Virus record (IMG/VR): IMGVR_UViG_2531839531_000006
DNA length: 11,753 nucleotides
From: a virus
Lineage: Duplodnaviria; Heunggongvirae; Uroviricota; Caudoviricetes
Strand: one strand, 5' to 3'
Part shown: positions 1-11,753 of the stretch, piece after piece
Layout: the number at the start of each line of letters is the position of its first letter
Position numbering within the stretch: position 1 is the first letter of the stretch
Made by a program: the position numbers and the translations under genes
Notes under the pieces: model-generated
What the model was told of the DNA's origin: nothing
Seen by the model: the letters and a program-made list of their open reading frames with translations, nothing else
Databases searched by the model: none

Positions 1-1284
1 TTACTTCTTCGCCTCTGCAACCACTTTACTACCCACGCCGCGGTTATTGTATTCCCACATGCGGTTGTAGTTAGTGTCATTCAGATTGCGCTGTATTTCG
101 TCGTTATCATCTACGCTGCCGGTATTACCCGCAAACGGACGATTAGAGATCACCGCATCGGCCCACGGTTTAGCCGTGTTAAAACCTTCGTTGATGGCGC
201 TATCACGGATCACCACCTGACCGTTGGTATTGGCATCAACATCCAGCGAGCGGCCCAGTTGCGCCACACCATCACCGAAAGCATTGAAACGGCTGTTTAC
301 GGCGAGGAAACCGTAGTAAATGTTGGACAGCGTAGCCGGTGCAAACACATACGCTTCTTGCTGAGTACGTGAGTTCACCACGCGGAATTCGGTGTTATCG
401 AACACCACTGCGCCGCGACCAGAAACGATATCCACATCCCCTTCAATGTAGCTGTTGGTCACCAGCGTACGCGGCTGATGGTTGGTTTCCAGACGGTTCT
501 GCACACCGCTGTTGGTGACAAAGAAGGTGTTCTGACGACCGAGAATGTTAACGTTGTTAATCTGTACCAGGTCACCATCAGTACGCAGTGCCACCGCCGG
601 ATGGTTACCTGCATCTACGCTATCGCCCAGCGTGTTTTCGATGGTCAGATTTTGCAGTTGCAGGCCATTGTTTTGTGACCAGAAGACCGCAGAGCAGAGA
701 ACACCGATACTGTCGCTGCGTTTGCTCTGGCAGCTATCGTACATATACCACGCTGGTTTACCTGGCATATATTTGCCGCGCGGGTTGACGTCGTGACGCC
801 AGTCGGCAGGGCTCATGCCACCATCAAGGGAAAGCCCAATCTTCACATCAATCGGTTTTTCACCTGTACCGTACAGAGTAATTCCACCCGGAGCGGCAGG
901 GACATATACCGTTCCCTGATACTCACCAGGCATCACGGCAATATACTGGCGCTTGTTGGTACGCTTGATAATTGCCGCATCTACCGCCGCCTGAATCGTG
1001 GTATGCGTTACACCTTGAGTGCCCGCCGGGCCGACAACAAAGTCAGGTTGCGCAGGCAGGGTAATCGGGGAAGGATTCCACGCTGCAGCACCTGGTGTCA
1101 GGGATGCAAAATAGTGTTGAGCATCGAAATTCTGCGCTTCTTTTGCCGACAGAATCGGGCGAGAAGAGGTACCAGGCGCGGTTTGATCAGAAGGACGTTG
1201 ATCGGGCGGGGTTGAGCTACAGGCGGTCAGCGTCACGCCAAAAGCCAATGCCAGCGCCAGACGGGAAACTGAAAATGTGTTCAC
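1..1284 (-). CDS. ybhC: Outer-membrane lipoprotein YbhC (pectinesterase-fold putative acyl-CoA thioesterase); host gene flanking lambda attB
   Basis: Complete 427-aa ORF with stop at 1-3. N-terminus MNTFSVSRLALALAFGVTLTAC is a lipoprotein signal peptide with an LTAC lipobox. Sequence matches my recollection of E. coli YbhC, the gene next to lambda attB. Confidence 0.85.
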   Translation of the reverse strand: MNTFSVSRLALALAFGVTLTACSSTPPDQRPSDQTAPGTSSRPILSAKEAQNFDAQHYFASLTPGAAAWNPSPITLPAQPDFVVGPAGTQGVTHTTIQAAVDAAIIKRTNKRQYIAVMPGEYQGTVYVPAAPGGITLYGTGEKPIDVKIGLSLDGGMSPADWRHDVNPRGKYMPGKPAWYMYDSCQSKRSDSIGVLCSAVFWSQNNGLQLQNLTIENTLGDSVDAGNHPAVALRTDGDLVQINNVNILGRQNTFFVTNSGVQNRLETNHQPRTLVTNSYIEGDVDIVSGRGAVVFDNTEFRVVNSRTQQEAYVFAPATLSNIYYGFLAVNSRFNAFGDGVAQLGRSLDVDANTNGQVVIRDSAINEGFNTAKPWADAVISNRPFAGNTGSVDDNDEIQRNLNDTNYNRMWEYNNRGVGSKVVAEAKK

Positions 1285-1330
1285 AGGTTGCTCCGGGCTA
1301 TGAAATAGAAAAATGAATCCGTTGAAGCCT

Positions 1331-1345
1331 GCTTTTTTATACTAA
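1331..1345. other. attL core (15-bp lambda att common core GCTTTTTTATACTAA)
   Basis: Exact 15-bp core at 1331..1345. Host-type sequence (B arm) lies to the left and lambda P'-arm sequence to the right, which is the BOP' arrangement of attL. Confidence 0.9.
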
Positions 1346-1370
1346 GTTGGCATTATAAAAAAGCATTGCT

Positions 1371-1418
1371 TATCAATTTGTTGCAACGAACAGGTCACTA
1401 TCAGTCAAAATAAAATCA
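1371..1418. promoter_or_regulatory. attL P' arm: IHF H' site and Int arm-type binding sites
   Basis: TATCAATTTGTTG at 1371..1383 fits the IHF consensus (WATCAAnnnnTTR). CAGGTCACTAT (1391..1401) and CAGTCAAAAT (1402..1411) fit Int arm-type sites, located between the core and the end of int as in lambda. Confidence 0.7.
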
Positions 1419-2489
1419 TTATTTGATTTCAATTTTGTCCCACTCCCTGCCTCTGTCATCACGATACTGTGATGCCATGGTGTCCGACTTATGCCCGAGA
1501 AGATGTTGAGCAAACTTATCGCTTATCTGCTTCTCATAGAGTCTTGCAGACAAACTGCGCAACTCGTGAAAGGTAGGCGGATCCCCTTCGAAGGAAAGAC
1601 CTGATGCTTTTCGTGCGCGCATAAAATACCTTGATACTGTGCCGGATGAAAGCGGTTCACGACGAGTAGATGCAATTATGGTTTCTCCGCCAAGAATCTC
1701 TTTGCATTTATCAAGTGTTTCCTTCATTGATATCCCGAGAGCATCAACATGCAATGTTGTTGGGATGGCAATTTTTACGCCTGTTTTGCTTTGCTCGACA
1801 TAAAGATATCCATCTACGATATCAGACCACTTCATTTCGCATAAATCACCAACTCGTTGCCCGGTAACAACAGCCAGTTCCATTGCAAGTCTGAGCCAAC
1901 ATGGTGATGATTCTGCTGCTTGATAAATTTTCAGGTATTCGTCAGCCGTAAGTCTTGATCTCCTTACCTCTGATTTTGCTGCGCGAGTGGCAGCGACAGG
2001 GTTTGTTGTTATATGGCCTTCAGCTATTGCCTCTCGGAATGCATCGCTCAGTGTTGATCTGATTAACTTGGCTGACGCCGCCTTGCCCTCGTCTATGTAT
2101 CCATTGAGCATTGCCGCAATTTCTTTTGTGGTGATGTCTTCAAGTGGAGCATCAGGCAGACCCCTCCTTATTGCTTTAATTTTGCTCATGTAATTTATGA
2201 GTGTCTTCTGCTTGATTCCTCTGCTGGCCAGGATTTTTTCGTAGCGATCAAGCCATGAATGTAACGTAACGGAATTATCACTGTTGATTCTCGCTGTCAG
2301 AGGCTTGTGTTTGTGTCCTGAAAATAACTCAATGTTGGCCTGTATGGCTTCAGTGATTGCGATTCGCCTGTCTCTGCCTAATCCAAACTCTTTACCCGTC
2401 CTTGGGTCCCTGTAGCAGTAATATCCATTGTTTCTTATATAAAGGTTAGGGGGTAAATCTCGGCGCTCATGACTTCGCCTTCTTCCCAT
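1419..2489 (-). CDS. int: Lambda-type integrase (tyrosine recombinase)
   Basis: 356-aa ORF beginning MGRRRSHERRDLPPNLYIRNNGYYCYRDPRTGKEFGLG, matching lambda Int in length and sequence as I recall it. It lies beside attL and overlaps xis by 23 nt as in lambda. Confidence 0.95.
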   Translation of the reverse strand: MGRRRSHERRDLPPNLYIRNNGYYCYRDPRTGKEFGLGRDRRIAITEAIQANIELFSGHKHKPLTARINSDNSVTLHSWLDRYEKILASRGIKQKTLINYMSKIKAIRRGLPDAPLEDITTKEIAAMLNGYIDEGKAASAKLIRSTLSDAFREAIAEGHITTNPVAATRAAKSEVRRSRLTADEYLKIYQAAESSPCWLRLAMELAVVTGQRVGDLCEMKWSDIVDGYLYVEQSKTGVKIAIPTTLHVDALGISMKETLDKCKEILGGETIIASTRREPLSSGTVSRYFMRARKASGLSFEGDPPTFHELRSLSARLYEKQISDKFAQHLLGHKSDTMASQYRDDRGREWDKIEIK

Positions 2490-2685
2490 TTCTGATCCTC
2501 TTCAAAAGGCTACCTGTTACTGGTCGATTTAAGTCAACCTTTACCGCTGATTCGTGGAACAGATACTCTCTTCCATCCTTAACCGGAGGAGGGAATATCC
2601 TGCACTCGCGTACCCATCGACGAACTGTTTCAAGGCTTCTTGGGCGTCGCTGGCGTGCGTTCCACTCCTGAAGTGTCAAGTACAT
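2467..2685 (-). CDS. xis: Excisionase
   Basis: 72-aa ORF MYLTLQEWNARQRRPRSLETVRRWVRECRIFPPPVKDGREYLFHESAVKVDLNRPVTGSLLKRIRNGKKAKS, matching lambda Xis in length and sequence as recalled. It overlaps the int start. Confidence 0.95.
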   Translation of the reverse strand: MYLTLQEWNARQRRPRSLETVRRWVRECRIFPPPVKDGREYLFHESAVKVDLNRPVTGSLLKRIRNGKKAKS

Positions 2686-2710
2686 CGCAAAGTCTCCGCA
2701 ATTACACGCA

Positions 2711-2733
2711 AGAAAAAACCGCCATCAGGCGGC
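2711..2733 (-). terminator. Putative rho-independent terminator (minus-strand sense) just upstream of xis
   Basis: Plus-strand CCGCC-ATCA-GGCGG (2719..2732) gives a 5-bp GC stem with a 4-nt loop; on the minus strand it is followed by TTTTTTCT (plus-strand A-run 2711..2718). Confidence 0.4.
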
Positions 2734-2783
2734 TTGGTGTTCTTTCAGTTCTTCAATTCGAATATTGGTTACGTCTGCATGTG

Positions 2784-2984
2784 CTATCTGCGCCCACAGC
2801 ATCCAGTGGTCATAGCAGTCGCTGATGTTCTCGGCTTCGATAACTCTGTTGAATGGTTCTCCATTCCATTCACCTGTGACTCGGAAGTGCATTTATCATC
2901 TCCATAAAACAAAACCCGCCGTAGCGAGTTCAGATAAAAGAAATCCTCGTCAGTGCGAGGATGCTGTTCATTGCTGCTATACAC
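2784..2984 (-). CDS. Hypothetical small protein (66 codons, GTG start); possibly non-coding
   Basis: ORF in the six-frame track. The start codon is GTG (plus strand CAC at 2982..2984) with only a weak GAGAG upstream. No recognisable motif. It sits in the non-lambda cassette. Confidence 0.2.
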   Translation of the reverse strand: MYSSNEQHPRTDEDFFYLNSLRRVLFYGDDKCTSESQVNGMENHSTELSKPRTSATAMTTGCCGRR

Positions 2985-3134
2985 TTTTTTGCTCTCAACG
3001 TAAGCGGTAGCCCATTCTGTTGGGTTGGTGCAGTTGCTTTTAGGAAATGCTATTTACCCCTTAAATGTCGGCTGAAAGAGCTAAAATCCATGCAAAAAAT
3101 TTACGCAATTTTGTGTATTATTGTGCAGTAAGTA

Positions 3135-3737
3135 ATGAGCTATTTTCTGCGCAAAAAATGGATGGTAAATTTGTCCGGGTCAGGAAAAATTTTATGGGCG
3201 CTAAACATGAAAAAAGATTCGTATCCTTATTTGATTTGCATGACAGTTTCAGGGCTGATCTTTATTTTCCTTTTCTTCTGGTGGCGGGCAGATATCTACA
3301 GGGTCACGTTTCTTAATCAGAGTATATCCCACTATTACATTCTGTTTAGCATGGGAATAGCTTTTCTGTTATCTCTGTTTTGGGTTAAGAAGGGGATAGT
3401 AAAACAAAGAGGCTGGAAGAGTCTGTCAGCATACCTTAAGGTTTATGCAGGGATGTGCATATTTGCTGGATTTTTTCTGATTATACCCCTTACGACACTA
3501 ACTTATTTTTTGCCTGGAGAGACATCGTCTTATGTTGCACCGTATCGGTATACTTCCGGTAGTTCAAAAAGTTGTTCTGGAGCTGAGGTGGATGACCCCG
3601 ATCTACATGAGAATATTCGCATTTGCTATCCGTATGGCAATTATGAGTACGATAATATTATCTATGTTGAAAAGAAAATTAATATATTAGGTGCGGTAGT
3701 GACATATGCACAGACCGCGCGTGATGATACTGAATGA
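3135..3737 (+). CDS. Hypothetical integral membrane protein (3 predicted TM helices plus a ~70-aa C-terminal soluble domain); cargo gene in the ea-region slot
   Basis: 200-codon ORF on the strand opposite the early operon, in A+T-rich DNA where chance ORFs of this length are unlikely. Three hydrophobic segments: LICMTVSGLIFIFLFFWW, YYILFSMGIAFLLSLFWV, VYAGMCIFAGFFLIIPLTTLTYFL. Start is ambiguous: in-frame ATGs at 3135, 3162 and 3207, none with a strong Shine-Dalgarno. A hairpin terminator follows the stop. Confidence 0.65.
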   Translation: MSYFLRKKWMVNLSGSGKILWALNMKKDSYPYLICMTVSGLIFIFLFFWWRADIYRVTFLNQSISHYYILFSMGIAFLLSLFWVKKGIVKQRGWKSLSAYLKVYAGMCIFAGFFLIIPLTTLTYFLPGETSSYVAPYRYTSGSSKSCSGAEVDDPDLHENIRICYPYGNYEYDNIIYVEKKINILGAVVTYAQTARDDTE

Positions 3738-3771
3738 TATAGTATATAGCGGGCAAGTTTTAGTTAATTTA

Positions 3772-3809
3772 TCGAGGTAATATAATTTACCTCGACTCGT
3801 TTGTTCTGG
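3772..3809 (+). terminator. Putative rho-independent terminator for the plus-strand membrane-protein gene
   Basis: Perfect 9-bp inverted repeat TCGAGGTAA (3772..3780) / TTACCTCGA (3787..3795) with loop TATAAT, followed by T-rich CTCGTTTGTTCT, about 35 nt after the stop at 3737. Confidence 0.45.
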
Positions 3810-3947
3810 TATTAATATTTCGCTTTACGACCGATTTTTATCTGATGATATCATGCGGTTTTCATATACTGACTTACTGTCTTTTCTCCGTTAGCGATTT
3901 TCTCCTGCTCAGCGATGATTTTATCTTTGGCTTCTAGTTAATTTCGC

Positions 3948-4169
3948 TCACTTCGAACCTCTCTGTTTACTGATAAGCTCCAGATCCTCCTGGCAACTTG
4001 CACAAGTCCGACAACCCTGAACGACCAGGCGTCTTCGTTCATCTATCGGATCGCCACACTCACAACAATGAGTGGCAGATATAGCCTGGTGGTTCAGGCG
4101 GCGCATTTTTATTGCTGTGTTGCGCTGTAATTCTTCAATTTCTGATGCTGAATCAATGATGTCTGCCAT
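3948..4169 (-). CDS. TraR/DksA-family C4 zinc-finger protein (lambda orf73-like RNA polymerase-binding regulator)
   Basis: 73-aa ORF with C35-x2-C38-x17-C56-x2-C59 spacing, the TraR/DksA zinc-finger pattern. Size and position are typical of phage TraR homologues upstream of the recombination module. Confidence 0.8.
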   Translation of the reverse strand: MADIIDSASEIEELQRNTAIKMRRLNHQAISATHCCECGDPIDERRRLVVQGCRTCASCQEDLELISKQRGSK

Positions 4170-4218
4170 CTTCCATTAATCCCTGAATTGTTGGTTAATA
4201 CGCTTGAGGGTGAATGCG

Positions 4219-4245
4219 AATAATAAAAAAGGAGCCTGTAGCTCC
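4219..4245 (-). terminator. Putative rho-independent terminator (minus-strand sense) upstream of the TraR-like gene
   Basis: GGAGC-CTGTA-GCTCC hairpin (4231..4245); on the minus strand it is followed by TTTTTTATTATT (plus-strand A-rich 4219..4230). Confidence 0.4.
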
Positions 4246-4267
4246 CTGATGATTTTGCTTTTCATGT

Positions 4268-4579
4268 TCATCGTTCCTTAAAGACGCCGTTTAACATGCC
4301 GATTGCCAGGCTTAAATGAGTCGGTGTGAATCCCATCAGCGTTACCGTTTCGCGGTGCTTCTTCAGTACGCTACGGCAAATGTCATCGACGTTTTTATCC
4401 GGAAACTGCTGTCTGGCTTTTTTGATTTCAGAATTAGCCTGACGGGCAATGCTGCGAAGGGCGTTTTCCTGCTGAGGTGTCATTGAACAAGTCCCATGTC
4501 GGCAAGCATAAGCACACAGAATATGAAGCCCGCTGCCAGAAAAATGCATTCCGTGGTTGTCATACCTGGTCTCTCTCAT
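4268..4579 (-). CDS. Hypothetical protein (lambda orf61 position; 103 codons from the first ATG, or 71 codons from the internal ATG at 4483)
   Basis: ORF whose start overlaps the stop of the upstream ORF by 20 nt. By collinearity the lambda orf61 annotation would end near 4394, but this frame continues to 4268. No motif recognised. Confidence 0.45.
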   Translation of the reverse strand: MRETRYDNHGMHFSGSGLHILCAYACRHGTCSMTPQQENALRSIARQANSEIKKARQQFPDKNVDDICRSVLKKHRETVTLMGFTPTHLSLAIGMLNGVFKER

Positions 4580-4751
4580 CTGCTTCTGCTTTCGCCACCA
4601 TCATTTCCAGCTTTTGTGAAAGGGATGCGGCTAACGTATGAAATTCTTCGTCTGTTTCTACTGGTATTGGCACAAACCTGACTCCAATTTGAGCGAGGCT
4701 ATGTGCCATCTCGATACTCGTTCTTAACTCAACGGGAGATGCTTTGTGCAT
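4560..4751 (-). CDS. Lambda orf63-like hypothetical protein
   Basis: 63-codon ORF at exactly the position and length of lambda orf63, using the offset fixed by exo/bet/gam. Confidence 0.65.
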   Translation of the reverse strand: MHKASPVELRTSIEMAHSLAQIGVRFVPIPVETDEEFHTLAASLSQKLEMMVAKAEADERDQV

Positions 4752-4906
4752 ACAGCTCCCCGTTTATTATTTATCTCCTCAGCCAGCCGCTGTGCTTTCA
4801 GGGGATTTCGGATAACAGAAAGGCCGGGAAATACCCAGCCTCGCTTCGTAACGGAGTAGACGAAAGTGATCGTGCCTACGCGGATATTATCGTGAGGATG
4901 TTTCAT
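4724..4906 (-). CDS. Lambda orf60a-like hypothetical protein
   Basis: 60 codons from [10 protein letters not shown] (the track ORF begins two codons earlier, at 4912). The stop overlaps the next ORF and the start overlaps the exo stop by 4 nt, as in lambda. Confidence 0.6.
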
Positions 4907-5583
4907 CGCCATTGCTCCCCAAATACAAAACCAATTTCAGCCAGTGCCTCGTCCATTTTTTCGATGAACTCCGGCACCATCTCGTCAAAACTCGCTATAT
5001 ACTTTTCATTCCGCTCAATCACGACATAATGCAGGCCTTCACGCTTCATACGCGGGTCATAGTTGGCAAAGTACCAGGCATCTTTTCGCGTCACCCACAT
5101 GCTGTACTGCACCTGGGCCATGTAAGCCGACTTTATGGCCTCGAAACCACCGAGCCGGAATTTCATGAAATCCCGGGAGGTAAACGGGCATTTCAGCTCA
5201 AGGCCATTGCCGTCACTGCATAAACCATCGGGAGAGCAGGCGGTGCGCATACTTTCGTCGCGATAGATGATCGGGGATTCAATAACATTTACGCCGGAAG
5301 TGAACTCAAACAGGGTTCTGGCGTCGTTCTCGTACTGTTTTCCCCAGGCCAGCGCTTTAGCGTTAACTTCCGGAGCCACACCGGTGCAAACCTCAGCTAG
5401 CAGGGTGTGGAAGTAGGACATTTTCATGTCAGGCCACTTCTTTCCTGATCGGGGCTTTGCTATCACGTTGTGAACTTCTGAAGCGGTGATGACGCCGAGC
5501 CGTAATTTGTGCCATGCATCATCCCCCTGTTCGACAGCTCTCACGTCGATCCCGGTACGCTGCAGGATAATGTCCGGTGTCAT
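4903..5583 (-). CDS. exo: Lambda exonuclease (Red-alpha, 5'-3' dsDNA exonuclease)
   Basis: 226-aa [43 protein letters not shown], matching lambda Exo in length and sequence as recalled. 4-nt overlap with bet. Confidence 0.95.
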
Positions 5584-6365
5584 GCTGCCACCTTCTGCTC
5601 AGTGGCTTTCTGTTTCAGGAATCCAAGAGCTTTCACTGCTTCGGCCTGTGTCAGTTCTGACGATGCGCGAATGTCGCGGCGAAATATCTGGGAACAGAGC
5701 GGCAATAAGTCGTCATCCCATGTTTTATCCAGGGCGATCAGCAGAGTGTTAATCTCCTGCATGGTTTCATCGTTAACCGGAGTGATGTCGCGTTCCGGCT
5801 GACGTTCTGCAGTGTATGCAGTATTTTCGACAATGCGCTCGGCTTCATCCTTGTCATAGATACCAGCAAATCCGAAGGCCAGACGGGCACACTGAATCAT
5901 GGCTTTATGCCGTAACATCCGTTTGGGATGCGACTGCCACGGTCCGGTGATTTCTCTGCCTTCGCGGGTTTTGAATGGTTCGCGGCGGCATTCATCCATC
6001 CACTCGGTAACGCAGATCGGATGATTGCGGTCTTTGCGGTAAATCCGGCATGTGCAGGATTCGTTGTCCTGTTCAAAGTCCATGCCGTCAAACTGCTGGT
6101 TTTCGTTGATGATGCGGGACCAGCCATCAACGCCCACCACCGGAACGATGCCGTTCTGCTTATCAGGGAAGGCGTAAATTTCTTTCGTCCACGGATTAAG
6201 ACCGTACTGGTTGGCGACGATCAGCAATGCGATGAACTGCGCATCGCTGGCATCACCTTTAAATGCCGTCTGGCGAAGAGTGGTGATCAGTTCCTGTGGG
6301 TCGACAGAATCCATGCCGACTCGTTCAGCCAGCTTCCCAGCCAGCGTTGCGAGTGCTGTACTCAT
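5580..6365 (-). CDS. bet: Red-beta single-strand annealing protein
   Basis: 261-aa [69 protein letters not shown], matching lambda Bet in length and sequence as recalled. Confidence 0.95.
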
Positions 6366-6370
6366 CCGTT

Positions 6371-6787
6371 TTATACCTCTGAATCAATATCAACCTGGTG
6401 GTGAGCAATGGTTTCAACCATGTACCGGATGTGTTCTGCCATGCGCTCCTGAAACTCAACATCGTCATCAAACGCACGGGTAATGGCTTTTTTGCTGGCC
6501 CCGTGGCGTTGCAAATGATCGATGCATAGCGATTCAAACAGGTGCTGGGGCAGGCCTTTTTCCATGTCGTCTGCCAGTTCTGCCTCTTTCTCTTCTCGGG
6601 CGATCTGCTGGTAGTGACGCGCCCAGCTCTGAGCCTCAAGACGATCCTGAATGTAATAAGCGTTCATGGCTGAACTCCTGAAATAGCTGTGAAAATATCG
6701 CCCGCGAAATGCCAGGCTGATTAGGAAAACAGGAAAGGGGGTTAGTGAATGCTTTTGCTTGATCTCAGTTTCAGCATTAATATCCAT
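6371..6787 (-). CDS. gam: Gam, RecBCD inhibitor (long form; internal start gives GamS)
   Basis: 138-aa [64 protein letters not shown], matching lambda Gam in length and sequence as recalled. Confidence 0.95.
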
Positions 6788-6885
6788 TTTTTATAAGCGT
6801 CGACGGCTTCACGAAACATCTTTTCATCGCCAATAAAAGTGGCGATAGTGAATTTAGTCTGGATAGCCATAAGTGTTTGATCCAT
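6742..6885 (-). CDS. kil: Kil (FtsZ-targeting host-killing protein)
   Basis: 47 codons from [47 protein letters not shown], with ATG at 6883..6885. Overlaps the gam start by 46 nt and cIII by 32 nt as in lambda. The 89-codon track ORF is an upstream extension. Confidence 0.85.
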
Positions 6886-7018
6886 TCTTTGGGACTCCTG
6901 GCTGATTAAGTATGTCGATAAGGCGTTTCCATCCGTCACGTAATTTACGGGTGATTCGTTCAAGTAAAGATTCGGAAGGGCAGCCAGCAACAGGCCACCC
7001 TGCAATGGCATATTGCAT
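6854..7018 (-). CDS. cIII: CIII (FtsH inhibitor that stabilises CII)
   Basis: 54 codons from [54 protein letters not shown], with ATG at 7016..7018. The 78-codon track ORF is an upstream extension. Confidence 0.85.
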   Translation of the reverse strand: MQYAIAGWPVAGCPSESLLERITRKLRDGWKRLIDILNQPGVPKNGSNTYGYPD

Positions 7019-7090
7019 GGTGTGCTCCTTATTTATACATAACGAAAAACGCCTCGAGTGAAGCGTTATTGGTATGCGGTAAAACCGCAC

Positions 7091-7459
7091 TCAGGCGGCC
7101 TTGATAGTCATATCATCTGAATCAAATATTCCTGATGTATCGATATCGGTAATTCTTATTCCTTCACTACCATCCATTGGAGGCCATCCTTCCTGACCAT
7201 TTCCATCATCCCAGTCGAACTCACAAACAACACCATATGCATTTAAGTCTTTCGAAAGTGCTATAAGCAGAGCATGTTGCGCCAGCATGATTAATACAGC
7301 ATTTAATAAAGAGCCGTGTTTATTGAGTCGGTATTCAGAGTCTGACCAGAAATTATTAATCTGGTGAAGTTTTTCCTCTGTCATTACGTCATGGTCGATT
7401 TCAATTTCTATTGATGCTTTCCAGTCGTAATCAATGATGTATTTTTTGATGTTTGACAT
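7091..7459 (-). CDS. ea10: Ea10 early protein
   Basis: 122-aa ORF MSNIKKYIIDYDWKASIEIEIDHDVMTEEKLHQINNFW, at the lambda ea10 position and length. Confidence 0.85.
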   Translation of the reverse strand: MSNIKKYIIDYDWKASIEIEIDHDVMTEEKLHQINNFWSDSEYRLNKHGSLLNAVLIMLAQHALLIALSKDLNAYGVVCEFDWDDGNGQEGWPPMDGSEGIRITDIDTSGIFDSDDMTIKAA

Positions 7460-7479
7460 CTGTTCATATCCTCACAGAT

Positions 7480-7505
7480 AAAAAATCGCCCTCACACTGG
7501 AGGGC
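7480..7505 (-). terminator. Rho-independent terminator (minus-strand sense) between ral and ea10, in the lambda tL2 region
   Basis: GCCCTC-ACACTG-GAGGGC hairpin (7488..7505), followed on the minus strand by TTTTTT (plus-strand A-run 7480..7485). Confidence 0.5.
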
Positions 7506-7567
7506 AAAGAAGATTTCCAATAATCAGAACAAGTCGACTCCTGTTTAGTTACGAGCGACATTGCTCC

Positions 7568-7595
7568 GTGTATTCACTCGTTGGAATGAATACAC
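7568..7595. repeat. Perfect 9-bp inverted repeat GTGTATTCA-N10-TGAATACAC
   Basis: Read directly from the sequence, in the ea10-ral intergenic region. No flanking T-run on the minus strand, so it is not a typical terminator. Confidence 0.5.
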
Positions 7596-7662
7596 AGTGC
7601 AGTGTTTATTCTGTTATTTATGCAAAAAATAAAGGCCACTATCAGGCAGCTTTGTTGTTCTG

Positions 7663-7842
7663 TTAACCAAGTTCTCTGGCAATCATTGCCGTCGTTCGTA
7701 TTGCCCATTTATCGACATATTTCCCATCTTCTATTACAGGAAACATTTCTTCAGGCTTAACCATGCATTCCGATTGCAGCTTGCATCCATTGCATCGCTT
7801 GAATTGTCCACACCATTGATTCTTATCAATAGTCGTAGTCAT
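7663..7842 (-). CDS. ral: Ral (restriction alleviation), C-terminally truncated: 59 codons ending at an in-frame TAA; the same frame continues KQNNKAA to a TGA at 7642, the lambda-length 66 codons
   Basis: Translates MTTTIDKNQWCGQFKRCNGCKLQSECMVKPEEMFPVIEDGKYVDKWAIRTTAMIARELG then TAA (plus-strand TTA at 7663..7665). ATG is at 7840..7842. Not in the supplied track because it is under 60 codons. Confidence 0.7.
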   Translation of the reverse strand: MTTTIDKNQWCGQFKRCNGCKLQSECMVKPEEMFPVIEDGKYVDKWAIRTTAMIARELG

Positions 7843-7912
7843 ACGGATAGTCCTGGTACTGTTCCATTACATCCTGCGGATGCTCTTCGAACTCTTCAAA
7901 TTCTTCTTCCAT
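7826..7912 (-). CDS. Lambda orf28-like small acidic protein
   Basis: 28 codons MEEEFEEFEEHPQDVMEQYQDYPYDYDY; its stop overlaps the ral start, at the lambda orf28 position. Confidence 0.55.
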   Translation of the reverse strand: MEEEFEEFEEHPQDVMEQYQDYPYDYDY

Positions 7913-8036
7913 ATATCACCTTAAATAGTGGATTGCGGTAGTAAAGATTGTGCCTGTCTTTTAACCACATCAGGCTCGGTGGTTCTCGTGTACCCCTACA
8001 GCGAGAAATCGGATAAACTATTACAACCCCTACAGT

Positions 8037-8591
8037 TTGATGAGTATAGAAATGGATCCACTCGTTATTCTCGGACGAGTGTTCAGTAATGAACCTCTGG
8101 AGAGAACCATGTATATGATCGTTATCTGGGTTGGACTTCTGCTTTTAAGCCCAGATAACTGGCCTGAATATGTTAATGAGAGAATCGGTATTCCTCATGT
8201 GTGGCATGTTTTCGTCTTTGCTCTTGCATTTTCGCTAGCAATTAATGTGCATCGATTATCAGCTATTGCCAGCGCCAGATATAAGCGATTTAAGCTAAGA
8301 AAACGCATTAAGATGCAAAACGATAAAGTGCGATCGGTAATTCAAAACCTTACAGAAGAGCAATCTATGGTTTTGTGCGCAGCCCTTAATGAAGGCAGGA
8401 AGTATGTGGTTACATCAAAACAATTCCCATACATTAGTGAGTTGATTGAGCTTGGTGTGTTGAACAAAACTTTTTCCCGATGGAACGGGAAGCATATATT
8501 ATTCCCTATTGAGGATATTTACTGGACTGAATTAGTTGCCAGCTATGATCCATATAATATTGAGATAAAGCCAAGGCCAATATCTAAGTAA
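8037..8591 (+). CDS. sieB: SieB superinfection exclusion protein (membrane protein; an internal in-frame start would give Esc)
   Basis: 184-aa ORF of exactly lambda sieB length and position, convergent with and abutting the N stop. Hydrophobic segments MYMIVIWVGLLLLSP and VFVFALAFSLAI. Confidence 0.9.
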   Translation: MMSIEMDPLVILGRVFSNEPLERTMYMIVIWVGLLLLSPDNWPEYVNERIGIPHVWHVFVFALAFSLAINVHRLSAIASARYKRFKLRKRIKMQNDKVRSVIQNLTEEQSMVLCAALNEGRKYVVTSKQFPYISELIELGVLNKTFSRWNGKHILFPIEDIYWTELVASYDPYNIEIKPRPISK

Positions 8592-8915
8592 CTAGGTAAG
8601 AGGAATCGATTTTCCCTTAATTTTCTGGCGTCCACTGCATGTTATGCCGCGTTCGCCAGGCTTGCTGTACCATGTGCGCTGATTCTTGCGCTCAATACGT
8701 TGCAGGTTGCTTTCAATCTGTTCGTGGTATTCAGCCAGCACTGTAAGGTCTATCGGATTCAGTGCGCTTTCTACTCGTGATTTCGGTTTGCGATTCAGCG
8801 AGAGAATAGGGCGGTTAACTGGTTTTGCGCTTACCCCAACCAACAGGGGATTTGCTACTTTCCATTGAGCCTGTTTCTCTGCGCGACGTTCGCGGCGGCG
8901 TGTTTGTGCATCCAT
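8592..8915 (-). CDS. N: N transcription antitermination protein
   Basis: 107 codons from MDAQTRRRERRAEKQAQWKVANPLLVGVSAKPVNRPILSLNRKPKSRVESALNPIDLTVLAEYH, including the arginine-rich RNA-binding motif. Shine-Dalgarno AGGAGA precedes the ATG at 8913..8915. The 137-codon track ORF is an upstream extension. Confidence 0.9.
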   Translation of the reverse strand: MDAQTRRRERRAEKQAQWKVANPLLVGVSAKPVNRPILSLNRKPKSRVESALNPIDLTVLAEYHEQIESNLQRIERKNQRTWYSKPGERGITCSGRQKIKGKSIPLT

Positions 8916-9025
8916 CTGGATTCTCCTGTCAGTTAGCTTTGAGTAACGCGCCGTGATGCTTATCCCCACGGTTGCTGTCTTGCAGCTGCATTTCGCGCTA
9001 CTCAAAGCTTTCTGCTTTGAATGCT

Positions 9026-9056
9026 GCCCTTCTTCAGGGCTAAATTTTTAAGAGCC
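9026..9056 (-). promoter_or_regulatory. nutL (boxB hairpin plus boxA)
   Basis: Minus-strand boxB GCCCTGAAGAAGGGC (9026..9040) is identical to lambda boxB as I recall it. boxA-like GGCTCTTAA (9048..9056) lies 7 nt upstream on the transcript. Confidence 0.8.
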
Positions 9057-9096
9057 TCACCTTCAATGGTGGTTAGTGCGTCCTGCTGACGGGCTA

Positions 9097-9125
9097 AGTA
9101 TCACCGCTAGTGGTATTTGTGTCAA
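9097..9125 (-). promoter_or_regulatory. pL promoter (-35 TTGACA, 17-bp spacer, -10 GATACT)
   Basis: Minus-strand TTGACA (9120..9125) and GATACT (9097..9102) with a 17-nt spacer, the lambda pL hexamers, upstream of nutL and N. Confidence 0.8.
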
Positions 9126-9159
9126 CACCGCTAGAGATATTTTATCACCGCAAATGGTT
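9099..9159. promoter_or_regulatory. OL1-OL2-OL3 CI/Cro operators
   Basis: Three 17-bp sites with TATCACCGC-type half-sites: TATCACCGCTAGTGGTA (9099..9115), CAACACCGCTAGAGATA (9123..9139), TATCACCGCAAATGGTT (9143..9159). They overlap pL as in lambda. Confidence 0.75.
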
Positions 9160-9345
9160 ATCTGTATGTTTTTTATATGGATTTATTTTTTCGAGTGAGT
9201 GTATTGCCTCGGCGATGTAAGGAGAGATCAGAATTGCGTTGTTTAGTGAGTGTAACCGGCTCATTTAAACCGTCTGGTCTGTTTCCTCCGGCTCTACAAA
9301 AATAATGTCCATCATTTTTGAACTGCGCCCCAGATCTTGGACAAC

Positions 9346-10209
9346 TTATGCAGCCTGACTCAATCGATATTGTACCGGGCTAAGACCGCCAAGTTTTTCC
9401 TTTATCCTCAATTGATTATAATAGTTTATGTAATCAATGATGTCTCGCTTTAAGTCCTCCACATTTTTATATTCATTGAGGTAATAACATTCTGATTTCA
9501 ATGTTCCAAAAAAGCTCTCTATAACTGCATTATCAAGACAATTTCCCCGGCGAGACATACTCTGGACTATACCGCTATCCTTTAACCATCGTTGCCACCG
9601 GGACATCTGATATTGCCAACCTTGATCGCTGTGCAGTATGGGGTGTTCATCTTTCGACAGCTGTTTCAGCGCATCCGTAAGCATAGTCTGCACCATTGAA
9701 GGTTGAGGGCGAGTGGCGAGGTTATAGGAAATTATTTCTCCATTATAAAGATCCATGACGGGCGACAAATACAGCTTCTTGCCATTCACTTTAAATTCAG
9801 TGACATCTGTAACCCACTTCTCGTTGGGGCGTTTTGCATCAAAATTGCGTTTCAGGAGATTATCGCAAATTCGTCCTTGTTCTCCTTTATATGAACGGTA
9901 TTTTTTAACGCGGATCAGGCTGCTAATACCCAGTTCCTTCATCAGTTTTCTGACGGTTTTACCATTAAGTAAAACCCCCTCGTTACGACATGCCAGCCTG
10001 ATGCGTCTGTAACCATAGCGGCCTTTGTGCTGGTGATAAATTTTCAGCACAAGCGCTCTGGCAGACTGATACCGGTCAGGAGCAGCAAGCCGTCTGACAT
10101 GATAGTAAAATGTACTCCGGGGCAGCCCGGAAACAATTAACAATCGGGACAATGGCCATTCCTGCCTTAGTTCATTCACAATGCTCACTTTTTCCTGAAC
10201 GTTGAGCAT
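9346..10209 (-). CDS. IS3-family transposase OrfB (DDE catalytic domain; expressed as OrfAB fusion by -1 frameshift)
   Basis: 287-aa ORF containing HSDQGWQY, RKGNCLDNAV and YYN motifs typical of IS3/IS150 OrfB. Overlaps orfA by 25 nt in the -1 frame. Confidence 0.85.
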   Translation of the reverse strand: MLNVQEKVSIVNELRQEWPLSRLLIVSGLPRSTFYYHVRRLAAPDRYQSARALVLKIYHQHKGRYGYRRIRLACRNEGVLLNGKTVRKLMKELGISSLIRVKKYRSYKGEQGRICDNLLKRNFDAKRPNEKWVTDVTEFKVNGKKLYLSPVMDLYNGEIISYNLATRPQPSMVQTMLTDALKQLSKDEHPILHSDQGWQYQMSRWQRWLKDSGIVQSMSRRGNCLDNAVIESFFGTLKSECYYLNEYKNVEDLKRDIIDYINYYNQLRIKEKLGGLSPVQYRLSQAA

Positions 10210-10691
10210 GTTTTCTGCTGAACCAAGGCTTTCAGCTTTTTTAAGTAGGCATTCTCGACCCTGAGTTGTTCAAGTTCTTCTCTCTCATCTTTGGTTAATG
10301 TTGGTAGTGGTGGTGCTGAAATGGCGCTTTTATCCGGCACAGGAATACTCTTTTTATTTTTTCGAATGAAAGCATCTTCGCCATATTTTCTATATTTTTC
10401 AAGCCAGTTGCATACAGTACCAAAGGCTGGTATTCCGTGTTTTACCGCTACTTCACGAACAGAAAAACAGTCATCCACGACTTCTTTTACTACTGTGAGT
10501 TTTAACTCAGCAGAATAGCGTCCTTTTTTACCCGTAAGTATGCTTATCCCATGTTCCCGATAGGCATAAGCCCATTTTCTTACTGTGCAGGGACTGATAC
10601 CGTACATCCTTGCTACAGATTTCAGACTCAACTCTCCCTCCAGGTACTTTTCTGATACTACCTTTTTGAACTCCAATGAAAACTTTTCCAT
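10185..10691 (-). CDS. IS3-family transposase OrfA (HTH plus leucine zipper)
   Basis: 168-aa ORF with an N-terminal helix-turn-helix (SVARMYGISPCTVRKWAYAY) and a C-terminal coiled coil (EELEQLRVENAYLKKLKALV). Confidence 0.85.
   Translation of the reverse strand: MEKFSLEFKKVVSEKYLEGELSLKSVARMYGISPCTVRKWAYAYREHGISILTGKKGRYSAELKLTVVKEVVDDCFSVREVAVKHGIPAFGTVCNWLEKYRKYGEDAFIRKNKKSIPVPDKSAISAPPLPTLTKDEREELEQLRVENAYLKKLKALVQQKTCSTFRKK
10236..10242 (-). other. Programmed -1 ribosomal frameshift heptamer A AAA AAG (orfA to orfB)
   Basis: Plus-strand CTTTTTT at 10236..10242 is AAAAAAG on the coding strand, in the orfA/orfB overlap, as in other IS3-family elements. Confidence 0.7.
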
Positions 10692-10758
10692 GCATCCTCA
10701 GTTTTTGGTCTGGTGTCTAACCTTTGGGGCGCAGTTCATTTTTAATGGACACTATCGT

Positions 10759-11406
10759 ATGAAACACCGGACCTGGATCACTGAAGCTTTACGTCTTCAC
10801 TTTGAAGAACATTTACCCCGGGTTGTGGCCGGGCGTCGCCTGGGTGTACCAAAATCAACAGTTTGTAGTATGTTCGTGCGCTTTCGGAGAGCTGGCCTTT
10901 CGTGGCCTTTGCCCGCAGGCATGTCGGAGCAGGAACTTGATGCCTGCCTTTACGGACAATTTTCCACGGTACCAGTCGTACGTCCTGAAAGCACCGTTAT
11001 ATCCGAAGCCCCCGTGGTAAAAAAACGTCCCCGGCGGCCCAACTTCCCTTATGAGTTTAAAATCGCCTTAGTGGAGCAGTCACTGCAGCCCGGAGCCTGT
11101 GTGGCGCAGATCGCCCGGGAAAACGGAATCAACGATAACCTGCTCTTCAACTGGCGCCATCAATACCGGAAAGGTGGCCTGCTGCCTTCCGGAAAAAATA
11201 TGCCGGCACTGCTTCCCGTGACGTTAACGCCGGAGCCGGATAATAAAATCCCGGCCCCCGCACAGGAACCAGAGCAGATAAATACACCGTCCGACAGTCT
11301 GTGTTGTGAGCTGGTTCTGCCGGCCGGAACTCTCAGGCTTAAAGGTAAACTGACGCCGGCGTTATTACAGACACTTATCCGCGAAATAAAAGGGAGCAGC
11401 CACTGA
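10759..11406 (+). CDS. IS66-family Orf1 (TnpA-like accessory protein); start codon uncertain
   Basis: C-terminal part (RPRRPNFPYEFKIALVEQSLQPGACVAQIARENGINDNLLFNWRHQYRKGG ... CELVLPAGTLRLKGKLTPALLQTLIREIKG) is typical of IS66 Orf1. First in-frame ATG outside the IS3 element is at 10759 (MKHRTW...) and lacks a good Shine-Dalgarno. The 273-codon track ORF begins inside the IS3 inverted repeat and is an artefact. Confidence 0.5.
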   Translation: MKHRTWITEALRLHFEEHLPRVVAGRRLGVPKSTVCSMFVRFRRAGLSWPLPAGMSEQELDACLYGQFSTVPVVRPESTVISEAPVVKKRPRRPNFPYEFKIALVEQSLQPGACVAQIARENGINDNLLFNWRHQYRKGGLLPSGKNMPALLPVTLTPEPDNKIPAPAQEPEQINTPSDSLCCELVLPAGTLRLKGKLTPALLQTLIREIKGSSH

Positions 11407-11753
11407 TGATATCTCTCCCTGCAGGTTCGCGTATCTGGCTGGTTGCAGGTATCACCGATATGCGAAATGGCTTTAACGGCCTGGCATCAAAAGTTCAGAA
11501 CGTCCTGAAGGATGACCCGTTCTCCGGACACCTGTTCATCTTCCGCGGACGCCGGGGTGACCAGATAAAAGTGTTGTGGGCTGACAGTGACGGACTGTGC
11601 CTCTTCACCAAACGCCTGGAGCGGGGCCGCTTCGTCTGGCCAGTCACCCGTGACGGCAAGGTGCACCTTACTCCGGCTCAGTTATCCATGCTTCTTGAAG
11701 GTATCAACTGGAAGCACCCGAAACGAACGGAACGCGCTGGAATCCGCATATAA
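11406..11753 (+). CDS. IS66-family TnpB (Orf2)
   Basis: 115-aa ORF MISLPAGSRIWLVAGITDMRNGFNGLASKVQNVLKDDPFSGHLFIFRGRRGDQIKVLWAD, matching IS66-family TnpB as I recall it. Its ATG overlaps the orf1 TGA (TGATG). Stop is at the window end. Confidence 0.85.
   Translation: MISLPAGSRIWLVAGITDMRNGFNGLASKVQNVLKDDPFSGHLFIFRGRRGDQIKVLWADSDGLCLFTKRLERGRFVWPVTRDGKVHLTPAQLSMLLEGINWKHPKRTERAGIRI

What the first reader, a model, noticed from the sequence alone, without database searches (positions are those of the whole stretch)
2686..3947. Cassette replacement with boundaries at the xis start and the TraR-like gene stop
From exo to N every gene boundary sits at a single constant offset from the lambda coordinates I recall, and int/xis are lambda-like. 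Similarity appears to break exactly at the xis start codon (2685/2686) and the stop of the TraR-like gene (3947/3948). The replaced segment is about 1.26 kb against about 1.3 kb in lambda. Terminator-like hairpins at 2711..2733 and 3772..3809 flank the cargo. This looks like a defined exchange point where lambdoid phages swap accessory genes.
Basis: partly seen in the sequence, partly recalled or inferred. Interest (0 to 1): 0.5.

Follow-up and report, generated by a model that had tools for sequence, protein, structure and literature searches.

The report
Phage-434-type accessory cassette in lambda prophage

Summary
A sharp cassette replacement is real, but its limits are 2963..3935 (973 bp), not 2686..3947. 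It replaces lambda 29356..30379 (1024 bp, ea8.5 + ea22). Identity to lambda is 92-100% up to 2962, about 25% (random) across the cassette, and 98-100% from 3936.

The left joint lies at the foot of the tL4 terminator hairpin (2943..2962). The right joint lies five codons into the ea22 start, which overlaps the orf73 (TraR-like) stop. Bases 2686..2962 (t'I terminator, ORF55, tL4) are lambda sequence.

The same cassette is in phages 434, mEp332 and 2B8 and in 916 of 5426 complete E. coli genomes. The full lambda arrangement is in only 156. Eighty related loci show at least 15 size classes of other content in this slot, so it is a recurrent exchange slot.

The cargo is a + strand gene (3207..3737, 176 aa) with three membrane helices and a small beta-barrel containing two invariant cysteines. 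dN/dS is 0.1-0.2, and the gene has its own terminator and low G+C. It matches no Pfam, NCBIfam or PADLOC model. Homologues sit in the gpA-gpQ defence hotspot of P2-like prophages (untested system 4 of Rousset et al. 2022). A role in superinfection exclusion or defence is plausible but unproven.

This is textbook mosaicism; only the cargo is mildly interesting.

The parts
1331..1345 (+). attL core; start of lambda homology next to host gene ybhC (1..1284, - strand)
   Evidence: Homology to lambda starts at window 1331 = lambda 27724, the annotated att core 27724..27738.
1419..2489 (-). int, lambda-type tyrosine integrase (backbone, left flank)
   Evidence: 98.5% identical to lambda over 1331..2962; annotated as integrase in lambda, 434 and mEp332.
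2467..2685 (-). xis, excisionase (backbone); its start codon is NOT a breakpoint
   Evidence: Identity to lambda is 0.98-1.00 in the 50-bp bins on both sides of 2685.
2710..2733 (-). t'I terminator hairpin just upstream of pI/xis. It is backbone sequence. It is also a separate mosaic joint, where phage 434 carries an extra ORF114 module.
   Evidence: Annotated as terminator t'-I in M60848 and as terminator in OL657226. The scan finds a hairpin with a T run on the - strand. Fold -16.1 kcal/mol, z -3.3. The 434 insert lies at 2713..2716.
2725..2892 (-). ORF55 (lambdap35 homologue), backbone gene of unknown function
   Evidence: PHROG_676 E 5.5e-40. Annotated as ORF55 or hypothetical protein in lambda, 434 and mEp332.
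2912..2931 (-). First of two tandem terminator-like hairpins between the cassette and ORF55 (backbone)
   Evidence: hairpin followed by UUUUGUUUUAU on the - strand RNA.
2943..2962 (-). tL4 terminator hairpin; the left joint of the cassette is the base after it (2962/2963)
   Evidence: The t-L4 feature of M60848 maps to window 2936..2966. HK022 record X51962 also annotates a tL4 terminator within the stretch aligned to this part of the window. Hairpin plus U tract found. Window-type, lambda-type, L039/L045-type and L055-type sequences all diverge right after ...GCGAGGAT.
2963..3935 (.). The replaced cassette (434-type allele), 973 bp, unrelated to lambda 29356..30379 (ea8.5 + ea22)
   Evidence: No BLAST similarity to lambda. 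Global identity of 497 matches equals the shuffled expectation of 511. 99.8% identical to mEp332 and 98.5% to 434 and 2B8. Present in 916 of 5426 complete E. coli genomes. G+C 0.34-0.41 against 0.45-0.50 in the flanks.
2961..3131 (+). 56-aa ORF, probably not a gene
   Evidence: Annotated in the 434 and mEp332 records but not by PGAP in RefSeq genomes. No family hit. It straddles the limit of the unit shared with P2-like prophages, which starts at 3070.
3070..3206 (+). Upstream region that travels with the gene (presumed promoter/regulatory region). It includes the direct repeat TTGTGTA-N3-TTGTGCA at 3111..3127.
   Evidence: 76% nucleotide identity to P2-like prophage L099 over 3070..3827. Conserved upstream block in alignment A2. 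No sigma-70 match of 9/12 or better upstream of 3207, so the promoter is inferred, not shown.
3207..3737 (+). Cargo gene: a 176-aa protein with three membrane helices and a C-terminal five-strand beta-barrel carrying invariant Cys123 and Cys140. The longest ORF starts at 3135, but that extension is not conserved.
   Evidence: Homologues are 169-178 aa and all begin at this Met. L099 has an in-frame stop upstream. dN/dS 0.10-0.21. AlphaFold pLDDT 86 for the whole protein and 90 for the C-terminal domain. No Pfam, NCBIfam or PADLOC hit. PHROG_1416, function unknown.
3772..3795 (+). Terminator-like hairpin of the cargo gene
   Evidence: 9-bp stem followed by CUCGUUUGUU on the + strand. Fold -12.9 kcal/mol, z -3.5. 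It lies inside the unit shared with P2-like prophages.
3934..3951 (-). Remnant of the ea22 start: GTG AGC GAA ATT AAC TAG (M-S-E-I-N-stop). The right joint at 3935/3936 falls inside the stop codon.
   Evidence: Read from the sequence. Every other allele continues as MSEINSQALREAAE....
3948..4169 (-). orf73, TraR/DksA-family zinc-finger protein (backbone, right flank)
   Evidence: Pfam zf-dskA_traR scores 34.8 bits against a cut-off of 24.9. 98-100% identical to lambda from 3936 on. Lambda Orf73 is characterised in PMC9239242.

Best explanation
**Shown**
- The window is a lambda-type prophage at the ybhC-side attachment site.
- It carries the phage-434 allele of a hypervariable, non-essential slot in the leftward (pL) operon.
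- The slot lies between orf73 (TraR-like) and the tL4 terminator.
- In lambda the slot holds ea22 and ea8.5. Here a 973-bp unrelated segment (2963..3935) takes their place.
- The right joint keeps the orf73 stop and five codons of ea22. The left joint is the base after the tL4 hairpin.

**Inferred: how the exchange works**
- The allele arose once by illegitimate joining.
- It now spreads by ordinary homologous recombination (RecA or the phage's own Red system) in the 95-100% identical flanks. These are orf73-exo on one side and tL4-ORF55-t'I-xis-int on the other.
- Exchange happens between co-resident or infecting lambdoid phages and prophages, including defective ones such as this.

**The cargo**
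- Shown: the cargo is a self-contained unit on the opposite strand. It has a conserved upstream region, a 176-aa gene and its own terminator.
- Shown: it encodes a three-helix protein, predicted to sit in the inner membrane, with a small beta-barrel. The gene is under purifying selection.
- Inferred: the barrel faces the periplasm.
- Inferred, about 35% likely: the protein is made in the lysogen and acts at the envelope to exclude or abort superinfecting phages.
- About equally likely: another envelope-related benefit to the host.
For: **Breakpoints**
- HSPs against lambda are 1331..2962 and 3936..8941, with nothing between them.
- Identity in 50-bp bins falls from 0.92 to 0.28 at 2962/2963 and rises from 0.28 to 0.98 at 3935/3936. 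Cassette identity to the lambda segment equals that of shuffled sequence.

**Same allele in viable phages**
- 434, mEp332 and 2B8 carry it.

**Frequencies in 5426 complete E. coli genomes**
- The cassette is in 916 genomes.
- The orf73 flank is in 3317 genomes at 4727 places.
- The full lambda allele is in 156 genomes.

**Recurrent slot**
- About 30 of 80 IMG/VR loci carry this allele.
- The rest carry at least 15 size classes (1024 to 3250 bp). Their contents include Ea22/Ea8.5 variants, dATP/dGTP pyrophosphohydrolase-DUF551, LprI, DUF2513, an invasin-D4-like protein, LysR plus a PACE transporter, and IS1.
- Unrelated sequences abut the same tL4 hairpin.
- tL4 and t'I are annotated in M60848.

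**Exchange mechanism**
- Relaxed homologous recombination between lambdoid phages and defective prophages by Red has been shown experimentally in general (De Paepe et al. 2014, PMC3945230).

**Cargo**
- The family is conserved, with dN/dS 0.1-0.2.
- The structure models are confident.
- Low G+C and its own terminator.
- The unit 3070..3827 is shared at 76% nucleotide identity with a P2-like prophage.
- Homologues of 55-78% identity lie between the portal gene Q and gpA in P2-like prophages of E. coli, Salmonella and Klebsiella.
- That locus is the defence hotspot of Rousset et al. 2022. Their Table S5B lists a 51%-identical 3-TM protein as system 4, with 470 occurrences.
- The gene stays intact in the decayed Sp3 prophage of O157:H7.
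Against: **Exchange**
- No recombination event was observed here. Homologous exchange in the flanks is inferred from the pattern.
- The uniform right breakpoint is a single historical joint, not repeated events.

**Cargo function**
- No experimental or homology evidence exists for any function. There is no PADLOC hit.
- The motif is absent from Rousset's table of tested systems.
- In the Enterobacter cloacae complex the family is a syntenic chromosomal gene next to a LysR regulator. That points to a host envelope role rather than defence.
- No recognisable sigma-70 promoter lies upstream, so expression in the lysogen is not shown.
Confidence: 0.8

Rival explanations
1. One reading: a 1.26-kb cassette bounded exactly by the xis start codon and the TraR-like stop codon, with terminator hairpins at 2711..2733 and 3772..3809 bracketing the cargo.
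For: The right boundary is within 12 bp of the true joint. Both hairpins exist.
Against: Bases 2686..2962 are 96% identical to lambda 29079..29355. Identity is 0.92-1.00 in every 50-bp bin there. The first hairpin is lambda/434 t'I in backbone DNA. The second is internal to the cassette.
Confidence: 0.03
2. The cassette is moved by a dedicated mechanism, either integron-like site-specific capture at a hairpin site or transposition, rather than by homologous recombination in the flanks.
For: The left joint coincides with a hairpin that several unrelated cassettes abut. An integrase gene lies 500 bp away.
Against: No shared repeat or att-like site is present at both ends, and there are no terminal inverted repeats or target duplications. 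The hairpin is an annotated transcription terminator. The right joint lies inside a coding sequence (the ea22 start). Left joints are scattered over at least seven positions between 2763 and 2988. Lambda Int acts at attP, about 1.6 kb away (established knowledge).
Confidence: 0.03
3. The cargo is a lysogenic-conversion or host-physiology envelope protein captured from an Enterobacter-like chromosome. It would act, for example, in envelope stress, colonisation or resistance to a non-phage agent, and not against phages.
For: Orthologues of 36-45% identity lie in a conserved, non-prophage chromosomal locus beside a LysR regulator in six Enterobacter species. No defence-model hit. Other alleles of the slot carry non-defence cargo such as LprI, an invasin-like protein and a PACE efflux transporter.
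Against: The phage-borne branch recurs in the P2 gpA-gpQ locus, which is enriched for anti-phage systems. Small phage-encoded inner-membrane proteins are a common form of superinfection exclusion (lambda SieB, P22 SieA, HK97 gp15; from memory).
Confidence: 0.35
4. The segment is debris of prophage decay: non-functional DNA left by deletion and rearrangement in a defective prophage.
For: This prophage is defective. It is cut off after N by insertion sequences.
Against: The identical cassette is in the plaque-forming phages 434, mEp332 and 2B8. The gene is intact and under purifying selection.
Confidence: 0.02
5. The cassette is a functional substitute for ea22/ea8.5, that is, a different way of tuning the lysis-lysogeny decision or host replication.
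For: It occupies the same slot as ea22, ea8.5 and their neighbours, which influence lysogenisation and host replication (PMC7093339, PMC9239242).
Against: It is transcribed against the pL operon and has its own terminator. It is a membrane protein, and it also occurs in P2-like prophages that lack the lambda regulatory circuit.
Confidence: 0.07

Closest known systems
Phage 434 ORF55 / tL4 / 'ORF-22+' region (GenBank M60848; OL657226 genes CPT_434_35 and CPT_434_36)
   Same: The same cassette at 98.5% identity with the same right and left joints, the same tL4 and t'I terminators, and the same + strand membrane-protein gene.
   Different: 434 has an extra 436-bp ORF114 module inserted at the t'I hairpin (window 2713..2716), which this window lacks. 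The 434 record starts the gene at a TTG 12 codons upstream of the conserved Met.
Lambda exo-xis region, ea22 + ea8.5 segment (lambda 29356..30379)
   Same: Same slot, same flanking genes (orf73 on one side; tL4, ORF55 and xis on the other), and similar length (1024 against 973 bp).
   Different: Unrelated sequence. Lambda's two genes are on the pL strand and are soluble proteins (Pfam Ead_Ea22, Lambda_ea8_5). Here one gene lies on the opposite strand and encodes a membrane protein. Only five codons of ea22 remain.
Morons of lambdoid phages (Juhala/Hendrix concept; for example HK97 gp15, lambda bor and lom)
   Same: A single accessory gene with its own terminator and deviant G+C. It is transcribed independently of the surrounding operon and sits at a module boundary.
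   Different: It replaces genes rather than being added between genes that are adjacent elsewhere. Its promoter is not identified. Expression from the prophage is not shown.
P2 gpA-gpQ (old/tin) anti-phage hotspot, system 4 of Table S5B in Rousset et al. 2022 (PMC9122126)
   Same: The cargo protein is 51% identical (E 2e-56) to that single-gene '3 TM' system. Homologues of 55-78% identity lie at that locus in E. coli, Salmonella and Klebsiella.
   Different: A different phage family and a different slot. That system has no reported test of defence, because its motif is absent from the table of tested systems.
Phage inner-membrane superinfection-exclusion proteins (lambda SieB, P22 SieA, HK97 gp15)
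   Same: A small prophage-encoded protein with predicted membrane helices. SieB itself lies 4.3 kb away on the same strand in this window (8037..8591).
   Different: No sequence or fold similarity was detected. The resemblance rests on location and protein type only.

Membership tests
Lambdoid mosaic module exchange (accessory slot of the exo-xis region) | Flanks nearly identical to a related phage, with abrupt loss of similarity | tested here: met
   Identity is 92-100% up to 2962 and from 3936 on, and about 25% in between. The change occurs within one 50-bp bin on each side.
Lambdoid mosaic module exchange (accessory slot of the exo-xis region) | Alternative, unrelated sequences occupy the same slot in related phages | tested here: met
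   At least 15 size classes among 80 loci with an orf73 that is at least 97% identical.
Lambdoid mosaic module exchange (accessory slot of the exo-xis region) | Joints fall at gene or signal boundaries | tested here: met
   The left joint is the base after the tL4 hairpin. The right joint is at the orf73-stop/ea22-start overlap. Other joints lie at the ORF55 start (2890) and at t'I (2705..2716).
Lambdoid mosaic module exchange (accessory slot of the exo-xis region) | The allele occurs in viable phages, not only in decayed prophages | tested here: met
   Complete genomes of 434, mEp332 and 2B8 carry it.
Lambdoid mosaic module exchange (accessory slot of the exo-xis region) | Exchange proceeds by homologous recombination in the flanks | not testable with these tools
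   Inferred from the pattern and from De Paepe et al. 2014 (PMC3945230). It needs genetic crosses.
Moron (autonomous accessory transcription unit) | Own transcription terminator | tested here: met
   Hairpin 3772..3795 with a T-rich tail on the + strand. It is conserved as part of the unit shared with P2-like prophages.
Moron (autonomous accessory transcription unit) | Own promoter | tested here: inconclusive
   No sigma-70 match of 9/12 or better between 2963 and 3206. About 120 bp upstream is conserved across phage families.
Moron (autonomous accessory transcription unit) | Base composition differs from its neighbours | tested here: met
   G+C is 0.34-0.41 over 3000..3900 against 0.45-0.50 in the flanks.
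Moron (autonomous accessory transcription unit) | Added between genes that are adjacent in relatives | tested here: not met
   It replaces ea22 + ea8.5. No relative was seen with orf73 directly abutting tL4.
Anti-phage defence / superinfection exclusion | Similarity to a known defence protein model | tested here: not met
   No PADLOC hit at E <= 1. No informative fold match.
Anti-phage defence / superinfection exclusion | Recurrent location in a validated defence hotspot | tested here: met
   Homologues lie between gpQ and gpA of P2-like prophages. Listed as system 4, with 470 occurrences, in Rousset et al. Table S5B.
Anti-phage defence / superinfection exclusion | Confers protection against phage infection | not testable with these tools
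   No experiment was found. The motif is absent from the table of tested systems, and there is no literature on ECs0804.
Integron-like or transposon cassette | Conserved recombination site or terminal repeats at both ends | tested here: not met
   No repeat pair brackets 2963..3935. The left joints are scattered.
TraR/DksA family (right-flank gene orf73) | C4 zinc-finger domain above the Pfam gathering score | tested here: met
   PF01258 scores 34.8 bits against a cut-off of 24.9. The TIGR02419 score of 54.7 bits is below its cut-off of 59.7.

The most novel reading that the evidence does not exclude
The 176-aa protein (three membrane helices plus a beta-barrel) is a new single-gene superinfection-exclusion or abortive-infection protein. 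It moves between the P2 gpA-gpQ defence hotspot and the lambdoid orf73-tL4 slot. That would make the latter a lambdoid counterpart of the P2 hotspot. The conserved TTGTGYA-N3-TTGTGCA repeat upstream has the spacing of a lambda CII box. It might even allow induction by an incoming lambdoid phage.
Probability: 0.25. Interest if true: 0.55.

Novelty: already known. Interest (0 to 1): 0.25.

Why it matters
As a mosaic joint it only re-describes what the modular theory of lambdoid phages and the phage 434 records already show.

Two points have some practical value:
- In sequenced E. coli, the 434-type allele of this slot is about six times more common than lambda's own ea22 + ea8.5 arrangement (916 against 156 genomes). 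Studies of the 'exo-xis region' based on lambda therefore describe a minority arrangement.
- The cargo belongs to an uncharacterised membrane-protein family. It is common in two unrelated prophage hotspots and is present in O157:H7, O104:H4 and ETEC H10407. It is a cheap, well-defined candidate for a phage-exclusion test.

Tried and rejected
- **Family searches of the cargo.** Pfam, NCBIfam and PADLOC gave nothing. PHROGs gave one family of unknown function.
- **Rfam scan of 2400..4300.** No RNA family found.
- **Repeat search for transposon or integron signatures around the cassette.** Only short two-copy chance matches turned up. One is TTxTAGTTAATTT at 3758 and 3932, which I do not consider meaningful.
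- **The CII-binding site annotated in the 434 record (window 3111..3124).** The same repeat is conserved in P2-like prophages, which have no CII. The boxes are TTGT, not the TTGC of known CII sites (the TTGC consensus is recalled from memory). I treat it as unexplained, not as a CII site.
- **The 200-aa reading of the ORF (start 3135).** Rejected. Homologues start at Met25, and a P2-like copy has an in-frame stop upstream.
- **Exact source of the window.** The prophage/IS junction is not present in any of the 5426 complete E. coli genomes.
Full report
**What the window is.**
The window starts in the host gene ybhC (1..1284, - strand). It enters a lambda-type prophage at the att core (1331..1345).

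Gene order is int (1419..2489), xis (2467..2685), ORF55 (2725..2892), orf73/TraR-like (3948..4169), orf61/63/60a homologues, exo (4903..5583), bet, gam, kil, cIII, ea10, ral, sieB (+ strand) and N.

Lambda homology ends at 9191, shortly past nutL. An IS3-family element and IS66-like accessory genes follow. The prophage is therefore defective.

**Checking the observation.**
BLAST against lambda NC_001416 gives two long colinear matches:
- window 1331..2962 = lambda 27724..29355 (98.5%);
- window 3936..8941 = lambda 30380..35386 (98.2%, one 1-bp indel).

Nothing aligns in between, even with 7-base words.

In 50-bp bins, identity is 0.92-1.00 up to 2962 and 0.24-0.28 from 2963. It is 0.08-0.34 up to 3935 and 0.98-1.00 from 3936. 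A global alignment of the cassette with lambda 29356..30379 gives 497 matches. Shuffled versions of that lambda segment give a mean of 511. The two sequences are therefore unrelated.

So a sharp replacement exists, but it spans 2963..3935 (973 bp against 1024 bp in lambda). Bases 2686..2962 match lambda 29079..29355 at 96%. The right boundary is off by 12 bp.

**Anatomy of the joints.**
*Left.* On the - strand (the pL transcript), two hairpins sit in tandem at 2962..2943 and 2931..2912. Each is followed by a U-rich tract. The 434 record M60848 annotates the first as terminator t-L4, and the HK022 record X51962 annotates a tL4 terminator in the corresponding stretch. The cassette begins at the base after this hairpin.

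*Right.* The - strand reads GTG AGC GAA ATT AAC TAG from 3951 to 3934. This is the ea22 start codon overlapping the orf73 stop (GTGA), then four more ea22 codons, then a stop whose last two bases belong to the cassette.

It lies in backbone DNA. It is a separate joint, where 434 has an extra ORF114 module bracketed by two similar hairpins. The hairpin at 3772..3795 is inside the cassette.

**Is it a recurrent exchange slot?**
A scan of IMG/VR with the orf73 protein returned 80 loci that are at least 97% identical in that protein. About 30 carry this cassette.

The others carry different DNA between orf73 and the tL4/ORF55 region. The size classes are 1024 (lambda type), 1038, 1485, 1517, about 2275-2286, 2346, 2371, 2398, 2702, 3031, 3242, 3250, 1308, 1705 and about 1990 bp.

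All of these begin with an Ea22-family gene (MSEINSQALREAAE...). After that they contain various combinations of the following:
- Ea8.5-family genes;
- dATP/dGTP pyrophosphohydrolase-DUF551;
- LprI;
- a lipoprotein plus DUF2513;
- an invasin-D4-like protein;
- LysR plus a PACE efflux protein;
- IS1.

None hit PADLOC.

Relative to the window, every one of them breaks at 3935/3936. That is one comparison, the 434-type against Ea22-types that share the Ea22 N-terminus. It is not many independent events.

On the left, several unrelated sequences diverge at the same base after ...GCGAGGAT. These are the window type, the Ea8.5 family and the PACE-transporter type. Other joints lie at 2939, 2946, 2973, 2988, 2772 and 2763. 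Further backbone joints lie at 2890 (ORF55 start) and at 2705..2716 (t'I).

The slot is therefore real and multi-allelic, and its joints cluster at terminators and gene ends. No repeats or att-like sites bracket the cassette.

**How common is this allele?**
The counts below are among 5426 complete E. coli genomes.

| Sequence searched | Genomes | Places |
|---|---|---|
| orf73 right flank | 3317 | 4727 |
| This cassette | 916 | 927 |
| Lambda ea8.5 + ea22 segment, at least 80% covered | 156 | not recorded |

Genomes with the cassette include O157:H7 (prophage Sp3, gene ECs_0804), O104:H4 and ETEC H10407.

Sampling is biased towards pathogens. Even so, the 434-type allele is clearly not rare. 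It is also present in the complete phage genomes 434, mEp332 and 2B8. That excludes an origin in prophage decay.

**The cargo.**
The only convincing gene is on the + strand.
- *Start.* The longest ORF is 3135..3737 (200 aa). The homologues are 169-178 aa and all start at Met25 (3207), and a P2-like copy has an in-frame stop upstream.
- *Selection.* dN/dS against copies that are 78%, 71% and 59% identical is 0.12, 0.10 and 0.17.
- *Structure.* AlphaFold models are confident (pLDDT 86 overall, 90 for the C-terminal domain). They show three long helices (residues 5-29, 38-61, 70-101) and a five-strand beta-barrel. The barrel carries invariant Cys123 and Cys140 and a CSGA motif.
- *Topology (inferred).* The basic loop between helices 2 and 3 and the cysteine pair suggest an N-in topology with a periplasmic barrel.
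- *Family and fold.* No Pfam, NCBIfam or PADLOC family matches. PHROG_1416 has no known function. Fold searches give only generic matches.
- *The 56-aa ORF at 2961..3131.* It is annotated in two phage records but not by PGAP. It has no relatives and crosses the edge of the portable unit, so I do not count it as a gene.

**Where else the cargo occurs.**
The unit 3070..3827 comprises the upstream region, the gene and the terminator. It is 76% identical in DNA to a segment of a P2-like prophage of E. coli.

Homologues of 55-78% identity in E. coli, Salmonella and Klebsiella all lie between the portal gene Q and the replication gene A of P2-like prophages. Rousset et al. 2022 defined that locus as an anti-phage hotspot (PMC9122126). 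Their Table S5B lists a single '3 TM' protein without Pfam as system 4, with 470 occurrences. It is 51% identical to the window protein (E 2e-56). Its motif is absent from their table of tested systems, so it appears untested.

The same cassette also occurs in a prophage remnant beside torI/dsdC, and in argW/csc-associated remnants where ORF114 replaces ORF55.

In contrast, orthologues of 36-45% identity in six Enterobacter species sit in a conserved chromosomal locus next to a LysR regulator. The family is confined to Enterobacteriaceae.

**Most likely mechanism.**
*The swap.* An allele created once by illegitimate joining is now passed between lambdoid phages and prophages by homologous recombination in the highly similar flanks. 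This is the classical explanation of lambdoid mosaicism. Red-mediated relaxed recombination with defective prophages has been demonstrated in general (PMC3945230). It was not tested here.

*The cargo.* It is an autonomous, oppositely transcribed unit that encodes an envelope protein. Three things favour a benefit to the lysogen: recurrence in two unrelated prophage hotspots, survival in decayed prophages, and purifying selection. I put superinfection exclusion or defence at about 35%. Another envelope-related host function is about equally likely. The Enterobacter chromosomal branch and the absence of any defence signature argue against over-reading the hotspot association.

**Comparison with what is known, and verdict.**
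The cassette is the phage 434 arrangement. It was deposited with tL4, t'I and ORF55 annotated (M60848) and again in 2022 (OL657226).

The exo-xis region and the diversity of ea22 are the subject of a series of papers (PMC3824215, PMC7093339, PMC8614690). orf73 is a characterised TraR homologue (PMC9239242).

The finding is therefore a correct recognition of a known kind of feature, with an inaccurate left boundary. The only open item is the function of the cargo family.

Noticed in passing
window 9191..11753: Lambda homology stops at 9191, just past nutL/oL. From about 9251 the sequence matches an IS3-family element (transposase ORFs 9346..10209 and 10185..10691) sitting in an IS66-like element (tnpA about 10765..11406, tnpB 11406 onwards; ISCro1-like by RefSeq annotation). 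This IS composite is common on plasmids. The junction with the prophage is not found in any of the 5426 complete E. coli genomes.
   Followed up: partly
window 8942..9002: A 61-bp patch between the N start codon and nutL has no similarity to lambda. The flanks match at 98% and 93%. This is a small mosaic patch in the N leader.
   Followed up: no
window 2705..2716; L002 (phage 434) 2050..2500: Phage 434 has a 436-bp ORF114 module inserted at the t'I hairpin, bracketed by two similar terminator hairpins. The same ORF114 replaces ORF55 (joint at window 2890) in prophage remnants next to the csc sucrose genes (L012, L049, L067, L086) and next to torI/dsdC (L005).
   Followed up: partly
window 3111..3127 and alignment A2: The direct repeat TTGTGTA-N3-TTGTGCA lies upstream of the cargo gene. 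It fits the TTGY-N6-TTGY pattern that the 434 annotators marked as a CII site. It is also conserved upstream of the homologues in P2-like prophages, which have no CII. Its meaning is unexplained.
   Followed up: partly
L008 and L078, at window position 3198: In two IMG/VR loci the cargo region is interrupted at the same point. The interrupting sequences look like IS10/Tn10 ends (recognised from memory, not tested).
   Followed up: no
L090, L105-L108, L112, L113: In the Enterobacter cloacae complex the cargo family is a chromosomal gene in conserved synteny. It lies 17 bp downstream of a LysR-type regulator and is convergent with a GGDEF protein gene. This may be the source of the phage-borne copies.
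   Followed up: partly
L103: A 3.6-kb contig filed under a 'Candidatus Nanosynbacter' metagenome-assembled genome encodes a copy of the cargo protein that is 100% identical at the protein level. It is almost certainly an E. coli prophage contig binned by mistake.
   Followed up: no
L096-L098 (Klebsiella P2-like prophages), 2281..5623: In the P2 hotspot of Klebsiella the cargo homologue sits next to a 790-aa AAA_16-like protein and a 279-aa protein on the other strand. This may be a separate defence candidate.
   Followed up: no
L073 5591..6288; H91/H92: IS1 insertions occur inside the slot, within or next to ea22, in several E. coli genomes. This fits the region being dispensable.
   Followed up: no

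Follow-up and report, generated by a model that had tools for sequence, protein, structure and literature searches.

A mobile membrane-protein cassette of lambdoid and P2-like prophages, tentatively proposed to act in superinfection exclusion

A plus-strand gene in the exo-xis region of a lambdoid prophage of the phage 434 type was found to be a real gene under strong purifying selection. Its reading as a moron, a self-contained cassette of ~0.8 kb that moved horizontally between unrelated temperate phages, was well supported by sequence comparison (positions ~3012-3827 of the window, that is, of the whole 11,753-nucleotide stretch analyzed). For the encoded protein, our best guess, which we put forward tentatively, is that it acts at the cell envelope and excludes other phages by keeping their DNA out.

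The gene lies in a 1-kb gap (2893-3947) of the minus-strand exo-xis region, where the plus-strand ORF of 200 codons (3135..3737) stood alone. It was the only conserved ORF of at least 60 aa in the gap, and no competing minus-strand ORF longer than 34 aa was found there. Lambda carries ea8.5 and ea22 in this xis-to-TraR gap. The first-pass annotation had described the slot as holding a single 200-codon ORF transcribed against the minus-strand early genes. The orientation and the ORF were confirmed, with two corrections: a short ea22-like remnant is also located in the slot, and the conserved start is M25, which shortens the product from 200 to 176 aa. The elements of the locus were as follows.

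2725-2892, minus strand: ORF55, left neighbor of the gap
2912..2962, minus strand: pair of leftward hairpin terminators, left end of the gap (terminator scan)
3012..3206, plus strand: upstream non-coding part of the mobile cassette, common to the E. coli P2-type copy
3101..3128, plus strand: tandem 10-bp repeats TTACGCAATT / TTGTGTATTA / TTGTGCAGTA, candidate regulator-binding element
3135..3206, plus strand: codons 1-24 of the 200-codon ORF, a non-conserved in-frame extension, absent or closed by stops in 19 of 22 other loci
3163..3171, plus strand: extended -10-like element TGGTAAATT, candidate cassette promoter, conserved in alleles
3207..3737, plus strand: CDS of the 176-aa protein, stop included (alignments A1/A2, hydropathy, AlphaFold2, dN/dS)
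3772..3795, plus strand: hairpin (9-bp stem, weak T-tail), predicted terminator
3854..3937, minus strand: ead/Ea22-like gene remnant LEAKDKIIAEQEKIANGEKTVSQYMKTA, with no start codon (translation and comparison)
3948-4169, minus strand: TraR-like gene (PF01258), right neighbor of the gap

Protein alignment placed the conserved start at M25 (nt 3207), which was used by all 16 of the diverged homologs compared. In 19 of the 22 other loci, an in-frame start upstream of this position was missing and stops lay 1 to 18 codons upstream; for example, locus L098 carries a TGA four codons before M25. Among the lambdoid alleles, the open length upstream of M25 was 7, 25, or 47 codons. The extension 3135..3206 is probably not translated. 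The ORF offers alternative start codons at 3135, 3162, and 3171, and the annotated starts disagree, with TTG at 3171 in the 434 record and 3135 in mEp332 and RefSeq; on the alignment evidence, we favor 3207 over both. The Shine-Dalgarno sequence before M25 is weak in the lambdoid allele, a point that speaks against an exclusion function. ORF56 (2961-3131, 56 codons), which is labeled a "putative membrane protein" in 434 and overlaps the upstream part of the cassette, was considered as a partner gene and rejected. Its frame is broken in the P2-type region, in L098 by an insertion of ~80 nt, no Pfam, NCBIfam, or PADLOC match was obtained, and it is probably not a gene.

Morons in the Juhala/Hendrix definition, as summarized in PMC3594210, are marked by deviant GC content, their own promoter and terminator, horizontal spread, and prophage expression. 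Here, the gene was extra DNA between conserved genes, filling the xis-to-TraR gap with an ea22 relic left behind. The GC content was 37.6% for the module (3012-3827) and 39.0% for the CDS, versus 45.4% in the prophage portion and 46.5% across the window, and the GC3 of the gene was 0.38, versus 0.59 to 0.61 for exo and bet. The same cassette was present in lambdoid phages and in several P2-like lineages. It may form a transcription unit of its own: an extended -10-like element recurred in seven alleles and the hairpin was stable, but no canonical sigma-70 match was found and the T-tail was weak. The A+T-rich composition, opposite orientation, and hairpin on which the first-pass annotation had based its moron reading were all borne out, and the presence of the cassette in P2-like prophages strengthened this reading. 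The sieB gene that it had pointed to in the same prophage was likewise recovered (8037-8591; PF14163, E value of 1e-29), with the same orientation and low GC3 as the membrane-protein gene; it is a separate gene, and the PF14163 (SieB) profile did not match the product studied here. In short, it is an uncharacterized moron of conventional organization, for which the 434 genome already has an annotation.

For the candidate promoter, seven distinct alleles (the window, L098, L005, L105, L015, L019, and L025) had the pattern TGrTAAnTT 44 to 48 nt before the start codon. No canonical -35/-10 pair was found upstream of the gene in a generic sigma-70 scan. Transcription initiated at this element would start at ~3178-3181, downstream of the start codons at 3135, 3162, and 3171. 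At the other end, the region 3738-3815 had a minimum free energy of -18.7 kcal/mol (z = -2.9), and the weak T-tail behind the hairpin reads CTCGTTTGTT. A weaker 6-bp hairpin was present at the homologous position in L098, and no clear equivalent was found in L005 or L021. The hairpin at 3772..3795 is likely the cassette terminator. Beyond it, the remnant at 3854..3937 was compared with the truncated "ead/Ea22-like family protein" pseudogene beside the P2-type copy of E. coli H3 (LDWLETKDNRIAELEKIATD; 11 of 15 positions identical), and on this comparison it is a relic of the gene that normally fills the slot.

The gene corresponds to CPT_434_36 of phage 434 and XSB40999 of mEp332 (98.9 to 99.4% identical), annotated as "putative membrane protein" or "hypothetical." The Hex protein of 434 is encoded by another gene, located in the immunity region. 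The literature on the 434 and mEp332 copies contained no transcript, protein, or phenotype data on the present gene. The region was present in ~900 of 5,426 complete E. coli genomes, about one in six. Among 50,697 phage records, the gene occurred only in 434, 434B, mEp332, and 2B8. The lambdoid allele was intact and 97 to 100% identical in the ~900 complete genomes and in more than 60 IMG/VR contigs. When the gene was compared with alleles 59 to 79% identical to it, dN/dS was 0.09 to 0.17. The transmembrane (TM) helices were least conserved (43 to 74% identity, dN/dS up to 0.27), and the periplasmic C-terminal domain was the most constrained part.

The first-pass annotation had called the gene an orphan that could not be placed in any family. 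This stood with respect to characterized families, and a small family does exist, restricted to Enterobacterales, with 74 matches and 61 representatives among 1.84 billion clusters. Nothing significant was obtained from Pfam, NCBIfam, PADLOC, and PDB sequences, whether the query was the protein alone, the family profile, or each of the 22 members. None of the 5,027 models of PADLOC-DB 2.0 matched at an E value of ≤1, and the only Pfam hit at an E value of ≤10 was DUF6057, which was judged spurious. The one library match was PHROG 1416, of unknown function. It covered no more than the C-terminal 88 residues, apparently as a result of having been assembled from gene calls that were truncated or frameshifted. 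The cysteine motif also matched a 3,074-aa repeat protein (P0185) eight times at an E value of 3e-6; that protein has no informative Pfam domains, and the match was rejected as spurious.

As reported previously, the gpQ-gpA interval of P2 is an experimentally validated defense hotspot that holds old and tin (PMC9122126), and unannotated genes of such hotspots often turn out to be defensive (PMC13586616). Diverged homologs of the candidate (47 to 79% identity) were found in several P2-like prophage lineages, always between the portal gene gpQ and the replication gene gpA and on the strand opposite gpA, in lineages whose portals were 40 to 100% identical. This location held for homologs P0039, P0044, P0048, and P0054 and for IMG/VR loci L098-L113, and more diverged gpQ-gpA copies were present in Salmonella and Klebsiella prophages. 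The window copy itself is not in this hotspot, as it sits in a lambdoid prophage. The homologs thus share the interval, and the orientation relative to gpA, with old, tin, and other hotspot genes. Old and Tin are cytoplasmic (a nuclease/ATPase and a poison of ssDNA-binding protein, respectively), whereas the candidate is a predicted membrane protein whose family matched no PADLOC model. Occupancy of the interval is circumstantial evidence for defense, as some hotspot genes are not defensive.

By blastn, window positions 3070-3827 matched locus L116 at 76.5% identity over 761 nt, and 3012-3074 matched at 73%. The lambdoid and E. coli P2-type copies have in common ~190 nt of upstream DNA, the promoter-like element, the CDS, the hairpin, and the ea22 remnant; thus, the cassette moves as a unit. 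Sequence comparison shows the gene to be mobile, with one cassette passing back and forth between phages of the lambdoid and P2-like types. In E. coli, the P2-type allele was often frameshifted (G6 to G7), and its 112-aa remnant was present on at least 1,000 contigs, so selection on that allele is not universal.

The three hydrophobic helices and the C-terminal domain of ~70 residues with two cysteines noted in the first-pass annotation were recovered in a TM topology prediction and in alignments. In the numbering of the 200-aa form, the helices span residues ~31-50, 64-84, and 103-125, and the domain comprises ~74 residues with C147 and C164 invariant in 17 to 22 diverged homologs. In the 176-aa form, the two cysteines are C123 and C140. 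All parts are encoded on the plus strand.

~3225-3284, plus strand: TM1 (alignment, hydropathy)
~3285-3323, plus strand: predicted periplasmic loop 1, conserved (alignment, hydropathy)
~3324-3386, plus strand: TM2 (alignment, hydropathy)
~3387-3440, plus strand: predicted basic cytoplasmic loop (charge)
~3441-3509, plus strand: TM3 (alignment, hydropathy)
3513-3734, plus strand: predicted periplasmic beta-domain with C147 and C164 (alignment, AlphaFold2)

AlphaFold2 predicted three TM helices and a periplasmic OB-like barrel (pLDDT of 86.1 and pTM of 0.71 for the whole protein; pLDDT of 91.2 for the C-terminal domain). The loop at residues 85-103 carries charges of +6/0, and the C-terminal domain carries +6/-12. 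The N terminus and the strongly basic loop can be assigned with good confidence to the cytoplasm in this model, and the first loop and the C-terminal domain to the periplasm. The C-terminal domain is probably disulfide bonded. Its best structural neighbors were OB-like domains of the DUF1093/YxeA type (PDB 3npp and 2k5q), which are small, five-stranded, extracytoplasmic, membrane-anchored barrels. A lipoprotein of the Cor/Llp type was considered and rejected; the N-terminal region reads YLIC, with Ile at -1 of the lipobox L-[ASTVI]-[GAS]-C, and the Cys at the lipobox position is not kept in homologs (LISV, LFSV, and others).

With these features, superinfection exclusion after adsorption is the mechanism that we propose. 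Most likely, the lysogen would produce the protein from the cassette's own promoter, which would fire toward the repressed pL operon, and the product, with its three TM helices in the inner membrane, would act alone at the cell envelope. Its periplasmic domain would bind either a component that incoming phages use at the inner membrane or insert into (tape-measure or ejection proteins) or the host permease that phages exploit (of the ManYZ or PtsG type). Such binding would stop genome entry, as is the case with HK97 gp15 and P22 SieA. Phages 434 and lambda use the inner-membrane ManYZ for entry (PMC6832061, PMC13190303), so an inner-membrane blocker has an obvious site of action. Constraint, cassette mobility, hotspot context, moron hallmarks, architecture, a SieA-like format, and autonomy all favor exclusion. 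With respect to autonomy, no constant partner gene was found across the phage and chromosomal contexts examined, and the protein must therefore act alone or with host factors. Against exclusion stand the absence of homology to any known exclusion or defense protein, the chromosomal orthologs, the frequent frameshift in the E. coli P2-type allele, and the placement of the conserved part, which differs from that in SieA. We infer the promoter, the lysogenic expression, the disulfide, and the function as a whole, and it is context that points to an anti-phage role.

[quoted passage not shown] The candidate resembles it in being prophage encoded, with its own (putative) promoter and an orientation against neighboring phage genes, and in being a protein of about 160 to 176 aa with three predicted TM helices that would act alone. 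Kinship was rejected on the basis of hhalign, in which alignment A2 against P22 SieA gave a probability of 0.2% (E value of 0.34); SieA belongs to phrog_7745 and the candidate family to phrog_1416, and the SieA motif FxRYPxEAxxFNK was absent from alignment A1. In addition, the conserved motif of SieA is predicted to be cytoplasmic, whereas in the candidate, conservation centers on the OB-like domain, predicted to be periplasmic, and its two invariant cysteines. P22-like podoviruses carry SieA; the candidate family occurs in lambdoid phages, P2-like phages, and chromosomes.

HK97 gp15 is an archetypal moron, with atypical GC content, its own promoter and terminator, and expression from the prophage; this small inner-membrane protein blocks genome entry and leaves the outer-membrane receptor untouched (PMC3594210). 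It has homologs (YebO) on Enterobacteriaceae chromosomes outside prophages (PMC3594210), as does the candidate family. In contrast to gp15, which is encoded in the tail operon, the candidate is located in the exo-xis region and has three TM helices and a predicted folded periplasmic domain. The gene product had no Pfam match to YebO, and none of the 22 members matched it.

Chromosomal copies raise the most serious alternative, namely, that the gene is a moron that adds to host fitness, or encodes a cellular envelope protein, and plays no part against phages. The periplasmic domain of the product would modulate or protect an envelope process; it might confer immunity to a colicin or to a toxin active in the periplasm, help the cell to tolerate stress, or regulate a transporter, for instance a PTS permease. 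The gene would then be carried by phages for some other benefit to the lysogen. Syntenic orthologs, apparently vertically inherited, were present in at least seven Enterobacter species (LysR-X-GGDEF synteny), and single copies with no visible phage context in Klebsiella, Cedecea, Citrobacter, Pseudescherichia, Serratia, and Pantoea, which suggests that at least some family members serve the cell in an ordinary envelope function. A PTS EIIC gene was adjacent in 2 of ~8 chromosomal contexts; the Serratia copy was directly downstream of ptsG, and the Klebsiella copy was divergent from a bgl-type EIIBCA gene. Many characterized morons, such as Lom, Bor, and SopE, are not defense genes (PMC3594210), and the lack of a PADLOC match fits this reading as well. 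However, the single copies occupied unrelated sites that varied from genus to genus, a pattern typical of islets and not of housekeeping genes, and the PTS adjacency may be due to chance. The phage-borne copies are specifically in the P2 defense hotspot, and no toxin, rhs, cdi, or colicin gene adjoined family members in the contexts examined. Overall, we consider a role of this kind somewhat unlikely, though not much less likely than exclusion.

An abortive-infection effector appears improbable. Such a protein would sense an event in the periplasm or membrane, and its TM bundle would depolarize or permeabilize the inner membrane, killing the cell before phage release. RexB and the TM effectors of other defense systems follow the same logic. 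The lack of a partner and the presence in the same prophage of SieB, an Abi-type membrane protein with the same orientation and low GC3, are in line with this possibility, and TM proteins of P2/P4 hotspots are generally read as suicide effectors (PMC9122126). However, known TM effectors need a separate cytoplasmic sensor, and none is linked to the gene. The weakly conserved helices and highly conserved periplasmic domain fit a binding protein better than a pore, and with three helices per monomer, the alignment contained no conserved polar or charged intramembrane residues.

A function timed by CII is less probable still. It would take TTGT-N6-TTGT as a CII-dependent promoter for rightward transcription while lysogeny is established, yielding an antisense RNA against the pL exo-xis transcripts, a membrane protein that aids the lysis-lysogeny decision, or both. 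The 434 GenBank record labels 3111-3124 as a CII box (TTGYN6TTGY), and in the P22 annotation, the corresponding region contains PaI, an antisense promoter activated by C1. The exo-xis genes, ea22 included, are reported to affect lysogenization (PMC7093339, PMC3824215). The pattern occurred once in the window, which is not significant in itself because 0.3 occurrences are expected by chance. Moreover, the motif arises from the tandem decamers, which the P2-type copies of Salmonella and E. coli contain just as well (L098 and L005 have two to three repeats, and L105 has 3.3 with a 95% match), although the phages there have no CII. No conserved -10 was located at a CII-type distance, and the conserved extended -10 lies 40 nt further downstream. 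The CII-dependent promoter of the 434 record was thus judged doubtful. Strong constraint at the protein level indicates that the protein is selected, not just an antisense RNA.

That the gene is a decaying passenger with no present function in the window prophage, as IS elements truncating the prophage right after N, the frequently frameshifted P2-type allele, and the ea22 relic in the same slot might suggest, is hardly tenable given a dN/dS of ~0.1, the ~900 genomes with an intact, nearly identical lambdoid allele, and intact copies in the viable phages 434, mEp332, and 2B8. The N-IS junction of the window prophage was found in none of the 5,426 complete E. coli genomes.

The proposal of exclusion at the envelope can be extended to a fuller picture, which we regard as unlikely to hold as a whole. 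In it, the family would be a new single-protein anti-phage barrier of lambdoid and P2-like prophages, recruited from a chromosomal Enterobacterales gene, with a disulfide-bonded, OB-like periplasmic domain that recognizes a conserved feature of the genome-delivery machinery and plugs the inner-membrane entry route. This feature would belong either to tape-measure or ejection proteins or, on the periplasmic side, to a PTS permease (ManYZ or PtsG, for example). If so, the protein would be a periplasm-side counterpart of SieA, gp15, and DicB, and the adjacency to PTS genes in Serratia and Klebsiella would be explained.

The list of inner-membrane exclusion proteins of E. coli phages is very short (SieA, gp15, and Imm). 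If phage entry is blocked, a sequence-unrelated family would join it, carried by 434, a classic laboratory phage. As the region is present in about one in six complete E. coli genomes, such a barrier could affect the plating of lambdoid or therapeutic phages on many natural isolates. The P2 defense hotspot holds many unannotated genes, one of which would thereby gain a function, and the periplasmic binding domain could be used to probe the poorly understood passage of siphovirus DNA across the inner membrane. With a cellular envelope role instead, the gene would simply join the other ordinary genes of lysogenic conversion.

To the left, the leftward hairpins at 2912..2962 mark where early-left transcription ends when it is not antiterminated, a point downstream of the cassette. 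The hairpin at 2943-2962 corresponds to tL4 of the old 434 record M60848, in which positions 2292-2322 equal window positions 2936-2966.

The prophage carrying the gene studied here is lambdoid and was inserted at the lambda attachment site after the chromosomal gene ybhC. The surrounding features were as follows.

1-1284, minus strand: ybhC, the chromosomal gene at the window start
1419-2489, minus strand: int
2467-2685, minus strand: xis
2725-2892, minus strand: ORF55
3948-4169, minus strand: TraR/DksA-type zinc-finger gene (PF01258)
after the TraR-like gene, minus strand: DUF1382 and DUF1317 genes, of the lambda orf63 and orf60a types
beyond these, minus strand: exo, bet, gam, a DUF2528 gene and N (N36 motif)
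8037-8591, plus strand: SieB gene (PF14163, E 1e-29)
9346-10691, minus strand: IS3-family element (orfA/orfB), adjoining the IS66-family genes
10585-11753, plus strand: IS66-family tnpA/tnpB, adjoining the IS3-family element

The gap at 2893-3947 holds a single substantial ORF, on the plus strand at 3135-3737. The first-pass annotation had described it as a 200-codon frame in A+T-rich DNA, with three hydrophobic helices, two C-terminal cysteines and a hairpin behind it, and these features were all recovered. The module (3012-3827) had a GC content of 37.6% (prophage part, 45.4%) and a GC3 of 0.38 (exo and bet, ~0.60). Hydropathy placed the helices at residues ~31-50, 64-84, and 103-125 (numbered from the codon at 3135), and C147 and C164 were invariant across all diverged homologs aligned. 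The hairpin (3772-3795; 9-bp stem) was stabler than shuffled controls (z = -2.9), with a weak T-tail.

The start codon of that frame had to be corrected. The first alignment contained 16 diverged homologs, all of which began at the equivalent of M25 (MKKxSYP...), and at the DNA level an in-frame start upstream of the M25 ATG was missing in 19 of 22 other loci. Thus, the gene is 3207-3737, encoding 176 aa. Stops lay 1 to 18 codons upstream of the M25-equivalent ATG, with a strong Shine-Dalgarno sequence at several loci; in the Escherichia coli allele from P2-like prophages (locus L098), a TGA lies four codons upstream. In lambdoid alleles, the open extension upstream of M25 varied (7, 25, or 47 codons). 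Conservation gave no support to the start at 3135 (RefSeq, mEp332) or to TTG 3171 (phage 434 record). The partial "ORF-22+" of an old 434 fragment record, at window 3194, differs in frame from the gene by coordinate reading. ORF56 (2961-3131, plus strand), listed in 434 as a "putative membrane protein" and in mEp332 as a "hypothetical protein," had no family match, and in the homologous P2-type region its frame is broken by an ~80-nt insertion with a AAAAAACGCGTTTTTT palindrome; it is probably not a real gene.

Sequence comparison indicated a real, constrained gene. Between the window allele and alleles 59 to 79% identical, dN/dS was 0.09 to 0.17 (Nei-Gojobori, with dS at saturation), with tighter constraint in the C-terminal domain (~0.09 to 0.14) than in the transmembrane (TM) region (0.11 to 0.27); for the chromosomal Enterobacter orthologs, it was 0.2 to 0.35. 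The lambdoid allele was present at 97 to 100% identity in ~900 of 5,426 complete E. coli genomes and in >60 IMG/VR contigs.

A word-indexed search yielded 74 family proteins, and when the full profile was run against 1.84 billion cluster representatives, just 61 scored E <=0.001, nearly all of 166 to 189 aa with the same end-to-end architecture. In these searches, the family was confined to Enterobacterales (Escherichia, Shigella, Salmonella, Klebsiella, Enterobacter, Citrobacter, Cedecea, Pseudescherichia, Serratia, and Pantoea). The first reading had been unable to place the protein in any family, and likewise no match was found in Pfam, with the target alone or all 22 aligned members, or in NCBIfam, PADLOC, and PDB sequences. 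The sole PHROGs match was phrog_1416, of uncharacterized function. This 90-position profile spans residues 113-200 alone (window 3471-3734), corresponding to the last TM helix plus the C-terminal domain. N-terminally truncated calls of the family (112-aa and 128-aa forms) were common, and phrog_1416 seems to have been assembled from truncated or frameshifted gene calls; phage annotation pipelines therefore miss the full three-TM architecture.

The loop at residues 85-103 contains six basic and zero acidic residues, and in the C-terminal 74 residues acidic side chains outnumber basic ones, from which an N-in, C-out topology was predicted. As the two cysteines are invariant and predicted to be periplasmic, a C147-C164 disulfide is likely. 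The AlphaFold2 model (22-sequence alignment; pLDDT 86, pTM 0.71) had three long helices and five C-terminal strands, with a further short strand, corresponding to the conserved IYRxTFL, in the first periplasmic loop. The C-terminal domain modeled alone reached a pLDDT of 91.

Marker-protein mapping of 113 loci, together with gene tables and flank annotation, gave three classes of genomic context, and this was the most informative part of the comparison. In the lambdoid class, copies were 97 to 100% identical, and all lay at fixed distances from xis/ORF55 on one side and the TraR-like gene on the other; this class is one recent, nearly invariant module. The P2 class comprised copies 47 to 79% identical in E. 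coli, Salmonella, and Klebsiella, located between portal gene Q and replication gene A of P2-like prophages, without exception running with Q/P and against A, in widely differing prophage lineages (portals 40 to 100% identical). The Q-A interval is a P2 defense hotspot, which holds old and tin in P2 itself (PMC9122126). In a 2026 survey, 19% of P2 elements had only unknown-function genes in the hotspot, and a sizeable minority of such genes was predicted to be antiviral by machine learning (PMC13586616). At the loci examined, no PADLOC model matched the hotspot co-residents. Beside the homolog, the hotspot of Klebsiella P2-like prophages encodes a 789-aa protein of the NB-ARC/AAA_16 (STAND/NLR-like) type with a 278-aa partner (L021:2281-5623, minus strand); neither was found by PADLOC, and the pair is possibly an uncatalogued Avs-like system.

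The chromosomal class included a syntenic LysR-X-GGDEF locus in at least seven Enterobacter species and the following copies at unrelated positions.

Citrobacter: chromosomal single copy near rstB-tus
Cedecea and Pseudescherichia: chromosomal single copies near mppA-yccA
UBA3516: single copy adjoining an ECF sigma/anti-sigma pair
Serratia marcescens (L114; NZ_CP042515.1, pE28_003): single copy 234 nt 3' of ptsG, same strand
Klebsiella sp. R390: single copy divergent from a bgl-type PTS gene
Pantoea megaplasmids: copies near fetAB

The 67-kb linear "plasmid" record L114 carries the housekeeping genes fabF-pabC-mltG-tmk-holB-ptsG and so resembles a piece of the chromosome. A 3.5-kb contig binned as "Candidatus Nanosynbacter sp." (L024; JARKOR010000073.1) was 100% identical to the prophage region (target, TraR, exo) and is almost certainly a binning contaminant. 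No neighbor gene was constant in any context, which suggests that the protein needs no partner beyond, at most, core host factors.

The window and the E. coli P2-type locus shared 76% nucleotide identity from ~3012 to 3827, that is, from ~195 nt 5' of the start to ~90 nt past the stop, hairpin position included. Thus, the cassette moves as a unit. In E. coli H3, the P2-type copy is followed by a truncated "ead/Ea22-like" gene that RefSeq marks as a pseudogene. Window 3854-3937 (minus strand) holds a 28-codon ead/Ea22-like piece without a start codon, identical to the H3 pseudogene at 11 of 15 residues in the best stretch; the location earlier called the ea22 slot is therefore literally that. 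Passages in the literature place ea22 among the lambdoid exo-xis genes (PMC7093339, PMC3824215), so a lambdoid phage was probably the source of the E. coli P2-type copy together with its flank. With a mobile cassette, deviant GC, and a hairpin, comparative genomics strongly supports the earlier suggestion of a moron, and moron identity may be regarded as well supported. The sieB gene mentioned alongside that suggestion was also found (8037-8591, plus strand). Its GC3 is 0.38, as low as that of the target, and it likewise opposes the early-left operon; thus, the prophage has two moron-like membrane-protein genes.

An anti-phage function is plausible as a hypothesis. P22 SieA, the nearest protein in logic and format, has 162 to 164 aa and three TM helices, resides in the inner membrane, is sufficient alone, and blocks DNA injection via interference with ejection proteins (PMC10883804). 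The target profile showed no homology to SieA (probability 0.2%), and the conserved SieA motif is predicted to be cytoplasmic, whereas the conserved part of the target is predicted to be periplasmic. Genome entry of 434 and lambda uses the inner-membrane ManYZ, where DicB and the SNIPE nuclease act (PMC6832061, PMC13190303); inner-membrane entry is thus a proven target of prophage-borne or defense proteins. Our tentative proposal, which falls short of being probable, is a prophage-expressed, envelope-level exclusion protein whose periplasmic domain would block phage genome entry. A non-defense envelope or host-fitness function is possible, if somewhat unlikely; the chromosomal orthologs and two PTS adjacencies (Serratia ptsG and Klebsiella bgl-type) speak for it. 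Chromosomal homologs in Enterobacteriaceae are also on record for HK97 gp15, the archetypal moron (PMC3594210); gp15, however, is YebO-like, and the target is unrelated to it (no YebO match, Pfam). An abortive-infection membrane effector is distinctly improbable. The target appears sequence-unrelated to known systems of like kind. It is already known as a hypothetical membrane protein in the phage 434 annotation, and its organization is conventional. The gene merits further study, as it is common, belongs to a classic phage, occurs in the P2 defense hotspot, and is testable in a few simple experiments.

Upstream of the gene, a generic sigma-70 scan found no canonical promoter. TGrTAAnTT occurred 44 to 48 nt upstream of the ATG in seven distinct alleles (56 to 79% protein identity; two chromosomal), the window copy being TGGTAAATT at 3163-3171. 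This is a candidate extended -10 promoter, and the transcription start at ~3178 would lie downstream of all three alternative start codons, which fits M25. Tandem decamers (consensus ATTGTGCAGT) lie upstream of the gene in lambdoid and P2-type copies alike, with 2 to 3 copies at window 3101-3128 and 3.3 copies at L105:7894-7926, another locus of the family; they are regarded as a putative regulatory element. Two of them make up the "CII box" of the 434 GenBank record. However, they persist in P2-type copies lacking CII, and the motif is not rare by chance (0.3 occurrences expected per window), so the CII assignment is doubtful, and a CII-timed establishment function or antisense role is very unlikely. 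Leftward hairpins at 2912-2962, including the tL4 terminator of the old 434 record, appear to close the early-left operon beyond the cassette. As pL is repressed in the lysogen, transcription of the cassette would there proceed unopposed; in lytic growth, the cassette would meet convergent N-antiterminated transcription.

The E. coli P2-type allele contains a G6 homopolymer in its intact form (L098:8001-8528). G7, found in many copies, among them L107:8001-8529 and strain H3 (L116; NZ_CP010167, 5057-5632), frameshifts the gene, which RefSeq labels a "frameshifted" pseudogene. The 112-aa downstream ORF (P0103) was present on at least 1,000 contigs, whereas the intact 176-aa form was on tens. 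Either simple decay or phase variation by strand slippage could explain this, and the frequent frameshift counts against universal selection; that the target itself is a decaying relic is scarcely credible.

The prophage is ended beyond ~9251, immediately past the N/pL region, by the IS3- and IS66-family elements. The IS3-in-IS66 arrangement is frequent on E. coli plasmids. The exact N-IS junction was absent from every complete genome in the collection (5,426 E. coli). The int-to-bet stretch was nearly identical to phages 434, mEp332, and 2B8. Phage 434 has a 114-codon ORF (ORF114 / CPT_434_33; L001 2453-2797) between xis and ORF55, which is absent at window 2686-2724 and in mEp332, a difference of ~440 bp from 434. 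Outside the window, the 434 b-region (L001 1-590) has a gene whose annotation reads NleC-like T3SS effector zinc metalloprotease; with it, this classic laboratory phage carries a moron of the virulence type.

Follow-up and report, generated by a model that had tools for sequence, protein, structure and literature searches.

The window, by which we mean the whole 11,753-nucleotide stretch of DNA analyzed here, carries N, sieB, orf28, ral, ea10 and the cIII thermoregulator in an order collinear with the early-left operon of phage lambda. The location of ral in this pL operon means that the gene matters to an infecting or induced phage and not to a repressed lysogen. The features of the operon are as follows.

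8592..8915, minus strand: N antiterminator, starting MDAQTRRRERR as lambda N does (the listed ORF extends to 9005 from a TTG)
8037..8591, plus strand: sieB (superinfection exclusion B), upstream of ral, by ORF and synteny
7826..7912, minus strand: orf28 homologue of 28 aa, overlapping the start of ral as lambda orf28 (34271..34357) does
7663..7842, minus strand: ral coding sequence, 59 codons and a TAA stop, by ORF list, translation and PF11058 match
7091..7459, minus strand: ea10 homologue (DUF2528), the next gene downstream of ral in the pL operon, by ORF, profile and synteny
6973-7031, minus strand: cIII thermoregulator RNA element (RF01804), intact, with an Rfam score of 88.5 bits

Over positions 1-9254 the window matched, at 99.9% identity, a prophage of E. 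coli PCP06101 that sits at the lambda attachment site beside ybhC and has the same 59-aa Ral; the window is thus part of a lysogen, as the first-pass annotation had assumed. Homology to the PCP06101 prophage ends at 9254, just to the right of pL/oL, and is followed by insertion sequences.

about 9302-10755: IS3-family element with 42-nt imperfect terminal inverted repeats
10185-10691, minus strand: HTH transposase ORF of the IS3-family element
9346-10209, minus strand: rve integrase-core ORF of the IS3-family element
11406-11753, plus strand: TnpB_IS66, IS66-family genes after the IS3 element

At the corresponding position PCP06101 has immunity genes (a 1038-nt hypothetical gene, cI, cro and cII), and the repressor region of the window prophage may have been displaced or lost.

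Translation of 7663..7842 on the minus strand yielded a protein of 59 aa (MTTTIDKNQW...AMIARELG, full sequence MTTTIDKNQWCGQFKRCNGCKLQSECMVKPEEMFPVIEDGKYVDKWAIRTTAMIARELG), which matched the Ral family PF11058 with 146.5 bits (cut-off 25, E = 1.7e-43), while NCBIfam holds no Ral model. The match spans positions 1-59 of the 66 in the profile and so falls short of full-length coverage, whereas lambda Ral spans 1-66; the full-length form scores 162.5 bits. In lambda (NC_001416) ral is annotated at 34087..34287 and encodes 66 aa (NP_040622.1), in agreement with the length taken for it in the first-pass annotation, and the contrary case of a lambda Ral that itself has 59 residues did not hold. Beyond the TAA, the translation of 7642..7842 continues as ...ARELG*QNNKAA* to a second stop, TGA at 7644..7642. 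The ORF and its translation therefore agree with the earlier description of a frame of 59 codons that meets TAA at 7663..7665 and then runs on to the TGA at 7642. The loss of seven residues (66 to 59) also stands, with one correction to the earlier reading of KQNNKAA after the stop: only six sense codons (QNNKAA) follow it, the lysine being the codon that became TAA.

7663..7665, minus strand: ochre codon TAA at codon 60 (alignment column 256)
7642..7662, minus strand: former codons 61-66 (QNNKAA) and the ancestral TGA, now 3' untranslated, by translation
7732..7734, minus strand: codon 37, ATA (Ile) where lambda has ATG (Met), by alignment

The 361-bp ral region is 98.1% identical to lambda, a degree of homology that takes chance resemblance out of consideration, and a four-way alignment over these 361 bp has GGT TAA CAG in the window against GGT AAA CAG in lambda. 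At column 256 the window shares a T with mEp332 and with a prophage of E. coli 2018-01-1CC, and lambda has A. The difference in stop position between the window and lambda is one A-to-T transversion at window position 7665 (T on the minus strand, A on the plus strand) that turns Lys60 into an ochre codon, as had been proposed from the window alone. The T allele also forms the palindrome GTTAAC, a HpaI/HincII site, at 7661-7666, which lambda lacks there. Apart from K60*, the window protein departs from lambda Ral at a single residue, M37I, which falls in a variable column of the family alignment; this substitution was present in 6 of the 32 sequences with the TAA allele and in 1 of the 74 with AAA.

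The frequency of the two alleles was determined by megablast with 40-base queries that had the variable base at position 20, each 28-base seed having to span the SNP. The counts in the three collections were as follows.

5,426 complete E. coli genomes: TAA in 64 genomes (66 places), AAA in 645 genomes (670 places)
GenBank phage records: TAA in 5 records, representing three phages, AAA in 42 records
IMG/VR contigs matching the site (108): TAA at 27 loci, AAA at 81 loci

Among complete E. coli genomes, TAA accounts for about 9% of the lambda-type ral copies, and the E. coli carrying it came from human, pig, chicken, cattle, frog and seawater sources. TAA is carried by the phages mEp332 (sequenced independently about 18 years apart, as EF120456 and PV340541), Shigella phage SfI and phi458, and a 180-nt ral is annotated in both mEp332 and SfI. 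Two unrelated strains, E. coli 2018-01-1CC and PCP06101, have an annotated coding sequence identical to that of the window, and the RefSeq entry WP_023156163.1 ("antirestriction Ral family protein") is the same 59-aa protein from such a coding sequence. K60* is thus a naturally segregating ochre allele of lambda-type ral, shared by independent phages and prophages. The allele is already known, in that its protein is in RefSeq and GenBank has contained the allele itself since the record of the mEp332 immunity region.

These records dispose of the implication in the first-pass annotation that the stop might be a lesion or a sequencing error peculiar to this lysogen, given the presence of TAA in mEp332, SfI, phi458, 64 genomes, 27 IMG/VR contigs and RefSeq. 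An error of sequencing or assembly, with AAA as the true base and a Ral of 66 aa, could be argued from the fact that the 361-bp region has no copy that is 100% identical (the best matches reach 99.7%). The single mismatch to these best matches, however, lies at 7624 and not in the stop codon, and TAA recurs in the 64 complete genomes, the 27 IMG/VR contigs and the three phages, one of which was sequenced twice. The explanation by error is effectively refuted already and was rejected; as the allele is common to so many independent records, resequencing is unnecessary.

One strain, E. coli ECO2947 (NZ_CP046259.1), carries both alleles, TAA and AAA, on two prophages (at 4047165 and 913915). A scan of species-representative genomes returned AAA alleles only. 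Its matches include lambda ral with AAA (L119-L137) in assemblies of Pseudoxanthomonas, Shewanella, Pseudomonas, Nocardioides, Paenibacillus and others, mostly on contigs of about 48.4-48.5 kb or on short low-coverage lambda contigs in unrelated species. This lambda ral is almost certainly contamination of the assemblies with lambda control DNA, and for this reason the scan says nothing on host range.

Within a 372-bp segment, TAA was found on at least five flanking haplotypes. Two of these are otherwise identical to AAA haplotypes, one of them lambda's own, and in one TAA haplotype (L114) the stop lies between variant sites some 60 nt upstream and 45 nt downstream. TAA also occurs together with varied N and immunity modules, with a lambda-type N in the window, an Sf6-type N in SfI and phi458, and further repressors beside it in 2018-01-1CC, PCP06101 and mEp332. 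Recombination is typical of lambdoid phages, and the most likely and parsimonious account is that TAA arose once and then spread among them by recombination, although recurrent mutation is a possible second account. The AAA-identical backgrounds and the L114 sites, read as sequence patterns, would be compatible with either recurrence or very short gene-conversion tracts. In their 3' half the common TAA haplotypes match the commonest AAA haplotype exactly, so that no linked marker discriminates between a single and a multiple origin of TAA. If K60* were favored and not neutral, with a changed potency, stability or target range or with the removal of a tail sensed by host defence, several lambdoid lineages would have retained the allele, or it would have arisen in them more than once; we regard such an advantage as improbable.

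To place the missing residues, Ral proteins of Escherichia, Salmonella, Citrobacter, Kluyvera, Cronobacter, Providencia, Proteus, Pantoea and Erwinia were compared in alignments of 29 and 32 sequences. All invariant or near-invariant columns in both alignments lie at or before Leu58, the conserved positions being W10, C11, C17, C20, C26, M27, P30, D44, W46, R49-T50-T51, M53-I54, R56 and L58. The window Ral holds every conserved residue of the family, including the cysteines C11, C17, C20 and C26 and the block W46-x2-R49-T50-T51-x-M53-I54-x-R56-E57-L58. Past L58 the family has tails of 3-9 residues without a conserved residue (for example GKQNNKAA, EKLKAA, ENQKKQQDA and AAM), which in these alignments are the least conserved part of the protein. 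The 66-aa form was modeled with AlphaFold2 at low confidence (mean pLDDT 61, pTM 0.40); the model has a C-terminal helix at residues 45-64 with residues 64-66 below pLDDT 50, and suggests that the tail is the poorly defined, fraying end of this helix. By this model K60* would cut the helix by about five residues, leaving it, as judged from the alignments, apparently shorter than in any other aligned member of the family. The PDB holds no solved structure of Ral or of a Ral-HsdM complex.

Ral acts on HsdM's N-terminal domain in type IA enzymes such as EcoKI, and in its presence these enzymes methylate unmodified DNA faster, which raises phage survival (PMC12707154; bioRxiv 10.1101/2023.04.06.535777). 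Restriction alleviation and modification enhancement through HsdM, for type IA systems (EcoKI, EcoBI), are known for the 66-aa lambda Ral (PMC12707154; bioRxiv 10.1101/2023.04.06.535777). Our searches of the literature (Ral, restriction alleviation, HsdM, mEp332) found no work on a truncated or 59-aa lambda-type Ral. On the sequence comparisons, K60* is probably a tolerated natural short isoform that has kept its activity, the allele persisting since the tail would be dispensable or nearly so. Because the full conserved core is present, we infer that the 59-aa protein most likely still acts like lambda Ral; its stability or potency may differ from those of the 66-aa form, because its C-terminal end is shorter than that of any natural homologue aligned. 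Abolished restriction alleviation, one of the outcomes considered in the first-pass annotation, would be the less likely one, in view of the invariant residues that are kept, a tail that is the least conserved part and the natural occurrence of 59-aa homologues.

Loss of function is nevertheless the alternative that deserves the most weight, and we consider it unlikely but a serious possibility. On this view the seven residues lost would form the end of the C-terminal helix or touch HsdM, so that the 59-aa Ral is unstable or inactive and the gene a young pseudogene, carried along since ral is non-essential, especially in prophages. In its favor, a single residue (G59) is left past L58 where each natural full-length homologue aligned keeps at least three, the modeled helix reaches residue 64, and the IS elements beside oL in the window prophage are consistent with some decay. 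Disabled forms of ral (an internal deletion, W10* and G19*) also exist in nature. At 7 of the 81 AAA-type IMG/VR loci a recurrent internal deletion leaves a remnant (...WTIRTTAMIARELGKQNNKAA or WAIR...) fused downstream of orf28; such alleles are clearly disabled, and since a disabling deletion reaches this number of loci, the frequency of TAA alone is weak evidence of function. Likewise, because ral is non-essential, the presence of the allele in plaque-forming phages is no proof of activity. The other nonsense alleles, W10* and G19*, were singletons each, and TAA is far commoner than these single-base changes, which speaks against loss of function, as do the poor conservation and varied length of the tail across the family and the occurrence of TAA across several haplotypes and backgrounds, among them three inducible or plaque-forming phages. 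A further argument against a pseudogene comes from codons 1-59, where the TAA carriers (n=32) had 6 synonymous and 5 non-synonymous segregating sites and the AAA carriers (n=74) 6 and 10; the TAA carriers thus appear not to be enriched in non-synonymous or disruptive changes, in counts that are small and confounded by recombination.

The former codons 61-66 bear on another possibility, namely that readthrough, by an ochre suppressor or through the leaky context UAA-C, still yields useful amounts of 66-aa Ral. The window and most carriers retain an intact QNNKAA-TGA frame, and C as the fourth base is a comparatively weak context for termination. UAA, however, is the most efficient stop in E. 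coli, its natural readthrough is very low, and a recoding signal was not evident at this site. Moreover, in three carriers from IMG/VR (L116, L117 and L118) codon 61 has itself become a stop (CAG to TAG), which would block the product in these lineages and is consistent with the stretch past TAA being untranslated now. Taken together, we give readthrough hardly any credence.

The DNA 3' of the stop was scanned for regulatory elements, and one terminator-like structure was located close to it.

7635..7650, minus strand: terminator-like hairpin GCTGCC-TGATAG-TGGC followed by a T-run and spanning the ancestral TGA (scan, consensus match only)

At position 7624 the window has a G-to-T change (TTTTTGGCA to TTTTTTGCA on the minus strand) that none of the other sequences compared shows; it is the sole mismatch to the best E. 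coli matches across the 361-bp ral region, and it lengthens the T-run. The resulting TTTTTTGC after the hairpin is likewise confined to the window among the sequences compared.

A selective explanation at the DNA or RNA level would be that the A-to-T change turned TAAACA into the -35-like TTAACA and so created a weak leftward promoter toward ea10 and cIII. The scan does give TTAACA-17-GATAGT at 7666..7638 on the minus strand with 9/12 matches, and the lambda base would score 8/12, under the scan threshold. Against such a promoter, the scan gave one site against a chance expectation of 2.2 +/- 1.8, the -10-like hexamer overlaps the terminator-like hairpin with its T-run, and a second terminator-like site lies ahead of ea10. 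No Rfam element was found over the site, the cIII thermoregulator being the only Rfam match in the window. With a consensus match that is within chance expectation, a promoter in the T allele was set aside as an explanation and kept only as a rival of very low probability.

With the short isoform as the preferred reading, the 59-aa ral is best regarded as an ordinary polymorphism, or standard allele, and not as a defect, lesion or sequencing problem special to one strain. In annotation, a Ral of 59 aa is not to be called a pseudogene by default; the short form makes up about 9% of the lambda-type copies among complete E. coli genomes. K60* is also a ready-made natural truncation for mapping the interaction of Ral with HsdM.

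Compared with known systems, the window Ral is closest in setting to that of lambda, with the same gene in the same order, N - sieB - orf28 - ral - ea10 - cIII, in the pL operon; residues 1-59 are identical save for M37I, and the window protein differs in being without the tail KQNNKAA. The 59-aa Ral proteins of mEp332 (ABO40669.1 / XSB41010.1), SfI (YP_009147488.1) and WP_023156163.1 carry the same K60* allele as the window; that of mEp332 differs in having M37 and M53I, and the carriers (mEp332, SfI and the prophages) differ from the window in flanking haplotypes and in immunity and N modules. Ral proteins of Pantoea and Erwinia (P0048, P0052, P0057 and P0059) also belong to PF11058, are naturally 59 aa long and have 70-74% identity to the window protein. 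They end in ...RELAAM or ...RELAAK, three residues (AAM or AAK after REL) past the invariant Leu where the window has one (G), and they are short partly by a 2-residue N-terminal gap. T7 Ocr and plasmid ArdA, like Ral, shield incoming DNA from type I restriction-modification, and we know of no sequence relation of either protein to Ral. Ocr and ArdA are DNA mimics that block the enzyme, whereas Ral is no such mimic and is reported to stimulate the methyltransferase allosterically, and abortive-infection sensors are triggered by Ocr and ArdA but not by Ral (bioRxiv 10.1101/2023.04.06.535777).

Follow-up and report, generated by a model that had tools for sequence, protein, structure and literature searches.

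What keeps a leftward lambdoid promoter silent when no repressor gene lies beside it? This question is raised by the 11,753-nucleotide stretch of DNA analysed here (the window), in which phage DNA carrying pL, its operators and the pL operon is followed by mobile-element DNA that fills the window from 9252 to its end, and within which neither cI nor the rex genes are found. A preliminary description of the window had concluded that no repressor gene follows pL and that IS elements occupy the rex/cI position, and it allowed for two cases, an immunity region on the far side of the IS66 element or a defective prophage silenced in trans or by other means. We consider it very probable that the locus results from a simple insertion of an IS66::IS3 unit into the spacer between OL3 and the terminator Timm, and that the prophage's own CI represses pL.

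A lambda-like left arm at the lambda attachment site

The prophage occupies the lambda attachment site (attB-lambda) beside ybhC, and the attL core is flanked by ybhC, int and xis (Table 1). Over window positions 1-9250, it is 99.9% identical, at full length, to the prophage at the same site in Escherichia coli PCP06101, and its left operon has the same gene order as that of lambda (J02459). The window ends coincide exactly with gene ends, namely the ybhC stop codon (position 1) and the tnpB stop codon (position 11753). The same N and left-arm genes are found in another E. coli chromosome, CP126295.1 (locus L009). At 14882-17275, in place of the TraR-like, xis and int genes of the window, that chromosome carries genes for a DDE_Tnp_1 transposase and a beta-lactamase, apparently a resistance transposition unit that was inserted into the prophage end or truncates it.

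Two further features of the left arm were recorded. The lambda cIII thermoregulator element (RF01804, 88.5 bits), at 6973-7031 on the minus strand, is intact upstream of cIII and was the sole Rfam match in the window at the gathering threshold. A 200-amino-acid (aa) open reading frame (ORF) at 3135-3737 (plus strand) runs opposite to the neighbouring b-region genes; its counterpart in the PCP06101 prophage is annotated as hypothetical, no Pfam domain is listed for the window ORF in the precomputed table, and this ORF could represent a moron.

Table 1. Coordinates of the prophage, insertion and immunity-region features. Positions marked "ext." continue the window numbering into the chromosome CP189652.1, which was read up to 18915.
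Feature	Position	Strand	Description
ybhC	1-1284	minus	host gene
attL core	1331-1345	plus	GCTTTTTTATACTAA; between ybhC and int; exact match, ~0.01 expected by chance
int, xis, b-region genes, exo, bet, gam, kil, cIII, ea10, ral, N		minus	left-arm genes
sieB		plus	within left arm, listed between ral and N
kil	6742-6885	minus	47 aa, pL operon; Pfam Lambda_Kil, E = 2e-20
N	8592-8915	minus	antiterminator gene, intact 107-aa ORF
nutL	9026-9056	minus	boxB 9026-9040, boxA 9049-9056; mEp332 annotation transferred through alignment
pL	9125-9097	minus	-35 TTGACA (9125-9120), 17-bp spacer, -10 GATACT (9102-9097)
OL1	9099-9115		TATCACCGCTAGTGGTA; 16/17 identical to lambda OL1
OL2	9123-9139		CAACACCGCTAGAGATA; 16/17 identical to lambda OL2
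OL3	9143-9159		TATCACCGCAAATGGTT; 16/17 identical to lambda OL3
Phage spacer, OL3 to insertion	9160-9251		identical to mEp332
IS66 left end (IRL)	9252-9318	plus	GTAACCGGCTC...; 67 bp, split from remainder by nested IS3
IS3-family element	9319-10738	minus	1,420 bp; ends TGAACTGCGCC...GGCGCAGTTCA, terminal inverted repeats confirmed
IS3 orfAB	10691-9346	minus	programmed frameshift; rve and HTH domains
IS66 continuation	10739-11753	plus	resumes after IS3
tnpA	10759-11406	plus	Pfam HTH_Tnp_1
tnpB	11406-11753	plus	Pfam TnpB_IS66
tnpC	ext. 11773-13344		DDE_Tnp_IS66, zf-IS66, LZ_Tnp_IS66; read in CP189652.1
IS66 right end (IRR)	ext. 13374		...GAGTCGCTTAC; read in CP189652.1
Timm			terminator before the 345-aa ORF; annotated on mEp332
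345-aa ORF	ext. 13496-14533		L008 4383-5420
cI	ext. 14556-15269
OR3, OR2, OR1	ext. 15280-15343
cro	ext. 15370-15570
cII, O, P, ren, ninB	ext. 15689-18413

The pL region itself is in good order. pL had 10/12 consensus matches in a promoter scan and aligns with the annotated pL of both mEp332 and lambda; around pL and OL, the window is ~95% identical to lambda. The operators were located by pattern match to the annotated operators of lambda and have the same specificity, with the central base being the site of two of their three changes; as in lambda immunity (imm-lambda), three 17-bp CI/Cro operators with lambda half-sites overlap a leftward promoter. The boxB hairpin of nutL was also found in the promoter/terminator scan. 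The N protein is identical to lambda N at 104 of 106 residues (98%), and the exact protein is present in 388 blocks of the public collection. Taken at the level of sequence, the likeness of pL, OL, nutL and N to their lambda counterparts clearly points to homology rather than chance. The kil product is named Kil in the annotation of the near-identical PCP06101 prophage. The preliminary description was therefore right that pL, OL1-3, nutL and N are intact and that the pL operon encodes Kil.

Over positions 8500-9254, the window shows 99.6% identity to phage mEp332 (GenBank EF120456 and PV340541), which record EF120456 presents as an isolated wild phage. OL1-3 are identical in the two, and across pL, the operators and nutL only one base differs, at 9092, between the -10 element and the start site. 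We take mEp332 to be a wild lambda-immunity phage on the basis of its GenBank records; Degnan et al. 2007 reportedly describe it as such. The window ceases to resemble mEp332, lambda and PCP06101 after position 9251, which lies 92 bp beyond OL3; the spacer to the right of OL3 is itself partly divergent between lambda and the window.

A composite IS66::IS3 unit

The inserted DNA is a single 4,123-bp unit, consisting of an ISCro1-like IS66-family element with a nested IS3-family element. The segment at 9252-9318 begins GTAACCGGCTCATTTAAACC, its near-identical copies are labelled ISCro1-like by PGAP, and other copies of the IS66 element have the same left boundary as position 9252. We also considered an IS3 element abutting the phage DNA and rejected it, because 9252-9318 is the left end of IS66, which in a copy without IS3 (locus L002) runs straight into the tnpA leader. 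GTAA-starting ends and an 8-bp target duplication define the IS66 family, and the element has both, with the tnpA/tnpB/tnpC set; its left terminus is GTAACCGGCTC, and the reverse complement of its right terminus is GTAAGCGACTC.

The nested element shows the characters of the IS3 family, namely orfA and orfB with a programmed -1 frameshift, an rve DDE domain, TG...CA ends and a target duplication within the range of 3-5 bp. This duplication is the 4-bp TTTT, as deduced from the IS3-free copy, which reads CATCATTTTTAATGG. Identical copies of this IS3 carry the PGAP label 'IS3 family transposase, programmed frameshift'.

Full-length copies of the identical 4,123-bp composite were found in 24 complete E. 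coli records, comprising chromosomes as well as plasmids. In the three composite copies examined, IS3 occupies the same internal offset (68-1487), and perfect 8-bp duplications flank the composite in the pap operon of APEC O2-211 (TTTATTTC) and in plasmid pKMi025_3 (TTTCATCT). The constant offset and the perfect duplications at unrelated sites indicate that the composite moves as a unit, and thus that IS3 would have entered IS66 first, the pair then transposing together into the prophage. Compared with the other copies, the target alone differs: here it is a prophage regulatory spacer, and in the others it is the pap operon, a plasmid backbone or some further site. In avian pathogenic strains, the composite lies between papC and the chaperone gene and so disrupts the pap fimbrial operon (locus L015 is the APEC O2-211 chromosome); on pKMi025_3 (locus L016), it adjoins the anti-phage gene ppl; and GPEC1366 (L002) has, in addition, the IS3-free copy and rearranged copies at the pap locus.

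An intact immunity region beyond the insertion in a matching chromosome

The window ends inside IS66, and the right junction was taken from a chromosome differing from it at one base. This chromosome, CP189652.1 (GCA_051991285.1, locus L008), was one of ten places returned by an exact look-up of the window N protein, next to which it carries IS3 and IS66 genes. The chromosome and the window agree at 11,752 of 11,753 bases, and the agreement extends across the phage/IS66 junction and the IS66/IS3 junction; given the sole mismatch, at position 7624 between ea10 and ral, CP189652.1 may represent a sister isolate or another assembly relative to the source of the window. CP189652.1 was the only public sequence found with the phage/IS66 junction: a 36-base pattern across this junction had no match in genome_contigs, viral_contigs or metagenome_contigs, and a megablast search of complete E. 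coli genomes returned none that spans it, each match covering either the phage half or the IS half.

At the right junction, CP189652.1 reads ...GAGTCGCTTAC / TAGTGAGT / TGTATCTATTT..., so that the 8 bp TAGTGAGT found at window 9244-9251 are repeated right after the right end of IS66 as a perfect target duplication. Past the right copy, the chromosome continues exactly as mEp332 and the uninterrupted PCP06101 prophage do. In a BLAST comparison with PCP06101, extended positions 1-9254 and 13375-18450 fell on one contiguous stretch and overlapped by the duplicated 8 bp only, indicating that none of the phage DNA was lost. Replacement of rex/cI by IS elements is rejected on the basis of this duplication and of the base-for-base continuity with PCP06101; the phage sequence does break off about 90 bp past OL3, as had been stated, but it is interrupted there and not replaced.

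The insertion point corresponds to base 1644 of mEp332, which has no insertion there, and Timm lies 65 bp further on (mEp332 1709-1735). At 92 bp from OL3 and still 65 bp ahead of Timm, the insertion leaves every annotated promoter, operator, terminator and gene uncut. The sequence rich in A/T immediately upstream of OL3, with its IHF and UP-like elements at about -70 to -100, contributes to pL activity; it too is intact, since the insertion lies near -154.

In CP189652.1, IS66 is directly followed by Timm, a 345-aa ORF, cI, OR1-3 and cro. An intact cI is thus present beyond IS66, contrary to the claim that no repressor gene follows, and the alternative that the preliminary description had allowed for, an immunity region past the IS66 element, is what the chromosome contains. 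The CI protein (237 aa) is identical to that of mEp332 and to lambda CI at 230 of 237 residues (97%), with none of the seven differences, as we read the alignment, falling inside the helix-turn-helix. It holds both the HTH (HTH_3) and the Peptidase_S24 domains (Pfam). Cro is identical to lambda Cro at all 66 residues, OR3 and OR2 are exact lambda matches, and OR1 matches at 16 of 17 positions; the part of the OR stretch that was compared with mEp332 is also identical. Outside the window, CP189652.1 therefore has the components that define imm-lambda, namely a lambda-specificity cI with HTH and S24 domains, OR1-3 and cro.

One difference from lambda concerns the rex genes. Whereas lambda has rexA and rexB, no rexA or rexB is present between cI and OL in CP189652.1, PCP06101 or mEp332, and a single 345-aa ORF takes their place, its product being identical in CP189652.1 and mEp332. 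The preliminary description had placed rexB, rexA and cI outside the window and had proposed to look for them past IS66, where finding them would mark a simple IS insertion. None of the three is in the window and the cI region was found past IS66; rexAB was absent and was not to be expected, because mEp332 and the near-identical, uninterrupted PCP06101 have the 345-aa ORF in this position. The ORF had no Pfam or PADLOC match and belongs to PHROG 6191 (unknown function). Its homologues form only 11 clusters, including ones from Yersinia enterocolitica and Morganella morganii, and the sole 345-aa cluster representative returned differs from it at residue 241 (D to N); the ORF also occurs at L003 21365-22402 and L001 1758-2795. 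Its position in the rexAB slot, between cI and Timm, makes it a candidate exclusion gene, predicted to be expressed in the lysogen.

A second, different IS66-family element (left end GTAAGCGTAAAGCC) is present from extended position 18451 onward (L008 1-465), where it interrupts the Dam-like methyltransferase gene of the nin region, 40 bp from the gene start. The same prophage has therefore received at least two independent IS66-family insertions, and it may be defective for other reasons.

Control of pL

From these observations, we propose that a mEp332-like lambda-immunity prophage at attB-lambda took a single transposition event. The incoming composite, an ISCro1-like IS66 already carrying IS3 67 bp inside its left end, would have inserted into the non-coding OL3-Timm spacer, duplicating TAGTGAGT and removing no phage DNA, and would have displaced cI by ~4 kb while leaving a complete immunity region just past IS66. 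The prophage's own CI would then bind OL1-3 and keep pL, N and kil off as usual. In the matching genome, the anatomy and the junctions are read directly, and cI, cro and the operators are seen to be intact; that CI is expressed and represses pL, N and kil is most likely, judging from the sequence identity to the isolated wild phage mEp332.

A very different outcome would follow if, in the source genome of the window, IS66 marked the endpoint of a deletion or rearrangement, the immunity region being gone and pL being silenced by the lambda-specificity repressor of another prophage or by other means. The right junction does lie outside the window, the window and CP189652.1 do differ at one base, and the second IS66-family element, ~5 kb further on in CP189652.1, makes IS-mediated rearrangement conceivable in this lineage. 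However, the only public sequence bearing the junction has a perfect 8-bp duplication with uninterrupted phage DNA beyond it, and the second element ends differently (GTAAGCGTAAAGCC versus GTAACCGGCTCATT) and is a different element, so that it would be a poor partner for homologous recombination. A kil-bearing pL operon without a repressor would, moreover, be counter-selected, given established lambda biology. We regard such a loss of the immunity region as very improbable, and a defective prophage silenced in trans, as had been suggested, finds no support, since the cI region follows IS66 in CP189652.1.

The insertion could also be simple in structure and yet alter the switch, through weaker looping by CI octamers, looser repression of pR and pL, relief of the OR3-mediated negative autoregulation of pRM, and CI-independent read-through from IS3 into nutL, N and kil. 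The sole structural change to the switch is the distance between OL and OR: OL2 and OR2 are 6,180 bp apart here, compared with 2,359 bp in lambda and 2,049 bp in both mEp332 and PCP06101. The in vivo efficiency of CI looping was 0.84 at 2 kb, 0.16 at 20 kb and 0.03 at 50 kb (PMC5435920), and our own power-law interpolation of these figures gives ~0.5 at 6.2 kb. In addition, IS3 orfAB is read from the minus strand, in the direction of OL and pL, and a scan of 8900-9450 detected no terminator-like site on that strand, making weak read-through conceivable. On the other side, a lysogen should remain stable even with looping at about half its full efficiency; lysogens of lambda without OL are reportedly viable, from work by Dodd and colleagues, and the transposase promoters of IS3-family elements are weak. 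The arrangement also persists in a sequenced chromosome and is therefore tolerated. We infer that OL-OR looping is weakened but not lost, and we hold an altered switch of this kind to be possible, if on balance unlikely. Still more doubtful is that the insertion, which stretches the loop from 2.05 to 6.18 kb and brings in an IS3 transposase gene reading toward pL, acts as a natural spacing mutant; in such a lysogen, CI autoregulation would be measurably altered, the induction threshold would be shifted, or N and kil would be expressed leakily and independently of CI.

Discussion

The event is of an already known kind, an ordinary transposon insertion. With the right junction at hand, the apparent case of an intact pL-N-kil operon lacking a repressor would be accounted for by the position of the window edge combined with a simple IS insertion into the OL3-Timm spacer, and a false lead is thereby removed. 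Among the chromosomes, plasmids and prophages of E. coli, the ISCro1-like::IS3 composite has demonstrably transposed as a single unit. Finally, a wild prophage in which the distance between OL and OR has tripled could serve as a natural test of how CI looping depends on loop length.

What the first reader, a model, noticed from the sequence alone, without database searches (positions are those of the whole stretch)
9251..10760. IS3-family element nested in the left end of an IS66-family element, upstream of its orf1
The 1420-bp IS3-family element has clear inverted repeats and TTT on both flanks. Removing it joins ...CCATCATTTT to TAATGGACACTATCGTATGAAACAC..., placing the IS66 orf1 start about 20 nt after the junction. 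The insertion therefore separates IS66 orf1 and tnpB from whatever promoter lies in the IS66 left end, probably silencing it. The IS66 left boundary near 9251 is my inference.
Basis: partly seen in the sequence, partly recalled or inferred. Interest (0 to 1): 0.4.

Follow-up and report, generated by a model that had tools for sequence, protein, structure and literature searches.

The report
Insertion sequence nested in ISCro1 hotspot
One jumping gene (a 1420-bp IS3-family element) sits inside the left end of another (the IS66-family element ISCro1) within a lambda-like prophage; this is ordinary, except that the same small palindrome in ISCro1 is hit by this element again and again in E. coli.

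Summary
Window 9319-10738 is an intact 1420-bp IS3-family element on the minus strand. It has 14/14 identical tips, orfA/orfB, an A6G frameshift site and an rve domain. It lies 67 bp inside the left end of ISCro1 (IS66 family), whose tip is at 9252, exactly where lambda-like prophage homology stops.

Corrections:
- The target duplication is 4 bp (TTTT), not TTT.
- RefSeq starts tnpA of intact ISCro1 at an ATG 30 nt further upstream (225 aa). By that annotation the insertion falls inside the first codons of tnpA.

The main new point is that this is a recurrent, site-specific event, not a chance nesting.
- The element sits at the exact centre of the palindrome TGTCCAT-cattttta-ATGGACA.
- In complete E. 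coli genomes the same junction occurs in both orientations (75 and 52 records), which is about half of the 233 records that carry this IS.
- 44 genomes carry un-nested ISCro1 at the very pap site where APEC O2-211 has the nested form, so there it entered in situ.
- The same IS also hits similar GTGTCCA...TGGACAC palindromes in ISEc8, a third IS66 element, cvrA-dadX and ydcZ.

Silencing of ISCro1 is plausible but untested. Overall this is ordinary biology, with a modestly interesting target specificity.

The parts
9244..9251 (.). Predicted 8-bp target duplication of ISCro1 in the prophage (TAGTGAGT), left copy only; the right copy is outside the window
   Evidence: The uninterrupted phage mEp332 reads ...GTTTAGTGAGT|TGTATC. 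Other ISCro1 copies have 8-bp duplications. This is a prediction and was not verified for this copy.
9252..9318 (+). ISCro1 (IS66 family) left end, nt 1-67: left inverted-repeat tip GTAACCGGCTC and the left half of the sub-terminal palindrome
   Evidence: Matches to ISCro1 in unrelated plasmids and chromosomes start at 9251/9252. The joined sequence without the IS3 is 100% identical to intact ISCro1. It is the only GTAASCGRCTC match in the window.
9305..9307 (+). ATG used by RefSeq as the tnpA start (225-aa form) in intact ISCro1; here it is cut off from the rest of tnpA by the IS3
   Evidence: In locus L219 tnpA is annotated as 678 nt, starting 30 nt upstream of the 215-aa ATG. 225-aa cluster members are listed.
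9306..9312 (+). Left arm of the target palindrome (TGTCCAT)
   Evidence: Palindrome TGTCCAT-CATTTTTA-ATGGACA in intact ISCro1 nt 55-76. The DNA hairpin is -5.3 kcal/mol.
9315..9318 (.). Target-site duplication of the IS3 element, copy 1 (TTTT)
   Evidence: Intact ISCro1 has five T; the window has 4 + 5.
9319..10738 (-). Intact IS3-family (IS150-like) insertion sequence, 1420 bp
   Evidence: RefSeq label: 'IS3 family transposase, programmed frameshift'.
9319..9343 (-). Right inverted repeat of the IS3 element (TGAACTGCGCCCCAGATCTTGGACA), holding the TTGGACA box
   Evidence: The TTGGAC box at nt 19-24 is conserved in IS150-group relatives.
9346..10209 (-). orfB (287 aa; catalytic DDE/rve domain)
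   Evidence: Pfam rve, rve_2, rve_3 and HTH_21. NCBIfam transpos_IS3, 342.7 bits.
10185..10691 (-). orfA (168 aa; two tandem helix-turn-helix repeats)
   Evidence: Pfam HTH_28 and HTH_Tnp_1. The exact protein occurs on more than 1000 contigs.
10236..10242 (-). A AAA AAG slippery heptamer for the -1 frameshift that gives the 448-aa OrfAB
10714..10738 (-). Left inverted repeat of the IS3 element (TGAACTGCGCCCCAAAGGTTAGACA)
10739..10742 (.). Target-site duplication of the IS3 element, copy 2 (TTTT)
10745..10752 (+). Right arm of the target palindrome (ATGGACAC); it contains the only TGGACAC in the 11.7-kb window, 7 nt from the IS3 end
10759..11406 (+). ISCro1 tnpA, 215-aa form (accessory HTH protein)
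   Evidence: Pfam HTH_Tnp_1. NCBIfam IS66_access_TnpA, 296 bits. RefSeq tnpA in L001 and L002.
11406..11753 (+). ISCro1 tnpB (115 aa); the window ends at its stop codon, so tnpC and the right inverted repeat are missing
   Evidence: Pfam TnpB_IS66, 4.7e-40.

Best explanation
A lambda-like prophage at att-lambda acquired a copy of ISCro1 (IS66 family) just to the right of OL. A 1420-bp IS3-family element of the IS150 type then inserted into that resident ISCro1.

The insertion is site-specific. The element entered the exact centre of a sub-terminal palindrome, TGTCCAT-cattttta-ATGGACA (ISCro1 nt 55-76), and duplicated the four central T. This IS lineage repeatedly chooses palindromes, or half-sites, carrying (G)TGGACAC 6-8 nt from the insertion point.

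That box resembles the conserved TTGGAC/TTAGAC box inside its own inverted repeats. The likely mechanism (inferred) is that the DNA-binding part of its transposase, or OrfA, binds the target boxes and directs strand transfer to the midpoint. IS66-family elements carry such a palindrome just upstream of tnpA, so they are this element's main landing pads in E. coli.

Consequence for this ISCro1 copy (inferred, not shown):
- The palindrome is split.
- The upstream ATG and any left-end promoter are moved 1.4 kb away from tnpA-tnpB-tnpC.
- In the window's orientation nothing promoter-like reads into tnpA.
The copy is therefore probably not expressed in cis, although its ends are intact and it could still be moved in trans.
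For: Anatomy.

Identity of the host element and its boundary.

Recurrence:
- Junction ISCro1-left|IS3 right end is present in 75 records / 68 genomes.
- Junction ISCro1-left|IS3 left end, the opposite orientation, is present in 52 records / 45 genomes.
- 233 records / 195 genomes hold a near-full copy of the IS.
- Diverged ISCro1 variants are also hit, in both orientations (L209, L213, L218).

In-situ entry: 44 genomes carry un-nested ISCro1 at the identical pap-operon junction that is nested in APEC O2-211.

Other targets share the same motif:
- cvrA-dadX: ATAGTGTCCAT-n7-ATGGACACTAT, both orientations, 3-bp duplication.
- ydcZ: GTGTCCA-n11-TGGACAC, both orientations.
- ISEc8 left end, 24 nt upstream of tnpA, both orientations.
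- A third IS66-family element, 19 nt upstream of tnpA.
- Half-sites in yejO and in an integrase gene (N7-TGGACAC on the right-end side).
- A 73%-identical relative in a GTCCAC..GTGGAC palindrome.

Specificity: TGGACAC occurs only once in the window, 7 nt from the IS end.

The box in the IS's own repeats is conserved across the IS150 group.

No promoter-like site reads into tnpA, and a terminator-like hairpin lies at 10713-10732.
Against: - No expression or transposition data exist; the ISCro1 promoter is unmapped, and the consensus scan found none in the left end.
- Record counts are inflated by clonal relatedness (many ETEC and APEC plasmids), so the number of independent events is well below 127.
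- The two orientations at one site could in principle arise by inversion across the 14-bp identical tips rather than by separate insertions. Against that are the different duplication lengths, the diverged host copies and the several unrelated sites.
- Binding of the transposase or OrfA to the target box is inferred from sequence resemblance only. The box-to-cut distance is 6-8 nt in targets but 19 nt in the IS ends.
- For the window's own copy, no un-nested counterpart at the same prophage site was found.
Confidence: 0.8

Rival explanations
1. The nested pair is a single composite unit. The IS3 entered one ISCro1 once, and the 4.1-kb ISCro1::IS3 has since spread by ISCro1 transposition, so ISCro1 is not silenced.
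For: Composites in the window's orientation that are 99.9-100% identical lie in different contexts, each with its own 8-bp duplication (TTTCATCT in L001, TTTATTTC in L002). The window's own prophage site has no un-nested counterpart in the collections searched.
Against: The pap-site copy has 44 un-nested counterparts at the identical junction, so there the IS3 arrived after ISCro1. Both orientations are common. Diverged ISCro1 variants, ISEc8 and a third IS66 element are hit at the equivalent place. The same IS hits look-alike chromosomal palindromes.
Confidence: 0.12
2. The nesting is chance. An IS with weak target preference landed in an abundant multicopy element, and the coincidence of sites reflects clonal sampling.
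For: ISCro1 is very abundant (2106 records, up to 18 places per genome), and many hits come from related ETEC and APEC plasmids.
Against: The same 4-bp position is used in both orientations. About half of the records with this IS show the junction. At least six unrelated target sequences share (G)TGGACAC at 6-8 nt, which has a chance probability of about 2e-4 per site. The 20 contexts returned by the two exact-protein look-ups are mostly at ISCro1, cvrA-dadX or ydcZ.
Confidence: 0.03
3. The insertion activates ISCro1 rather than silencing it, either through an outward promoter or by destroying a repressor-binding palindrome.
For: The palindrome just upstream of tnpA looks like an operator. UniRef names this protein 'Repressor TnpA', and it weakly matches 'IS2 repressor TnpA'. 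In the opposite orientation, read-through from orfAB would run into tnpA.
Against: In the window's orientation orfAB points away from tnpA. No promoter-like site on the + strand reads into tnpA, and a terminator-like hairpin followed by T's lies at 10713-10732. IS3-family outward -35 boxes are at the right end (prior knowledge), which here faces the prophage and not tnpA.
Confidence: 0.05

Closest known systems
IS1397 and ISKpn1 (IS3 family), which insert into the loop of palindromic units (REP/BIME)
   Same: They belong to the same family and have the same two-ORF frameshift layout. They insert at the centre of a short palindrome with a 3-4-bp duplication. Specificity is attributed to the transposase (PMC1525189, citing Wilde et al. 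2003). Pantoea and Pseudomonas relatives with the same inverted-repeat tip sit in REP-like sequences.
   Different: The target here is not a REP/PU. It is an AT-rich-spaced GTGTCCA...TGGACAC palindrome, found mainly in IS66-family left ends and at two or three chromosomal sites. I could not obtain the IS1397 sequence for comparison, so the relationship between the two elements is untested.
ISCro1 (IS66 family; 2699 bp; tnpA-tnpB-tnpC; 8-bp duplication)
   Same: The host element's left 67 bp, tnpA and tnpB are 100% identical to RefSeq copies whose transposase is labelled 'IS66-like element ISCro1 family'.
   Different: This copy is interrupted 67 bp from its tip, and only its first 1082 bp (excluding the IS3) lie in the window.
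IS150 (type member of the IS150 group of the IS3 family)
   Same: The inverted-repeat architecture is similar: TG.ACTGC.CCC...TTGGAC (IS150-like ends in L133-L149). The transposase is about 58% identical. It has the A6G frameshift and a 3-4-bp duplication.
   Different: It is a different element. IS150 is not known (from memory) for strict palindrome targeting. No ISfinder name could be assigned with the tools available.
IS30 / IS911 targeting of sequences that resemble their own inverted repeats
   Same: The idea that the transposase's end-binding domain also picks the target; here the target boxes resemble the sub-terminal TTGGACA/TTAGACA box.
   Different: This resemblance is recalled from prior knowledge and was not tested here. 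The geometry differs: the box lies 6-8 nt from the cut in targets and 19 nt from the tip in the IS.

Membership tests
IS3 family | Two overlapping ORFs (HTH OrfA; DDE/rve OrfB) joined by a -1 programmed frameshift | tested here: met
   Pfam HTH_28/HTH_Tnp_1 and rve. A AAA AAG at 10242-10236 gives a 448-aa fusion. NCBIfam transpos_IS3, 342.7 bits against a cut-off of 160.
IS3 family | Terminal inverted repeats ending 5'-TG...CA-3', length 1.2-1.55 kb, 3-4-bp target duplication | tested here: met
   TGAACTGCGCCCCA tips, 1420 bp, TTTT duplication shown by comparison with intact ISCro1. Duplications of 3-5 bp at other sites.
IS150 group of the IS3 family / a named ISfinder element | Nucleotide or transposase identity to a curated ISfinder entry | not testable with these tools
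   ISfinder is not available. RefSeq gives only 'IS3 family transposase'. About 58% amino-acid identity to IS150-like copies.
IS66 family (ISCro1) | tnpA, tnpB (PF05717) and tnpC (DDE_Tnp_IS66) in that order | tested here: met
   tnpA and tnpB are in the window. tnpC lies outside the window but follows directly in identical copies L001, L002 and L219, where it is labelled ISCro1 family.
IS66 family (ISCro1) | Inverted repeats starting GTAA and an 8-bp target duplication | tested here: inconclusive
   The left tip GTAACCGGCTC is at 9252. The right tip and 8-bp duplications were seen only in other copies. For this copy the right end is outside the window; the predicted duplication is TAGTGAGT.
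Palindrome-targeting IS3-family elements (IS1397/ISKpn1 type) | Repeated independent insertion at the centre of a specific palindrome, in either orientation | tested here: met
   ISCro1, cvrA-dadX, ydcZ and ISEc8 sites are each occupied in both orientations. In-situ entry at the pap site.
Palindrome-targeting IS3-family elements (IS1397/ISKpn1 type) | The target is a REP / palindromic unit | tested here: not met
   The targets are GTGTCCA...TGGACAC palindromes, not GC-rich REP units.
Composite transposon | Two IS copies flanking cargo and moving as one | tested here: not met
   This is a single IS inside another IS, with no cargo. The pap site shows sequential insertion.

The most novel reading that the evidence does not exclude
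This IS150-type lineage may be a specialised 'parasite of a parasite'. Its transposase or OrfA, whose HTH is homologous to that of IS66 TnpA (PF01527; BLASTP E 4e-6), would recognise the conserved GTCCA...TGGAC palindrome that IS66-family elements keep just upstream of tnpA. That palindrome is probably the TnpA operator; it is kept by compensatory changes in one element. The IS would thus home into IS66 elements as safe havens and knock them out.
Probability: 0.35. Interest if true: 0.45.

Novelty: new member of a known kind. Interest (0 to 1): 0.3.

Why it matters
For annotating this window, the result is simply a correct call of two nested insertion sequences in a prophage.

The wider point is modest but useful.
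- It defines a sharp target motif for a common, unnamed E. coli IS3-family element: a GTGTCCA-n8-11-TGGACAC palindrome, with insertion at its centre.
- It shows that IS66-family left ends, which are multicopy on virulence and resistance plasmids and in prophages, are that element's main landing sites.
- It points to a conserved palindrome upstream of IS66 tnpA that may be a regulatory site.
- Copies of the IS sitting in different targets have visibly recombined with each other, giving hybrid flanks. The association therefore also produces deletions and rearrangements in plasmids and chromosomes.

Tried and rejected
- Source genome: I searched for the exact prophage|ISCro1 junction in viral contigs and in complete E. 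coli genomes. Nothing was found, so the ISCro1 right end and its duplication could not be checked for this copy.
It gave no extra copies of this particular IS. Because the pattern itself contained TTRGACA, I did not use it as evidence that the box is conserved; provides that instead.
- Metagenome scan with OrfB: only one identical copy and two close relatives; the rest were about 55-58% identical.
- Naming the IS3 element: cluster names, RefSeq labels and literature searches gave no specific name. The IS1397 papers (PMC95333, PMC169884) are not held.
- Promoter search: the consensus scan found nothing in the ISCro1 left end. Only a relaxed 9/12 match was found, which is too weak to build on.
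- Rejected: composite-unit spread as the main explanation.
- Rejected: an IS66 left repeat after 10738.
- Rejected: 9252-9318 being phage DNA.
Full report
**1. What is in the window**

Positions 9319-10738 are a complete 1420-bp insertion sequence on the minus strand.
- Its ends are TGAACTGCGCCCCA and the exact complement, 14/14. The similarity continues to about 25 nt and includes a TTGGACA / TTAGACA box.
- orfA (10691->10185, 168 aa) carries helix-turn-helix domains. orfB (10209->9346, 287 aa) carries HTH_21 and the rve integrase core, and scores 342.7 bits on NCBIfam transpos_IS3.
- An A AAA AAG heptamer at 10242-10236 gives a 448-aa OrfAB after a -1 shift. RefSeq annotates identical copies as 'IS3 family transposase, programmed frameshift'.
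- The element is 100% identical to copies elsewhere and is present in 195 of 5426 complete E. coli genomes. It looks intact and active.

**2. The host element**

The sequence on both sides of the IS3 is ISCro1, an IS66-family element.
- Joining 9252-9318 to 10743 onward gives a sequence 100% identical over 373 nt to intact ISCro1 in more than 1800 records.
- Matches to ISCro1 in unrelated plasmids and chromosomes begin at window 9251/9252.
- GTAACCGGCTC at 9252 is the only IS66-type tip in the window.
- Homology to lambda and phage mEp332 (int ... N, PL/OL) runs up to 9251-9254 and stops. mEp332 reads ...GTTTAGTGAGT|TGTATC uninterrupted.
- The window starts in ybhC, so this is a lambda-like prophage at att-lambda. 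ISCro1 was inserted about 90 nt to the right of OL3.
- An intact ISCro1 is 2699 bp with 8-bp duplications. In the window only tnpA (10759-11406) and tnpB (11406-11753) are present, so the predicted duplication TAGTGAGT cannot be checked.

**3.

- Intact ISCro1 has five T at the site. The window has four before the IS and five after, so the duplication is TTTT (4 bp).
- RefSeq starts tnpA of intact ISCro1 at an ATG 30 nt further upstream, giving 225 aa. That ATG (window 9305) is now separated from the gene, and nested copies are annotated with the 215-aa start.
- The NCBIfam TnpA profile begins at residue 3 of the 215-aa form, which mildly favours the shorter start.
- Either way, the insertion removes whatever lies upstream of tnpA.

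**4. The insertion site is a hotspot**

The IS3 sits at the exact centre of the palindrome TGTCCAT-CATTTTTA-ATGGACA (ISCro1 nt 55-76).

Junction queries against complete E. coli genomes gave:

| Query | Records | Genomes |
|---|---|---|
| ISCro1-left joined to the IS3 right end (the window's orientation) | 75 | 68 |
| ISCro1-left joined to the IS3 left end (opposite orientation) | 52 | 45 |
| Near-full copy of the IS3 | 233 | 195 |

- Diverged ISCro1 variants are hit in both orientations as well.
- In APEC O2-211 the nested ISCro1 lies in the pap operon with its own 8-bp duplication. 44 other genomes have an un-nested ISCro1 at the identical junction. There the IS3 entered a resident ISCro1, so nothing requires the composite to move.
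- In a sample of ISCro1 copies from viral contigs, 49 were intact at the site and 1 was nested.

**5. The same IS uses very few other sites, and they look alike**

Two exact-protein look-ups returned 20 contexts. They were almost all at ISCro1, the cvrA-dadX intergenic region or ydcZ.

| Target | Sequence at the site | Orientations | Duplication |
|---|---|---|---|
| cvrA-dadX | ATAGTGTCCAT-ccttttA-ATGGACACTAT (28/31 identical to the ISCro1 site) | both | 3 bp |
| ydcZ | GTGTCCA-n11-TGGACAC | both | 4-5 bp |
| ISEc8 left end | AAGTGGTGTCCACCaaa\|taa\|gtagTGGGAACC, 24 nt before tnpA | both | TAA (3 bp) |
| Third IS66-family element (decayed 94% relative of the IS) | 19 nt before tnpA, between GTGTCCAC and TGGACGC | one seen | not evident |
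| yejO | half-site, N7-TGGACAC next to the IS right end | one seen | GCAG (4 bp) |
| Integrase gene | half-site, N7-TGGACAC next to the IS right end | one seen | TAAA (4 bp) |
| Site of a 73%-identical relative (chromosomal, not an IS66 element) | GTCCAC...GTGGAC palindrome | one seen | not determined |

TGGACAC occurs once in the whole window, 7 nt from the IS end.

**6. Likely mechanism (inferred)**

- The IS's own inverted repeats carry TTGGACA / TTAGACA at nt 19-25. In relatives selected by protein similarity alone, TTGGAC at that position is almost invariant.
- The target boxes therefore resemble the sub-terminal box. In IS3-family elements that region is the transposase-binding part of the end (prior knowledge from IS911, not tested here).
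- I propose that OrfAB or OrfA binds the two boxes and that strand transfer occurs midway between them. Precedents for palindrome-centre targeting in this family are IS1397 and ISKpn1 (PMC1525189), although their targets are REP units.
- IS66-family elements of several kinds keep a GTCCA...TGGAC palindrome just upstream of tnpA. One of them has compensatory changes in both arms.
- IS66 TnpA shares the PF01527 helix-turn-helix with the IS3 OrfA. The palindrome may therefore be a TnpA operator. This is speculation.

**7. Effect on ISCro1**

- The consensus scan finds no promoter in the ISCro1 left end. The best relaxed match, TCTACA-18-TTTAAT (nt 42-71), straddles the insertion point.
- In the window's orientation, orfAB points away from tnpA, no promoter-like site reads into tnpA, and a terminator-like hairpin with a T tail lies at 10713-10732.
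- Loss of cis expression is therefore plausible but unproven. The ISCro1 left tip is intact, and the right tip is intact in sister copies, so mobilisation in trans is not excluded.

**8. Novelty**

- Both elements are known kinds, and the nested arrangement is present, unremarked, in many RefSeq genomes.
- I found no paper describing this IS3/IS66 association or the target motif. ISfinder could not be consulted.
- I rate it a new member of the known class of palindrome-targeting IS3-family elements, of low to moderate interest.

Noticed in passing
window 1-9251: The window starts in ybhC (1-1284, minus strand; NCBIfam PRK10531). It continues with the left arm of a lambda-like prophage (int at 1419-2489, then exo/bet/gam, N) and the PL promoter and OL operators at 9097-9160. 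The prophage is therefore at att-lambda, and it is 98.7% identical to phage mEp332 over 1330-9254.
   Followed up: partly
L247, L306, L308, L309, L311, L314 (upstream of tnpA); window 9306-9312 and 10745-10752: Several different IS66-family elements keep a palindrome (direct repeats in one case) built on GTCCA/TGGAC a few nt upstream of the tnpA start. One element has ATAGAGTCCA-n12-TGGACTCTAT, a change on both arms that preserves the palindrome. This may be a conserved regulatory site of the family.
   Followed up: partly
L210, L215, L222, L224 (cvrA-dadX intergenic region): A chromosomal palindrome, AATAGTGTCCATCCTTTTAATGGACACTATC, is 28/31 identical to the ISCro1 sub-terminal palindrome and is also occupied by the same IS in both orientations. 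Why a core-genome intergenic site so closely resembles an IS66 left-end motif is unexplained.
   Followed up: no
L005, L129, L225, L226: Some copies of the IS3 element have flanks from two different targets: ISEc8 left end on one side and ISCro1 left end on the other, or cvrA on one side and ISCro1 tnpA on the other. They have no matching duplication. This is the signature of recombination between copies, giving deletions or rearrangements.
   Followed up: partly
L009-L128: The 14-nt tip TGAACTGCGCCCCA is shared by IS150-type elements in Lysinibacillus, Pseudomonas, Pantoea, Streptococcus and Bacteroidales genomes. The Pantoea and Pseudomonas copies abut REP-like sequences (…GCTCGCTCCTAC…).
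   Followed up: no
window 10188-10691 (minus) and 10759-11403 (plus): OrfA of the IS3 element has two tandem HTH repeats. Each is similar to residues 92-140 of ISCro1 TnpA (BLASTP E 4e-6 and 1e-4). TnpA also weakly matches 'IS2 repressor TnpA' and the N-terminus of the IS3 transposase profile.
   Followed up: partly
window 10585-11406 (plus): The tnpA reading frame stays open for 58 codons upstream into the IS3 end, so it is listed as a 273-aa GTG ORF. This is most likely chance and not a fusion protein.
   Followed up: no
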